NCBI GenBank assembly: GCA_964236265.1
Contig: CAXSDE010000006.1
Span: 17,895 to 81,894, forward strand
DNA: 64,000 nt
DNA from: an uncultured bacterium
GTDB taxonomy: Bacteria; Actinomycetota; Actinomycetes; JAVEEB01
Direction of reading: 5' to 3'
Part shown: piece by piece, positions 1-64,000 of the stretch
Layout of the letters: each line of letters begins with the position of its first letter
Numbering within the stretch: the stretch's first letter is position 1
Translations under genes and position numbers: made by a program
Notes under the pieces: generated by a model
The model's database searches: none
What the model was told of the DNA's origin: nothing
The model's input: the letters and a program-made list of their open reading frames with translations, nothing else

Positions 1-1079
1 GCGCAGCGGCGTGTCCATCTCGCGTCGCTCCGCCAATGGGCGCGCGGGCTCGCCCTCGAAGTCGAGCGCCACCCAGCCGGTGTGCGAGCGCAGCACCTGG
101 CCGAGGTGGTAGTCGCCGTGCACGCGCTGCACCGCCAGCTCCAGCGACTCGCGGGCGAAGCGGTCGTAGATGTCCGTGATGCGCGGCGCGGCCTGCGTCA
201 GCTCCGGCACGACCACGCACGCCTCGTCGAGTCGGGACCGCATGCGGGCGGCCAGCATGCGGACATGGTCCGACCCGCGGATGCCGGTCCCGAAGACCTC
301 GCGGAGCTCGGAGTGGACGGCGCCGGTCATCGCGCCGATGCGCGAGGCCTCGGACGCGAAGTCACCGCCGACCTCGTCGGCGTGCAGGTCGGCCTCGGCA
401 TACAGGTCGCGGACGCTGGTGGTCGCCATCGTCCAGCCGTCGGCGGCCGTCCGCAGGAACTCCTGCAGGAAGCCGGTCGTGACCTGTTCACCGTCGACCG
501 TCGCCTCGAGCCAGCCGAGAGGTCGCGGCACGTTGGGGCTCTCCACCGTCGACAGGCCGACGTTGATCTCCACGTCGGGATTGATGCCGGTGGCCAGCCG
601 GCGGAAGACCTTGAGGATGTATTCGTCGCCGTAGACGACCGAGGTGTTGGACTGCTCGGCGTTGAGCATGTGGCCCGGAAGGCCTGTCTGCACAGGAGCG
701 CCGGTGGAGCCGAACGACAACGGGCCGAGGTTGCCGCCGCCGCCGGCGAGCTGCTCGAGAAAGACGCACGACGCGTCAGGGTCGACGAGGGCGTCGTAGA
801 CGGCGGCCCCGCCAATGCGGGTGATGACGGACGCCTCGAGACGGTCGGGGACATCCGTGCGCCACGCGAGCGGCACGTGATAGAGGTCGCTGCCCCCGTC
901 GGTGAAGGCCACTGACAGCACCACGTCGTGCACCCGCGGATCGCCGACCGACAGCTCCTGGTCGAGGGCGATGGAGACACCCGCGATGGGCCTGCCCTTC
1001 CCCCCGAACCACCGGCGTTCCGGGAGCCACAGTGCAATCGCGTCGAGCACCTCGTCGGTGATCGGCGAACCGGTGCTGG

Positions 1080-1083
<4 letters not shown>
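1..1083 (-). CDS. mak: maltokinase (maltose-1-phosphate forming); C-terminal end lies beyond the left window edge
   Basis: Absent from the ORF track because it runs off the edge. My translation from ATG 1083 (ATGA overlap with the treS stop) reads MTSTGSPITDEVLDAIALWLPERRWFGGKGRP ... VHGDYHLGQVLR ... with no stop down to position 1. It sits directly downstream of treS, as in GlgE-pathway clusters. Confidence 0.8.
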
Positions 1084-2864
<1,781 letters not shown>

Positions 2865-2921
2865 CCCTGAGCGCGGACGGGACGGGGCAAACCTGTGCGG
2901 TGCCGTGGACGGCGACGGCGA

Positions 2922-4985
2922 CTATCCGGACGTGCGCCGCACGACGAAGACGTGCGCCGGCTCGCTGAACGGGTCGAGCCGCACGTAGTTGTCTTCGCCC
3001 CAGTCGTACGTCGTCTGCGTGAGCAGGTCGTGGGCACCGAAGCGGTCGCCGGATCCCAGGCCCAGGGCGGCGAGGTCGAGATGGACCGTCGTCTCCCGCA
3101 CGCTGTGGGGGTCGAGGTTGATCACGACCAGGACGGTGTCGTCCGTGCCGTCGCGCAGCACGAGGCGCTTGGAGAAGCAGATCATGTCGGGGCTGCCGGA
3201 GTCGTGGAAGTGCACGTTGCGCAGTCGTTGCAGGCAGGGGTGCTCGCGCCGCACGCGGTTGAGGAACGTCAGGTACGGCGCGAGCGTCCGGCCTTCCGTG
3301 TCGGCCGTCTGCCAGTCGCGGGGGCGGTATTCGTACTTCTCCGAGTTGAGGTATTCCTCGCTTCTCGCCCGGACCGCCTGGTGTTCGTACAACTCGAAGC
3401 CGGCGTACACGCCCCAGGACGGCGCGAGCAGGGCAGCAAGCGCGGCACGGATCTTGAAGATCGCCGGGCCGCCGTACTGGAGGGAGACCGGCAGGATGTC
3501 AGGGGTGTTGACCCAGAAGTTGGGGCGCATGTAGTCGGAGGCGTCCCCGGCGAGCTCCGTCACATACTCCTCGAGCTCGGCCCGCGTGTCGCGCCAGGTG
3601 AAGTAGGTATAGGACTGCGTGAAGCCGACCTGTCCGAGCGTGTGCATCAGGGCGGGCCGGGTGAAGGCCTCCGCGAGGAAGAGCACGTCGGGGTCGGTGC
3701 GGTGGATGCCGCCGATGAACGCTTCCCAGAAGGACCACGGCTTGGTGTGCGGGTTGTCGACGCGGAACACACGCACACCGTGGCCCATCCACAACCGCAC
3801 GATGCGGTCGACCTCGGCGAGGATCCCGGCGGGGTCGTTGTCGAAGTTGATGGGATAGATGTCCTGGTATTTCTTCGGCGGGTTCTCCGCGTACGCGATC
3901 GTGCCGTCGACACGCGTCGTGAACCACTCCGGGTGGCTCGTGACCCACGGGTGATCGGGGGAGGCCTGCAACGCGAGATCGAGGGCGACCTCCAGTCCCG
4001 CCGCCTGCGCCCGCGCCACGAAGGCGTCGAAGTCCGCGAACGTCCCGAGGTCGGGGTGGATCGCGTCGTGGCCGCCCTCAACGCTGCCGATCGCCCAGGG
4101 GGACCCAGGGTCGTCCGGCGCCGCTTCCAGGGAGTTGTTGGGGCCCTTGCGGTATTGGCGGCCGATCGGGTGGATCGGGGGGAGGTAGATGATGTCGAAG
4201 CCCATCGCGGCCACCGTCGGCAGCCGGTCCGCCGCGGTACGGAGCGTGCCGGAGACCCACTGGCCCGTGCGGGCGTTGCAGTGCGCGCCCTCCGAGCGGG
4301 GAAAAAACTCGTACCAGCTGGAGAACAGGGCCCGTTCCCGGTCGACCCACAGCCCTAACCGGCCCGAGACGGTCACGAGCTGGCGGAGCGGCGTCGCTGT
4401 CATCACCGCGACGACGTCCCCGGCGACGGCGGGCGCGAGGCGGTCGGCGGCCGAGAGGCTGGTGTCGGCCAGTGCGGCGGCCGCGGCACGCAACAACGGT
4501 GCCGACGCCTTCCCCGGCCCGGCGGCCGACTGCTCGAGGAGCAGCGCCCCCTCCGCCAGCTCCAGCGCGATGTCCTGGCCGGCGGCAAGCTTGACGTCGG
4601 CGTTGTGGTGCCACGTCGCGTACGGGTCGCCCCACGCCTCGATGACGAAGGACCACTGCCCCGCCGACGTGGGGGTGAGCTCGGCCTCCCAGCGGTCGGT
4701 CCCCGCGTCGACGAGGGCCATGGGCGCGAACGGCAGCGGGTTGCCCTGCGGGTCGGTCAGCACGACGTTGGCGTTGACGGCGTCGTGACCCTCACGGAAC
4801 ACGGTCGCGCCGATGGTCACCGCTTCGCCGACGACAGCGCGCGCGGACCAACGGCCGCCGCCGACCGTGGGGGTGACATCGACGATGGGAATGCGCCCGA
4901 TCATGGTGGCGAGGCTATCTGCCTGCGTCTTCGCGCCCGTCGTCGCATCGACCGGCGCGGCGGCGTTCTGGGACATGGAGGTCAT
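2922..4985 (-). CDS. glgE: alpha-1,4-glucan:maltose-1-phosphate maltosyltransferase
   Basis: 687-aa ORF. IGRIPIVDVTPTVGGGRWSARAVVGE, FRVDNPHTKP and YFTWR are typical GlgE blocks. It lies upstream of treS-mak on the same strand. Confidence 0.95.
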   Translation of the reverse strand: MTSMSQNAAAPVDATTGAKTQADSLATMIGRIPIVDVTPTVGGGRWSARAVVGEAVTIGATVFREGHDAVNANVVLTDPQGNPLPFAPMALVDAGTDRWEAELTPTSAGQWSFVIEAWGDPYATWHHNADVKLAAGQDIALELAEGALLLEQSAAGPGKASAPLLRAAAAALADTSLSAADRLAPAVAGDVVAVMTATPLRQLVTVSGRLGLWVDRERALFSSWYEFFPRSEGAHCNARTGQWVSGTLRTAADRLPTVAAMGFDIIYLPPIHPIGRQYRKGPNNSLEAAPDDPGSPWAIGSVEGGHDAIHPDLGTFADFDAFVARAQAAGLEVALDLALQASPDHPWVTSHPEWFTTRVDGTIAYAENPPKKYQDIYPINFDNDPAGILAEVDRIVRLWMGHGVRVFRVDNPHTKPWSFWEAFIGGIHRTDPDVLFLAEAFTRPALMHTLGQVGFTQSYTYFTWRDTRAELEEYVTELAGDASDYMRPNFWVNTPDILPVSLQYGGPAIFKIRAALAALLAPSWGVYAGFELYEHQAVRARSEEYLNSEKYEYRPRDWQTADTEGRTLAPYLTFLNRVRREHPCLQRLRNVHFHDSGSPDMICFSKRLVLRDGTDDTVLVVINLDPHSVRETTVHLDLAALGLGSGDRFGAHDLLTQTTYDWGEDNYVRLDPFSEPAHVFVVRRTSG

Positions 4986-5137
4986 GCGGGGCTCCTGGAG
5001 GGGTGAAGAGGTCCCCGATCGTGCGGACCCCTGTCGCCGGGCGCACCCGACGGGACTCAGGCAAAGATCCAGTCACGAAGCGCCCGCGTCAACTGCTGAA
5101 AACATGCTCGTAATGTGGCCCCAGTACGCTGTCCCGT

Positions 5138-7720
5138 GTGAAAGCACTCCGCAGATTTACCGTCCGCGTCGCCCTGCCCGCTCCGTTGGCAGGCCTCGAC
5201 GAACTCGTCAACAACCTGCGCTGGTCGTGGCACGATGGGTCCATCGATCTCTTCGAGTCGATCGACCCGGCGCTGTGGCAGCAGGTCGCCGGGGACCCGG
5301 TGCGCCTCCTGGGGGAGGTGTCCTCCGCCCGCCTGACGGAGCTTTCGCACGATCAGGAGTTTCTCGGCCGTCTCGATGGCGTGGTCGCCGATCTCCGCGC
5401 CTACCTGGCCTCCGACCGGTGGTATCAGTCGCTGCCCGACGCGCCCGCCTCGATCGCCTACTTCTCACCGGAGTTCGGCATCACGGAGACGCTGCCGCAG
5501 TATTCGGGCGGTCTCGGCATCCTCGCCGGTGACCACCTGAAGACCGCGAGCGATCTCGGCGTGCCGATCATCGGGGTCGGGCTCTTCTACGAGCACGGCT
5601 ATTTCACGCAGTCGTTGTCGGCCGACGGCTGGCAGCAGGAGCGCTATCCCCCGCTCGACCCGCAGGGGCTGCCGATCTCCCTCGTCCGCCACGAGGACGG
5701 CACGCCACTTGTCATCGACATCACGTTCCCCGGCGACCGCAGCCTGCGCGCGCACGTGTGGAAGGCGCAGGTCGGCCGCGTGCCGTTGCTGCTGCTCGAC
5801 TCCAACATCGAGGAGAACGGGCCCGCCGAGCGCGAGATCTGCGACCGCCTCTACGGCGGTGGCTCCGAGCACCGGCTGCAGCAGGAGATCCTCCTCGGTG
5901 TCGGCGGCGTCCGCGCCGTCCGGGCCTACTGCGCCCTCAGCGGCACCCCCTATCCGGAGGTCTTCCACACCAACGAGGGCCACGCGGGTTTCCTCGGTGT
6001 CGAGCGCATCCGCGAGCTCGTCGACGAGCAGGAGCTGACGTTCGACGAGGCACTGACCGCCGCGCGGGCCGGGACCGTGTTCACGACGCACACCCCGGTG
6101 CCCGCGGGCATCGACCGCTTCCCGCGGGAACTCATCCGTCAATACTTCAGCAGCGGCCTGCAGGGCAGCCTGCCCGTCGAGCGGATCCTCGCGCTCGGGG
6201 CCGAGCCCGCGGGCGGCGATCCGCATGTCTTCAACATGGCCCTGATGGGTCTGCGCATCGCCCAGCGTGCCAACGGCGTCTCGCTGCTGCACGGGATCGT
6301 CAGCCGCGGGATGTTCGCCGGTCTGTGGCCGGGCTTCGACACCCACGAGGTGCCGATCCAGTCGATCACCAACGGTGTGCACGCCGCCACGTGGATGTCG
6401 CGCGAAACACTTGCGCTCCTCGATTCGGACGGCGATTACGACGCCCTCGATGACCCGTCGATCTGGGAGCAGCTCGACCGCACCCCCGACGCGGAGCTGT
6501 GGGCCCTGCGCCGCAGCCTGCGCTCGCAGCTCGTCACGGAGGTCCGCCGGCGGACGAAGGCGTCCTGGCAGCAGCGCGGTGCGCACGACGCCGAGCTGTC
6601 CTGGGTCGACTCCATGTTCGACCCGGAGGCGCTCACGATCGGCTTCGCACGCCGCGTCCCGTCGTACAAGCGACTGACTTTGATGCTGCGCGACCCCGCG
6701 CGACTCACCAAGATCCTCACCGACCAGGACCGCCCCGTGCAGATCGTCATCGCGGGCAAGGCCCACCCCGCCGACGACGGCGGCAAGGCGCTCGTGCAGC
6801 AGATCGTGCAGTTCGCCGACCTGGCCGGCGTGCGGCACCGCATCGTCTTCCTGCCCGACTACGACATCGGGATGGCGCGGGTGATGCTGCCCGGCGTCGA
6901 CGTGTGGCTCAACAATCCGTTGCGCCCGCTCGAGGCGTCCGGCACCTCGGGCATGAAGGCGGCCCTCAACGGGGGCCTCAACCTGTCGATCATGGACGGC
7001 TGGTGGGACGAGATGTTCGATCGTTCCAGCCCCAACGGCTGGGCGATCCCCTCCTCGGAGGTCGACGACCCCGACCGTCGCGACGACCTCGAAGCGCACT
7101 CGCTCTATCACCTGATCGAGTCCGAGGTCGCGCAGCACTTCTACGACCGGGACCCGAGCGGCGTCCCCGTCTACTGGATCCAGATGGTGCGCCACGCGCT
7201 GCGCTCCCTCGGCCCGCAGGTGCTGGCAAGCCGGATGGTCATGCAGTACGTCAACGAGCTGTATGCGCCGGCCGCCCGGTCGAGCAGGGTGCTCGCCGCC
7301 TCGTCGTACGCCGCGGCCAAGTCACTCGCCTCGTGGCTCGCCGCCACGGAGGCTCAGTGGCCGTCCGTGCGTGTCACCCACGTGGAGACGGTGCTCGCGA
7401 GCGACTCGCCCGACCTCGGCAGCTCGCTGCCGATCCGGGCGGTCGTCGACCTGGGTGAGCTGTCACCGGAGGACGTCGTGGTCCAGGCCGTCTTCGGTCG
7501 CGTCAATGACACCGACGAGTTCGTGTACGACGCCGCCAAGGACATCCGCGCCTCCGCCGCCGACATGCAGTTCGCGGGCAAGTCGGACGACGGGCTCTTC
7601 CGGTTCGAGGGGGAGGTGCCGCTCGGGCGCACGGGGCCCTTCGGTTACACCGTCCGCGTCCTGCCGCGCCATGACCTGCTCGTCCACCCGGCGGAGACGC
7701 GTCTCGTCGCGATGGCGTGA
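5138..7720 (+). CDS. glgP: alpha-glucan (glycogen) phosphorylase, actinobacterial GlgP type
   Basis: 860-aa ORF. MKALRRFTVRVALPAPLAGLDELVNNLRWSWH, GGLGILAGDHLK and EASGTSGMKAALNG are phosphorylase blocks. It is divergent from glgE. Confidence 0.92.
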   Translation: MKALRRFTVRVALPAPLAGLDELVNNLRWSWHDGSIDLFESIDPALWQQVAGDPVRLLGEVSSARLTELSHDQEFLGRLDGVVADLRAYLASDRWYQSLPDAPASIAYFSPEFGITETLPQYSGGLGILAGDHLKTASDLGVPIIGVGLFYEHGYFTQSLSADGWQQERYPPLDPQGLPISLVRHEDGTPLVIDITFPGDRSLRAHVWKAQVGRVPLLLLDSNIEENGPAEREICDRLYGGGSEHRLQQEILLGVGGVRAVRAYCALSGTPYPEVFHTNEGHAGFLGVERIRELVDEQELTFDEALTAARAGTVFTTHTPVPAGIDRFPRELIRQYFSSGLQGSLPVERILALGAEPAGGDPHVFNMALMGLRIAQRANGVSLLHGIVSRGMFAGLWPGFDTHEVPIQSITNGVHAATWMSRETLALLDSDGDYDALDDPSIWEQLDRTPDAELWALRRSLRSQLVTEVRRRTKASWQQRGAHDAELSWVDSMFDPEALTIGFARRVPSYKRLTLMLRDPARLTKILTDQDRPVQIVIAGKAHPADDGGKALVQQIVQFADLAGVRHRIVFLPDYDIGMARVMLPGVDVWLNNPLRPLEASGTSGMKAALNGGLNLSIMDGWWDEMFDRSSPNGWAIPSSEVDDPDRRDDLEAHSLYHLIESEVAQHFYDRDPSGVPVYWIQMVRHALRSLGPQVLASRMVMQYVNELYAPAARSSRVLAASSYAAAKSLASWLAATEAQWPSVRVTHVETVLASDSPDLGSSLPIRAVVDLGELSPEDVVVQAVFGRVNDTDEFVYDAAKDIRASAADMQFAGKSDDGLFRFEGEVPLGRTGPFGYTVRVLPRHDLLVHPAETRLVAMA

Positions 7721-7790
7721 GTTTTTGCCGGCCGGGTGGGGAACCTGACGGCGAGTTGTGGCGTGTGACTGGGGACGGGAAGGGCGGGGC

Positions 7791-8411
7791 GTGCGCGTCG
7801 ACGCGGAGTTTGAAGCGTTGTACGTCAGCTCATTTCCGCGCGTCGTCGCACAGCTGGCTCCCCTGGCCGGCTCGATAGCAGAAGCGGAGGACCTGGTGCA
7901 GGAAGCGTTCGCGCGCGCCTACACCCGGTGGGCCCAGGTGCAGGACTACGACAACCCCGAAGCGTGGGTGCGCACCGTCGCCTCGCGCCTGGCGATCAGT
8001 CGGTGGCGTCGCGCGAAGGTCGCGGCGGCGGCGCTGGTAAAGATCGGCCACAGCAACAGCGAGGACCGCTCGTCGGCGAGCGACGCGCGCATGGACGTGA
8101 CGGCCGCGCTCGCGACGCTGCCCGTCCGCCAGCGGCAGATCGTGGTCCTGCACCACATCGCCGACATGGAGGTCGCCGCCATCGCCTCGATGCTCTCGAT
8201 GCCGGTCGGCAGCGTGAAATCCAACCTGTCCCGCGGTCGTCGCCGCCTCGCCGCCTATCTCGGCGAGGATGTCGAATTGCCCACGGTCCTCTCGCTCGAT
8301 GACGCCGCCGCGGTGCTGCGCGAGGACTCCGTCCAGCTTCCGTCCGACCTCGCCGTGCAGACCGCCGTGCAGACCGCCGAACCCGCCGCCGTCACCAGGG
8401 AGGCGTGGTGA
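7791..8411 (+). CDS. ECF-type RNA polymerase sigma-70 family factor
   Basis: Region 2 is AEDLVQEAFARAYTRWAQVQDYDNPEAWVRTVASRLAISRWRR. Region 4 is LPVRQRQIVVLHHIADMEVAAIASMLSMPVGSVKSNLSRGRRRLA. I placed the start at GTG 7791 (VRVDAEFEALY) inside the 7758 ORF. Confidence 0.85.
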   Translation: MRVDAEFEALYVSSFPRVVAQLAPLAGSIAEAEDLVQEAFARAYTRWAQVQDYDNPEAWVRTVASRLAISRWRRAKVAAAALVKIGHSNSEDRSSASDARMDVTAALATLPVRQRQIVVLHHIADMEVAAIASMLSMPVGSVKSNLSRGRRRLAAYLGEDVELPTVLSLDDAAAVLREDSVQLPSDLAVQTAVQTAEPAAVTREAW

Positions 8412-9577
8412 GCTTCGAGCAGCTGGTCGAGGACTACCGGGCCGGCAACCCGTCGTCGCTGGTGAGGGCACCCGACATCGGGGAGGTCGTCAAGCGCGCC
8501 TCCCGCCACCGCCGTCACCAGGTGGCCGGCGGCCTCGTGTCGGTCGCCCTCGTCGTGACGGCCGGCACGCTCGCGACGCAGACGGTTGTCCGCAAGAGCC
8601 CTGTCGTGGCACCGCCGGCGCAACCGTCGCTGCACCTGATCGCGTCGGACATCCTCGGCAAAGCGCCGCACTACGTCGGCCAGACGCGCGTGGATCTGCC
8701 CGTCACCTATGGCGTCGCCGGCCACAACGCGCTGTGGCTCGTCGGCAAGAAGGACGACGGCGGCTGGCAGCTCATGAAGGTGGGCGCCCCCGACGTGACG
8801 GTCTCCGTGCGCGTCACCGTGCCGAGCGAGCCGATCGGTGTCGCCGCGACCCAGCGCTACATCTGGGTCGGCGTCAACGGTGCTGACGGTCCGCAGCTCC
8901 TCCAGTACGCCGCGGACGGCAGCGCTGTGCACGTCTATCCGCTGGCTGCCCCGCCCCTGGCCGTGCACGGCGTCGACAAGGGCACGGCATGGGTCTCGGA
9001 ACGTGTGCCGGGCGGGGTGCAGGTCGCCCGTTTCGACGGGGATGCGCAGGTCGCCGGCGCCACCTCGAAGCTTGTCCCGGGGACGCCCGGCACCCCCGCC
9101 ACCGTCATGGGCAACGACAAGATCTTCGTCCACACCCGGGTCGGCACCGACACGCGGCTCGTCGCCATCTCCAGCCGGACTCTGGCGCCGTTGCCGAAAT
9201 GGTCGCTCGATTTTGGGGCGTCGACCGTGCGCGACATCGCCTTCACCGACCCCCTCTACTTCGCCGCCGCCGACGGGCCCCAGCAGGGGTTCTCGGAGGC
9301 GCCGCTCGTGCCCACGGGCGGCAACTTCCCCGCGACGACCGTGACGACGATCTCCCGGCTCCCGACCTACAAGGTGTCGACGACGAACGCCCACGCCTGG
9401 GCGCTGTCCCTCGGTCCGACCGGGAGTGTCCTCAGCCGTTACGACCGCAGCGGCGGGGGGATCGGTGCGACCATCGCGACGGATGTGAAGGCCGACAGCG
9501 TGTCCGTGATGGTCGTCGACAGCAACTACATCTGGCTGGTGGCCGGTAACAAGATCTCGGTCTTCGGGCCGAGCTGA
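8405..9577 (+). CDS. single-pass membrane protein co-transcribed with the ECF sigma (candidate anti-sigma / sensor)
   Basis: The start overlaps the sigma stop (GTGGTGA). It has a short cytoplasmic N-terminus, one TM helix (VAGGLVSVALVVTAGTLA) and a ~320-aa extracytoplasmic domain. There is no HxxxCxxC zinc anti-sigma motif, so the function is inferred from position only. Confidence 0.5.
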   Translation: MVSFEQLVEDYRAGNPSSLVRAPDIGEVVKRASRHRRHQVAGGLVSVALVVTAGTLATQTVVRKSPVVAPPAQPSLHLIASDILGKAPHYVGQTRVDLPVTYGVAGHNALWLVGKKDDGGWQLMKVGAPDVTVSVRVTVPSEPIGVAATQRYIWVGVNGADGPQLLQYAADGSAVHVYPLAAPPLAVHGVDKGTAWVSERVPGGVQVARFDGDAQVAGATSKLVPGTPGTPATVMGNDKIFVHTRVGTDTRLVAISSRTLAPLPKWSLDFGASTVRDIAFTDPLYFAAADGPQQGFSEAPLVPTGGNFPATTVTTISRLPTYKVSTTNAHAWALSLGPTGSVLSRYDRSGGGIGATIATDVKADSVSVMVVDSNYIWLVAGNKISVFGPS

Positions 9578-9604
9578 GCCTTCCCTTTGGGAGGGTCGTC
9601 TCCG

Positions 9605-10033
9605 TCAGGCGCCGTGCGGATGGTGCTCGGCCAGGAAGGCCTCGATCTGCGCTATTCCCCGAGCAGCCTCGGCGTGCACGGCGTCGGCGTGCACGGCGTC
9701 GGCGTGCACAGCGCCGGCGTGCACAGCGCCGGCGTCGGCGTGCACGGCGTCGGCGTGCACAGCGCCGGCGTCAGCGGCGGCGCCGGCCTCGCGATGCGCC
9801 GACAGTGCCTGCCGGATGCGGACGCGGGCGACGAGCGACCCGACCCCACGCAGCAGCGCCGTACCGAGTAGGAACCCCGCGACCGCCGCAACGAGAAACG
9901 CGGCCGTCCGTCGGTGGCCGTCCTGCAGGCCGGCCGCGGCGAGCAGGTCGGCGATGCCCAGCAACAGGGCCGCTGACCACAGGATCAGTCCGGTCGACAG
10001 GTGCCGCCCGCGGGCGATCATGCGCACCGCCAT
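9605..10033 (-). CDS. small membrane protein with C-terminal pentapeptide tandem repeats (D/G-A-V-H-A)
   Basis: This is the inner part of the 9605..10384 ORF, taken from ATG 10033 (MAVRMIARG). It has two hydrophobic helices (LILWSAALLLGIADLLAAAGL, AAFLVAAVAGFLLGTALL). These are followed by ADAGAVHADAVHADAGAVHAGAVHADAVHADAVHAE, encoded by the 15-bp repeat. The start is uncertain. Confidence 0.45.
   Translation of the reverse strand: MAVRMIARGRHLSTGLILWSAALLLGIADLLAAAGLQDGHRRTAAFLVAAVAGFLLGTALLRGVGSLVARVRIRQALSAHREAGAAADAGAVHADAVHADAGAVHAGAVHADAVHADAVHAEAARGIAQIEAFLAEHHPHGA
9671..9772. repeat. 15-bp tandem repeat (GGCGTGCACGGCGTC / GGCGTGCACAGCGCC), about 6.8 units, in frame within the 9605..10033 CDS
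   Basis: Read directly. Full units start at 9671, 9686, 9701, 9716, 9737 and 9752; 6-bp partial units lie at 9731 and 9767. Confidence 0.9.
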
Positions 10034-10166
10034 CGTCGCTCGCCTCCAGATGCGTCCGATCGCCTGAGCGGATCGGCGCGGTCGCTTGCCGAGACAGTGC
10101 ACCATCCGCGCCCTCTCAAACACGGCGACAGGCCACATCATCCTGACCGGCCGAACGGGTGCGGAG

Positions 10167-12344
10167 CTACGGCAGCGCACGGAGCACGGCGAAGCTGCGG
10201 GGCAGCCGCGCGAGCCTGTCCCCGGGGCGGCGCTCGAGCGGTTCGGCGGGCTCCTCGGCGAGCGGCTGGCCCGTGTCGAGGACGAGCTCGTACGACGACG
10301 CCCACGGGGCGCCGGGAAGGACGAAGTCGACGGGCTCCCCGGCGGCATGCAGCAACAGCAGGAAGGAATCGTCGACGATCGCACCGCCGCGCGCGTCCCG
10401 CGTGCGGATTCCGCTTCCCGACAGATACATGCCGATCGTGCGCGCAGCCGGAGCCAGCCAGTCCGAGACGCTCATCTCCTCGCCGCTCGGGGTGAACCAG
10501 GCGAGGTCCTTCACGCCTCCCTTGCCAACGGGGCGGCCCAGGAAGAAGGCGCGCTGCCGGAAGACGGGATGCGTGCGCCGCAGATGGATGAGGAGCTTGG
10601 AGAGCTCGAGCAGGCTCGCCTCCTTCTCCGCAAGATCCCAGTCGAGGTGCGAGACGTCGTTGTCCTGGCAGTAGGCGTTGTTGTTACCGCCTTGGCTGCG
10701 GCCCATCTCGTCACCCGCGACGAGCATCGGCACGCCGGTCGACAAGAGCAACGTCGCCAGGAGATTGCGGACCTGACGCGCCCGCAGCTCGTTGATGGCC
10801 GCATTGTCCGTGTCTCCCTCGACGCCGCAGTTCCACGAACGGTTGTCGTCCGTCCCGTCGCGGTTGCCTTCGCCGTTCGCTTCGTTGTGTTTGCCGTTGT
10901 ACGACACGAGGTCGCGCATCGTGAACCCGTCGTGCGCCGTGATGAAGTTGATGGATGCGTACGGGCGCCGGCCGTCGTCCTGGTACAGGTCGCTCGAGCC
11001 GCTGAGTCGGAAGCCGAGCTCGGCGACGCCCGTCTCCGCGCCACGCCAGAAGTCGCGGACCGTATCGCGGTACTTTCCGTTCCACTCCGTCCACAGCGGC
11101 GGGAACTCCCCGACCTGGTAGCCGCCCGGGCCGATGTCCCACGGCTCCGCGATCAGCTTCACCTGACTGACGATCGGGTCCTGCTGGATGACGTCGAAGA
11201 AGGCCGACAGCTTGTTGACCTTGTGGAAGCTGCGCGCCAGTGCTGATGCGAGGTCGAAGCGAAAGCCGTCGACGTGCATGTCGGTCACCCAGTAGCGCAG
11301 CGAGTCCATGATCAGTTGCAACACGTGCGGGTGCTGGGCGTTGAGCGTGTTGCCGGTGCCCGTGAAGTCCATGTAGCAACGCGGATCGTCGTCGCGGAGC
11401 AGGTAGTAGGCGCGGTTGTCGATGCCGCGGAAGGAGAGTGTCGGGCCGAGCTCGTTGCCTTCGGCCGTGTGGTTGTAGACCACGTCGAGGATGACCTCGA
11501 TGCCGGCCGCGTGCATCGCGCGGACCATCGCCTTGAATTCGCGGACCTGCTCACCGCTGCGCCCACCGGCGGAGAACGCAGCGTGGGGCGCGAAGTAGCC
11601 GAGCGTGTTGTAGCCCCAGTAGTTGGTGAGGCCTTTCTCGAGGAGGAACGGCTCACTGACGAAGTGGTGGGTCGGCAGCAGCTCGATGCTCGTGATCCCG
11701 AGACCGGTCAGGTGCTCGATGGCCGCCGGGTGTGCCAGGCCGGCGTAGGTGCCGCGCAGCGTATCCGGGATGTCGGGGTGGCGGGCCGTGAACCCTTTGA
11801 CGTGCAACTCATAGATGACGGTGTCGGCCCACGGGATGAGCGGGCGCCGGTCATCACCCCAGGGGAAGGAGTCCTGGACGACGACGGACCGCGGCACGTA
11901 CGGCGCGGAGTCCCGGTGGTCCTGCACCGTGTCGTCGCGGCCGGGGGGATGGCCGAACAGGGCGTCGTCGAGGCGCAGCTCACCGTCGAATGCCTTCGCG
12001 TACGGGTCGGTGAGCAGCTTCGACGGGTTCCACCGCAGGCCGCGCGCCGGATCGAACGGACCGTCGACCCGGAAGCCGTAACGCTGTCCCGGGCCGATCT
12101 GCGGCAGGTAGCCGTGCCAGATGTGGGTGGTCGTCTCTTCGAGCGCGACCCGCGTCTCGGTCTCGTGGTGCGCCGCGTCCCCGTCCCCGGACCCACCGTC
12201 GAACAGGCAGATGTCGACGGCCTCCGCGCTGGGAGCGTAGATCGCGAAGTTGGTGCCTTCGCCGTCCCAGGTGGCGCCGAGCGGGTTCGGGCGGCCTGGC
12301 CAGGAGCGCAAGGCGCCTGCGGTGCGGGGCGGAACGTGCGGCAT
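10167..12344 (-). CDS. glgX: glycogen debranching enzyme (isoamylase type)
   Basis: GH13 GlgX blocks are present: NPLGATWDGEGTNFAIYAPSAE, GYNTLGYFAPHAAF, DGFRFDLASAL and VSYNGKHNEANGE. I chose ATG 12344 (MPHVPPRTAG), because the 134 codons upstream in the ORF are Arg/Gly junk. Confidence 0.93.
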   Translation of the reverse strand: MPHVPPRTAGALRSWPGRPNPLGATWDGEGTNFAIYAPSAEAVDICLFDGGSGDGDAAHHETETRVALEETTTHIWHGYLPQIGPGQRYGFRVDGPFDPARGLRWNPSKLLTDPYAKAFDGELRLDDALFGHPPGRDDTVQDHRDSAPYVPRSVVVQDSFPWGDDRRPLIPWADTVIYELHVKGFTARHPDIPDTLRGTYAGLAHPAAIEHLTGLGITSIELLPTHHFVSEPFLLEKGLTNYWGYNTLGYFAPHAAFSAGGRSGEQVREFKAMVRAMHAAGIEVILDVVYNHTAEGNELGPTLSFRGIDNRAYYLLRDDDPRCYMDFTGTGNTLNAQHPHVLQLIMDSLRYWVTDMHVDGFRFDLASALARSFHKVNKLSAFFDVIQQDPIVSQVKLIAEPWDIGPGGYQVGEFPPLWTEWNGKYRDTVRDFWRGAETGVAELGFRLSGSSDLYQDDGRRPYASINFITAHDGFTMRDLVSYNGKHNEANGEGNRDGTDDNRSWNCGVEGDTDNAAINELRARQVRNLLATLLLSTGVPMLVAGDEMGRSQGGNNNAYCQDNDVSHLDWDLAEKEASLLELSKLLIHLRRTHPVFRQRAFFLGRPVGKGGVKDLAWFTPSGEEMSVSDWLAPAARTIGMYLSGSGIRTRDARGGAIVDDSFLLLLHAAGEPVDFVLPGAPWASSYELVLDTGQPLAEEPAEPLERRPGDRLARLPRSFAVLRALP

Positions 12345-12446
12345 GGACAGCAGTCTGCCGTAGTGCTTTCCCAGGGTGCGCAGATCCCCGCGCCTGCTCC
12401 GCGGGCGCGTCCTCAAGCGGCTCGGCGCGGACGCCGACAGGCAACC

Positions 12447-13292
12447 GTGACCATCATCCCAGCCGGTGCCCCGCGCCGTTCCCGGCCGTCCGCGCCGAGC
12501 CCTGTCGTCATCGCCGCGATCGTGTGCGTGCTCGTCGCGTTGGTGGCCGGCGCGTATGCGCTGACCCGCCCCGCCGCGCCGCCGCCCGCGTCGGTGCCGC
12601 CCGCCAAGGTGGCCGCGGCGACCCCGAAGGCCACGGCCACCTCCCCGGTGGCGCCGTCGTCGGGGGCGGCGGCTGCCGCGATCAAGCGGGCCCGGGCTGC
12701 TGCACTCGCCGCGGGTTGGGCGCATGTCGCCGTCACGGTCAAGCACGGATCCGCGGCTGTGAGCATCGCCCAGGACTCCGGGATCTCCGATGGCGCCCAG
12801 CGCATCGCCATGGGTGCTGCGCGGGTGACGGTGCTCGTGATTGCCGACCGCACGTTCGTCAGCGGCAACCGGGCAGGCCTGGCGAAGATGTACCGGGCGT
12901 CAGCTGCCGACCTCCGGAAGTGGACCGGCCACTGGCTCCGGCTGCTGCCGGGGGACGGCGCGTACGCCGGTGTCACCAAGGGCGTGACGATGGCGTCGGT
13001 CCTGGATGAAACGACCGTGCGGCCTCCCTTCACGATGGTGGCGGCCCGTACCCTGCACGGCCAGAAGGTGATCGGTGTGCGCGGAAAGGCCGGCGCCGAC
13101 CAGCCCGCCTCCTCGATCGTGACGCTGTGGATCGCCGTCGACACGTATCTGCCTGTCGAATACCAGGCGACGTCGGCCGACGGCGGAAGCGGCACGACGG
13201 CGATCTTCTCGAAGTGGGGCACGGCGGTGGACCTGACGGCACCCGACAACCTCGTGGTCACGAAGTCTCGCCCACAGATCATCGGCGCCTGA
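12447..13292 (+). CDS. membrane-anchored exported protein, unknown function
   Basis: This is the 3' part of the long 11274..13292 ORF; the upstream part is antisense to glgX. From GTG 12447 it has a TM anchor (VVIAAIVCVLVALVAGAYAL) and an Ala/Pro linker. A non-repetitive ~200-aa domain with high third-position GC follows. Confidence 0.55.
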   Translation: MTIIPAGAPRRSRPSAPSPVVIAAIVCVLVALVAGAYALTRPAAPPPASVPPAKVAAATPKATATSPVAPSSGAAAAAIKRARAAALAAGWAHVAVTVKHGSAAVSIAQDSGISDGAQRIAMGAARVTVLVIADRTFVSGNRAGLAKMYRASAADLRKWTGHWLRLLPGDGAYAGVTKGVTMASVLDETTVRPPFTMVAARTLHGQKVIGVRGKAGADQPASSIVTLWIAVDTYLPVEYQATSADGGSGTTAIFSKWGTAVDLTAPDNLVVTKSRPQIIGA

Positions 13293-13304
13293 CGAGACGC
13301 CCGC

Positions 13305-13364
13305 CAGCACTGCGGTCGGCAGCACTGCCGTCGCCAGCACCGTCGTCGGCAGCACCGTCGTCGC
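13305..13364. repeat. 15-bp tandem repeat x4 (CAGCACTGCGGTCGG-like), intergenic upstream of iscS
   Basis: Read directly. Units occupy 13305-13319, 13320-13334, 13335-13349 and 13350-13364, with 1-3 substitutions each. Confidence 0.85.
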
Positions 13365-13384
13365 GGGTCGCCTAGGCTGACGGG

Positions 13385-14566
13385 GTGAGCTACTTCGACC
13401 ACGGGGCGAGCACGCCCATGCGCCCCGAGGCGCTCGCCGCGATGACGGAGCAACTCGGCCGGTTTGGCAACGCCTCCTCGCTGCACTCCGTCGGCCGCAA
13501 CGCCCGCCGCACGCTCGAGGAGGCCCGCGAGCGGCTCGCCGCCGCGCTCGGGGCCGAGCCGTACGACGTGCTCTTCACCTCCGGCGGCACCGAGGCCGAC
13601 AACCTGGCCGTCAAGGGCATCGCCTGGGCGCGGCGCGCCGCCGACCCGCGCCGCACAGTCCTGGCGATCAGTGCCGTCGAACACCACGCGGTGCTCGATG
13701 CCGTGGCCTGGCTGGTGCGCGAGCAGGGTTTCGTCGTCGAGGTGCTGCCGGTCGACGCGGCCGGCCTGGTCAGCGAGGACGCGCTCGCGACGCTCCTGCG
13801 GCACCGCGCGGACGAGGTCGCCCTCGTCGCCGTGATGTACGCCAACAACGAGGTCGGCACCATCCAGCCCGTCGCCGCCCTGTCGGCGCTGGCCCGCTCG
13901 CACGGAGTGCCGTTCCACACCGACGCCGTGCAGGCCGTCGGCGCGGTGCCGGTCGACCTGTCCGCGGCGCCCGTCGACTCACTCGCCCTCACCGGGCACA
14001 AGCTCGGCGGGCCACCGGGCGTCGGCGCTCTCGTCCTGCAGCGCCACATCGCGTGCGCGCCGCTCCTGCACGGCGGGGGGCAGGAACGTGACGTGCGCAG
14101 CGGCACGTACGATGTCCCGTCGGTGGTCGGCCTGTCCGTCGCGGTGCAGGCCGCAGTGCGGGGGCTGACCGACGAGAGTGCCCGGATCGGCGCGTTGCGC
14201 GACGACCTCGTGAGCCGCGTCCTCAGCTCGGTGCCCGGCGTCTCGCGCAACGGCGGCCTCGACGGCCTGCCCGGCAACGCCCACCTCACGTTCGCCGATT
14301 GTGACGGCGACGCTCTGCTCATGCTGCTCGACGCCACGGGCATCCAGTGCGCCACCGGCGCGGCGTGCGCGGCCGGTGTGGCGGAGCCCAGCCATGTGCT
14401 GTTGGCGATGGGCCGCACGGTCGCCGAGGCGCGCGGCTCCTTGCGCTTCTCGCTCGGCCACCCGACGACGGCGGCGGATGTCGACGCCCTCGTCGAGGCG
14501 CTGCCCGCCGCGGTCACGCGCGCGCGTGAGGTGCGGCGCGTGGCCCTGGCCCGGCGGGCCGGCTGA
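13385..14566 (+). CDS. iscS: cysteine desulfurase (class V aminotransferase, NifS/IscS type)
   Basis: 393 aa. [29 protein letters not shown] and [18 protein letters not shown] (PLP lysine) are characteristic. The stop overlaps the mnmA start (TGATG). Confidence 0.9.
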
Positions 14567-15657
14567 TGCGCGTCCTCGCGGCCATGTCGGGCGGTGTCGA
14601 CTCGGCGGTCGCCGCCGCGCGTGCCGTCGAGGCCGGCCACGAGGTGGTCGGCGTACACCTTGCGCTTTCTCAAGCACCACAGACGTTGCGGACCGGCGCG
14701 CGCGGGTGTTGCACCGTCGAGGATGCGCGCGACGCACGCCGGGCCGCGGACGTCCTGGGCATCCCGTTCTACGTGTGGGACATGGCGACGGAGTTCCGCG
14801 AGGAGGTGCTGGACGACTTCGTCGCGGAGTATGCGGCCGGCCGCACCCCCAACCCGTGCCTGCGGTGCAACGAGAAGATCAAGTTTGCCGCGGTGCTCGA
14901 GCGCGCTCTCGCGCTCGGCTTCGATGCCGTCGCGACGGGCCACCACGCGCGCCTCATCGGAGGGCCGCGCGGCCGGGAGCTGCACCGCAGCGTCGACATC
15001 GGCAAGGACCAGTCGTACGTGCTCGCCGTCCTCACCGCGGAGCAGCTGTCGCGGGCGATGTTTCCATTGGGGGATTACACGAAGGACGAGGTGCGCGCCG
15101 AGGCGGCGCGCCGCGGATTGGGTGTCGCGGACAAGCCCGACAGTCACGACGTGTGCTTCATCGCCGACGGCGACACAGCCGGGTTTCTCCAGCGTGCCAT
15201 CGGAAAGCAGCCCGGCGCGATCGTCGACGCGGTGTCCGGGGCCGAGCTCGGCCGCCACGACGGCGCGTATGCCTACACCGTCGGGCAGCGTCAGCGCCTC
15301 GGGCTCACCGTGCCGGCCCCCGACGGCCGCCCCCGGTACGTTCTGTCCATCGAGCCGGTCAGCCGCACCGTCACGGTCGGCCCGGCGGAGGCGCTCGACG
15401 TCCGGCAGCTGACCGGCGACCGGATCCGCTGGTGCGGCTCGGCGCCGACGACGGCGCCGGCGTCGACGTCGACATCGACGTCCTTTTTCGCGGCCGTGCA
15501 GGTGCGGGCCCACGGGGCGACGGCGCCCGGCACGGTCACGGTCACGGGCGACGTGGCGTCGGTGTCGTTGACGGAGCCGGTGCGCGGGATCGCCGCGGGA
15601 CAGGCAATGGTCTGGTACGACGGGACGCGCGTCCTCGGGTCGGCGACCCTCGTCTGA
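14566..15657 (+). CDS. mnmA: tRNA-specific 2-thiouridylase
   Basis: 363 aa. [18 protein letters not shown] is the PP-loop SGGxDS motif. [12 protein letters not shown] and GKDQSYVL are also present. It forms the conserved pair with iscS. Confidence 0.93.
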
Positions 15658-15687
15658 GTCCGGCTGGCAGGTTGGGCTGGCAGTGGG

Positions 15688-15984
15688 CTAGCAGTCGTGA
15701 ACGGCCGTGAAGTGCTCGACGACGGGGAACGGGTCGTAGAAGTGGTGCAGCAGGGCGCGCCACTCGTCGTACTGCGGTGAGCCGCGGAACCCGTCCTTGT
15801 GGTCCTCGAGCGTTGCCCATTGCACCAGCAACAGGTAGGTGCTGGGCCGCTCGATGCAGCGGGTGAGGGAGAGGCGCTGGAAACCCGGCATCGACGCGAT
15901 GATCGGGGCGGCCGTCGGAAAGGTCGCCTCGAAGTCTTCCTCGTTGCCGGGGCGGACGGGGAGCAGGACGTGTTCGAGGATCAT
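15688..15984 (-). CDS. antibiotic-biosynthesis-monooxygenase (ABM, ferredoxin-like) domain protein
   Basis: The 98-aa size and pattern (FEATF...MPGFQRLSLTRCIERPSTYLLLVQWATLEDH) fit the ABM/YdhR-like fold. Confidence 0.7.
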   Translation of the reverse strand: MILEHVLLPVRPGNEEDFEATFPTAAPIIASMPGFQRLSLTRCIERPSTYLLLVQWATLEDHKDGFRGSPQYDEWRALLHHFYDPFPVVEHFTAVHDC

Positions 15985-16038
15985 GCGCGAAGGCTACTGA
16001 ATGGAGGCGTCCTGCGGTCCTCGGCCGGGTAGCAGTCT

Positions 16039-16962
16039 GTGACGCACCCGACGACGGAGATGACCATGGGCGACCAATACACGCAGCAGGACCCGACGAG
16101 TCAGCACGAGCAGCCCGACACGGCGGCGGAGAATGATCTCGACCACCCCGGGCTCACCTCCGACATGGAGGAGCGGCCCGACCACGGCGAGGACTCCTAC
16201 CGCGGCAGCGACCGCCTCAAGGGCAAGCGTGCCGTCATCACCGGCGGCGACTCCGGGATCGGTCGTGCTGTGGCGCTCGCCTTCGCCAGGGAGGGCGCAG
16301 ACGTCGTTCTCGCCTACCTGCCCCAGGAGGAGCAGGACGCGCAGCAGACGGTGGAGCTCGTCGAGGAGGCCGGACGACGAGCGGTGACGGTGCCCGGCGA
16401 CCTCACCCGGGAGGAGCAGTGCCGCGCGGTGATCGACACGGCGGTGCGGGAGCTCGGCGGCATCGACATCCTCGTCAACAACGCGGCGTATCAGATGGTG
16501 CAGATGGGCGGCATCGCCGACATCACCACCGAGCAGTTCGACCGGGTGCTCAAGACCAACCTCTACGCCATGTTCTGGCTGTGCAAGATGGCGATCCCGC
16601 ACATGCAGCCGGGGTCGTCCATCATCAACACCGGCTCGATCCAGGGCACGAAGCCCTCGCCGGAGCTCCTCGACTACGCCACGACGAAGGCGGGCATCCT
16701 CAACTTCACGAAGGCGCTGGCGGCTATGACGGCCGAGCAGGGGATCCGCGTCAACTGCGTCGCTCCCGGCCCGATCTGGACACCGCTCATCCCGGCCACG
16801 ATGCCGAAGGAGAAGGTGGCCTCCCACGGGGAGTCGACGCCGATGGGCCGCGCGGGACAGCCCGCCGAGGTGGCGCCGGCGTTCGTCTTCTTCGCCTCCC
16901 AGGAGGCCAGCTACGTCACCGGCGAGGCGCTCGGCGTGACAGGCGGCATCCCGACGGCGTGA
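16039..16962 (+). CDS. SDR-family NAD(P)-dependent oxidoreductase (general-stress YhxC/YdaD-like)
   Basis: The Rossmann motif is GKRAVITGGDSGIGRAVALAF. NNAAYQ is present and the SDR core follows. Confidence 0.88.
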   Translation: MTHPTTEMTMGDQYTQQDPTSQHEQPDTAAENDLDHPGLTSDMEERPDHGEDSYRGSDRLKGKRAVITGGDSGIGRAVALAFAREGADVVLAYLPQEEQDAQQTVELVEEAGRRAVTVPGDLTREEQCRAVIDTAVRELGGIDILVNNAAYQMVQMGGIADITTEQFDRVLKTNLYAMFWLCKMAIPHMQPGSSIINTGSIQGTKPSPELLDYATTKAGILNFTKALAAMTAEQGIRVNCVAPGPIWTPLIPATMPKEKVASHGESTPMGRAGQPAEVAPAFVFFASQEASYVTGEALGVTGGIPTA

Positions 16963-16963
16963 A

Positions 16964-17073
16964 CCGCGCCGCGGCACGTCGTGCACCGCGCTGCGGCACG
17001 TCGTGCACCGCGCCGCGGCACGTCGTGCACCGCGCCGCGGCACGTCGTGCACCGCGCCGCGGCGCGTCGTGCA
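16964..17073. repeat. 22-bp tandem repeat x5 (CCGCGCCGCGGCACGTCGTGCA) filling the convergent gap between the SDR and HNH genes
   Basis: Read directly. Units start at 16964, 16986, 17008, 17030 and 17052, with two single substitutions. Each unit carries two palindromes (CCGCGG and GCACG-T-CGTGC), so the array could fold into stacked hairpins. Confidence 0.92.
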
Positions 17074-17080
17074 CCGATAT

Positions 17081-18685
17081 CTAGAACGGTGGCTCGTCGT
17101 CGAGAGGTGGTGGAGTGCGCGGCGGTGGCGGTGGCGCCGGCTCGCGGTCGAGATCGCCCGGCTCGGCGGCGCGACGGACGGTCAGTGGACGCAGGTCCGG
17201 GTGCTCGGCCGGGTAGCGCAAGCCGGCACGCGTCACCCACTCGACGGTGCGTTCGTCGAGTTGGTGCACGGACAGGCAGCCACCATGCTTGGCGAGGTGG
17301 TGGTGCTCGCACAGGTTGTGCAGGTTGGAGACGTCGGTCGGGCCGCCCCGGGACGGATCGTCATGGTCGAACGGCGTGCGATGGTCGATGTCGCAGCGGA
17401 AGACCGGCGCGTTGCAGCGCGGCACGGTGCAGGTGCCCGCATCGCGGTGTCGCAGGAACTCGGCGATGCGCGGGCTGGGCCGGTAGCTGCGTGAGGACAA
17501 GCCGACCAGGTGGCCGTGGATCGCGTCGAGGATGAGCAGCTTCCACGGCGCATCGGCGGCGAGATCGCGCGCTGTGTCGGCGTCGATCGTGCCGTAGCCT
17601 TCGAGCGTCGCCGGGTGGTCGGCAAGGCCCAGCATGGTCTCGAGGTCTGTTGTCACAGCGATGGTGATCGGTGACCCGTGCTCTTCCGGCAGCGATGGAT
17701 CCGCGAGGGCGGCCCGCAGCACGTCGGTCAACGCGTCTGCCTGCCACTCCGCGAGGGTGCGCCCGTCGTCCGGCTGCCGGCGACGGTTGCGCCGTGCCAG
17801 CGCATCGACAGAGCGGTGACACACCGCGGCATCCGCGGCAGGCATGATCACGCGGAACGACGCCAACCCGTGCGGGAGGGGCCGCAGGGAGATGCCGCGC
17901 TTGGTCTTGGCGATGGCGGCGCGCTCGGCGGCCGTCCGCGGGTCGGCCTCGCGCAGTGCCTTGCGGACGACCGTCGTGAACTGACCGAGCACCTTTGTCC
18001 GGTGCGCCGGCCGCAGAGCCACCTCCTCGACCGCCCGCGCGGTGTCGGCATCGACGTCAGCGGTTTCGGTGACGAGGGCGCGGACGTGCGCGGCGCTGAT
18101 CTCGCCGTGGCGGAGGGCGGCGGCGGTCCGCGTCAAGACCCGGTGCAGTGTGCGGGCACTGGAGATCTGCCCGGCCGCGAAGGTGTCGGTCACCCCGAGA
18201 GCAAAGCCGATCTCGATCTCGCTTGCCGTTTGATCGAGGTCGGCCACCGGCCCGCGACCGCGCGACGGCCCGGCGAGGGCGAGCACGGACTCGTGCAATT
18301 GCGCTGTCGTCCAACGGGAGTGGCGCTCCCATAGGCGCAGGGCCCGGGCACGGTGGCTGTCGTCGAGCATCGGCGACTCGAGCCGCCGCAGCACCCCGGC
18401 GACGAACTCGTCGGGCTCGAGCGGCTCCAGCAGATCCAGGACGTCGTTGCTCGCAATGCCCCACTCGGCGAACGGCACGTCATAGGTCCAGCAGTCACGC
18501 AGATCAGCCACCGTGACGCCGCCGGCAACCGCGTGGTCAGCGCCAAGCGGCGTTGCGCGCCGGTCTGCGAGCAGACACTCGAGCGCGGCCGCGGACCATT
18601 CACCGGTGCCCCGTGCCGCTTCCCGGTGCTGCGCCGCCACCCCGGCGCGAACGAGCCGCCAGGACGGCGGAGGGGCACTGGGCAT
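17081..18685 (-). CDS. DUF222 / HNH endonuclease family protein (REP13E12-like)
   Basis: 534 aa. The C-terminal HNH block is CTVPRCNAPVFRCDIDHRTPFDHDDPSRGGPTDVSNLHNLCEHHHLAKHGG. The N-terminal two thirds resemble actinobacterial DUF222. Confidence 0.85.
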   Translation of the reverse strand: MPSAPPPSWRLVRAGVAAQHREAARGTGEWSAAALECLLADRRATPLGADHAVAGGVTVADLRDCWTYDVPFAEWGIASNDVLDLLEPLEPDEFVAGVLRRLESPMLDDSHRARALRLWERHSRWTTAQLHESVLALAGPSRGRGPVADLDQTASEIEIGFALGVTDTFAAGQISSARTLHRVLTRTAAALRHGEISAAHVRALVTETADVDADTARAVEEVALRPAHRTKVLGQFTTVVRKALREADPRTAAERAAIAKTKRGISLRPLPHGLASFRVIMPAADAAVCHRSVDALARRNRRRQPDDGRTLAEWQADALTDVLRAALADPSLPEEHGSPITIAVTTDLETMLGLADHPATLEGYGTIDADTARDLAADAPWKLLILDAIHGHLVGLSSRSYRPSPRIAEFLRHRDAGTCTVPRCNAPVFRCDIDHRTPFDHDDPSRGGPTDVSNLHNLCEHHHLAKHGGCLSVHQLDERTVEWVTRAGLRYPAEHPDLRPLTVRRAAEPGDLDREPAPPPPPRTPPPLDDEPPF

Positions 18686-18734
18686 GTGTTCTTTCTACCG
18701 GCAGCCTCCGACAAAAAAGCTGTGCCGTCGGCCC

Positions 18735-18798
18735 ATGAGTCACCGAAAGGATGAGTCACCGAAAGGATGAGTCACCGAAAGGATGAGTCAGCGAAGGA
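18735..18798. repeat. 16-bp tandem repeat x4 (ATGAGTCACCGAAAGG; last unit degenerate) just upstream of the HNH gene start
   Basis: Read directly. Units occupy 18735-18750, 18751-18766, 18767-18782 and 18783-18798. Confidence 0.9.
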
Positions 18799-19187
18799 CA
18801 ACACAAAGGCGTGAAGCGAACGCCAGCCCTGTCGCAACGACGACAACCAGCGGCAGTGCCACAACCGGAATATGCCCCGGTTCAATGACACCGATGAGGC
18901 ACAGCGTCGGTGCAAGCAACGGCACTGCAGCGCCAACGGCACTCGCTGACCGGGCCGCGCCGATGTCACCGGCGCGTCGCACGACCAGAAGCACCGCCGC
19001 GGCCGCGAACAGCGCGGACAGGAGGCCGAGAGCGGTTACCCACAGAAGTCCCTGTCCGACAGACGCAGCCAGGGAAAAGGAATGATGACGATGGCCCCGA
19101 GTGCTGCACGTCGTACCAACTCGTCCCGGTCAGCCAGACCATGCCCACGGTGCCGCCGCCCATCGCCCCGACGGCGGCGATGCGCAC
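18788..19187 (-). pseudogene. possible decayed small polytopic membrane-protein gene (hydrophobic segments split over three frames)
   Basis: Hydrophobic helix-like stretches lie in different minus-strand frames. They are MRIAAVGAMGGGTVGMVWL (19187 frame), AALGAIVIIPFPWL, and GLLWVTALGLLSALFAAAAVLLVV...VVALPLVVVVATGLAF (18994 frame). No single frame has a start plus continuity. Confidence 0.3.
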
Positions 19188-19221
19188 CGCGGGAAGCCAG
19201 CGACTCCGCTCGCCGCGTGGG

Positions 19222-20445
19222 TCAGGCGGCCAGTAGATCCGCGACCTCCGGCGCCGAGCGGATCGACGGCAGCCACGTCGCGCCCGCCGCGAGGATCAGT
19301 CCGGATGCGGCGAAGACCGCGACCGTGACGCGGGGCGTCGTCGCGGTGAGCAGCGCGCCCGCGAGCAGCGGACCGAACGGAGCGATCACCTGGGACAGCG
19401 TGAGTCGCACGGATTCGACGCGGCCGAGCAGCCGGTCCGGTGTGAGGGCGAGGCTGAAGGCATGCACCACCGAGTTGGTGCTGGGAATCGCGAGACCGGT
19501 CGGCACCAGGCAGACAGCGAGGACGACGGCGTGCGGCCAGATGACGAACGCCGCGCAGCCGAGCCACAGCCAGAACTCCAGCCGGATGATCGTGCGGGCC
19601 CGCAGCCGGCGGCGGACCCGGCCCGCCAGCGTCGAGCCGACGAGGATGCTGATCCCGAAAATCGCGACGAGCCCGCCGATCGTCGCCGACGACTGACCCT
19701 CCGACGTTCCCACGACCACGAGCGTCAGCACGAGGCCGGGTGCGATGAAGTTGCCGACGCCGAAGAGCAGGGCGCAGTCGCGCAGGAACGGCTGGCCCCA
19801 CAGGAACGTCGCCCCCTCCGTCAGGCGGGCGCGGCGGGACCGGTCGTCCGGAGTCGTGTCCGAACGGAAGGGCGTGCGGATCAGGAGCAACGAGGCGGTC
19901 GACAGGGCGTACGACGCGACGTCCACCGCGAAGGGCACCGCCCGCGCGACGGCGAACAGCGCGCCGCCGACCGGCGGCCCGAGCAACGACGCGGCGGCGT
20001 TGCGGGCGGTTCGCGCCGCGACCGCGGCAGGTAGTTGCCCGGCCGCCACGACAGCGGGCAGGGCGCCGGCGCCGGCCGCGAGGAACACGGCGTTGCCCGC
20101 GCCCTCCGCGATGGCGACGCCGGTCAGGAGTCCGTAGGACGCGTGGCCGCTCGCGAGGGCAACCACGAGCAGCAGCAACGCCGCTGCGCGCCAAGCGTCC
20201 GCGCCGATCATCAGGCGGCGGCGGTCGGAGGTGTCGGCCAGCAACCCCGCCGGCAGGGCGAGGAGGGCGAGCGGGACGATCCTGCTGAACGCCACCACGC
20301 CCGCGGCGGCCGGCGAGTGCGTCAGGGCCAGCGCGAGGAGCGGATAGGCGATCGTCGTGAGCTGCGACCCGCAGTCGGACAGCAACTGCCCCGACTGCAG
20401 CAACACGAAGTCGCGGTTGCGGCGCAACGGCGGGGGAGTCGTCAC
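19222..20445 (-). CDS. MFS transporter (EntS/MFS_3-like exporter)
   Basis: There are about 12 predicted TM helices. The N-terminus RRNRDFVLLQSGQLLSDCGSQLTTIAYPLLAL is typical of this MFS subfamily. I chose the start at GTG 20445; the ORF extends to 20568. Confidence 0.85.
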   Translation of the reverse strand: MTTPPPLRRNRDFVLLQSGQLLSDCGSQLTTIAYPLLALALTHSPAAAGVVAFSRIVPLALLALPAGLLADTSDRRRLMIGADAWRAAALLLLVVALASGHASYGLLTGVAIAEGAGNAVFLAAGAGALPAVVAAGQLPAAVAARTARNAAASLLGPPVGGALFAVARAVPFAVDVASYALSTASLLLIRTPFRSDTTPDDRSRRARLTEGATFLWGQPFLRDCALLFGVGNFIAPGLVLTLVVVGTSEGQSSATIGGLVAIFGISILVGSTLAGRVRRRLRARTIIRLEFWLWLGCAAFVIWPHAVVLAVCLVPTGLAIPSTNSVVHAFSLALTPDRLLGRVESVRLTLSQVIAPFGPLLAGALLTATTPRVTVAVFAASGLILAAGATWLPSIRSAPEVADLLAA

Positions 20446-20640
20446 TGGTGGGACCGTAGCGCAGCGGGCGCCGAAAGCGGCCTGCTCGTTATAAACGCCC
20501 GCAGCACTCCGCGACGACGGCCGAGGCGCGCGGTTCGGCGACGACGTGTCGTCGTACGAGAATCGCAAAGCTCTGGCTCGTCAACGCAAGCGACGGCTGA
20601 GTCAGCAGGCAAACGGAAACGTCGCCCCACGGGCCTGGCA

Positions 20641-21729
20641 CTACCGATCGGACAACGCCCGTCGAAGTCGGTCGAGATCGTCGTCCGTGCAGTCGATGTG
20701 CGGGCTGATGCGCAGGACCGCAACGGTCATCTCTCGCGGAGCGCGGGCCGTTCCCGCCGCGGTCGTGACGATGCGGTGGTCGGCGATGAGACGCGCGCGC
20801 GTCGTGACGATGTCTGCGCCCAGCGTTGACCGTAACGCAGTGATGGCGCACGGCGTGTCGTGCCGGTCCACGACCTGCCAGCCGGGCAGGTCCGCAAGGG
20901 CGGACCGAGTCTGTCGGCCGACGTCCCGCAGGCGTTCCCACACGGCCGGCGGCCCGAGGTCGACGTGCTCGCTGACAGCGACACTCAACCCGACCCTGCC
21001 GGCGACATGAGCCTCTCCGGATTCCAGCCGGCGAGGGACGGGCAAGGCCGCCGGAAACATGCCCGGCAGCGGAACGCGCAGGCCGTCCCACCATCGTTCG
21101 GAGATGCCCAGCACGCCGACGCCCCGCGGGCCCGCCAGCCACTTGCGGCTCGTGCTGTAGATCGCGTCCGCGCCCACCGCGGTGTCCACATGTCCCAACG
21201 CCTGCGCCGCATCCACCCACAGCGCCACCTCGTGGGCCCGGCACAGCAACGCCGCTTCCGCGACGGGCTGGACGAGTGCCCGGTGCGACGCGACCTGCGT
21301 CAGGTGCACCGCACTCGGCGGCGAGGTGAGCAACATGTGCTCCAACTGGTCCAGGTCGAGCCGTCCCGCGTCGTCGGTCGCCAGCTCACGGATCGCCAGG
21401 CCGCGGGCAGTGAAAGCCTCCAGCGCCGGGCCCCATTCGCTGGGGACCACGGCGACGCTGGCGCCCACCGCCAACGGCCATGCCGTCAACAGCGCCCCCA
21501 AGGACGCGGACGCACTCTCCGTGAAGACGACGCCACCGGCCGGGACACCGAGAAGTGCACCGATCCGCGCGCGACCCTCATCGATCACCGATCCCGCCAG
21601 CTGCTCCGCGACGTAGGCACCGACCTGACTTTCCAACAGCACGTGGTCGCCCGTCGCCCGCAGCACTGCCGGCGAGCTCCGAGACGCGGCGGCGTTGTCG
21701 AAGTTTCTCCACGCCTGTGAAGCACTCAT
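20641..21729 (-). CDS. class V aminotransferase-fold PLP enzyme (cysteine desulfurase / C-S lyase-like, EgtE-like)
   Basis: This is the C-terminal 362 aa of the 871-aa ORF, from ATG 21729 (MSASQAWRNF). YSTSRKWLAGPRGVGVL carries the PLP Lys context. The upstream 500 codons are Arg/Pro/Gly junk antisense to the next gene. Confidence 0.78.
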   Translation of the reverse strand: MSASQAWRNFDNAAASRSSPAVLRATGDHVLLESQVGAYVAEQLAGSVIDEGRARIGALLGVPAGGVVFTESASASLGALLTAWPLAVGASVAVVPSEWGPALEAFTARGLAIRELATDDAGRLDLDQLEHMLLTSPPSAVHLTQVASHRALVQPVAEAALLCRAHEVALWVDAAQALGHVDTAVGADAIYSTSRKWLAGPRGVGVLGISERWWDGLRVPLPGMFPAALPVPRRLESGEAHVAGRVGLSVAVSEHVDLGPPAVWERLRDVGRQTRSALADLPGWQVVDRHDTPCAITALRSTLGADIVTTRARLIADHRIVTTAAGTARAPREMTVAVLRISPHIDCTDDDLDRLRRALSDR

Positions 21730-21831
21730 TCTGTCAGTTTCGCAGCACGGCGCCACACCTTCGAGCTGCCGCGCTGACCGACGAGGCCCGCGCGCCGCTG
21801 CGCGCCTGCAGCAGCCCGCATACTGAATTGC

Positions 21832-23055
21832 GTGCAGACAAACCGGACCGGCGTGTCCGGGCGCGCCGTCCGCATCCAGGACTGGGCCCTGCACCGGATG
21901 GGTTGGCTGCGTCCGCTGTTTACGTGGCTCGTCCGCCGGCGCTGGCCGCTGCTCACCCTGCTGGCGGTGCTCTGCGCACTGGTGCCGCAGGCCGATTCCA
22001 ATCCGACCGACATCGATGTCTACTTCCTGCGGCCCGCGCTGCGGCTCGTGCAGCACGGCGACCTCACCGTGTTCACGCCGGAGATCCAGGTGGGACCGCT
22101 CTGCCTGGCCCTCATCGGCATCGGGGCCGTGGCCTCGACCTCGCTCGGGCTCAGTGGCGCGGTCGGCGCCTCCACCGTCCTGGCTCTGGTCGCTCTCGCC
22201 GTCACGGTGGTCGCGATCCACGCCGTGCTGCCGGCGGGCGCCAGCAGGGCGCTCGCCGCGTCGTACGAACTGTGTCTGAGTGTGCTGCTCATCTGGGGGT
22301 GCGTGCCGCTCGCGACCAGTTACGGCCACATCGAGGAGATGTTCCTGGCGCTCGTGCTCGTGATCGCCGCCGGCGAGGCGCAACGCGGCCACGGGGCACG
22401 AGCCGGGTTGTGGCTGGCCATCGCGCTGTCGTTGAAGTTGTGGGCGGTTGTCGGACTCGTCGTGCTCGTGCTGTCTCCGCGGGTCCGCGTCGCCGTCCGC
22501 GCCGGGCTCGTCGCGCTGCTCGGCGCGCTGGTGACCTACGCGCCGTTCTGGTGGGGTGGTCACTTCGGCACCTTCGACTTCCGCTGGACGGTGCAGCAGC
22601 ACGTGCCCGTGTCCTACCTCCTGGGTGCCGAGTCCCTGTTCGACTTCCGGGCCCGTTTCGTCCAGGTCGCACTGTCGTGCGTCGTCGGGCTGGTCGTTGC
22701 GATCCGGCTGCGCCGGGATGCGCGCGCGTTGTGGCTCGTGCCGGCCACCGTCATTGCCGTGCGACTGCTGCCCGACCCGATGTTGTTGCCCTATTACTGG
22801 ACCGGCCTCGTGGCGTGCTTCGTCCTCGGCATCGCGATGATGTCCTGGCCGCCGTTGCTGCGCGCGCTGGCCGGGATCGCCCTTACCGCGGGGGTCCTGA
22901 CGTCGGTGCTGATGCTGCGGGACTTCCCCCAACGCGCGTTGCTGACCGGCCTGTCGATCGGCGCGATCACGGTGTGCCTGGCGTGTGCACGACCGCGACG
23001 GACAGGGAATGTTGACCTGGTGCGGGTGGCGACGCCGGCTCCCAGCCATGCCTGA
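21832..23055 (+). CDS. polytopic integral membrane protein, possibly a GT-C/GT87 (DUF2029-like) glycosyltransferase
   Basis: 407 aa with about 10 hydrophobic helices. An early loop (DIDVYFLRPALRLVQHGDLTVF) resembles the acidic loop of GT87 mannosyltransferases. The family assignment is tentative. Confidence 0.5.
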   Translation: MQTNRTGVSGRAVRIQDWALHRMGWLRPLFTWLVRRRWPLLTLLAVLCALVPQADSNPTDIDVYFLRPALRLVQHGDLTVFTPEIQVGPLCLALIGIGAVASTSLGLSGAVGASTVLALVALAVTVVAIHAVLPAGASRALAASYELCLSVLLIWGCVPLATSYGHIEEMFLALVLVIAAGEAQRGHGARAGLWLAIALSLKLWAVVGLVVLVLSPRVRVAVRAGLVALLGALVTYAPFWWGGHFGTFDFRWTVQQHVPVSYLLGAESLFDFRARFVQVALSCVVGLVVAIRLRRDARALWLVPATVIAVRLLPDPMLLPYYWTGLVACFVLGIAMMSWPPLLRALAGIALTAGVLTSVLMLRDFPQRALLTGLSIGAITVCLACARPRRTGNVDLVRVATPAPSHA

Positions 23056-23101
23056 GCCGGTTCCCAGCCACGTCTGAGCACGCGCCCACCCGAGGAGACT
23101 C

Positions 23102-24085
23102 ATGCAGCAGCGCCACATCGCCCGACTCGGCCGGGACGTCAGCGAGATCGGATTGGGGTGCTGGCAGCTCGGCGGTGACTGGGGCGAGGTCGACGACGGT
23201 GCCGCCATGAGTGTGCTGCGCGCGGCCGCGGACTGGGGCGTCACCTTCCTCGACACCGCCGATGTCTACGGCGACGGACGCAGCGAGCAGTTCATCGGCC
23301 GCTTCTTGAAGGAACGCCCCGGCGCGGATCTGTTCGTCGCCACGAAGATGGGCCGCCGGGTCCCGCAGGAAGCGGCCAACTACACGCTCGCCAACTTCCG
23401 CGACTGGATCGACCGCTCGCGCACCAACCTCGGCGTCGACCGCCTCGACCTCGTGCAGCTGCACTGCCCGCCCGATGCCGTCTTCGCCTCCGACGAGGTC
23501 TTCGACGCCCTCGACGCGCTCGTCGCCGAGGAGCGCATCGCGGCCTACGGCATCAGCATCGAGACCGTCGGCCAGGGGATGTCCGCGCTGCAGCGGCCGG
23601 GGCTCGCGACACTGCAGGTCATCTACAACGCGTTGCGGCAGAAGCCGATGGACGAGCTGCTGCCGCAGGCGCACGCGGCCGGTGTCGGCGTCATCGCGCG
23701 CGTGCCGCTGGCGTCGGGCCTGCTGACCGGAAAATACAGCGCTGACACGACTTTCGCCGAGAACGACCACCGCAACTACAACCGTAACGGCGACGCGTTC
23801 GACGTGGGGGAGACCTTCTCCGGCGTCCCGTACGAGGTCGGGTTGGCCGCCGTGGAGAGACTGCGCCCGCTCGTGCCGGGCGGCGCGACGATGGCGCAGT
23901 GGGCCCTGCGGTGGATCCTCGCCGCCGATCCTGTCAGTGTCGTCATTCCCGGCGCCCGCAACGCGGACCAGGCCCGCGCCAACGCCGGGGCGGCGGAGTT
24001 GGCGCCGCTGAGCGCGGACGACCTCAAGACCGTCAAGGCCGTGTACGACGCGGACGTGCGTCCGCACGTCCAGGCCCGCTGGTAG
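23102..24085 (+). CDS. aldo/keto reductase
   Basis: GLGCWQLGGDWG, FLDTADVYGDGRSEQFIG and VIPGARNADQA are AKR hallmarks. Confidence 0.9.
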   Translation: MQQRHIARLGRDVSEIGLGCWQLGGDWGEVDDGAAMSVLRAAADWGVTFLDTADVYGDGRSEQFIGRFLKERPGADLFVATKMGRRVPQEAANYTLANFRDWIDRSRTNLGVDRLDLVQLHCPPDAVFASDEVFDALDALVAEERIAAYGISIETVGQGMSALQRPGLATLQVIYNALRQKPMDELLPQAHAAGVGVIARVPLASGLLTGKYSADTTFAENDHRNYNRNGDAFDVGETFSGVPYEVGLAAVERLRPLVPGGATMAQWALRWILAADPVSVVIPGARNADQARANAGAAELAPLSADDLKTVKAVYDADVRPHVQARW

Positions 24086-24144
24086 CCACGGGAGCGCGCG
24101 GACGCCAGACGATGCGCCACGAGACGGTGCGCCAGGATGGAGGC

Positions 24145-24879
24145 ATGACGGTGTTCGGTGCTATCGCGGGCGACTACGCCGACGTACGTCCCGATTTCCC
24201 GCCCTCCATCACCTCGGCCATCGCGCACTACGCCGGCCGCGTCGACAGCGTGGTGGAGATCGGCGCGGGGACGGGCACGGGGACGGCGGTGTTCCGCGGG
24301 TTGGCCGATCGGATCCTCTGCGTGGAGCCGGATCCGCGGATGGCGGCGCGGTTGCGGACCCAGTTCCCGGACGCGCAGGTCGCCGTGTCGACGTTCGAGG
24401 AGTGGTCGCCGCCCGCGGGCGGCGTGCCGCTGCTCGCCGCCGCCCTCGCCTGGCACTGGTTCGACGCCGAGCGGCGGTGCGCGCTCGCCTTCGCCGCGCT
24501 GGCTCCGGGCGGCGTGCTGGCCGTCGTCGGGCGGCGCTACGGCTTCGTCGACCCCGCGCAGCATCAGGCGGTCGACGCCGTCCTGTCGACCGCGTGGCCG
24601 GTCCCCGCGGAGCGCGCCGACGGCTGGATCGCCGACGATGTCGCGGCGAGTGGGCTCTTCGAGGACATCACGTTGTCGCAGCACGACACGCAGATCACGC
24701 TCGCTCCCGAGGACTGCTGCCGGCTCGTGCGGACCTACTCGCCCTTCCAGTTGCTGGCGCCGGGATTGCGCGCCGACGTCCTGACGCGGCTGCGCGGGGC
24801 GCTCGACGGCCCCGTCGGAGTCGACATGGCGACGACGCTCACGCTGGCGCGCCGCGGCGCGGGCCCGCCCGGCAGCTAA
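24145..24879 (+). CDS. class I SAM-dependent methyltransferase
   Basis: Taken from ATG 24145 (MTVFGAIAGDYADVRP). Motif I is VVEIGAGTGTGTAVF. Post-I is CVEPDPRM. Confidence 0.8.
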   Translation: MTVFGAIAGDYADVRPDFPPSITSAIAHYAGRVDSVVEIGAGTGTGTAVFRGLADRILCVEPDPRMAARLRTQFPDAQVAVSTFEEWSPPAGGVPLLAAALAWHWFDAERRCALAFAALAPGGVLAVVGRRYGFVDPAQHQAVDAVLSTAWPVPAERADGWIADDVAASGLFEDITLSQHDTQITLAPEDCCRLVRTYSPFQLLAPGLRADVLTRLRGALDGPVGVDMATTLTLARRGAGPPGS

Positions 24880-24889
24880 CCTCGCACCC

Positions 24890-27957
<3,068 letters not shown>

Positions 27958-27975
27958 GCCGGTCGGCAGCCCTCG

Positions 27976-28212
27976 TCAGCCGGCCGACTCGCCGATGCCC
28001 GTGCCTTCGCCCTCGCCGGGAGGGGCGGCGTCGTGGTGGGAACCGTCGACATCGGCCGATGAGCCGACGCCGCGGGCATACGCGGTCTCGACGTGCACCG
28101 GGCCGCGCGACGGGCCGCCCTCGTCGTCGGGGGCCTGATCAGCGGTCGCTGCGTCAGTCTCCGGCTGCACGCTCGGGTCGGGAATGGAGTTGCCTTCGAA
28201 CACGTCCGGCAC
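27976..28212 (-). CDS. small acidic protein, unknown function
   Basis: 78 aa from GTG 28212, preceded by AAGGAGA 7 nt upstream (plus-strand tctcctt at 28219-28225). Third-position GC is high. No family was recognised. Confidence 0.45.
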   Translation of the reverse strand: MPDVFEGNSIPDPSVQPETDAATADQAPDDEGGPSRGPVHVETAYARGVGSSADVDGSHHDAAPPGEGEGTGIGESAG

Positions 28213-28344
28213 GGCTGGTCTCCTTGCTGAGGGTGGCTGCCTCCTACCCACTGGCGCGACGATCACCTGCACGGCGCGCCGGGCGGGTTCAGTGCGCTCC
28301 TCGAAGCGTCGATGCAAGAAGCAACGGCCGACGAAGGAGGTCTG

Positions 28345-28719
28345 ATGTCAGTCGCCCAACAGCACGTTGATCCCTGTGTGCGCTGTCACGTCGGACACCA
28401 CGGTCGGCTCGCCTGCAGCGACACCGACCTGGCGCGTTGCCGGCTGGAGGCGGCCGGCAGTCCCGTCCTGCCCGCTCCGGGGCGCGTCGACGAAGGCGCC
28501 ATCAAGCGGGCGCTGATTCTTCGCCTCCGACCGACGCCGACATCGTTTGGCTGGAAGGGCCGCATCGCCCTCACCGTGCCGCCGATCGCGCTGCTGTTGG
28601 CACTGGCCCGGATCATGGGCCTGGGTCTCGAGGTGTATGTGCTGACAGTCGGGGGGCCGACACTGTTTTTCACCCTGTGGTGGACGAAGCGCGTGTGGGA
28701 ATCGCCTCGACGACGCTGA
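28345..28719 (+). CDS. Cys/His-rich N-terminus plus two-TM membrane protein, unknown function
   Basis: Taken from ATG 28345. The N-terminus is CVRCHVGHHGRLACSDTDLARC. Two hydrophobic helices follow (LTVPPIALLLALARIMGLGL, VLTVGGPTLFFTLWW). Confidence 0.4.
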   Translation: MSVAQQHVDPCVRCHVGHHGRLACSDTDLARCRLEAAGSPVLPAPGRVDEGAIKRALILRLRPTPTSFGWKGRIALTVPPIALLLALARIMGLGLEVYVLTVGGPTLFFTLWWTKRVWESPRRR

Positions 28720-28741
28720 CGTCGGCGGCGCCCTCATCGGG

Positions 28742-29395
28742 CTAGGCGCCGCGGATCGCCGCCGCCAGCGAGCACAGGTGAGCGAGCCGCGCCAGCTCCG
28801 AGTCCAGGAACGGTGGCCCGCCCGGGCGGCCGACCACGAGGGCGACGGGCATGGTGCCGACCGGTGCGGCCGCCAGTTGCAGGTCGGCGCGGCGCAGCTC
28901 CCCGGGGAGCCACTGCTCGTCGTCCGACAGGCGGCGAGCCTTGCCCATCGGCAGCCACGAGACGTCCACCTCGTCGAGCTCGGGGGCGGCGGTGCTGCCC
29001 GCCAGCAGACCGGCATCCGTGTCGTCCTTGCCGACCAGGAGTGCCCACCCCGATCGCAGCACGTCGGGGACGAACTCGGTGAGGACCATGAGCACGCTGG
29101 CGCGGTCAGCAATTGCCAGTTCTTCGACGAGGTCCATGTCGCGGTGCAGGTCGATTGCTCCGGCCCACCGGCGCAGGGACTCCACGCGGGCGCCCGTCGA
29201 GAGCACCGCGGTGTAGAGGGTGTCCGCCAGGGCGCCGGCCGGCAGGTGCACCAGGATGTCGTCGATGGCCGACGCGCTCGTGCGCTCGACGACGACGATG
29301 CTCTCGATGTCGCCGCCCACTGCGCCGATGGCGGAGGCAACAGCGCCCAGCGCCCCGGGGATGTCCGGGAGGGCGACGCGCAGCAGATAGCTCAT
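28742..29395 (-). CDS. ACT-domain-containing protein (Rv3013-like)
   Basis: The N-terminal ACT pattern is MSYLLRVALPDIPGALGAVASAIGAVGGDIESIVVVER. The position between ligA and gatC matches mycobacterial synteny. Confidence 0.75.
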   Translation of the reverse strand: MSYLLRVALPDIPGALGAVASAIGAVGGDIESIVVVERTSASAIDDILVHLPAGALADTLYTAVLSTGARVESLRRWAGAIDLHRDMDLVEELAIADRASVLMVLTEFVPDVLRSGWALLVGKDDTDAGLLAGSTAAPELDEVDVSWLPMGKARRLSDDEQWLPGELRRADLQLAAAPVGTMPVALVVGRPGGPPFLDSELARLAHLCSLAAAIRGA

Positions 29396-29499
29396 GTGTC
29401 CCCCCTCGGCCCGGCCGGTCGTCAGGCAGTGTGATCAGCATTCTCCTCACACGTTGCAGGCATGTGACCACGCGGTGTCGCCGGGGTAGCGTCGACTGC

Positions 29500-31074
29500 A
29501 TGTCCCCGTCCCGAAACGCCCTCGCTGTCCGAGTCGGAACGGCCCGAGTCGAGACGGCCCGACGCACTCGGGGCGGCCGCATGGCCGCGGCCGCCGTCCT
29601 GTTGGTGGCGCTCACGTCCTGCAGCACGGGGGGTGGGGCCCCAGCGCCTGCCGAGACGGGCCCGTCGATCCCCGCGCCTGCCGCGTCGATCCCCGCGCCT
29701 GCCGCGTCGGCCTCGCCGTCCGCGTCGGCCTCGACCGTTGCCGAGCCCGCCACCCCAGTGCCCGGCAAGGCGCGTGCAGCAGTTGCCGGCGCTGTGGCCG
29801 GCTACTGGCCCACCTTCGGGCGGACGCGGGCGCGCAGCAGCCACCTCACGGGGATGCCCGTGGCCAACAAGGCCGGCCTCGCCTTCACCGCCCGACTGGA
29901 CGGCGCCGTCTACGCGCAGCCGCTGCTCGTCGGCGGGCGACTTCTCGTGGCCACGGAAAACAACTCGATCTACGCGCTCAACGCGGCGAGCGGGGCCGTC
30001 ATCTGGCGGACGCACCTCGGTGCACCCGTCAGCCGCTCCACGCTCCCGTGCGGCAACATCGACCCGCTCGGGATCACGGGCACGCCGGTCTACGACCCGT
30101 ACACGAAATGGGTCTACGCGGTGACCGAGACCGCCGGTGCCCGCCACACGCTGGTCGCCGTCGACGGCGCGACAGGCGCCGTCAAGCTCCGCCGCAACGT
30201 CGACCCGAAGGCCGCCGGCTTCACCTCCTCGGTGGACCCGACTCCCTACCAGCAGCGCGCCGCGCTGCTGCGGGTCGGCCGCACGATCTACGTCACGTAC
30301 GGCGGGCTCGCGGGGGACTGCGGCCCCTACATCGGCACCGTGCTCGGTGTGCCCGATCAAGGCAGCGGGCGCATCTCCGGCTGGCGCCCCGGCACGCCGC
30401 GCGAGGGTGGCATGTGGAACCCCGCCGGGCCGGCGCTCGCCCCCAACGGGCACCTCGTCGTCCCTGTCGGCAATGGGCAGGTCACGAGTGGCCGCTTCGA
30501 CGGGTCGGACTCGCTCACCGAGCTGTCGACGGCGCTGAAGAGGATCTCCTACTTCGCCCCCGCCCAATGGGGCAACGACAATGCTGGTGACCAGGACCTC
30601 AGCTCGGGCTCGCCCGCCGTGGTCACCGTCGGGTCCGCGACGTGGGCCGTGATCGTCGGCAAAGCCGGTGTCGCCTACCTCGTGAAGATCGGCGCCATGG
30701 GCGGCATCGGCGGCGAGCGCGCGGCTGTCAACGTCGGCTGCCGCTCGCTCGGCACGTCCGCGACCTACGGCACGACCGTCATTCAAAACTGCGGCATCAG
30801 CGGTCAGGTCATGGCGTTCACGGTCGGCAACGGCACGTTGACCCGCCGGTGGTCGGTCACCCAGGACGCCTGGGGTGCGGCAACCGGCGGCGGCCGCGTC
30901 TTCCTCGTGACGAAGGGAGGCGCGCTGCAGCTCCGCACCGTCGCGAGCGGTCGGCTCGTCACCAGCGTCGGCCTCGGCGACTCCGTGCCGCACTTCGTGG
31001 TCCCGATGCTGACGAAGTCGAGCGCCTACGTCGGCACCGACCACGGTGTCGTGCGCGTCCGGCTCGCCTCCTAG
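29500..31074 (+). CDS. PQQ-like beta-propeller repeat lipoprotein (BamB/YxaL-like)
   Basis: Taken from ATG 29500. The lipobox is LLVALTSC. After a Pro/Ala/Ser linker come repeated propeller blades (AVYAQPLLVGGRLLVATENNSIYALNAASGAVIWR...). Its TAG stop (31072-31074) coincides with the TA at the IS630 left end. Confidence 0.75.
   Translation: MSPSRNALAVRVGTARVETARRTRGGRMAAAAVLLVALTSCSTGGGAPAPAETGPSIPAPAASIPAPAASASPSASASTVAEPATPVPGKARAAVAGAVAGYWPTFGRTRARSSHLTGMPVANKAGLAFTARLDGAVYAQPLLVGGRLLVATENNSIYALNAASGAVIWRTHLGAPVSRSTLPCGNIDPLGITGTPVYDPYTKWVYAVTETAGARHTLVAVDGATGAVKLRRNVDPKAAGFTSSVDPTPYQQRAALLRVGRTIYVTYGGLAGDCGPYIGTVLGVPDQGSGRISGWRPGTPREGGMWNPAGPALAPNGHLVVPVGNGQVTSGRFDGSDSLTELSTALKRISYFAPAQWGNDNAGDQDLSSGSPAVVTVGSATWAVIVGKAGVAYLVKIGAMGGIGGERAAVNVGCRSLGTSATYGTTVIQNCGISGQVMAFTVGNGTLTRRWSVTQDAWGAATGGGRVFLVTKGGALQLRTVASGRLVTSVGLGDSVPHFVVPMLTKSSAYVGTDHGVVRVRLAS
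29665..29706. repeat. 21-bp perfect tandem duplication (TCGATCCCCGCGCCTGCCGCG x2), in frame (SIPAPAA x2) in the lipoprotein linker
   Basis: Read directly. Units occupy 29665-29685 and 29686-29706. Confidence 0.9.
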
Positions 31075-31119
31075 TGGTGTGTCTGTGACGTCTGTGATTT
31101 AGCACGGTAATATGGGGTC

Positions 31120-31593
31120 ATGCCTTTTGAGACTGCGGCGTCGATACCGGTGAGTGTTGATCAGCGTGTCGCGTTGGTGCGGATGTCGAGGTCGAGATCG
31201 TTGCCGCATCGCATGGTGGTGCAGGCCAAGGGATTGTTGTTGGCCGCTGACGGGGTCGCGAATCAGGAGATTGCGCGTCGCTGCGAGGTCGATTCGGACA
31301 CGGTGCGGCGGTGGCGTACTCGCTTTGCTGTCAAGGGTGTCGACGGGGTCGGGGTGATCGCGAAGGGTCGTGGCCGCAAGCCTTCGATCCCGACGGGGAC
31401 CGTGCAGGAAGTGGTGCGCCTGACGCATCAGGAAACGCCTGCGGACGGGTCGACGCATTGGAGTACCCGTTCGATGGCTGCGCGGGTCGGGATCGGCAAG
31501 GACGCGGTCGCCAGGATCTGGTCCGATCACGGACTGAAACCGTGGCGAGTCGACACGTTGAAGATCAGCAACGATCCCCGGTTCGAGAAGTAG
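31120..31593 (+). pseudogene. IS630-family transposase, N-terminal DNA-binding part ending at an in-frame TAG
   Basis: The 157-aa ORF reads ...VANQEIARRCEVDSDTVRRWRTRFAVKGVDGV...THWSTRSMAARVGIGKDAVARIWSDHGLKPWRVDTLKISNDPRFEK-stop. The same frame continues after the TAG (LVDVVGLYLNPPARAA) until the junction at 31641. Confidence 0.8.
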
Positions 31594-31641
31594 CTGGTCG
31601 ATGTCGTCGGGCTGTATCTGAACCCGCCGGCGCGTGCCGCG
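31247..31641. repeat. 395-bp direct repeat, copy 1 (pairs with 35017-35411; 3 mismatches)
   Basis: Base-by-base comparison at offset 3770. Differences occur only at 31561/35331 (a/g), 31588/35358 (a/g) and 31606/35376 (g/t). Confidence 0.9.
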
Positions 31642-32470
31642 CCGGTTCGACCGCCGCCATCGCGTCCGCCGTGGGGACAGGTGCGTCAGATCGCCGGCGG
31701 GGTCGACAATCGGCTCGCCAAGAGCGGCGACCAGGCGGGCGGCGTGCGTGCGCGCAGCGGCGGTGCTGACTTGCTGGCCGAGGACCGCGCGCATCGCGAG
31801 CTCCTGCTCGTAGACGGTGCGTCGGACGCGGCGGCCGGGGGCCTTCGCGACGAGCGGGGCGAGCACTGCGTCCTCGAAAAGCTGCGCGTCGATCGGCTGC
31901 GGGTCGGCGTCGAGGTCGAGAAGCTTTTCTGCACCTTGCGATCGCGACGGACAGGTCGCGCCAGTCGGTCAACGTGGGGCGGCAGACGATGTGCTCAGGC
32001 CCCGGGGTCAGGGCCACGATGCCGGTGCCGTGGGGGAGCCGCAGGGTGCGGCGGTAAGCCCCGTCGCGCCACTCCTCGACGCCGGGCACCGCGGTCGCCG
32101 CGAGGTGACCGAACAGGTTGTCGGGGAAGAGCGGCGCCCGGAACGGCAGCCGCACCGCGATGCTGCCCGGCGTGGCGGGCTCCTGGCGTGCTTTGGCGCG
32201 CAATTCTCCAGGCGTGGTTGCAAAAACATGTCGTACGACGTCATTGAACCGGCGCACGCTCCCGAAACCTGCGGCCAACGCGACGTCCGCGAGGGGGAGG
32301 GTCGTGGTCTCGATGAGGACGCGGGCGGTCTGTGCCCGCTGCGCCTGCGCGAGACCGAGTGGCCCGGCGCCGAGCTCGGCGTGCAGCATGCGTTCGAGCT
32401 GGCGGCGGCTGTAGCCGAGGCGGGCCGCGAGCCCCGGCACGCCCGACCGGCAAGTTGGTGACCTCCCACA
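31642..32470 (-). pseudogene. Ada/AlkA-type gene remnant: AraC-family HTH, AlkA N-terminal domain and the start of HhH-GPD glycosylase; frameshifted and 3'-truncated
   Basis: The HTH block is LAARLGYSRRQLERMLHAELGAGPLGLAQAQRAQTARVLIETTTLPLADVALAAGFGSVRRFNDVVRHVF. The AlkA_N block is IAVRLPFRAPLFPDNLFGHLAATAVPGVEEWRDGAYRRTLRLPHGTGIVAL. After AIARCRK the sense continues in another frame (KLLDLDADPQPIDAQLFEDAVLAPLVAKAPGRRV...ELAMRAVLGQQVS). This implies one extra base in the T4 run at 31925-31928. The gene ends at the IS junction. Confidence 0.6.
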
Positions 32471-32798
32471 CGGACAGCTCGACGGCGCCGCGGCCCGCGT
32501 TGACGAGGGTCGCTCCCGCCCGGTCGGCCAGTTCGACGAGGGCGACGATCGACTCGTCATCGACGACGGTGATCACGATCGGCGCGATCGCGAAAAGGCC
32601 GAGGTTGGCTGCCACCGCGTCATATGCCTCGCCGGTGATTCAGCGCTCCGCGAGCCTCGCTCGGGCCGACGTCGAGAGACGCGGTCGTGGTCGCCTCGTT
32701 TGCGGTCGGGACTGGCCGAACTCAGGCGGCAGCTGGACCTCGAGGGTCGGTGCAGAGCGCGGCCAGCTCGTCGAGGCGCAACAGCAGGCGGAGGGCGG

Positions 32799-33208
32799 TC
32801 AAAAGAGGCTCCCGATGGCGTCGACGGCACCGTTGAGGGCGCGCTTGCCGGTGTTGACCACCGAGGCGGCCGCGTGTTCGGCGGCGTTCGCTGCGCCCTC
32901 GGCGGCGTGCGCAGCGGCTCGGAGGGCCTCCTCGGCGAGCCGCTCGAGGCGCTTGATCTCCTCGATGCGGGCGCGGCACGCGGCGGCGTGGCCACGCAGG
33001 GCGGCGGCGGCGTCCCGGAACTCGCCGATGCATCGCAACCTGTCGCTGCTGAGATCGTCGATGCGCTGCTGGAACGCGCTGCCGGCGACGGACTCCCACG
33101 GCACCGCTCGGCCGGCTCGCTCGGCGCGGCCCGCCAGCTCGGCAATGTGGTCGGCGGCCGCTCGCAGCGGGCGGCAAGTTGATCTATCGCGTCTGGATTG
33201 CCCCACAT
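32799..33208 (-). pseudogene. coiled-coil hypothetical protein (MWGNPDAIDQLAA... family), probable 1-nt frameshift near the 5' end
   Basis: ATG 33208 gives MWGNPDAIDQLAA, then nonsense. The frame offset by one base gives a clean helical protein to the stop at 32799: RLRAAADHIAELAGRAERAGRAVPWESVAGSAFQQRIDDL...EEIKRLERLAEEALRAAAHAAEG...GSLF. The alternative is an intact CDS starting at the upstream GTG 33218. Confidence 0.4.
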
Positions 33209-33384
33209 CCGCGCCCACCCCCTCGTTGTCGAAGCTGACGACAGAGAGTCAGAGCTGGCCGCGCGGACAGCCCGTGGAAACCTTGCCCTGCTCGCTCATG
33301 AGGGGAATCTGTCGTGTGCGGCGAGGGCCGCTTGGCCTGTGCACAACTTGTGGCGGTGTCCGTCGGGGCGGTTAAGATGCCTGA

Positions 33385-34014
33385 ATGATTCCGGGGAGAG
33401 GGCTCAGCGCAGGGGTGCTGCTGTCGGTCCTTGCGGTCGCAGCCTGCACACCGTCTCCCGCGCCGCTGACGACACTCGCGCCGTTGACGAGCACCCCGGC
33501 CACATCCGTGACGCCCGTCACGCCAGTCACCCCGGCACCGTCCACGACCTCCGCACCGGTGACCACTCCGTCCACGGTCGGCACCGTGACCGCCACGGCG
33601 ATCCCGACGAGCGCCCCAAGCGGTGACAACAGCGAAGCGGCGGCGATTGCCACGGCCGAAGCTTTTCTGGGTGCCTCCAACCTCGCGACTGTTCAACAAG
33701 ACCTCGGCCCGGTGCAGGCGCTCGCGCTACCGAGCTGCGCCTGCATCGCGAATGAGGCAGACTCGATTCAACTCCAGAAGGAGCGGAAGCACCGGGTCCA
33801 ATACGACGATTTCGGGCCGGTGAAACTCGTGCTAATCAAACACCAAGGCAGCCTCGCCACGGTGCGAGTCAGCTATGTGCGACCGACGTTCCGCTCGCTG
33901 GACACAAACCATAAGGTCGTCGCGACCAACCCTCCACGGCCGATGGTCGTAGACATCTCGATGCAATACGTCGGCGACGCTTGGAAAGTCGCCGCGAACT
34001 TGGATGCGTCATGA
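33385..34014 (+). CDS. lipoprotein, DUF6318-like (Thr/Pro linker plus C-terminal globular domain)
   Basis: The signal and lipobox are LLSVLAVAAC. After a T/P/S-rich linker comes SEAAAIATAEAFLGASNLATVQQDLGPVQALALPSCACIANEADSIQ..., resembling actinobacterial DUF6318 lipoproteins. GC is locally lower. Confidence 0.55.
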   Translation: MIPGRGLSAGVLLSVLAVAACTPSPAPLTTLAPLTSTPATSVTPVTPVTPAPSTTSAPVTTPSTVGTVTATAIPTSAPSGDNSEAAAIATAEAFLGASNLATVQQDLGPVQALALPSCACIANEADSIQLQKERKHRVQYDDFGPVKLVLIKHQGSLATVRVSYVRPTFRSLDTNHKVVATNPPRPMVVDISMQYVGDAWKVAANLDAS

Positions 34015-34976
34015 GAGTCCGCGCTTCCTTGGCTGCTGCGATTGCAGCGATGCCGCTCATCGTCGCTGTGGTCGCCGTTCAGGCCGCCGCCAACGCCACA
34101 CCGACGTTGCCCGCGATCGCGCACTCAGCGGCCGCGTCCGACGCTGGTTGTCAAAAATCGGAGGGCGGCAATTCGGACTGTCCGAACGGGGTTGTGCCGC
34201 CCCCGATCAGCCCGAGCGTGGGAATTGACGCGTCCGAAAATGGGCCGGGATCTTCGAAGAAGCCCGTGGCGGTCGCGGACCCGGGAACGCCGACTGCGCC
34301 GGTCTTCTGCCCGGCACTAGCGTCGTGCCAACAGCCGGCTCTGATGCGTGTGTGCGATGAACCCGCGAATGCTGGGGTGCCCTGCGCTGGTCCGCCGGCG
34401 AATTGCCCTGGGCCGCCGGACGAGACACGATACGTGTACTGGATTGCCACGGCGCAAGGGTGGGCTGCTGTGCAGCCGCGTAAGGAGTTCTGTTCGCTAA
34501 ACCCGGTCGATGAACCTGGCTACGTTCGCGATGTCCTGCTTGAAGTCGCGCCGGACCCGGTGAGCGCGACGGTGAACCCGTTCACGGGCGCGCTTCCCGT
34601 GACGCTTCCCGTGTACCTGTGGGTGCAGACCGTCCCGCCGAACCGCACCGACACGAAGTCCAAAGGGACCTTGACCGTCACCTCGACGTTGCAGAATCCC
34701 CATTTTGTCTGGTACATGGACGACGGACCGGGGCTGCTCGTTGTGCTTCCGTCGACAACTGACGCAGGCGGCCCTTATCCCGACGGACGGGTCAAGTACG
34801 CGTTCCACCACATCGGTGTCCACCACGTGCACCTTCAGGTCATCTGGGGTGTGGTGTGGACCGCGTACGACCCCGTCACGGGCTACACCGACGGCGGCAC
34901 CAAGTACGTCGAGCAGGGCAAGCGCCCGACATTCGCCGTCAACGTCGTCGAGGCGCACGCGCTCCTCGTTGGGTGA
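34011..34976 (+). CDS. secreted Cys-rich protein, unknown function
   Basis: ATG 34011 overlaps the upstream stop (ATGA). The signal peptide is MRVRASLAAAIAAMPLIVAVVAVQAAANA. The N-terminal half holds at least 9 Cys. The C-terminal half is beta-rich (HFVWYMDDGPG...HHIGVHHVHLQVIWGVVWTAYDP). Confidence 0.55.
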   Translation: MRVRASLAAAIAAMPLIVAVVAVQAAANATPTLPAIAHSAAASDAGCQKSEGGNSDCPNGVVPPPISPSVGIDASENGPGSSKKPVAVADPGTPTAPVFCPALASCQQPALMRVCDEPANAGVPCAGPPANCPGPPDETRYVYWIATAQGWAAVQPRKEFCSLNPVDEPGYVRDVLLEVAPDPVSATVNPFTGALPVTLPVYLWVQTVPPNRTDTKSKGTLTVTSTLQNPHFVWYMDDGPGLLVVLPSTTDAGGPYPDGRVKYAFHHIGVHHVHLQVIWGVVWTAYDPVTGYTDGGTKYVEQGKRPTFAVNVVEAHALLVG

Positions 34977-35016
34977 CGGTGACGACCAGGAGCACGACCG
35001 CCATCCATCCGACGGA

Positions 35017-36000
35017 CTGACGGGGTCGCGAATCAGGAGATTGCGCGTCGCTGCGAGGTCGATTCGGACACGGTGCGGCGGTGGCGTACTCGCTTTGCTG
35101 TCAAGGGTGTCGACGGGGTCGGGGTGATCGCGAAGGGTCGTGGCCGCAAGCCTTCGATCCCGACGGGGACCGTGCAGGAAGTGGTGCGCCTGACGCATCA
35201 GGAAACGCCTGCGGACGGGTCGACGCATTGGAGTACCCGTTCGATGGCTGCGCGGGTCGGGATCGGCAAGGACGCGGTCGCCAGGATCTGGTCCGATCAC
35301 GGACTGAAACCGTGGCGAGTCGACACGTTGGAGATCAGCAACGATCCCCGGTTCGAGGAGTAGCTGGTCGATGTCTTCGGGCTGTATCTGAACCCGCCGG
35401 CGCGTGCCGCGGTGTTCAGCTTCGATGAGAAAACCCAGTGTCAGGCCCTGGACCGCACCCAGCCATCGCTACCGATGAAGCGGGGCCGGGCCGGAACGAT
35501 GACCCATGACTACAAGCGCAACGGCACCATCGACCTGTTCGCTGCGATGAACGTGTCCACTGGGCAAGTGTTGACCGACCTGCCCAAGGGCCACTGCTGT
35601 GCCGATGTGCTGAGGTTCTTCAAACAGATCGACGCCAGCGTTCCGCGCGGCCTGTCCGTGCAGGTCGCCTTGGACAACCTTTCCGCCCACTCGACACCCG
35701 AGATCGCGAAATGGCTCGCCCACCGCGACCGCCGCCGCTGGCACCTGCACTACACACCCACGTCGAGTTCGTGGCTCGATCTTATTGAACGCTGGTTCAA
35801 AGAACTCACCGACCGTCGTCTACGTCGGGGGGGTGTTCACCAGCGTCGCCGACCTCGCCCAGGCCATCACCATCTGGGCCGAGCATAGGAACGCGGACCC
35901 GAAACCGTTCATCTGGAAAGCCACCGCCGAGGACATCATCGCCAAAGATCAACGCGGACGCGACACCCTCCACCAGATCAAAACGCAGACGGACCACTAG
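35017..36000 (+). mobile_element. IS630-family insertion sequence, right portion (from inside the transposase gene to IRR)
   Basis: Positions 35017-35411 repeat 31247-31641. After that comes the DDE catalytic part (FSFDEKTQCQALDRTQPSLPM...ALDNLSAH...LIERWFKELT) and the right inverted repeat ending CAGACGGACCAC-TA at 35999. Confidence 0.85.
35017..36000 (+). pseudogene. IS630-family DDE transposase, inactivated (5'-truncated here, in-frame TAG at 35361-35363, +1 frameshift in the G7 run 35827-35833)
   Basis: ORFs 35073..35363 and 35412..35888 are in the same frame, separated only by the TAG. The C-terminal sense (GVFTSVADLAQAITIWAEHRNADPKPFIWKATAEDIIAK) resumes in the +1 frame after the GGGGGGG run. 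Confidence 0.85.
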
Positions 36001-36023
36001 TGGCTGTCCAGATCGCACCGTGA

Positions 36024-36403
36024 GCCTGCTGGCGGACCGGCGCGAAGCCGCGCGCACGGTTGCTCCACGACTACCTGCGCTCGGCGGACGGCTGGGCGCA
36101 CGAACCCGGCGGCGTGCCGGGGCCCGACGCGCTGACCTGGGTCGCCGCCGCCTTTCCCGGCCCTGCCGCCCCGCCGACGGGCGAGACGTCTGTCCGCGGG
36201 TCCGTCGTACCGGGATCGGGCAACGCTTGACCGTCGCGTGCGTGCAGGAGGCGGCGGTCCTCGGGTGCACCCGCGTGGCCGTCGACGTGCTGCCGTCCTG
36301 CACCGGCGCCGTCGCGCTCTACGAAGGGCTCGGGTTCTGGGACACGTCGCCGTGGACGTCCTCGCCGATGCCGATGCGCTTTTTGGCCCGCTCGACGGGA
36401 TAA
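36024..36403 (+). pseudogene. GNAT-family N-acetyltransferase remnant (5'-truncated at the IS end, internal frameshift)
   Basis: The C-terminal GNAT motif A/B region is VCPRVRRTGIGQRLTVACVQEAAVLGCTRVAVDVLPSCTGAVALYEGLGFWDT. Upstream sense lies in another frame (LLHDYLRSADGWAHEPGGVPGPDALTWVAAAF). Confidence 0.5.
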
Positions 36404-36435
36404 CGCCCCGCGGCGCCGGAAGTGGGGCGCCTAGG

Positions 36436-36744
36436 ATGGCCCGCGTGTCGGAGATCACCCGTGACGAAGTCGCGCACCTTGCCAAACTCGCCCGCCTCGC
36501 GTTGCCGGAGGCGGAGCTCGACCACTACGCCTCGCAGCTGGACGTGATCCTCTCGTCGGTCGCCCGGATCAGCGAGGTGGCTGCCGATGACATCCCGCCG
36601 ACGTCCCATTCGGTGCCGTTGGTCAATGTGTTCCGTCCCGACGTGCGGCACACGTCGCTGACGGCCGCCGAAGCGGTGGCCGGTGCCCCGTCCGCCGAGG
36701 ACGACCGCTTCCGCGTCCCGCGCATCCTCGACGAGGAGCAGTGA
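36436..36744 (+). CDS. gatC: Asp/Glu-tRNA(Asn/Gln) amidotransferase subunit C
   Basis: Taken from ATG 36436: [42 protein letters not shown]. It is ~100 aa and overlaps the gatA start. Confidence 0.92.
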
Positions 36745-38243
36745 TGCCGACCGACCTGATCCGGGCGACGGCCGCCGAGTTGGGCCGCCGCCTCGGCGCC
36801 CGAGAAGTGACCTCGGTCGAGGTCACGCAGGCGCACCTCGACCGCATCGACTCCGTCGACAAGAACGTCAATGCCTTCTTGTACGTCGACACGGACGGGG
36901 CCCTCGAGGCCGCCGGCGAGATCGACGACCGGCGCGCCGCGGGCGAAACGCTCGGCCCGCTGGCGGGTGTGCCGCTGGCGCTGAAGGACGTGCTGACGCA
37001 GCGCGGCGTGCCCACCACAGCGGGATCGAAGATCCTCGAGGGCTGGCGCCCGCCGTACGATGCAACGGTCGTCACGAAGCTCCGCGAGGCCGGTGTCGTC
37101 ATCCTCGGCAAGGCCAACATGGACGAATTCGCCATGGGCTCGTCGACCGAAAACAGCGCCTACGGGGTGACGCGCAACCCGTGGGGGCTCGACCGCATCC
37201 CCGGTGGCTCGTCGGGCGGCTCGGCGGCGGCGGTCGCCGCATTCGAAGCCCCGTTGGCGATCGGCACCGACACGGGCGGCTCGATCCGACAGCCGGCCGC
37301 GGTCTGCGGGCTCGTGGGCGTGAAGCCCACGTACGGCGCCGTGTCGCGCTACGGCCTCATCGCGTTCGCGTCCTCGCTCGACCAGGCGGGTCCGTTCGCG
37401 CGCACCGTCGAGGACGCCGCGCTGCTGCACGCGGCGATTGCCGGGCACGACCCTCGCGACTCCACGTCGATCGATGCGCCGGTGCCGGATGTCGTCGCCG
37501 CCGCTCAGTCGCGCGATCTGGACGGCGTGCGCGTCGGTGTGGTGCGCGAGTTTCAGGGTGAGGGCTATCAGAAGGGCGTCCTGCAGCGCTTCGACGAGGC
37601 CGTTGCGCGCATGAAGGACGCCGGAGCGACCGTCGTCGAGGTGTCGTGCCCGAGCTTCGACTACGCGATGCCCGCCTACTATCTGATCGCCCCGTCGGAG
37701 GCGTCGTCCAACCTGGCGCGCTTCGACGCGATGCGCTACGGCCTGCGGGTCGGCGACGACGGGACGCATAGTGCCGAAGAAGTCATGGCGCTCACGAGGG
37801 CGGCCGGCTTCGGCGCCGAGGTCAAGCGCCGCATCATGATCGGCACGTACGCGCTCTCCAGCGGCTACTACGACGCCTACTACGGCAAGGCCCAGCAGGT
37901 GCGCACGCTGATCACGCGCGACTTCGACGCGGCCTTCGCCCGCGTCGACGTGCTCGTGTCGCCGACGTCGCCCACGACAGCGTGGAAGATCGGGGAACGC
38001 GCCGACGACCCGATGGCCATGTATCTGGCCGACCTCTGCACGATCCCGACGAACCTTGCGGGCAACTGCGCGATCAGCATCCCCGTCGGGCTGGCGCCGG
38101 AGGACGGGCTGCCGGTCGGCCTGCAGATCATGGCTCCGTCGATGGCCGACGACCGGCTCTATAGCGTGGGTGCCGCGCTCGAGGCTGCGCTGTTGCAGGA
38201 CCGGTTTGGCCACCCGTTCTACGAGGAGGCCCCCGCCTTATGA
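36741..38243 (+). CDS. gatA: Asp/Glu-tRNA(Asn/Gln) amidotransferase subunit A
   Basis: The amidase signature is [13 protein letters not shown] and [13 protein letters not shown]. 500 aa. It has an ATGA overlap with gatB. Confidence 0.95.
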
Positions 38244-39751
38244 GCAACGACATTCTGGTCCCGTACGACGAGGCCGTCGCCGCGTACGAAACCGTCATCG
38301 GTCTCGAGACCCACGTCGAGCTCGGCACCGACACCAAGCTGTTCTGCGGCTGCTCGGGCGAGTTCGGCGCGGCTCCCAACACGCAGGTGTGCCCGGTCTG
38401 TCTCGGGCTGCCCGGCTCGCTGCCGGTGCTCAACGACAAGGCCATCGAGTCGATCGTGAAGATCGGTCTCGCGCTCAACTGCCGCATCGCCGAGTGGTCG
38501 CGGATGTCCCGCAAGAACTACTTCTATCCCGACATGCCCAAGGACTTCCAGATCTCGCAGTACGACGAGCCGCTGTGCGTCGACGGCTATCTCGACATCG
38601 TCGTCGATGGCGAGACGGTGCGCGTCGAGATCGAACGAGTGCACCTCGAAGAGGACACGGGCAAGAGCTCGCACGTCGGCGGGTCGACCGGTCGGATCCA
38701 CGGCGCGACGCACTCGCTCGTCGACTACAACCGCGCCGGCATCCCGCTCGTCGAGATCGTGACGCGTCCCGTCGTCGCCGGCGGGAAAGCGCCCCAGATC
38801 GCCAAGGCCTACGTCGCCGAGCTCCGCGATCTGCTGCGTGGACTGGATGTTTCCGACGTGCGGATGGAGCAGGGCTCGCTCCGCTGCGACGTCAACGCGT
38901 CCCTGCGGCGGTGGGGTGCCGACAAGCTGGGCACGCGCACCGAGACGAAGAACGTCAACTCACTGCGGTCCGTCGAGCGGGCCGTCCGCTTCGAGGTGTC
39001 GCGCCAGGCCGCCGTGCTCGACGCGGGCGAGACCGTCGTGCAGGAGACGCGCCACTTCCACGAGGACACCGGCACCACGTCGAGCGGCCGCGTCAAGTCC
39101 GACGCCGAGGACTACCGCTACTTTCCCGAGCCCGACCTGGTGCCGCTGGCGCCCGACCGCGCGTGGGTGGAGTCGCTGCGGGCGGCCCTGCCGGAGCCGC
39201 CGTCGCAGCGGCGGGCGCGGCTCGTCGCCGAGCACGGTTTCAGCGCCGAGGAGATGCGCGACATGGTCAACCTCGGGGTGCTCGACGCCGTCCTCGAGAC
39301 CGTCGTCGCCGGTGCCGGCGCGGCCGAGGCCCGCGGATGGTGGACGTCGTACCTCGCCGGAAAGGCAGCCGAAGCCGGCATCGACGCGATCGACCTGCCC
39401 ATCACCGTTTCTGACGTGGCCCGCGTCTGCGCGCTCGTCTCCGACGGCGCCCTGACGGCGGCGCTCGCGCGCCAAGTCGTCGACGGCGTCCTCGCGGGCG
39501 AGGGCACTCCGGACGCCGTTGTCGAGGCGCGCGGGCTGAAGGTGGCCGGTGAGGACGAATTGATTGCCGCCATCGACGGGGTGCTCGCAGCGCAGGCGGG
39601 CACCGTCGACAAGATCCGCGGCGGCAATCTGGGGGCGGTCGGCGCTCTCATCGGTGCCGTTTTGAAGGCGACCGGCGGCCAGGCCGACGCGAAGCGCGCG
39701 CGCACACTGATCCTCGAACGCATCAACGCGGGTGCGGACAGTGCCGAGTGA
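38240..39751 (+). CDS. gatB: Asp/Glu-tRNA(Asn/Gln) amidotransferase subunit B
   Basis: [42 protein letters not shown] and the C-terminal YqeY-like tail are present. 503 aa. Confidence 0.95.
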
Positions 39752-39968
39752 CCCGCGGTACGACGAGCTCGTTACGGCGCTGACTGCGGAAAGCCCGACA
39801 GTGACGCCGAGATCGTTTCGGCAGGCGCCGGCGCGGTTGCGACCATGGGCGAGCGCTCGATGACGTCGTGGGTCGAGATTCCGGCCGGTGGCACCTGGTC
39901 GGCGGTCGCCCGCGAGGCCTGCGACTACGTACGGGCCTTGCACGCGGGCTGACCGCCGGACACGTGCG

Positions 39969-41015
39969 TCAGCCGGTGTGGACCACCGCGGCCAGCTCCA
40001 CGACCACGGTGCTCGACACGGTCGCGTGCGTGAACGGGTTGACCGACGACAGGCGCACGCCGCCCTTGACGGCCGTGACGGTGATGTGCACCGGTGCGCC
40101 CTTCACGACCTGCCGCGCGGCGAGCACGATGTCGGCCGGCACGATCGTCCGGTGGGCGTGTCGTGCCATGGTCGCGGAGGCTCGGGCGACGCGATCGCCG
40201 GCCATGCTGACGATCGAGCGAAGGTTGATGGCATTGATCGCCCGATTGAGCGCGGCCTTCGACACGGTGTCACTGGCTGCTGGCACGTCGATCGTCTGCG
40301 GGCCGTAGGTGATCGTGACGCTGCCGTTGAGCGAGCTCGCGCTGCTGGACGATGCCGGCTCGGACACGTCGAACGACTCACCGAGCAGCACGCCGTCCGC
40401 TGCCGTGTGGATGGTGAGGTGCGCCGTCACCGGGCCGGCGGTGCCCGTGCCCGGATCGGTCTCCGTCACGGCGTAGGTGATCGTGCCGTCATCCTCGACG
40501 GTTTTGACCGCTGACGTGACGCTCGTCGGAACGTCACCGATCTGCGTCGACCCTGCCTGCTTGCGCACGGAGGCGACCTCGGCCGACCAGCTGGGGTCGA
40601 GCACGTACGTCGCTCCGGGCCGTCCCAGCAGCTTCAGCTCGGCCGTCGTCTGCGAGTCCGTCGACAGGTCGGTCCACGTGCCCCTGCCGACCTGGGCGAT
40701 CGTGGTGTCCGTGCGCGAGAGCCCGCTAGTCGTCTCGAGGACACGCTGGGTGGTGGGGTCGTAGGCGGTCGTTGCGGTTGGGGTCGGTGCGCTCCCCGCC
40801 GCCGCTCCCGAACCGACGGTGAAGCTGAGGGCCTGCCGCCACCCGGTCTGTTCACTCGCGGCGGTCACCTTCGCGACTGTCGAGAGCTCCGCCAGGAACG
40901 CGGCCCGATCCAACGTCGTGACCGTCGTGGCAAAGGCCGAGGTCGACGTGGAGACGAGAGTGGCGGTGGTGACGACAGCGCCCATCACTGCGCGGCGGAC
41001 AGTCGTGGACGACAT
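39969..41015 (-). CDS. secreted protein, unknown function (Thr/Ser/Ala-rich)
   Basis: This is the C-terminal 348 aa of the 705-aa ORF, from ATG 41015. The signal peptide is MSSTTVRRAVMGAVVTTATLVSTSTSAFA. The upstream part of the ORF is antisense junk over the desaturase gene. Confidence 0.6.
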   Translation of the reverse strand: MSSTTVRRAVMGAVVTTATLVSTSTSAFATTVTTLDRAAFLAELSTVAKVTAASEQTGWRQALSFTVGSGAAAGSAPTPTATTAYDPTTQRVLETTSGLSRTDTTIAQVGRGTWTDLSTDSQTTAELKLLGRPGATYVLDPSWSAEVASVRKQAGSTQIGDVPTSVTSAVKTVEDDGTITYAVTETDPGTGTAGPVTAHLTIHTAADGVLLGESFDVSEPASSSSASSLNGSVTITYGPQTIDVPAASDTVSKAALNRAINAINLRSIVSMAGDRVARASATMARHAHRTIVPADIVLAARQVVKGAPVHITVTAVKGGVRLSSVNPFTHATVSSTVVVELAAVVHTG

Positions 41016-41231
41016 GGGGCGCCTTTCGTCGGATTGCCAGGTAGCGCACCGTACCGCCGGGGCGGGGCACTCTGCGCGTGATCGCCGAAAGTTCACCCGA
41101 GCCGCAACCCAGCATGGCCATCTCGCCCCCGGGAGACCTGGGGGATCGGTACGGACATGTGCCCGCGGCGGAGGATTGGCCGCACCTGATCGAGCGCAGG
41201 CTAGTGCGGACTCCGGACAACCAGACAGGTC

Positions 41232-42206
41232 GTGCACGTGACGCTCGCCCCCATGACCGATGACCAGCGCGACGCGACGCCCGCGCTGCCGGTCGGCAGG
41301 CCGATCCTGCTGCCGCCGAGCGACCCAGCCACGGCGCGGTGGGCCCGCGTCGTCGTCGGGGCATTCGTCGCCGTCCCGCTGCTCGCGACGATCGGCGCGA
41401 TGGTCGTCCTGTGGGGCACGGGCATCTCGCTGACCGATGTGCTGATCCTCGCCGTCGGCTATTGCCTGACGATCACCGGCGTGACCGTTGGCATGCACCG
41501 TTACTTCACGCACGGCGCGTTCAAAGCGCGCCGCTGGCTGCGCATCACGCTGGCGGTGCTCGGATCGCTGGCCATCGAGGGCTCGGTCGTCACGTGGGTC
41601 GCCGACCATCGGCGCCACCACGCATTCAGTGACAAGGAAGGCGACCCGCACTCCCCGTGGCGCTACGGCACCACCGTTCGTGCGCTGGTCAAGGGCCTCG
41701 CCTATGCGCATATCGGCTGGATGTTTCATGACGAGCGCACGTCCAAGGCTCGCTTTGCTCCCGACCTGCTCGCCGACCAGGATCTCGCCCGCGTCGACCG
41801 ACTGTTCCCTTGGCTCGTCGTCGCGAGTTTCGGCCTTCCGGGCGTCGTCGGCGGCCTCGCCACGTGGTCGTGGATGGGGGCCCTGACAGGCCTGCTGTGG
41901 GGTGGACTCGTGCGTGTCTTCCTCCTGCATCACATGACCTGGTCGGTCAACTCGATCTGCCACGTCGTCGGTGAGCGGCCCTTCAAGAGCCGTGACAAAG
42001 CAGCCAACTTCTGGCCGCTCGCGATCCCATCGTTCGGTGAGTCCTGGCACAACAGCCACCACGCCGATCCGACGTGTGCCCGGCACGGCGTGCTCAAGGG
42101 ACAGATCGACATCAGTGCCCGCATCATCTGGGCGCTCGAGAAGGCGGGCTGGGCCTCCGATGTCCGCTGGCCGACGCCGGACCGCCTCGCCGCACGCCGC
42201 GCCTGA
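41232..42206 (+). CDS. membrane acyl-CoA/acyl-lipid fatty acid desaturase (delta-9, DesA3-like)
   Basis: The histidine boxes are HRYFTH, HRRHHAFSD and (W)HNSHHA. TM helices lie at the N-terminus. Confidence 0.88.
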   Translation: MHVTLAPMTDDQRDATPALPVGRPILLPPSDPATARWARVVVGAFVAVPLLATIGAMVVLWGTGISLTDVLILAVGYCLTITGVTVGMHRYFTHGAFKARRWLRITLAVLGSLAIEGSVVTWVADHRRHHAFSDKEGDPHSPWRYGTTVRALVKGLAYAHIGWMFHDERTSKARFAPDLLADQDLARVDRLFPWLVVASFGLPGVVGGLATWSWMGALTGLLWGGLVRVFLLHHMTWSVNSICHVVGERPFKSRDKAANFWPLAIPSFGESWHNSHHADPTCARHGVLKGQIDISARIIWALEKAGWASDVRWPTPDRLAARRA

Positions 42207-42290
42207 CGCACGAGACCGTCCCGGTGTCGCCGCTTCGTCCCCGCTCCTGGGCCCACGGCTTCGTCACTTACGGTCGTTGAGCCTCGTCCC

Positions 42291-42710
42291 TCAGGCTGCG
42301 GCCTCGCGAGCCTGCGTGCCGGTGACCAGGATGTCGGTGTGACCGGCGTCCGTGACGACGAGATGAGCACGCAGGCGCACGCCGACGATGGCGGCGGCCG
42401 CGACCAACCTCCGGGTGACGGCATGGTCCTCGCGACTCGGCGGTGCGCCGGACGGGTGCGTGTGGGCCAGAACGATGTGTGCACTGGCGTCTCGCAGAGC
42501 TGGGGAGAGCACCGAGGCGGGGGTGGCGGAGACCTGGGTCGGTGAGCCGATCCCGATGACAGTGGCACCGGTGATCCGCTGCCCAACGATGAGGAGGACA
42601 ACCGACGTCTCCCGGGAGTGGCAGGCGAGGAGGCGGACGATGGCGGCGCAGCGGGCATGGAGGTCGTCGTCTCTGGCAGTCATTGGCTGACCGTAGAACG
42701 ACGCCCGCAC
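42291..42710 (-). CDS. RadC-like JAB (JAMM/MPN+) domain protein, domain-only form
   Basis: The JAMM motif is intact: SRE...LAHTHPSGAPPSREDHAVTRRL (E, HxH, S, D). It lacks the N-terminal HhH part of full-length RadC. The start is GTG 42710 (3 nt after the vapC stop) or ATG 42683. Confidence 0.8.
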   Translation of the reverse strand: MRASFYGQPMTARDDDLHARCAAIVRLLACHSRETSVVLLIVGQRITGATVIGIGSPTQVSATPASVLSPALRDASAHIVLAHTHPSGAPPSREDHAVTRRLVAAAAIVGVRLRAHLVVTDAGHTDILVTGTQAREAAA

Positions 42711-42713
42711 TCC

Positions 42714-43145
42714 CTACTCGACCCGCAGCAACTCTGTGGACAGCAGGTCATCCACAGCCCGCACCAGCTTCGCGTCCGTGGTCAACAGCGTCACGCCGCG
42801 CTGCAGTGCGTGATCGACGACGAGTGCGTCGAACACCCGCAACATCCGCCGCGCGGCAAGATCTGCCGCTCGCTCCACGGTGTCGACATCAACGTCCGAC
42901 ACGACGACACCGAGGTCGTCGATGGCTCGCACCGCGGACAGATAGCGCGGCCGGTCCAGCAACCCGGGCAGTAGACCCTTGTTGCGCAGCACATGGGCGA
43001 GCTCGACGCGCACGGTCGCGACCGCTGACAGCGCGACCGTGTCCGCGAGGAACGCGTCGCGGACCTCGCGCGCGTGCTTCCAGCCCGGCTGCGGCACGAA
43101 CCACCGCAGGAACACCCCGGTGTCGACCGCGTACTCGTCAGGCAT
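42714..43145 (-). CDS. vapC: PIN-domain ribonuclease toxin (VapC family)
   Basis: 143 aa. The PIN acidic residues sit in the expected contexts: AVDTGVFL, VRVELAHV, VFDALVVDHAL, LLTTDAKL. The start overlaps the end of the res ORF by 8 nt (ATGCCTGA). Confidence 0.85.
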   Translation of the reverse strand: MPDEYAVDTGVFLRWFVPQPGWKHAREVRDAFLADTVALSAVATVRVELAHVLRNKGLLPGLLDRPRYLSAVRAIDDLGVVVSDVDVDTVERAADLAARRMLRVFDALVVDHALQRGVTLLTTDAKLVRAVDDLLSTELLRVE

Positions 43146-43323
43146 CCGGCTCGTCCCGCAGCTTGTCGAGTGCCTCGTCGAGCCCGGCGACGGTGCCCAT
43201 GCGGTCGCTGATGTCCTCCATCGCGGCGATGATCTCCGCGCGCGTGCGGCGCCGAGGCGTCGCCGTCTCCGCCAGCTCGGCTTCGCGCCGCCGCGCGAAT
43301 GTCAGGTCGAGGAGTTGCGCCAT
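43138..43323 (-). other. VapB-like toxin-neutralising segment: the C-terminal tail of Res or a nested in-frame 61-aa ORF from ATG 43323
   Basis: The in-frame ATG at 43323 begins MAQLLDLTFARRREAELAE.... The stop overlaps the vapC start as in antitoxin-toxin pairs. No other plausible antitoxin ORF lies upstream of vapC. The function is inferred, not demonstrated. Confidence 0.4.
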
Positions 43324-45831
43324 CGTCCGCAGCCCCGAACGGTGCCGGTCGAAGACGTCCTCGTCGACGCGCAGATACCGCCACCGCGTGCCCGTCGCCA
43401 CCGTTGCATCGACGGCCCACAGGTGCGCGCGCCGGTCCTTGTGCGGCACGTCGAGATCCGCCAGCCCCTTCGTCTCGATGACGGCGTGCGACCCGTCTGT
43501 CAGCCGCACGACGAAATCTGGGTAGTAGTAGCCGAGGCGCCCACCCTCTGCCCGGTACTCCAGCGAGAAGCGCACCTCGCGAGCCAGCTTCGCAAAAGCG
43601 GCCACGTCGTCCGCCGTGTCGAGGAACCCCGCGAAGCGCACCTCCAGCCCGCTGTCGCACGGCTGCAGGTTGAACACTGACTTGCGGGCCGAGGCCGTCT
43701 CACCGCTCCACAGGAAGGGCCGCGTCGAGGACAGCAAGAGATCTTTGTGTTCGTACGACGCGCTGGACGCCGACCGCAGCGTCACGTCGTCGACCGCCTC
43801 CCGGAACACCGCGAAGATGGTCTCCTGCACGGACGGTTCCTGCAGCTGCCCGAGGACCAGTGGGTCGGCTAGGTCGACCGGCCCGCCGAACAGTCGGCGC
43901 TCGATGTAGTCCTTGACCAACGGCGCCAGCACCGCGAACTGCCCGGTCAGGCGGCTCTCGTGCGAGATCTCGTTCACGTAGTAGGCCAGCACCGCCGACG
44001 GGTCGTGCGCCTGCTCCGCCGGATACTGCGCGCGCTCCACGACCTCGCCGCTGAGCATGTCCCGGCCGGTGTAGTCGATAGTGTCGCTGCGCAACGTGTC
44101 GGGCAGCCGCAGCGCCCGCTCCGGCAGGTCTTCCACCCGCAGCCGCGACACCCCGCTCGCCTCGCGCGTCAGGACCCGACTGAGCAGCGGGATCGCGATG
44201 TCGAAGCCGACGCGGTCCGGCTCGACGGCGACGACCTGCGGCTGCACGTGCACGTCGTCCAGGTTCTGCCGCTCGACCGACAGGTCGTCGTCCGCCAGCG
44301 CCTGGTCCCACAGCGAGCGGAACGCCTCGTGTTCGATGACGACCACTGTCTCGTCGACACCGCTGCCCGGCGGTGTCATGCGCCGCAGGCCGCGGCCGAG
44401 GGTCTGCTCGGGAAGGATGTTGGCCGTCGCCGTGTAGGCCCGCAGCGGCACGATGACGGTGACGTTGCGCACGTCCCAGCCCTCGCGCAGCATGAGCACG
44501 GACACGATCGCGGCGTACGGGTTGTCCTCGCTGTCCACCTCGCGGGCCCAGCGCCGCGCGTTCTCCAGGTCGCGCCCGGCAATCTCGCCGCGGTCTCGGC
44601 CGCCGGCGTTGACGTGGATGGTCAGCACCTTGCCGGAGAGGTCGGAAATGGTCTCGAGGTACGCCGCGATCTGGTCCGCGGCCGCAGTGTCCTCGGCCAT
44701 GACGAACAGCAGCGGCTTGCGGCCGACGGCGGAGTACGCCTCGCGGAACTCCCGCCACTTCGATACCCCCGCCGACAGCCGCTGGCGATAACGCACGGAA
44801 GCGTCGTCGCTGACGGCCGTGATGTCGCCGCTCAGCTCGCCGATCACGGGTCGTTTGACGATGCCGTCCTCGATCGCCTCGGCGAGGGGATAGTCGCTGA
44901 CGATCTCGGTGAAGAGCGCGCCATTCTGCTGGCGGGGAGTCGCCGAGAAGTCAAGCTGCACGGCAATCCCGTCCGTCGCGGCCTCGTGCAGCCGGTGCAA
45001 CGTTTGCACGGCGACCAGCGGCTCACCCGTCTCGAGGGTGATGCGGTCGTGCAGGTGGTGCGCCTCGTCGTTGAGTGCCAGGATGCGGCCGCGGCGCGCG
45101 AGCTGCACGAGCATCGGATCGGGCTGATTGAGGCGCGCCGGCGGCCGAGGGCCGAGCAGCGCGGAGACCGGGTCGGCCGGCTGCGGCGGGCGCCGTTCGT
45201 ACAGTGCCTGCACGTTCGTCAGCGCGAGCACGCCGGGGGCGGACGCCGGGATCGCGGTGTCGCGCAGGCACACCTGCAGGTCGAAGTCGGAGCGCCATTC
45301 CGGGGGGATCACGGGGTCGGCGCGGAAGACGCGTCCGTTGTCGAAGTCGTCCCGCAGGCGTTCGTACACGATCAGGTTCGGTGCGACGAGCAGCGCCGTC
45401 GGTGTGAGCGGGCTGGCGGGTTCGCGCAGCGCATGGAAATACGACCATGCGATCGCCAGTGACATGACCTTCGTCTTGCCGGACCCGGTCGCCATCTTCA
45501 CGACGAAGCGAGGGTAGGGCTCGGGCTCCGTCGCCAGCGGATGGGCAGAGAATCGAGCCATTTGTACGACGCTGCGCACGCCGGCGACCTCGAACACATA
45601 GATCAGCGTCTCGATGGCCTCGCGCTGCGCGAAGTAGTAACGGAACGGCTGCCCATCGGCGGTCTGGTGCTCGTCGAGGAACCAATGCTCCAGCAGGCGC
45701 TTGCTCGTGGCGGACGCGCCGGGGTATCCGCCCGCCCGCCACGCCGTCACCTCGGTGCGAATGCCACCGGCGAGAGCGGTGTGGCTCGGGCGGCGGTCGT
45801 CGGGGGAGCGGACTGCGTACGGGTCGGCCAC
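43138..45831 (-). CDS. res: Type III restriction endonuclease Res subunit (SF2 helicase plus PD-(D/E)xK nuclease) with a C-terminal ~55-60-aa antitoxin-like extension
   Basis: FRYYFAQREAIETL is present. Motif I is KMATGSGKT and motif II is LNDEAHHL. The nuclease block is YYPDFVVRLTDGSHAVIETKG. GTG 45831 lies 1 nt after the mod stop. The ORF continues past the usual end (GTRWRYLRVDEDVF) into ...AELAETATPRRRTRAEIIAAMEDISDRMGTVAGLDEALDKLRDEPDA. Confidence 0.88.
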   Translation of the reverse strand: MADPYAVRSPDDRRPSHTALAGGIRTEVTAWRAGGYPGASATSKRLLEHWFLDEHQTADGQPFRYYFAQREAIETLIYVFEVAGVRSVVQMARFSAHPLATEPEPYPRFVVKMATGSGKTKVMSLAIAWSYFHALREPASPLTPTALLVAPNLIVYERLRDDFDNGRVFRADPVIPPEWRSDFDLQVCLRDTAIPASAPGVLALTNVQALYERRPPQPADPVSALLGPRPPARLNQPDPMLVQLARRGRILALNDEAHHLHDRITLETGEPLVAVQTLHRLHEAATDGIAVQLDFSATPRQQNGALFTEIVSDYPLAEAIEDGIVKRPVIGELSGDITAVSDDASVRYRQRLSAGVSKWREFREAYSAVGRKPLLFVMAEDTAAADQIAAYLETISDLSGKVLTIHVNAGGRDRGEIAGRDLENARRWAREVDSEDNPYAAIVSVLMLREGWDVRNVTVIVPLRAYTATANILPEQTLGRGLRRMTPPGSGVDETVVVIEHEAFRSLWDQALADDDLSVERQNLDDVHVQPQVVAVEPDRVGFDIAIPLLSRVLTREASGVSRLRVEDLPERALRLPDTLRSDTIDYTGRDMLSGEVVERAQYPAEQAHDPSAVLAYYVNEISHESRLTGQFAVLAPLVKDYIERRLFGGPVDLADPLVLGQLQEPSVQETIFAVFREAVDDVTLRSASSASYEHKDLLLSSTRPFLWSGETASARKSVFNLQPCDSGLEVRFAGFLDTADDVAAFAKLAREVRFSLEYRAEGGRLGYYYPDFVVRLTDGSHAVIETKGLADLDVPHKDRRAHLWAVDATVATGTRWRYLRVDEDVFDRHRSGLRTMAQLLDLTFARRREAELAETATPRRRTRAEIIAAMEDISDRMGTVAGLDEALDKLRDEPDA

Positions 45832-45832
45832 G

Positions 45833-47758
45833 TCAGGAGATCTCGATGTCGAGGGCGGTCGTGGTGTCGTTGCCGAAGATGTCGACGACCTTCACGAGCA
45901 CGGTGTAAGCGCCTGGCTCCTCGTAGTCGTTGGTGGCAGTCAGCTCGAGCGCGCGGCTCGCACGGGTGCGGTAGGACTGCCACTGGTTGCGGAACGTGTC
46001 CTTGTCACCCTCCGCGCCGAAGGTGAAGTCGACGGCCCAGTAGTCGATGTAGTCCGACCATGCCGTCACCTTGTCGCGCACCAGCGGTGGCACGAGGTCG
46101 GGGTTGGACAGCACGAAGTCCTCGAGGGTCACGGTGACGGATCGCTTCTTCGCCGCGGACGAGACCTTCACGTACGCGAGCTCGTGGAACACGATGTCCC
46201 CCGCCGCGACGGCGCGCGGGTCCATGACCTCGCGCGGGATGCGACGCAGGCGAAGGTCGATGCCCCGATCGCGCGCCTCGTCCTCGACGAGGTCGTGCAA
46301 CCCCATCTCGAACTCCCAGCCGAGGACATCGAGCGCGCGGTGGCCGGCGGCGGCGGCCTCGTCGAGGGCTTCCTTGATCTCGACCATCGTGACCGGCGCG
46401 TCGATCGCGCCGACGTGCACCGCGCGCTTGCCCATCGTGCCGTGCACGTGCTGGAAGCCGGTGACCGGCGCTGCGCCGTAGAGCTCCGTCACGAAATCGA
46501 GGTAGGCCTGCACCTGTTCGCCGGTGGTCGCGTGCTGCCAGACCTGGCGCTCGTAGCGGCCGAGGTTCGCCACCTCGAACGGCGTGCAGCCGGGGATGTC
46601 GAGCACGCGCTTGCGGGTGGTGTGCACCGCGAACCGGCCGATGTCGACGGCGATCCACCGCCGGCCGAGTTTCTCCGCCACGGCCGGCGTCGTCCCCGAC
46701 CCGGCGAAGCAGTCGAGCACGATGCTGCCCTCGTCCGATGACGAGCGAATGATCCGTTCGACCAGCGCCTCGGGCTTCTGCGTGTCGTACCCAAGCCGCT
46801 CTTTCGCCATCTGGTTGATGCGCTTCAAGTCTGTCCAGACGTCCCCGACGGGCATGCCTTTCGCCTCATCGAGGTAGCGCTTCAGCATGGGCCTCTGCGT
46901 CTTCTTGGCGGGGTAGTAGATGCGCCCCTGCGAATCAAGCTGCGCCATGCGCTCGCGGCTGTATCGCCACCCGTTGGGCGGAGGAGGAAATCCCTTCCAC
47001 TCGTATGTCAGGTTGGGACGGGGGTTAGGGCTTTGAATGTTGTCCCGCCAATACAGGCGGCCGTCGCCGTCGTCGTACCGGTAGTAGGTCTGGACGAAGT
47101 CCTCGTCATAGGGTTCGAACTGTGGATTCCACAAGTGTTCTTTGCTTTTGGCGAAACAAGCGATCACGTCGTGCTGAGCGCCGAAGTCCTTCGTATCTGC
47201 GTGGCCCGTTTGCCGTTTCCAGATGATCTCGGCGCGGAAATTGTCCGCACCGAAGATCTCGTCCAGAAGTGCGCGGGCGAGATGGGACACGTTCGGGGCG
47301 AGGTGCAGGAACAGGGAGCCGCGGTCGCTGAGCAGTTCGCGAATGAGGACGAGCCGCTGGTAGAGCATCTGCAGGTAGCTCTCGACCCCCTTGCCCCACG
47401 TGTCGCGGTAGGCCTTCTCCTCGATGACCGACGCGAGCTTCGACAGGTCCTGGTCGGCACCGACGGTGTCGTCGCCGACCGCGATGCGCACCTTGTAGTC
47501 CTGGCGCGAGTCGAACGGCGGGTCGATGTAGACGAGGTCGACCTGCCCGGCGTAGTCATCTGCGAGCGACGCGAGCACGTGCAGGTTGTCGCCCCAGATC
47601 AGCTTGTTGCGCCACCCGTCCGCGGCATCGGCCGACGACTCGAACAGGCTGCCCCGATCGGCGCGGGGGCTGTTGACGGTCTCGACGACCTGCAGCGGCA
47701 GCCGCAGGCGGGGCACCTCCGCGCTCTTGCCGTCCCACTCGAGCCGCACGCCGCCCAC
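45833..47758 (-). CDS. mod: Type III restriction-modification Mod subunit (beta-class N6-adenine/N4-cytosine DNA methyltransferase)
   Basis: Motif IV DLVYIDPPFDS precedes motif I VLDCFAGSGTTPAVAEKLGRRWIAVDI, which is the beta-class order. I chose the start at GTG 47758, preceded by GAAGGAG. The ORF extends to 47935, but that part is Arg/Pro junk. Confidence 0.88.
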   Translation of the reverse strand: MGGVRLEWDGKSAEVPRLRLPLQVVETVNSPRADRGSLFESSADAADGWRNKLIWGDNLHVLASLADDYAGQVDLVYIDPPFDSRQDYKVRIAVGDDTVGADQDLSKLASVIEEKAYRDTWGKGVESYLQMLYQRLVLIRELLSDRGSLFLHLAPNVSHLARALLDEIFGADNFRAEIIWKRQTGHADTKDFGAQHDVIACFAKSKEHLWNPQFEPYDEDFVQTYYRYDDGDGRLYWRDNIQSPNPRPNLTYEWKGFPPPPNGWRYSRERMAQLDSQGRIYYPAKKTQRPMLKRYLDEAKGMPVGDVWTDLKRINQMAKERLGYDTQKPEALVERIIRSSSDEGSIVLDCFAGSGTTPAVAEKLGRRWIAVDIGRFAVHTTRKRVLDIPGCTPFEVANLGRYERQVWQHATTGEQVQAYLDFVTELYGAAPVTGFQHVHGTMGKRAVHVGAIDAPVTMVEIKEALDEAAAAGHRALDVLGWEFEMGLHDLVEDEARDRGIDLRLRRIPREVMDPRAVAAGDIVFHELAYVKVSSAAKKRSVTVTLEDFVLSNPDLVPPLVRDKVTAWSDYIDYWAVDFTFGAEGDKDTFRNQWQSYRTRASRALELTATNDYEEPGAYTVLVKVVDIFGNDTTTALDIEIS

Positions 47759-47855
47759 AGTCGCTCCTTCTCGCCGCACCCGGCGCGGCAGTCGAGAGCC
47801 TAGTGGACCCGGCGGGCTCCGATCGTCCGTCTTACCGGAGCGGAGCCCACGTGCG

Positions 47856-48443
47856 TCACCGGCGACCGCGCCGGGTGGCGCGGTTCGGCCGCGTGAAGCC
47901 CGCGGCCAGCCGGGCAAGGCTGGCGTTGACGGCATCCACGTCGAACGCAGCGGGATCGAGGCCGCCGCCGATCCACTCCGACATGTCTCCGTGGTCGGGG
48001 TGCGTCGGGTCCGCCAGGGCGTCGAGCAAGTGCTCGTAGCCGGCCGGCCCGCCGCAGTCCTCCGGCGGGCACGCGCGCTCGCCGCCGAGGCAACGGACCG
48101 CCGTCGCGTCCCCAGGTTGCGCGTCCTCTACGAGAACGTCGTGCTCCCAGCCGTCGCCGAAGTCGTACTCGTAGCGGAATTGCGAGCCGACAGTCAGCGA
48201 CAAGTCGACCAGCGAGGTGACGTACTCGTCGCGGTGGCCAGCCTGCCGGTCGTGCTCGTCGAGGTCACTGGAGTAGACGACGGAGCCCACCTCGAACGCG
48301 TGCAGATGCGAGTTGGTCCAGCCCATCGCCGTCTGGATGACCTCGTGCAACTGGCTCAGCGTGAGCGTGCTGGGAGCTTCGAGGCGACGCCAGATCGGCG
48401 GCCGCACATACCGCAGCGAGATCTTCAAGCGGAGGACAGTCAT
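47856..48443 (-). CDS. plasmid pRiA4b ORF-3-like (PRiA4_ORF3 / IS1096 TnpR-like) family protein
   Basis: LKISLRYVRPPIWRRLEAPSTLTLSQLHEVIQTAMGWTNSHLHAF and YEYDFGDGWEHDV...CPPEDCGG are the hallmark blocks of this family. Confidence 0.85.
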   Translation of the reverse strand: MTVLRLKISLRYVRPPIWRRLEAPSTLTLSQLHEVIQTAMGWTNSHLHAFEVGSVVYSSDLDEHDRQAGHRDEYVTSLVDLSLTVGSQFRYEYDFGDGWEHDVLVEDAQPGDATAVRCLGGERACPPEDCGGPAGYEHLLDALADPTHPDHGDMSEWIGGGLDPAAFDVDAVNASLARLAAGFTRPNRATRRGRR

Positions 48444-48475
48444 GACGTGGACGTTATCCGACGCCGCCGGCGGCG

Positions 48476-49603
48476 TCAGCGGGTCTCGACCGCGTCGAAG
48501 GCGTCGAACACCGCCAGGTCGGCGGCGGCGCGGCCCTCCGTGAGGCCCCGCCTGTCGTACGCATTGACGCTCGTGGACGTCACCGCTCCGAAGGCGGACT
48601 CTGCTGCGTCGTCGACGGCGGAACGCCGGGCGGCGAGGACGGGCAGCAGGCGATCGTCCGTCTCGGCGATGGCGCCGACAGCCTCGCGTTCCGTCGTGTC
48701 GAGCCGCTCGGCGACGCGGACGGCGTAGGCAACCAGGAATGCCCTGCGGTAGCGGGGCGTGCGGCGGTCGGTGGAAATGCCCGCGGACGTCATGGCCCTC
48801 GTGCCCTGCACCAGCAGGGAGGTGAACAGGGTCTCGACTGCGTGCAGGTCCGACGCGAAGCCGAACACGCTGGACAGGCCGAGCCCGGTCAGCTGCACGC
48901 TCCGGCAGCGGTTGGTCTGCGCGATGTGCTGCAACAAGAGCGCTTTCGCGTCCGCGTACGGATCCTCCAGCGGCACGTGACGGACCGTCGGCACGTCGAT
49001 GCCTACGCCGGCGTCGAGGGCACTGTGCAGCGCATGCCGACTGATCAGCTCCTGGGCCTTTGCCGTGAGCGCCTCAGCTTCCGGCACCGAATCGGTCGCC
49101 TCCGCCTTGGCGAGCAGCGCACGAACGCGCCGCAGCATGCGTTCCTCGGCCTCGTCCGCCGGTGACTGCACCGGGACGGGCAGCGGCGGCAGCGTGACGA
49201 TCCACGCAAGGACCTCCAGCCCGGTGCGGACATCGTCGCGCTCGCCGTCGAAGAGCCACCGCGTGTGCGCGGCACCACGACGCCGCAGCGCCGGCCGGCC
49301 GAGGTCGTCGTCCCAGCCGTTCGCCGGCGCCAGTGCCCACATGTCGTCGACGACCGCGGAGAGCGTGGCGCGGCCCAGGGGCAAGGCAGCGATCGACGTG
49401 ACCAGTGCTCCGCTCTCCGCGTCGCCCGCGATGATCGCCTCGGCTGCGGCGGCGATGAGACGCCGCACGCGCAATTCCTCCGGGCTCCAGGCGGACGCGC
49501 CGAACGGCCCGGCGGAAGGCCCGTCGGCCCGCCGCTGGTGGTCCCGTTGGCGCCGTTGCCGGCGCTGCTGCTTCTGCTGGCTGCGCTGCTGCGACTTACC
49601 CAT
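48476..49603 (-). CDS. DUF2786 domain-containing protein
   Basis: Taken from ATG 49603 (MGKSQQRSQQKQQRRQRRQR). The DUF2786 core is RVRALLAKAEATDSVPEAEALTAKAQELISRH. The upstream 145 codons of the ORF are antisense to ilvD. Confidence 0.78.
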   Translation of the reverse strand: MGKSQQRSQQKQQRRQRRQRDHQRRADGPSAGPFGASAWSPEELRVRRLIAAAAEAIIAGDAESGALVTSIAALPLGRATLSAVVDDMWALAPANGWDDDLGRPALRRRGAAHTRWLFDGERDDVRTGLEVLAWIVTLPPLPVPVQSPADEAEERMLRRVRALLAKAEATDSVPEAEALTAKAQELISRHALHSALDAGVGIDVPTVRHVPLEDPYADAKALLLQHIAQTNRCRSVQLTGLGLSSVFGFASDLHAVETLFTSLLVQGTRAMTSAGISTDRRTPRYRRAFLVAYAVRVAERLDTTEREAVGAIAETDDRLLPVLAARRSAVDDAAESAFGAVTSTSVNAYDRRGLTEGRAAADLAVFDAFDAVETR

Positions 49604-49769
49604 AGCTCGGTAGATTAGGGGAGCCACCGACAGCCGGAACTCGCGACCCCTGGACTGATGGTCGTGCACTGGCCGCCCGGCCAGGCGTGGCAGACGGGAT
49701 GAGATCGACCCGGCGCGGGCGTTGCGGGAGAATGGGTCGTCGTACCCCTGGATCGTCCCGAGGAGCACC

Positions 49770-51623
49770 GTGCCGCCGCTTCGTTCCCGCACCAGCACCC
49801 ACGGCCGCAACATGGCCGGCGCCCGCGCCCTGTGGCGCGCGACCGGCATGGGTGACGACGACTTCGGCAAGCCGATCATCGCGATCGCCAACAGCTTCAC
49901 GCAGTTCGTTCCTGGGCACGTGCACCTGCGCAACCTCGGCATGATCGTCGCCGACTCGATCGCGGCCGCCGGCGGCGTGGCCAAGGAGTTCAACACCATC
50001 GCCGTGGATGACGGCATCGCGATGGGCCACGGCGGCATGCTCTACAGCCTGCCGAGCCGCGAGCTTATCGCCGACTCCGTCGAATACATGATGCAGGCCC
50101 ACACCGCCGACGCCCTCGTGTGCATCAGCAACTGCGACAAGATCACCCCCGGCATGCTGCTCGCGGCACTGCGGCTCAACATCCCGACGGTCTTCGTCAG
50201 CGGCGGTGCCATGGAGGCCGGCACGGCCATCGTCAACCCGGACGGCACGGTGCACATCGGCGGCACCGACCTCATCACCGCCATGTCCATGTCGGCGGAC
50301 GCGAGTGTCAGCGACGAAACCCTCGCGCAGGTGGAACGTTCGGCGTGCCCGACCTGTGGGTCCTGCTCCGGCATGTTCACCGCCAACTCCATGAACTGCC
50401 TGACCGAGGCCCTCGGCCTGTCGTTGCCCGGCAACGGCACGACCCTGGCGACGAGCTTTGCGCGCAAGGCATTGTTCGAGAAGGCCGGCACCACCGTCGT
50501 CGAGCTCGCCAAGCGTTGGTACGACAACGACGACGCGACCGTCCTCCCGCGGAGCATCGCCACGCGCGAGGCATTCGAGAACGCGATGACCCTCGACATC
50601 GCCATGGGTGGCTCGACCAACACGATCCTGCATCTCCTCGCGGCCGCACAGGAGGGCGAGGTCGACTTCGGCATGATTGACATCGACAACCTCTCGCGGC
50701 GCGTCCCGTGCCTGTCGAAGGTGGCGCCCAACGGCAAGTACTACATCGAGGACGTGCATCGCGCCGGTGGCATTCCGGCGCTGCTCGGCGAGCTCGACCG
50801 CGGCGGTCTGCTCAACCGGAACGTGCATTCCGTGCACTCGGCGTCGCTCGAGGACTTCCTGCGTGACTGGGACGTGCGCCGGCCCGACGCTGATCCCGTT
50901 GCCGTGGAGCTCTTCCACGCCGCTCCGGGAGGGGTGCGCACCGTCGAGCCGTTCCAGTCGACGAACCGTTGGGACACCCTCGACCTCGATGCCGCCAACG
51001 GCTGCATCCGGGACATCGCACACGCTTACACGGTCGAGGGTGGGCTCGCCGTGCTGCACGGCAATCTCGCCGTGGACGGCTGCGTCGTGAAGACGGCCGG
51101 CGTCGACGAGAGCATCTGGACGTTCTCCGGCCCGGCCCGGGTCTTCGAGTCCATGGAGCAGTCGGTCGAGGCGATCCTGAGCAAGCAGATCGTGCCGGGA
51201 GACGTCGTGGTGATTCGGTACGAAGGACCGAAAGGTGGCCCGGGCATGCAGGAGATGCTGTATCCGACGAGCTATCTCAAGGGTCTCGGTCTCGGCAAGC
51301 TGTGCGCGCTGCTGACGGACGGCCGGTTCTCCGGCGGCACGAGCGGGCTGTCGATCGGGCACGTCTCGCCGGAGGCCGCGAGCGGCGGCGCGATCGCGTT
51401 GGTGCAGGAGGGCGACATCATCGAGATCGACATCCCCAACCGGAGCATCCGCATCGCCATCAGTGATGAGGAGCTCGAGATGCGTCGCGACAAGATGGCC
51501 GCGTCCGAGCGGCCGTGGCAGCCGGCGGCCAGGGACCGCTACGTCTCGCCGGCGCTGCGCGCCTACGCGTCGATGGCAACGAGCGCGGACAAGGGCGCGG
51601 TGCGCGTCGTTCCCGGCGCATGA
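49770..51623 (+). CDS. ilvD: dihydroxy-acid dehydratase
   Basis: Taken from GTG 49770 ([27 protein letters not shown]), with GAGGAG upstream. [26 protein letters not shown] and [13 protein letters not shown] are present. Confidence 0.95.
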
Positions 51624-52570
51624 GCGACGGTTGCGGCACGTACGCGCATTGGACGCTCCACGTGTGGGCCCCCGACGTCGACCTGGTGCGTGCGCTCAAC
51701 GAGCTGCGCGATGTCGAGGCGACGCTCGTCGGAGCGGACGGCCACCTGCCTGACGACGCCGGCCAGGTCGAGCTCGTGCTTGCCGGATATGAGCCGGAGC
51801 GCATGGCGGAGATCGTCGCGGCCACTCCGAAACTGCGGGTGGTGCAGACGTTCAGCGCCGGCGTCGATTCGATTGTCGGCACGCTGCCCGAGTCGGTGCA
51901 CCTGTGCGACGCGCGCGGCGTGCATGACGTGACCGTGGCCGAGTGGGTGCTCGCCGGCGTGCTCGCGGACCGGCGTGAGCTCCCGCGGTATGCCCGCGCG
52001 CAGGCGGTGCGCAGGTGGGTGACCAGTGAACGCGGGGGAGCGGGAGAGCTGTTCGGGAGCCGCGTGCTCATCGTCGGCTACGGCTCGATCGGGGAGGCCG
52101 TCGAAAAGCGGCTGGCTCCGTTCGACGTGACCGTGACGCGGGTTGCGCGGGCGGCCCGGGACGGGGTGCACGGCATCGAGGACCTGCCCCACCTGCTGCC
52201 CGACGCCGACATCGTCATCGTCCTGCTGCCGTTGACGCCCGCGACCCGGGGCCTGGTCGACAAGGATTTTCTCGCCGCGATGCCGGCCGGCGCTGTGTTC
52301 GTGAATGCGGCGCGCGGCGCGGTCGCCGATACGGACGCGATCGTGGCGGAGTTGCAGTCGGGACGGCTGCGCGCCGTGCTCGACGTCACCGACCCCGAGC
52401 CGCTGCCCGCCGAGCATCCGCTCTGGTCGGCGCCGGGCCTGCTGCTGACGCCACACATCGGAGGCAACACGACGGGCTTACCTGCGCGCACTACAACGTT
52501 CGTCTGCCGGCAGGTCGAGCGCTACCGCGACGGCAAACCCCTCGAAAACATCGTCGTCGATGGCTACTAG
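51620..52570 (+). CDS. D-isomer-specific 2-hydroxyacid dehydrogenase family protein
   Basis: ATG 51620 overlaps the ilvD stop (ATGA). The NAD-binding block is [14 protein letters not shown]. The catalytic region is [11 protein letters not shown]...LLTPHIGG. Confidence 0.85.
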
Positions 52571-52602
52571 GCACGGCCGCGACCGGTGTTTTGTGAGCCT
52601 TG

Positions 52603-53412
52603 TCAGACCCGGCACAGAATCTCGCCGTGCAGGATGGACAGCCAGCCATCCTCGGCCGCGGCCCACTGCAGCCAGCCTTGCGAGATTCGCCTCAGCCCCG
52701 CGGCGTCGATGGCACCCGAATCCACGGCCTGCTTCGCGATCGCCGAGTCGGTGATGCGGGCCGCCCACATCGAGCCCCACCAGGAGCGGTCCGCAGGAGT
52801 GGCGAAGCACCACGTGCTCGAGGTGGCGGCGACGGAGGCGAAGCCGGCCTCCTGCGCCCAGGACAGCAGTCGGCGACCGGCGTCCGGCTCCCCGCCGTTT
52901 GCCCGGGCGAGACCGCGGTAGAGCGCCAGCCATTCATCGAGCACGGGCAGCGGCGGCCACCAGGTAAACGCGGCGTAGTCGCTGTCCCGTGCCGCCACGA
53001 TGCCGCCGGGCTTGCAGACGCGCCGCATCTCGCGCAAGGCCTGCACCGGATCGGGCACGTGCTGCAGAACCTGATGCGCATGGACGACATCGAAGGCGTT
53101 GTCGACGAAGTGGAGTCGTTGGACATCGCCGACGGTGAAGTCGATGGTGTGCACGGACTGCGTGTTCGATTCCTCCCTGCTGAGCTCGAGCGCCTCCTCG
53201 GTGATCTCGAGCGCGGTGACGCGGCCGGGAGCGACCAACCGAGCGAGATCGGTGGTGATCGTGCCGGGGCCGCAGCCGACGTCGAGGATGGTCATTCCCG
53301 GGGTCAGCTGCGGGAGGAGGTAGGCCGCGGAGTTCACGGCCGTGCGCCAGCGGTGCGAACTGAGCACCGAGGGATGGTGGCCGTGGGTGTAGATGTCTTC
53401 AGCGCTCGTCAT
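52603..53412 (-). CDS. class I SAM-dependent methyltransferase
   Basis: Taken from ATG 53412 (MTSAEDIYTHGHH). Motif I is ILDVGCGPGTITTDLA. FDVVHAHQVLQHVPDP is also present. Confidence 0.85.
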   Translation of the reverse strand: MTSAEDIYTHGHHPSVLSSHRWRTAVNSAAYLLPQLTPGMTILDVGCGPGTITTDLARLVAPGRVTALEITEEALELSREESNTQSVHTIDFTVGDVQRLHFVDNAFDVVHAHQVLQHVPDPVQALREMRRVCKPGGIVAARDSDYAAFTWWPPLPVLDEWLALYRGLARANGGEPDAGRRLLSWAQEAGFASVAATSSTWCFATPADRSWWGSMWAARITDSAIAKQAVDSGAIDAAGLRRISQGWLQWAAAEDGWLSILHGEILCRV

Positions 53413-53552
53413 CGTTCCTCCTCGCCGGTGGCTGCGCACGCCCTTCCGGCAGACGGTAGCGACATCTCGCCTGATGAGCAATATGTCTCGGTATGTGAGA
53501 CGAACCTCATATTGTGGTTGCGCGCGGGTCGTCTGTCCGGCACTGTCGGCTG

Positions 53553-54221
53553 ATGGGATCACCGGTCAACGTGCTGCGCGTTTTCACCACCGCCGACGGC
53601 ACGGGCGGCAACCACCTGGGTGTGCTCCTCGACACCGCCGACCTCGACGACCGGGAGTGTCAGGCCATCGCGGCGACGCTGGCCTACAGCGAAACAGTGT
53701 TCATCGACGACCTCGCCACCGCGCGCTGCCGCATCTTCACACCTGAGGTCGCGTTGCCGTTCGCCGGTCATCCGATGGTCGGCACGGCTTGGTTGCTCGC
53801 ACACCTCGGCGCCGCTGCTGCAGTGCTCCGACCACCCGCCGGCGCGGTCGATTGCTGGCCGGACGGCGACGATTGGTGGGTGGGCGCGCAGGCCGCCTGG
53901 TGCCCCGACTGGACGTTGCTCGAGGCTGGCACGGCCACCGAGGTCGACGCCGCTGCGCCGCCCACCGACAAGGTGCACGAATATCGCTGGGCATGGACCA
54001 ACCGTGAGTCTGGTGCCGTTCGGGCTCGTGCCTTCGCGGGCGCGGTCGGCATCGTCGAGGACGAGGCAACCGGCTCCGCCGCCATCCGACTCGCGACCGC
54101 GTTGCAGGTGCCACTCACGATCAGTCAGGGACGCGGCTCGCGCCTGCTCGCTGCGCCTTTCGGGCCGAGTCGGGCCGGCGTCGGCGGGGCGGTGGTGCTC
54201 GACGGTCAGCGAACCGTATGA
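53553..54221 (+). CDS. PhzF-family isomerase-like protein
   Basis: Taken from ATG 53553. VLRVFTTADGTGGNHLGVLLD, YSETVFI and FTPEVALPFAGHPMVGTAWLL match the PhzF/YddE pattern. Confidence 0.78.
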   Translation: MGSPVNVLRVFTTADGTGGNHLGVLLDTADLDDRECQAIAATLAYSETVFIDDLATARCRIFTPEVALPFAGHPMVGTAWLLAHLGAAAAVLRPPAGAVDCWPDGDDWWVGAQAAWCPDWTLLEAGTATEVDAAAPPTDKVHEYRWAWTNRESGAVRARAFAGAVGIVEDEATGSAAIRLATALQVPLTISQGRGSRLLAAPFGPSRAGVGGAVVLDGQRTV

Positions 54222-54275
54222 GAAGAGGGAACGTGAGCTCTGCGCCGCGGACGCCCGCTCAGCGGCCGGCCTGTG

Positions 54276-54296
54276 GCCCGCCGGTTTCGGGCGGGC
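54276..54296 (+). terminator. GC-rich hairpin downstream of the PhzF-like gene
   Basis: GCCCGCC (54276-54282), a 7-nt loop, then GGCGGGC (54290-54296), followed by TTCC. The stem is perfect at 7 bp but the U-tract is weak. Confidence 0.45.
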
Positions 54297-54760
54297 TTCC
54301 AAGTGGCGCTGCTGATCCGTGTCCACATCGGCTGCAGTCTACGCGGGAAACTGGGGGGTGAAGTGAACGTGTTCGTCAACGCGGACGGCGGTTATAGCCC
54401 CTCCAGGCCAAACGCCTCGGCCCCGGCCAGAAGCGATGGGTGCCGCAGATGCCGCCGGCCTTGCCGACCACTGCCGCGTCGAGCAGCTGGTAGTTGACAG
54501 TGCATCCGACACGCTAGCGGGCGAGCACGTGCTGTCGGATGCACGCGGCAATGGTCTACGTCTGCGGCAGGAGGCCCGCATACCGAACGTGATCTCGCCG
54601 GGATATCGCGACGCGCCGGTGGCGAAAATTAGCCAAGTTCTGGCCGAGGACGAAAGTTCTGCGACCACAAAAGTGGCGACCGGCCGGCCGTCCCGAGTGT
54701 CGTTCGAGTCGGCGATCGGGTGGACGTATTCGGACCTGGCGGTTTGGTCGCGGCGGTGAC

Positions 54761-55552
54761 ATGATCGACGGGGGCGCTTCGCGCCTCGGGATGGGGCCGG
54801 GTGGTCGCGTGAATGCCGGTGAGCGGCTGCGGGCGCGTCTGGACGCGGTGATGGGCGCGGGCGCGTCCGGATTGACCGCGGCGAACGAGTTGTGCCTCGC
54901 GTGTGTGGACCTGCTCGGGGTCGACGGGGCGGCGATCTCCTACGTGCACAACGGGTCGAGTCGCGGCACGTTCGGCTCGAGCGGGGACCTGAGCCGGCGG
55001 TTGGACGAGTTCGAGTTCACGTTCGGTGAAGGTCCGTGTCACGACGCTGTGGGGTCCCGGCGGCCCGTGTTGGTCCCGGACCTTGCCACTGAGAAGGAGC
55101 AGCGGTGGCCGGCGTTCGCCCGCGCGCTCCTCGACGACGGCGTGCGTGCCGTGTTCGCGGCCCCCGTCATGATCGCGTCCTCCCCGGTGGCTGCGTTGGA
55201 CCTGTTCCGGCTCGACGCGGGCGTGTTGGACCCGGTTGCCCTGGCCGGATTCCTGCACGCGGCGGAACTCGCCGCTCTGCCGCTGCTGGACCTGATGAGT
55301 TCGGATCTGGACTGGCCGGCGGCCGGTGACGGGCCGCGGGATGACGGCTGGGCCCAGCTCGCCTCCTTGGAACGGGTCGAGGTCTACCAGGCGACCGGCA
55401 TGATCATGGGACAGCTGGATATCGGACCCGCGGAGGCCCTGGTACGCCTGCGCGGGCATGCATTCGCCCACAGCCAGACTGCGAGCGACGCCGCGTGGGA
55501 AGTGTTGAACCGCACACTGGCTTTCCGGGAAGACAAGGACACCGCGTCATGA
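54761..55552 (+). CDS. GAF plus ANTAR domain RNA-binding antiterminator-type regulator (paralog 1)
   Basis: The GAF part has EGPCHDAVGSRRPVLVPDL. The C-terminal ANTAR helix region is VEVYQATGMIMGQLDIGPAEALVRLRGHAFAHSQTASDAAWEVL. Confidence 0.82.
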   Translation: MIDGGASRLGMGPGGRVNAGERLRARLDAVMGAGASGLTAANELCLACVDLLGVDGAAISYVHNGSSRGTFGSSGDLSRRLDEFEFTFGEGPCHDAVGSRRPVLVPDLATEKEQRWPAFARALLDDGVRAVFAAPVMIASSPVAALDLFRLDAGVLDPVALAGFLHAAELAALPLLDLMSSDLDWPAAGDGPRDDGWAQLASLERVEVYQATGMIMGQLDIGPAEALVRLRGHAFAHSQTASDAAWEVLNRTLAFREDKDTAS

Positions 55553-56316
55553 CACGCACCCGCGAGCAAGAAGTGATCGGCGCGTTCGTCGCGCTCGCCA
55601 CAAGCCTGGCGAACGGCGACGACGTCGTCGAGCTCCTCACCGGGCTCACGGCTGACTGCGCCCGCCTGCTGAACGTCGAGTCGGCCGGACTCCTGCTCGC
55701 TGACACCCACGGGACACTGCATCTGATGGCCACCTCTTCGCAGGCGACGACTGCCCTCGAGGTGCTGCAACTGCAACGCGACGAAGGTCCGTGCCTGGAC
55801 TGCTACCACGCCGGGGCAGCCGTGTCCTCCGACGACTTGCGGGCGGACATCGACCGCTGGCCGCAGTTCGTCCCGGCTGCGCTCGCCGGCGGCTTCGCGA
55901 GCGCACACGCCGTGCCGATGCAGCTCCGCGGCACCATCCTGGGGACCCTCGGGCTGTTCGGAGCTCACCCGGGGGCGCTCAGCGACGACGACCGGGACCT
56001 CGCCCAAGCCATGGCGCACGTCGCAAGCGTGTCACTCGTGCAGGACCAGGCGGCCGCCGATAAGGATGTCATCGTCGGGCAGCTCAACGTGGCGCTCACC
56101 TCGCGAGTCGTTCTCGAGCAAGCGAAGGGGTTTCTCGCTCAACGGGGCGATGTGGACCTCGAGGAGGCGTTCGCGGTGCTGCGCGACTACGCCCGAGGTC
56201 ACAACGAGCGCCTATCCGACGTCGCCGCCGCGATCGTGTCGCGACGATTGCCGCCGCAGGATGTCCTGGGCGCCCCCGCGGCCAAACACCCCGCCGAGCA
56301 GCAGCACAAACGATGA
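55549..56316 (+). CDS. GAF plus ANTAR domain regulator (paralog 2)
   Basis: ATG 55549 overlaps the upstream stop (ATGA). The GAF part has DEGPCLDCYHAGAAV. The ANTAR part is LTSRVVLEQAKGFLAQRGDVDLEEAFAVLRDYARGHNERLSDVAAAIV. Confidence 0.85.
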   Translation: MTRTREQEVIGAFVALATSLANGDDVVELLTGLTADCARLLNVESAGLLLADTHGTLHLMATSSQATTALEVLQLQRDEGPCLDCYHAGAAVSSDDLRADIDRWPQFVPAALAGGFASAHAVPMQLRGTILGTLGLFGAHPGALSDDDRDLAQAMAHVASVSLVQDQAAADKDVIVGQLNVALTSRVVLEQAKGFLAQRGDVDLEEAFAVLRDYARGHNERLSDVAAAIVSRRLPPQDVLGAPAAKHPAEQQHKR

Positions 56317-56430
56317 CTAACCTCCCCCGGGCCCTCTTGCCCACAGCGTTCGGACGTGTGCGCCTCTGCGCGACATCCCTCCGGACGCTGCGCAGCCGGT
56401 CAGGCCCCACCCCTGCCGAAGGCGGCCCGC

Positions 56431-56949
56431 ATGGACACTCCACACACCATGCCTGACAGTCACTCGGCGCAGCGCGCGTTACCGAGCCGGCAAGACGCAA
56501 CCCCCGCCGCGCACAGCCCCGGTGCTGCGCTGGAAGGAATCCTTGATGCTCGTCGGGAGTCCCATATTGCGGCCGGTCTCCGCGTCCAACAGCCTGCGAC
56601 CAACCCCGGCACGGCGTTCAGTGTGCAGGAACTCCCCGGTGGCCTCGCGGTCAGCGGCGAATTGGACATCGCCACGTGTCCGCAGCTGCACGCGGCGTTC
56701 AGCGGACTGGCGCTGCGCAGCGACGGGGCGTTTGTCCTCGACCTTCATGGGCTCACGTTCCTCGGGATGGTCGGCGTTCGGCTCCTCGCAGATATCCACG
56801 CCGTCGCCGCGAGCGCCGGGCCGTCGCCCCGCATCACCCCGCCAGTGTCGGCAGCCGTGCGACGCATGCTGCGCACAGCCGTCGCCTACGGGTGGCTGCC
56901 GCCATCATTTGTCGAAACCACCATCGGGACGGCCGAGTCCCAGCCCTGA
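56431..56949 (+). CDS. STAS-domain protein (anti-sigma-factor-antagonist-like)
   Basis: LAVSGELDIATCPQLHAAFSGLALRSDGAFVLDLHGLTFLGMVGVRLL is a typical STAS core. The start is uncertain: ATG 56431 within the 56356 ORF. Confidence 0.7.
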   Translation: MDTPHTMPDSHSAQRALPSRQDATPAAHSPGAALEGILDARRESHIAAGLRVQQPATNPGTAFSVQELPGGLAVSGELDIATCPQLHAAFSGLALRSDGAFVLDLHGLTFLGMVGVRLLADIHAVAASAGPSPRITPPVSAAVRRMLRTAVAYGWLPPSFVETTIGTAESQP

Positions 56950-57043
56950 TCCGGTGACCCTCCTGACGACGTTTGCCGGCCCGCAGGAAGGGCAAGCGCC
57001 TCGAGTCGACTGAAGCCGCCGTCGCGCATCCGAGGGGATCACG

Positions 57044-57670
57044 GTGACCGAGCCCGAAGGCGGATCGACGACGCAGCCGTCACAGGCTACGGAACCGGCG
57101 GCTGCAGAGGTGGCGGCGCCGGCGAGCCCGTCGCAACGGTTGGATGAGGTGCTCGCCGACCGGCAGCGCCACCACGAGTCCGGCGGCGTGCAAGCCGAGA
57201 AGTCTGCCACGGACCTGACCGCCGCGGCGAACTCGCCGACACACTCGCTGGCTGCCGGTCCGGCCGCTGAACCCGCCGGCTTTACGTCACCCGCGCTGAC
57301 GGCGGCCCGTGCGACGTACGCGAAGTCAGGGTTCTTCGCAGCCGGCGCGCTCATCGCTGTGATGGTCGACGAGGAACGCAGCGACGACCTGGCCGGCGCG
57401 GTGCGCGAGCGACTCGCCACCGGCTCATCCCCCCGCCTCCTCGTCCTGGACATGCGCCACGTCATCAGCACCATGGCGGGCAGTTGGTGGGAGCAACAGA
57501 CCGCGTCGTCGCTCCCATCGGGCAGCCGCGTCATCGCCGCGCACGCCCCGGCCGGGCTGACGTTTGCGGCCGAAGGGGCCGTGCATCACCGCGGCACGGG
57601 GTCCGCATTGCCCGGGATAAGCAATGCCTACCGAGGGGTTCTGCGCTCACTGCCCAGGCCCGCGGCGTAG
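57044..57670 (+). CDS. hypothetical protein; C-terminal half weakly STAS-like
   Basis: The 208-aa ORF starts at GTG 57044 with an Ala/Pro-rich N-terminus, followed by SSPRLLVLDMRHVISTMAGSWW. No confident family was recognised. Confidence 0.4.
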   Translation: MTEPEGGSTTQPSQATEPAAAEVAAPASPSQRLDEVLADRQRHHESGGVQAEKSATDLTAAANSPTHSLAAGPAAEPAGFTSPALTAARATYAKSGFFAAGALIAVMVDEERSDDLAGAVRERLATGSSPRLLVLDMRHVISTMAGSWWEQQTASSLPSGSRVIAAHAPAGLTFAAEGAVHHRGTGSALPGISNAYRGVLRSLPRPAA

Positions 57671-57760
57671 TTCCCCACCCGCACCGGTCGTTGTCGTCGC
57701 GCGCGCCGGGTCGGTCCCGTCGCGCCCACCCACCTGACTTGTCTGCAACGAGAGGATGGC

Positions 57761-58324
57761 GTGACAGTCCACCTACTCGTCGGTCTGCCGGGAGCCGGGA
57801 AGACGACGCGAGCAAAAGCGTTGGAGAGCAGCCACTCCGCCCTTCGCCTGACACCTGACGAATGGCAGATGACAATCTTCGGTGGCGATGGTCCCACGCG
57901 ATGGCGGTTGAAGGATCGTGCTGATCAGCGTGATCGAATCGAGGGCAAGCTCATAGAGCTCGGCATGCGGGCGGCCCAGTTGGGTCTCGATGTCGTCCTC
58001 GACTTCGGTCTGTGGGGAAGGGACGAACGCTCGGCGCTTCGCTGGATCGCCGGCACGTTGGGCGTGCGTGCCCAGGTCGTCTACCTGCCGATCGACTACG
58101 AGGAACAGCGCAGGCGCATCACCAGCCGGTACGAGAACGAGCCGGGGCAATTTCAGATGAACGACGCCGAACTGAAGCAATGGCACACGCAGTTCCAGGC
58201 GCCGGACGAGGAAGAAGTCCGGGGCAGTGTGATCCCTCCGGCTCCGCCAGATTATGCGACGTGGTCGCCGTGGGCGGCCGAACGTTGGCCGTCGTTGCCG
58301 GATCAGTACGGGTCACGCGTCTGA
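57761..58324 (+). CDS. P-loop NTPase / kinase of the AAA_33 (zeta-toxin/gluconate-kinase-like) type
   Basis: The Walker A motif is LLVGLPGAGKTTRAKAL. The Walker B-like block is VVLDFGLW. GAGAGGA lies upstream of GTG 57761. GC is visibly lower than in the flanks. Confidence 0.75.
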   Translation: MTVHLLVGLPGAGKTTRAKALESSHSALRLTPDEWQMTIFGGDGPTRWRLKDRADQRDRIEGKLIELGMRAAQLGLDVVLDFGLWGRDERSALRWIAGTLGVRAQVVYLPIDYEEQRRRITSRYENEPGQFQMNDAELKQWHTQFQAPDEEEVRGSVIPPAPPDYATWSPWAAERWPSLPDQYGSRV

Positions 58325-58380
58325 CGGCGGAGCAAGGACACGAGGGCAGGGATGGGCTCCGGGCAGCCGCAGTTGCAGTG

Positions 58381-58425
58381 CTCGTTGCGCTCGTTGCGCT
58401 CGTTGCGCTCGTTGCGCTCGTGGCC
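58381..58425. repeat. 9-bp tandem repeat x5 (CTCGTTGCG; last unit CTCGTGGCC) in a convergent intergenic gap
   Basis: Read directly. Units start at 58381, 58390, 58399, 58408 and 58417. Confidence 0.88.
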
Positions 58426-58494
58426 GGTGGCGTCAGCTGAGCCCCACCGAGGTGCGGCTGCCCCTTATGGGTCGCCGGCGGTGTCAGCGTTCGG

Positions 58495-59172
58495 CTACGA
58501 CGCCGAGGGCGTCGTCACCGAGAAGAAGATTTCGTGGGCTGTGGTGCCGTCCGGGAGTTGCCAGCCGGCAGCGACGTGGCCGACGGTCGTCGTCGTCGTC
58601 GTGGCCCCGCCACTGACGGCCTCCTCGCCGAGGCGACGAACAAGCCGCACGGTGAGCCCTTCCGAGCTTGTCGAGGAGATGGCGATGTCCGTGACGTCGG
58701 GTCCGTCAGTGGCGCTCGACGACTCGACCGGGACGAGTCCCGACGGGTCCCACACAATCGCCACCGTCGGGTCCGGGGTGTTGCTCTCGTTCTGGTGCTG
58801 ACCCATGGCGTCGCCCTGCAGCAGGGCGAGCACTTGCTCGATGAAGACCGGGTCCCCGGCGGCGTCGTAGACGAAGCGCCGGCCGAGCACCCCATGCTCG
58901 GACGTCCCGATGAGAAACGTGGCTGCGCCGTCGAGGGGTGCATCGCGGTAGGTCATCGGGACCAGGTAACTGATGCTCCGCTCGGCCCAGGTATCCGTGA
59001 CCACCATCACTTCGATGCCCACGTCGCCGGCGGGATCGTCGAGCCGGAAGCCACCCGCCTTTGCCAACGCGGGACCAGAAGGCCCGCCGCGAAACCAGGG
59101 CCGCGTCGGCAGCCATTCCGCGAGCAGCTCGAGCTTTCCCGGGGTCATCGTCGTGCGGTGGATCTCGGCCAT
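58495..59172 (-). CDS. maltokinase N-terminal-cap-like domain protein (conserved actinobacterial)
   Basis: MAEIHRTTMTPGKLELLAEWLPTRPWF and GGFRLDDPAGDVGIEVMVV match the stand-alone Mak-cap-like family. Confidence 0.65.
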   Translation of the reverse strand: MAEIHRTTMTPGKLELLAEWLPTRPWFRGGPSGPALAKAGGFRLDDPAGDVGIEVMVVTDTWAERSISYLVPMTYRDAPLDGAATFLIGTSEHGVLGRRFVYDAAGDPVFIEQVLALLQGDAMGQHQNESNTPDPTVAIVWDPSGLVPVESSSATDGPDVTDIAISSTSSEGLTVRLVRRLGEEAVSGGATTTTTTVGHVAAGWQLPDGTTAHEIFFSVTTPSAS

Positions 59173-59340
59173 CGGGTGCGTCGCTCCAGGGTGTGGACGG
59201 TGCCGGACACCATGCAGGCTAGCTCCGCGGACCGATCGCTTTTCCCTCGGCGTGGATGGGCGCGTATCTCGTACGGGCCGGCATCCGGACAGTAGCGTGC
59301 GTACAGCCCGCCGAGCCCCCGCGAGAAGGCAGTCCCGTCA

Positions 59341-60411
59341 GTGAGTTTCCGTCGCACGGTCATCGTTGCCCTGGCGCTCGTTCCGCTCGCAGGTTGCACC
59401 GGGCACGCCGCCACGCCGGTCGCCAGCAGCTCCGCCGCCCCCTCCTCCGATTCGTCGTCGGCGGCGCCGTTCCCGTCGATGAGCTTCGCCCCATCGACGC
59501 CGGCGGTCAGCCCCACCCCGTCGCCGAGCGCTGCGTCCGTTGTGCATTCGCTGTCCGGGATGCCGAGTGGGGTAGGCAAGCCGGTGATCGCCGTCAAGAT
59601 CGACGACACGCCGCCGGCGCGGCCGCAGACCAACGTCAACAGCGCCGACATCGTTTACGTCGAGCTCGTCGAGGGCGACGCCACCCGGCTCATGGCCGTG
59701 TTCCAGTCGCAGTTGCCGGAGACGGTCGGCCCGGTCCGCAGCGGCCGCGAGAGCGACCTGGAGATCCTCGCCGCGTACGGCAGGGTCACCCTCGCCTACT
59801 CCGGGGCCAACCACGGCGTCGAGCGCATGATCCGCGCCGCCCCCCTGCACTCGTACGAGGAAGGCGCGCCCGGCTTCTTCCGCAGCAACAACCGCCACGC
59901 GCCGTACAACCTGTATCTCAACCCTCAGCGCCTGCTGGCCGCGCACCCGGACCTGCCGACGGCGCGGGACATCGGGTTCCTCTTCGGTGCTCCGCTGGCG
60001 GACGCCAGGCCGGCGACGAGCGTCACCGTCGACATGTCGCCCTACACCAGATACGCCTTCGGGTACGACGCTGCTGCACGCCGCTGGCTCGCCAGCGTCA
60101 ACGGCCGGCCGACCGTGCAGGTCGACGGACAGCGGCTGTGGGCGGGCAACGTGCTCGTCCAGCAGGTGTCGGTCGAGGCAAGCCGGTTCCATGACGTCCT
60201 GGGGTTGGCGACTCCCCGCTCGCACACGGTCGGCTCCGGCGGGTTCACCTTGCTGCGGCCGGACGGGACACAATTCCACGGCACGTGGCGGCGCGCGGCC
60301 GCGAACGCACGCACGACCTACACGGATGCGTCGGGTGTGCCGGTCACGTTCGCTCCCGGCCGCACCTGGGTGCTGCTGGCCCCGAAGGGCAACAGCGTCT
60401 CCGTGAAGTAG
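59341..60411 (+). CDS. DUF3048 domain-containing lipoprotein
   Basis: The lipobox is LALVPLAGC, followed by a Ser/Pro linker. VIAVKIDDTPPARPQTNVNSADIVYVELVEGDATRLMAVF and VRSGRESD match DUF3048. Confidence 0.78.
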   Translation: MSFRRTVIVALALVPLAGCTGHAATPVASSSAAPSSDSSSAAPFPSMSFAPSTPAVSPTPSPSAASVVHSLSGMPSGVGKPVIAVKIDDTPPARPQTNVNSADIVYVELVEGDATRLMAVFQSQLPETVGPVRSGRESDLEILAAYGRVTLAYSGANHGVERMIRAAPLHSYEEGAPGFFRSNNRHAPYNLYLNPQRLLAAHPDLPTARDIGFLFGAPLADARPATSVTVDMSPYTRYAFGYDAAARRWLASVNGRPTVQVDGQRLWAGNVLVQQVSVEASRFHDVLGLATPRSHTVGSGGFTLLRPDGTQFHGTWRRAAANARTTYTDASGVPVTFAPGRTWVLLAPKGNSVSVK

Positions 60412-60438
60412 GTGCGGCGGCGTGTCAGAATTCGTTGC

Positions 60439-60954
60439 ATGCGCTATGAACTCGCCCAGGTCAACGTCGCCCGCCTCCTGGCCCCCCTCGATACGCCGGC
60501 CCTCGAGGGATTCGTCGATCTTCTCGACCCTGTCAACGCCGCTGCCGACGCGGCGCCGGGTTTCGTCTGGCGCCTGCAGGGCGCGGACGGCAATGCCACG
60601 GGCGTGCGTGCGTTCCAGTGGGACGTCGCCGGCGCCGCGGGCATCATCGTCAACATGTCGGTGTGGACGGGCGTCGACGCCCTCGCCGCTTATGTGTTCG
60701 GCGACATGCACCGCGAGGTCCTGCGACGCCGCCGCGAGTGGTTCACGAAGATGGCGGAGCCGTTCACCTGTTGCTGGTGGGTGCCCGCAGGGCGCCGGCC
60801 GACGACGGCCGAGGCGGAAGACCGGATCCGGCACTTGCGTGCCCACGGCGTGTCACCCAGCGCTTTCACGTTGCGGCAGAGCTTCCCCCCGCCGGACGCT
60901 CGTTCCGCCGCACAGACGGTCAACGGCCGGGACGACTGGCTCTGCCCCGTCTGA
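60439..60954 (+). CDS. DUF3291 domain-containing protein
   Basis: Taken from ATG 60439. LAQVNVARLLAPLD, GFVWRLQGADGNAT, IVNMSVW and EVLRRRREWF...WWVPAGRRPT match DUF3291. Confidence 0.78.
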   Translation: MRYELAQVNVARLLAPLDTPALEGFVDLLDPVNAAADAAPGFVWRLQGADGNATGVRAFQWDVAGAAGIIVNMSVWTGVDALAAYVFGDMHREVLRRRREWFTKMAEPFTCCWWVPAGRRPTTAEAEDRIRHLRAHGVSPSAFTLRQSFPPPDARSAAQTVNGRDDWLCPV

Positions 60955-61254
60955 TCCGGGCAGGCAGCTGGCGCTGGTGGCTGACCGTCATGTTGGCCGT
61001 GGTTGAGCGCGGACTGCCGGCTGACGGAGCGGTTGAAGCCACCGTGGAACGGCATGATCGAGTAGTTGTTCGGGATGAAGCCGATCGCCTTCAGCGCATA
61101 TTTGTTGATGACCTGCTGATGCGCCGCCGCCGTGGACCCCGCGTGCGCACAAACGTCTTCCAGTTTCGTGCCGCCGTAGCCGCCGATCGAACGGACACGT
61201 CGGCGCCTGCGCCGCGCACGCCGTTGATGACAGTGGCCGCAGCCGCAGCCGTAG

Positions 61255-61304
61255 CCGTGTCCGATGCGCTCAGCCGCAGCCGTGTCCGATGCGCTCAGCC
61301 GCAG
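61255..61304. repeat. 25-bp perfect tandem duplication (CCGTGTCCGATGCGCTCAGCCGCAG x2) spanning the stop codon of the 61295..61771 gene
   Basis: Read directly. Units occupy 61255-61279 and 61280-61304. Confidence 0.9.
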
Positions 61305-61771
61305 CCGACGACCGTGGCGTAGAAGCCAGGAGTCCGCGCCGGGTACACATCGAGGTAGGCCCGTCCACGTCCGTCGGGAGCCGGGTCTTCGTGGGCGACC
61401 CCCTTCGGGTAGTCGTGGCTGAACGTGCAGCCGTACATGTGGTGACCCGGCCGGCCGTAGTCGGTGCACTTGGTGAAGTGCAGGTTGACGGCCTCCGCGG
61501 TCATCGACTGCAGCTGCGCGCGCGAGTTGGCGTTGGTGACATGGCGCAGCGCGGCCATGTCAGAACAGTTCCACGCCGCAGCCAGATAGCGCATGGCGGC
61601 CTCCGGGGTCCGGAAGTGCACGGGTCCGGCGTCCACGACGCACGTCCGGTGGTGCCACGCGGGTGGCCGGTCACTTCCGGAGGTTGCGAAGGCCGGCGCG
61701 CCGGACAGTGCGGTCAGTGCGGCCATGACGGCAACGGTTGCCGTGCGACCTGCGGTGCGGCGGATTCCCAT
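61295..61771 (-). CDS. secreted protein, unknown function
   Basis: Taken from ATG 61771, with GAGGAG upstream. The signal peptide is MGIRRTAGRTATVAVMAALTALSGAPAFA. The mature part is ~130 aa with 5 Cys. Confidence 0.6.
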   Translation of the reverse strand: MGIRRTAGRTATVAVMAALTALSGAPAFATSGSDRPPAWHHRTCVVDAGPVHFRTPEAAMRYLAAAWNCSDMAALRHVTNANSRAQLQSMTAEAVNLHFTKCTDYGRPGHHMYGCTFSHDYPKGVAHEDPAPDGRGRAYLDVYPARTPGFYATVVGCG

Positions 61772-62039
61772 GAGTGCTCCTCGTCTCACCTGACAAGAGG
61801 AGCGAGCACCAGCAAAAGATGCACTCTCCGGACACGGTTCGATAACGACTTCAGGGCGGCGGGAAAGCGCGTCGCCTGTCCCCGGCGGGCGGGCCCTCGC
61901 GCACCGACGGACATACCGCTGAATGGCCTCGGTCGGGTCGGAAGGGCGCCCCCGCGTCGGCGGGGACCCGAAGTCCGCGCAGCCGACGCGCTGGCACCCC
62001 GGAGTGCACCTGCCGTTGAGGATGCGCAGTTGCCGACGG

Positions 62040-62522
62040 TCAGGAGCTGATGCGCTGGCGGCGCACGTCCATGACGTGATGGACGACCTCGTGCGCATTG
62101 CGCACCGCGCACGACAGGGCATCCATCGTGCCGAACTCCGAGTGGGTCGCCGTGACGTATCGCGGGGCCGCAACAGCAGCGGCGTGCCACTCATGCGCTG
62201 CGTCCGCCAGGACGCGCAGTCCGACGACGGCGGACTTGGCCTCATACGATCGCGCCTGCGCCATCTCGTCGGCGTCCCACGCGGCGATTCCCCGGCGCGG
62301 GTCCAACGTGAGCAAGAGGAAACGCTCCGCGCCGAGGCGCAGGACGTCGACCACGTGCCACAGATACGCAGTGGCGCTCCAGACTCCGGCGGGAGGCCCC
62401 GGAAACGACGCGCCGTCGAAGGCCTTCGCGAACCACCGGGGGGCCGCCTCGACGATCGACACCGCATCATCGAACGGCATGTCCCACGCGAATCCACACT
62501 CCGCACACACGTCGCCCGTCAC
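62040..62522 (-). CDS. DinB-family (four-helix-bundle metal-binding) protein
   Basis: 160 aa. The N-terminus has CAECG. Conserved His residues in helices (WHVVDVLRLG, RNAHEVVHHVMD) fit DinB_2-like proteins. Confidence 0.6.
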   Translation of the reverse strand: MTGDVCAECGFAWDMPFDDAVSIVEAAPRWFAKAFDGASFPGPPAGVWSATAYLWHVVDVLRLGAERFLLLTLDPRRGIAAWDADEMAQARSYEAKSAVVGLRVLADAAHEWHAAAVAAPRYVTATHSEFGTMDALSCAVRNAHEVVHHVMDVRRQRISS

Positions 62523-62658
62523 GGCCGCAGCCTAGTGGCAGCGTCCCGGAAAAACGCGGAGGCGGCGAGATCTTGCGCGCTAACCGGCGCAGGGTGTTGC
62601 CCGCAGAGATCGCCGTGGACATCGACCTCACCGTCGAACGCAACGACGAGGGGATCTC

Positions 62659-63543
<885 letters not shown>

Positions 63544-63655
63544 AGCTGCCCGGAGCCAGCTCCCGCCATCCGTTCGCCACCCCCCGGCGGCGGGTCGGCG
63601 GGAGCGCCTGGCGGGTCGGGGACGCGGCGCGTGCGAGAATGACTCAACGTCGGCC

Positions 63656-63684
63656 TTGACAGGCGGGCGATGGTCCGGGAAAAT
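63656..63684 (+). promoter_or_regulatory. candidate sigma-A-type promoter of the ilvB leader
   Basis: TTGACA (63656-63661), a 17-nt spacer, then GAAAAT (63679-63684; fits TANNNT at positions 2 and 6). The predicted start site falls about at the leader GTG 63692, which implies a leaderless transcript. Confidence 0.45.
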
Positions 63685-63691
63685 CAGCCTC

Positions 63692-63733
63692 GTGCGTCAC
63701 ACCCTCCTCGTAGTTATCGAGCGCGCTGGCTGA
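63692..63733 (+). CDS. ilvB leader peptide (13 codons rich in branched-chain amino acids)
   Basis: GTG CGT CAC ACC CTC CTC GTA GTT ATC GAG CGC GCT GGC TGA translates to M/V-RHTLLVVIERAG. Five consecutive Leu/Val/Ile codons lie 125 nt upstream of ilvB. Confidence 0.6.
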   Translation: MRHTLLVVIERAG

Positions 63734-63781
63734 GTCACCTCTCACCGCCAGCGCGCAGCCCCTCGTCGCCTTCATTGGCCG

Positions 63782-63826
63782 TGGGGCATTTTTTATGCCC
63801 CAAGGGCACAGCCGTTGCCCTGACCC
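63782..63826 (+). promoter_or_regulatory. two adjacent hairpins between the leader peptide and ilvB (candidate attenuator structures)
   Basis: Hairpin 1 is TGGGGCAT (63782-63789), a TTTTT loop, then ATGCCCCA (63795-63802). Hairpin 2 is AGGGCA (63803-63808), a 7-nt loop, then TGCCCT (63816-63821). Neither has a canonical U-tail. Confidence 0.45.
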
Positions 63827-63857
63827 GAATGCCAGCGCCACAGGACAGGAAGTCGAA

Positions 63858-64000
63858 ATGACCGAACAAGTCACCGGATCGCAGTCACTGGTCATGTCCC
63901 TGCAGGCATGCGGCGCCGAGGTCGTATTCGGGCTTCCGGGCGGAACGATCCTTCCGACGTACGACCCGCTCTTCGACAGCGACCTGCGTCACATCCTGGT
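63858..64000 (+). CDS. ilvB: acetolactate synthase large subunit, N-terminal fragment (continues beyond the window)
   Basis: My translation from ATG 63858 (AGGAAG upstream) reads MTEQVTGSQSLVMSLQACGAEVVFGLPGGTILPTYDPLFDSDLRHILV. This matches the AHAS/TPP-enzyme N-terminus (GxPGGxxLPxYD). Confidence 0.85.
   Translation, partial: MTEQVTGSQSLVMSLQACGAEVVFGLPGGTILPTYDPLFDSDLRHIL

What the first reader, a model, noticed from the sequence alone, without database searches (positions are those of the whole stretch)
42291..45831. Type III Res carries an in-frame antitoxin-like tail that overlaps a VapC PIN toxin, followed by a RadC-like JAB peptidase
Seen in sequence: mod, res, vapC and the JAB gene are packed on one strand, with a 1-nt gap, an 8-nt overlap and a 3-nt gap. 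The res ORF does not stop after its PD-(D/E)xK nuclease block (YYPDFVV...IETKG) and the usual short terminal segment (GTRWRYLRVDEDVF). It runs on for about 55-60 aa (MAQLLDLTFARRREAELAETATPRRRTRAEIIAAMEDISDRMGTVAGLDEALDKLRDEPDA). Its stop overlaps the vapC ATG (ATGCCTGA), which is the classic antitoxin-toxin junction. No separate antitoxin ORF exists upstream of vapC. The only alternative is a nested in-frame start at ATG 43323. The JAB protein keeps a complete JAMM motif (HTHPSGAPPSRED). Established knowledge: VapC PIN toxins are RNases neutralised by the C-terminal part of their VapB partner. The anticodon nuclease PrrC is kept latent by binding the type Ic enzyme EcoprrI and is released when phage T4 attacks the restriction enzyme. 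JAB domains are peptidases or isopeptidases. Inference: the toxin-neutralising peptide has replaced its usual DNA-binding domain with an entire Res subunit. PIN toxicity would then be coupled to the integrity or abundance of the restriction complex, giving a guard or abortive-infection backup. The JAB enzyme could process or remove the tail. I do not know of a described Type III RM-VapC-JAB module.
Basis: partly seen in the sequence, partly recalled or inferred. Interest (0 to 1): 0.82.

Follow-up and report, generated by a model that had tools for sequence, protein, structure and literature searches.

The report
Restriction enzyme carrying its toxin's antidote
In a group of actinobacteria, the DNA-cutting subunit of a restriction-modification system ends in a short peptide homologous to the antidote of the RNA-cutting toxin encoded just downstream, which probably links a suicide or addiction toxin physically to the restriction enzyme.

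Summary

The Res tail is a family feature: 117 of the 120 closest homologues carry it. Every tailed res with enough downstream sequence is followed by this PIN or, in two decayed loci, its remnant. Tail-less relatives have no PIN or JAB.

The key result concerns the same PIN subfamily elsewhere. There it forms ordinary two-gene modules with a free, unannotated ~70-aa upstream protein. That protein is homologous to the Res tail (hhalign 98.5%, E 4e-15) and has the same 8-nt GTGGCTGA overlap with the PIN start. The tail is therefore an antitoxin homologue fused to Res.

- Only about residues 850-897 are the added part.
- The nested ATG at 43323 is not conserved.
- JAB is an accessory. It follows 26 of 32 Res-linked loci and 0 of 13 free pairs, and is absent from a complete Kribbella genome. 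RadC-type JABs have not been shown to be peptidases.

Binding, neutralisation and the trigger are untested. I found no Pfam, NCBIfam or PADLOC model and no paper describing this. I rate it a new variant of RM-toxin coupling.

The parts
45833..47935 (-). mod: N6-adenine DNA methyltransferase of a type III-like RM system. This is the longest ORF; the conserved part starts at about 47760.
   Evidence: Pfam N6_N4_Mtase 2.7e-41. PADLOC MTase_III 1.7e-107. DPPF and FAGSGTT motifs are in the translation. A mod homologue was detected in 74 of the 80 Res loci of the genome scan, upstream of res wherever the contig reaches far enough.
43285..45831 (-). res core (residues 1 to ~849): SF2 helicase plus a C-terminal PD-(D/E)xK nuclease, ending with the ancestral terminal helix.
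   Evidence: ResIII 1.2e-11, weak RE_endonuc, REase_III 4e-26. Walker A GSGKT, DEAH, and D772/E786/K788 are invariant in 70 homologues. AF2 mean pLDDT 82.6, with SF2 helicase/HsdR fold matches. Tail-less relatives end at the equivalent of ~845-852.
43138..43284 (-). Clade-specific Res tail (residues ~850-897 plus stop). The last ~38 aa (43141-43254) are the antitoxin-homologous peptide, with invariant R892.
   Evidence: Conserved in 117 of 120 homologues. Homologous to free ~70-aa antitoxins. AF2 predicts helices 864-879 and 884-893 with pLDDT falling to 55-74. R892 is the only invariant tail residue and is also invariant in the free antitoxins.
43138..43145 (-). 8-nt res stop / PIN start overlap (ATGCCTGA).
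   Evidence: The same overlap (GTGGCTGA-type, start 5 nt before the stop) occurs in 30 of 33 Res-tail loci and 19 of 20 free-antitoxin loci.
42714..43145 (-). VapC-type PIN-domain toxin (143 aa).
   Evidence: PF01850 1.1e-12. D8, E48, D106 and D124 are conserved. AF2 pLDDT 97.1; the closest folds are VapC toxins (3tnd, 5x3t, 4chg, 5wzf; TM 0.66-0.75).
42291..42710 (-). Stand-alone RadC-type JAB protein (139 aa). An accessory gene of the Res-linked form.
   Evidence: RadC PF04002 3.1e-19. PDB 2qlc 1.7e-6. In 27 homologues H, H and D of the HxH...D motif are at least 90% conserved; Ser is mostly kept and an upstream Glu is seen by eye. JAB follows 26 of 32 Res-linked PINs and 0 of 13 free-antitoxin PINs.

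Best explanation
This is a three-gene core module, mod - res::vapB - vapC, usually followed by a RadC-type JAB gene. A type III-like restriction endonuclease subunit carries, as its last ~40-48 residues, the toxin-binding peptide of the antitoxin that is cognate to the downstream VapC-type PIN RNase.

Most likely mechanism: the PIN is translated by coupling from the 8-nt overlap and binds the Res tail. While docked on the restriction enzyme it is kept inactive, probably with the invariant Arg near the C-terminus reaching into the acidic active site as in solved VapBC complexes. Toxin activity then depends on the presence and integrity of Res. If Res is lost, degraded, or no longer made, the stable PIN is freed and cleaves cellular RNA. 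That would give an abortive-infection back-up or make the RM locus addictive.

JAB is an accessory that modulates this, as a trigger, processor or second effector. It is not required to hold the PIN in check.

Shown here: the architecture, its conservation, the tail-antitoxin homology, intact catalytic sites, and the JAB association. Inferred: binding, neutralisation, release and biological role.
For: 1. The tail is conserved across the Res clade.
2. Tail and PIN co-occur. Every tailed res with downstream sequence has this PIN or its remnant; tail-less relatives have neither PIN nor JAB.
3. Free-standing homologues of the tail sit upstream of the same PIN subfamily in canonical TA loci in Planomonospora, Nocardia, Streptosporangium and 17 metagenome contigs.
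4. The homology statistics are strong. hhalign gives 98.5%, E 4e-15. The profile search of 1.84e9 proteins returns free antitoxins at E 1e-9 to 2e-7, with the motif at the C-terminus in nearly all.
5. The nucleotide junction is identical in both classes.
6. The PIN has a VapC fold and an intact acidic tetrad.
7. No internal start is conserved, so the peptide is made as part of Res.
8. AF2 places the peptide as low-confidence terminal helices outside the confident core.
9. JAB-less natural variants with an intact tail and PIN exist (L010, L018, L119, L121, Kribbella L123). The tail, not JAB, is therefore the only candidate neutraliser.
10. An independent parallel exists in the literature: HEPN RNases are repeatedly fused to REase and helicase subunits, and the PrrC model was proposed for them (PMC3710099).
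Against:
- The free ~70-aa proteins are called antitoxins only from their gene position. All are annotated 'hypothetical protein' and have no Pfam match.
- The associations rest largely on one Res clade, so counts of loci overstate the number of independent events.
- Part of the conservation of the last ~6 codons could reflect the overlapping PIN ribosome-binding site and start codon.
- The NJ tree leaves the direction of evolution open: fusion of a TA antitoxin onto Res, or fission of a TA pair from Res.
- How a peptide on a presumably stable 100-kDa enzyme would release the toxin is unknown.
Confidence: 0.55

Rival explanations
1. The molecular coupling is the same, but the biological role is addiction and not phage guarding. 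The fused antitoxin makes the type III-like RM locus post-segregationally lethal to lose, because Res::VapB decays while VapC persists. This would stabilise a selfish RM gene complex.
For: The module is chromosomal and sits at varying sites in mobile or defence-type neighbourhoods: PRiA4_ORF3 and DUF2786 in the window, and HipA, Peptidase_M78 and PRiA4_ORF3 near L119. Whole-module decay remnants exist in which all parts are lost together (L085, L015). The free version is an ordinary TA pair.
Against: It is not exclusive of the guard model. Nothing shows that Res turns over faster than VapC. The specific association with JAB is unexplained.
Confidence: 0.22
2. The peptide is a recruitment handle and not an inhibitor. 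It docks the PIN nuclease onto the translocating Res, and the PIN acts as an extra active nuclease of the restriction complex, for example on phage transcripts, R-loops or DNA flaps.
For: Distant Res relatives carry a covalently fused ~240-aa domain with an RNxxxxH motif at the same attachment point. This suggests that a second nuclease is a recurrent partner. The PIN active site is intact.
Against: The peptide is homologous to the partner of free TA pairs, where such peptides are expected to inhibit the toxin. The PIN is of the VapC toxin type by fold. The HEPN assignment of the distant extension is sub-threshold.
Confidence: 0.12
3. The fusion is a polyprotein. The tail is cleaved off by JAB or a host protease to give a free antitoxin. 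The TA pair is an independent hitch-hiker whose antitoxin gene lost its own start.
For: JAB is found only with the fused form. Polyprotein processing by embedded peptidases is a known theme in conflict systems (PMC5512222).
Against: Several lineages with an intact tail and PIN lack JAB, including a complete Kribbella genome. RadC-type JABs are argued not to be tail peptidases. The fusion is stable across Res proteins only 56-70% identical to the window's.
Confidence: 0.08
4. The tail is an ordinary structural C-terminus of this Res family with no relation to the PIN, and the adjacency is coincidental.
For: The first tail helix (837-855) is ancestral and confidently modelled.
Against: The distal 38-48 aa are absent from tail-less relatives. 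They are homologous to free PIN-partner proteins. They share the same overlap junction and co-occur with the PIN.
Confidence: 0.03

Closest known systems
VapBC type II toxin-antitoxin modules
   Same: The toxin is a ~140-aa PIN protein with the four acidic residues and a VapC fold. The partner's coding sequence ends in an 8-nt overlap with the toxin start. A free-standing version of the pair exists.
   Different: Here the antitoxin is not a separate labile protein. It is the C-terminal ~40-48 aa of an 897-aa restriction subunit. Neither it nor the free form has a recognisable AbrB/RHH/Phd/HTH DNA-binding domain. The antitoxin family has no Pfam or NCBIfam model and is annotated only as hypothetical.
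PrrC-EcoprrI (anticodon nuclease held latent by a type Ic RM enzyme)
   Same: An RNase toxin is encoded within an RM operon and is presumed to be silenced by physical association with the restriction enzyme. It would act as a second line of defence if the RM system is disabled (summarised in PMC3710099).
   Different: The toxin here is a PIN, not an ABC-ATPase-HEPN protein. The RM system is type III-like (mod-res), not type Ic. The contact is inferred from a covalently fused antitoxin-derived peptide. No trigger is known.
HEPN domains fused to REase or helicase subunits of RM systems (Anantharaman et al. 2013)
   Same: A toxin-type RNase is linked to the restriction subunit and not to the methylase. 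Distant relatives of this very Res carry a ~240-aa C-terminal domain with an RNxxxxH motif at the same attachment point.
   Different: In the window the RNase is a separate PIN protein, and what is fused is its antidote. The HEPN assignment of the distant extension is only suggestive.
PIN genes near type I RM operons (Matelska et al. 2017, PMC5499597)
   Same: PIN toxins are transcriptionally coupled to RM subunits, sometimes without an identifiable antitoxin.
   Different: Those arrangements were with type I systems and were not conserved between related species. No physical link was proposed; the authors state that a direct TA-RM interaction 'has not been shown yet'. Here the arrangement is conserved across several actinobacterial orders and the antitoxin is identified inside Res.
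Three-component TA systems with a metallopeptidase (COG2856/ImmA-Xre-toxin)
   Same: A metalloenzyme gene accompanies a toxin and its neutraliser (mentioned in PMC5499597).
   Different: The enzyme here is a RadC-type JAB of unknown activity. It lies downstream, is accessory, and is missing in several lineages.

Membership tests
Type III restriction-modification system | Two genes, mod followed by res, with no separate specificity subunit | tested here: met
   mod and res are adjacent with a 1-nt gap. A mod homologue was detected in 74 of the 80 Res loci of the genome scan, upstream of res wherever the contig reaches far enough. No HsdS-like gene is present.
Type III restriction-modification system | Mod is an N6-adenine methyltransferase of the type III kind | tested here: met
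   N6_N4_Mtase 2.7e-41. PADLOC MTase_III 1.7e-107. DPPF motif.
Type III restriction-modification system | Res has an SF2 helicase/ATPase followed by a C-terminal PD-(D/E)xK nuclease | tested here: met
   ResIII 1.2e-11 and REase_III 4e-26. Walker A, DEAH and D772/E786/K788 are invariant. SF2 fold matches. The RE_endonuc Pfam hit is below its cut-off (20.2 bits against 23.4). The NCBIfam BPTD_3080 model is matched only in part (243 bits against a cut-off of 800).
Type III restriction-modification system | ATP-dependent cleavage that needs two inversely oriented unmethylated sites | not testable with these tools
   This is a biochemical property.
VapBC type II toxin-antitoxin | [quoted passage not shown] | tested here: met
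   PF01850 1.1e-12. D8, E48, D106 and D124 are conserved. The AF2 model matches VapC structures. The NCBIfam VapC model is only weakly matched (E 0.026).
VapBC type II toxin-antitoxin | A separate small antitoxin gene lies immediately upstream of the toxin | tested here: not met
   There is no separate ORF. The homologous sequence is the in-frame end of res, and an internal start is not conserved. The feature is met in the sister loci L081-L083 and L088-L118.
VapBC type II toxin-antitoxin | The antitoxin has an N-terminal DNA-binding domain (AbrB, RHH, Phd/YefM or HTH) | tested here: not met
   Neither the tail nor the free 70-aa proteins have a significant Pfam hit.
VapBC type II toxin-antitoxin | The C-terminal part of the antitoxin binds and inhibits the toxin, and the toxin arrests growth | not testable with these tools
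Only homology and gene-context evidence are available.
RadC-like JAB (PF04002) | Sequence match above the curated threshold, with the JAMM metal site E...HxH...S..D | tested here: met
   69.5 bits against a cut-off of 22.1. In 27 homologues H, H and D are at least 90% conserved; Ser is mostly kept and the upstream Glu is seen by eye. Matches 2qlc at 1.7e-6.
RadC-like JAB (PF04002) | [quoted passage not shown] | tested here: not met
   The protein is 139 aa and matches only positions 104-203 of the 212-position NCBIfam RadC model, below its cut-off. It is a stand-alone JAB.
RadC-like JAB (PF04002) | Peptidase (or other) activity | not testable with these tools
   The activity of the RadC clade is unknown. 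A nuclease role has been proposed (PMC3239186, PMC5512222).
PrrC-EcoprrI-type RM-guarded RNase | The toxin is an ABC-ATPase-HEPN anticodon nuclease inside a type Ic hsd operon | tested here: not met
   The toxin is a PIN and the RM system is mod-res. The resemblance is in logic only.
PrrC-EcoprrI-type RM-guarded RNase | The RNase is kept latent by binding the RM enzyme and is released when the enzyme is attacked | not testable with these tools
   Inferred only from the fused antitoxin homologue.

The most novel reading that the evidence does not exclude
The module is a true integrity guard for a restriction enzyme. VapC sits on the Res::VapB tail, and phage anti-restriction attack, or JAB-catalysed removal of the tail, frees it to abort infection. 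Mobile elements would fight back with decoy proteins that carry the same peptide on unrelated N-terminal domains. Candidates are the orphans P0196, P0207 and P0219, which lie in phage- or MGE-like contexts with no PIN nearby; one sits next to a gene whose translation looks macro-domain-like. The free TA pair in Streptosporangiales and Nocardia may even have been born by fission from res.
Probability: 0.15. Interest if true: 0.9.

Novelty: new variant of a known kind. Interest (0 to 1): 0.78.

Why it matters
Whether toxin-antitoxin modules and restriction systems interact physically, or merely cluster in defence islands, is an open question. A 2017 survey of PIN domains stated that no direct TA-RM interaction had been shown (PMC5499597).

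Here the antidote is written into the restriction subunit itself, and the arrangement is conserved across several actinobacterial orders. That turns the idea into a simple experiment: does Res, through its last ~45 residues, bind and silence VapC, and what releases it?

It also does four other things:
- It defines a previously unannotated antitoxin family.
- It gives a PIN-based counterpart to the PrrC and HEPN-RM paradigm.
- It offers a natural context for probing the unknown activity of RadC-type JAB proteins.
- It points to possible peptide decoys encoded by mobile elements.

Tried and rejected
- Pfam DUF7337 for the tail: E 0.036, seen only for the window's own tail and not for other tails or free antitoxins. 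Rejected as chance.
- Word-indexed homology search with the 84-aa tail: no hits. This is a sensitivity limit. The full profile search succeeded.
- Nested start at ATG 43323 giving a separate 61-aa antitoxin: the Met, a start codon and an SD are not conserved. It cannot be excluded for this one strain but is rejected as the family mechanism.
- Sequencing artefact, or a lost stop separating vapB from res: rejected, because the continuous ORF recurs in more than 117 homologues.
- PADLOC: only MTase_III and REase_III hits, nothing for the PIN or JAB.
- Single-sequence search of the PIN against PDB sequences: nothing. The fold search worked.
- PRiA4_ORF3 and DUF2786 as part of the module: not conserved in other loci.
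- Compositional island signal: GC is flat at ~0.69.
- HEPN assignment of the ~240-aa extension in distant Res relatives: only sub-threshold hits (HEPN_AbiU2 in 3 of 34, Abi_2 in 1, HepS at E 1.5 on the motif). Kept as a side note.
- Phage origin of the orphan P0196: no match in INPHARED by protein or DNA, but two neighbouring genes hit PHROG families.
- L085 as evidence that the tail is retained after RM loss: rejected, because the PIN and JAB there are also pseudogenes.

Full report
**1.

Four genes lie head to tail on the minus strand:

| Gene | Coordinates | Length | Junction with next gene |
|---|---|---|---|
| mod | 47935-45833 | 700 aa (longest ORF) | 1-nt gap |
| res | 45831-43138 | 897 aa | 8-nt overlap (ATGCCTGA) |
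| PIN | 43145-42714 | 143 aa | 3-nt gap |
| JAB | 42710-42291 | 139 aa | - |

Mod matches N6_N4_Mtase and PADLOC MTase_III (1.7e-107). Res matches ResIII and REase_III. The PIN matches PF01850 (1.1e-12) and the JAB protein matches RadC (3.1e-19). The quoted motifs are all present. No ORF separates res from the PIN gene.

**2. The tail is a family feature and not a local accident**

The 120 best Res homologues (56-70% identical) come from Blastococcus, Kribbella, Saccharothrix, Pseudonocardia, Protofrankia and many actinobacterial MAGs. Nearly all are ~895 aa long and cover the whole query. Of these, 117 carry a tail ending in a consensus close to PRxRSREEILAxM......GVTGxDEELxRxRDDPRG. R892 is the only invariant tail residue across 70 aligned sequences. 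This rules out a sequencing error or a recently lost stop codon.

**3. Tail and PIN travel together**

I scanned one genome per species and recovered 80 Res loci.
- All 20 tailed loci with sequence beyond the res stop (Actinomycetota plus two Acidimicrobiales) have a window-like PIN or its remnant starting at the res stop. The 21st tailed-clade locus, L019, ends inside res.
- The 59 more distant relatives (33-45% identity) lack the tail and have no PIN or JAB. Three of these contigs end before the res stop. In the short-ended relatives I examined, the downstream genes are unrelated to one another.

**4. The decisive comparison**

Close PIN relatives in Planomonospora, Nocardia and Streptosporangium (52-57% identical) sit in plain two-gene loci. 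Each is preceded by a free 69-70-aa ORF with the same 8-nt overlap, and there is no res or JAB gene.

Those small proteins end ...RRREKALVALERIRGRMQGVTGVDEDLDRLREGPRG. They align to Res 862-895 at 47-50% identity.

A profile of the last 42 tail residues, searched against 1.84 billion representative proteins, gave only 35 hits. In nearly all, the motif lies at the very C-terminus. The hits fall into three groups:
- free ~70-aa proteins (E 1e-9 to 2e-7);
- Res fragments;
- a few proteins carrying the motif on unrelated N-terminal domains.

A profile-profile comparison of 16 free proteins against 137 Res tails gave 98.5% probability and E 4e-15 over 61 columns. Posterior confidence was highest over the last ~38 residues.

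A metagenome scan seeded with the PIN alignment found the same two contexts and no other.

The junction is the same at the nucleotide level. The PIN start lies 5 nt before the stop (GTGGCTGA-type) in 30 of 33 Res-tail loci and in 19 of 20 free loci.

The tail is therefore homologous to the cognate upstream partner of this PIN subfamily. Public sources call those partners only 'hypothetical protein'. Neither they nor the tail match any Pfam family.

**5. Refinements to the anatomy**

- *Extent of the addition.* Tail-less relatives already contain the helix equivalent to residues ~837-847 and stop at about 845-852. The clade-specific addition is therefore about residues 850-897.
- *Structure.* AlphaFold2 models Res with mean pLDDT 82.6. 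Tail helices lie at 837-855 (pLDDT ~87-93), 864-879 (~72) and 884-893 (~55-63). That pattern fits a distal peptide that orders only on a partner, but it is only suggestive.
- *Nested start.* The Met at 837 (ATG 43323) is present in 25 of 137 tails. Elsewhere the codon is CTG, GTC, CTA, GCG, TTC and similar, with no Shine-Dalgarno motif. The family makes the peptide as part of Res.
- *A deletion variant.* L104 and P0223 keep only the last ~34 residues directly after the nuclease core. This points to that segment as the functional part.

**6. The enzymes look active**

- Res keeps Walker A, DEAH and the D772/E786/K788 nuclease triad.
- The PIN keeps D8, E48, D106 and D124. Its model (pLDDT 97.1) superposes on Shigella and M. 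tuberculosis VapC toxins with TM-scores of 0.66-0.75.
- In 27 aligned JAB homologues, the H, H and D of the HxH...D motif are at least 90% conserved. The Ser is mostly kept, and an upstream Glu is visible by eye.

**7. JAB is linked to the fused form but is accessory**

JAB follows 26 Res-linked PINs and none of 13 free-antitoxin PINs with enough downstream sequence.

It is missing, with an intact tail and an intact PIN, in:
- L010 and L018;
- the divergent-tail subclade (L119, L121);
- the complete genome of Kribbella sp. NBC_01245 (L123).

L015, where a deletion spans the PIN and JAB genes, is also counted as JAB-negative. The updated counts are 26:6 against 0:13 (Fisher p = 3.7e-7). The loci are phylogenetically related, so this overstates the number of independent events.

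Because JAB-less configurations persist, JAB is neither the antitoxin nor required to mature one.

The literature argues that RadC-type JABs lack the ubiquitin-tail groove and may be nucleic-acid enzymes (PMC3239186, PMC5512222).

**8. Mechanism**

*Most likely.* VapC is made by translational coupling and binds the Res tail, where it is held inactive. From my own knowledge of VapBC and FitAB structures, an antitoxin Arg enters the PIN acidic pocket. The invariant R892 is a candidate for that role. Loss, degradation or non-synthesis of Res then frees the toxin.

*Biological role.* Whether this serves abortive infection when the RM enzyme is attacked, or addiction to the RM locus, cannot be decided here. 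Also from my own knowledge, type III Res subunits are reported to depend on Mod for stability. If so, the toxin would also be coupled to Mod.

*Rivals.* The peptide may be a recruitment handle for an active accessory nuclease. The fusion may be a processed polyprotein. The adjacency may be coincidence; that last reading is contradicted by sections 3-4.

**9. Direction of evolution is open**

In a neighbour-joining tree, the free-antitoxin PINs form one clade nested among Res-linked PINs. The free antitoxin's N-terminal half aligns, with moderate confidence, to the ancestral Res terminal helix. Fission of a TA pair out of res is therefore as plausible as fusion of a TA antitoxin onto res. A rooted likelihood analysis is needed.

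**10. Comparison with what is known**

- The logic resembles PrrC-EcoprrI and the many HEPN-REase or HEPN-helicase fusions, for which a PrrC-like model was proposed (PMC3710099, PMC3506569).
- PIN genes near type I RM operons were noted in 2017 as non-conserved arrangements, sometimes lacking an antitoxin, with the remark that no direct TA-RM interaction had been shown (PMC5499597).
- A survey of defences embedded in immune systems does not include this module.
- PADLOC has no model for the PIN or JAB here.
- Seven literature searches (and reading in 85-87) found no description of a Res-antitoxin fusion.

I rate it a new variant of a known kind. The coupling of RM to a toxin RNase is known. 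Covalent placement of the antidote on the restriction subunit, the uncatalogued antitoxin family and the JAB accessory are new.

**11. Limits**

- All functional steps are inferred.
- The evidence comes essentially from one Res clade.
- Many loci are MAG or metagenome contigs with occasional frameshifts.
- The tree is unrooted NJ without support values.
- The structure tool could not model the complex.

Noticed in passing
L023-L072 (e.g. L025:8242-8952, L035:4930-5646): About 35 distant Res relatives (Chloroflexota, Armatimonadota, Cloacimonadota, an archaeon and others) lack the tail. Instead they carry a conserved ~240-aa C-terminal domain attached at the same point, with a near-invariant FRNTRVAHVE (Rx5H) motif. 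It may be a HEPN-type RNase, but all matches are sub-threshold: HEPN_AbiU2 in 3 of 34, Abi_2 in 1, and HepS 9oik at E 1.5 on the motif.
   Followed up: partly
L086:4312-4989 (P0196); L125:4001-4666 (P0207); L126:4001-4561 (P0219): Proteins of 186-225 aa carry the same C-terminal antitoxin peptide on mutually unrelated N-terminal domains with CxxC motifs. No PIN lies nearby, and the surrounding genes are strings of small unannotated ORFs. L086 has two PHROG hits (1.5e-50, 1.2e-29). By eye, the gene overlapping the end of P0207 looks like a macro domain (IGCGLAGG); I did not test this. These may be antitoxin decoys encoded by mobile elements.
   Followed up: partly
L085:556-1280 and L015:2384-2683: These are decayed copies of the module. 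In L085 the Mod N-terminus is fused in frame to the tail (mod-res deleted), the PIN is internally deleted, and JAB has an in-frame stop. In L015 a deletion joins PIN residue ~31 to the JAB C-terminal region, while the tailed Res is intact.
   Followed up: yes
L104:828-932 and P0223: A Res variant in which the proximal tail is deleted. Only the last ~34 residues (the antitoxin-like peptide) follow directly after the nuclease core, and the PIN is still downstream.
   Followed up: partly
L108, L111, L113-L118: In many metagenomic free-antitoxin loci the PIN is frameshifted or truncated while the antitoxin ORF is intact. This suggests frequent toxin decay, although contig ends and assembly errors contribute.
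   Followed up: no
window 47856-48443 and 48476-50038 (minus strand): A PRiA4_ORF3-like gene (2.7e-61) and a DUF2786 protein lie directly upstream of mod. They are not conserved next to the module elsewhere. The PRiA4 ORF overlaps the longest mod ORF by 80 nt, so mod probably starts near 47760. The long DUF2786 ORF overlaps the start of the 633-aa plus-strand ORF at 49722-51623 (ilvD-like by eye), so its true start is probably further downstream.
   Followed up: partly
window 39969-42086 (minus strand) against 41232-42206 (plus strand): The 705-aa minus-strand ORF overlaps a plus-strand ORF whose translation looks like a fatty-acid desaturase (histidine-box motifs). Only its distal half, which begins with a signal-peptide-like stretch, looks like a real gene. 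This is a typical high-GC ORF artefact.
   Followed up: no
L119:1-2900 and 12530-12688: In one MAG the mod-res-PIN module sits beside HipA_C, an HTH_3/Peptidase_M78 gene and a PRiA4_ORF3 gene. This suggests a defence or mobile island context.
   Followed up: no
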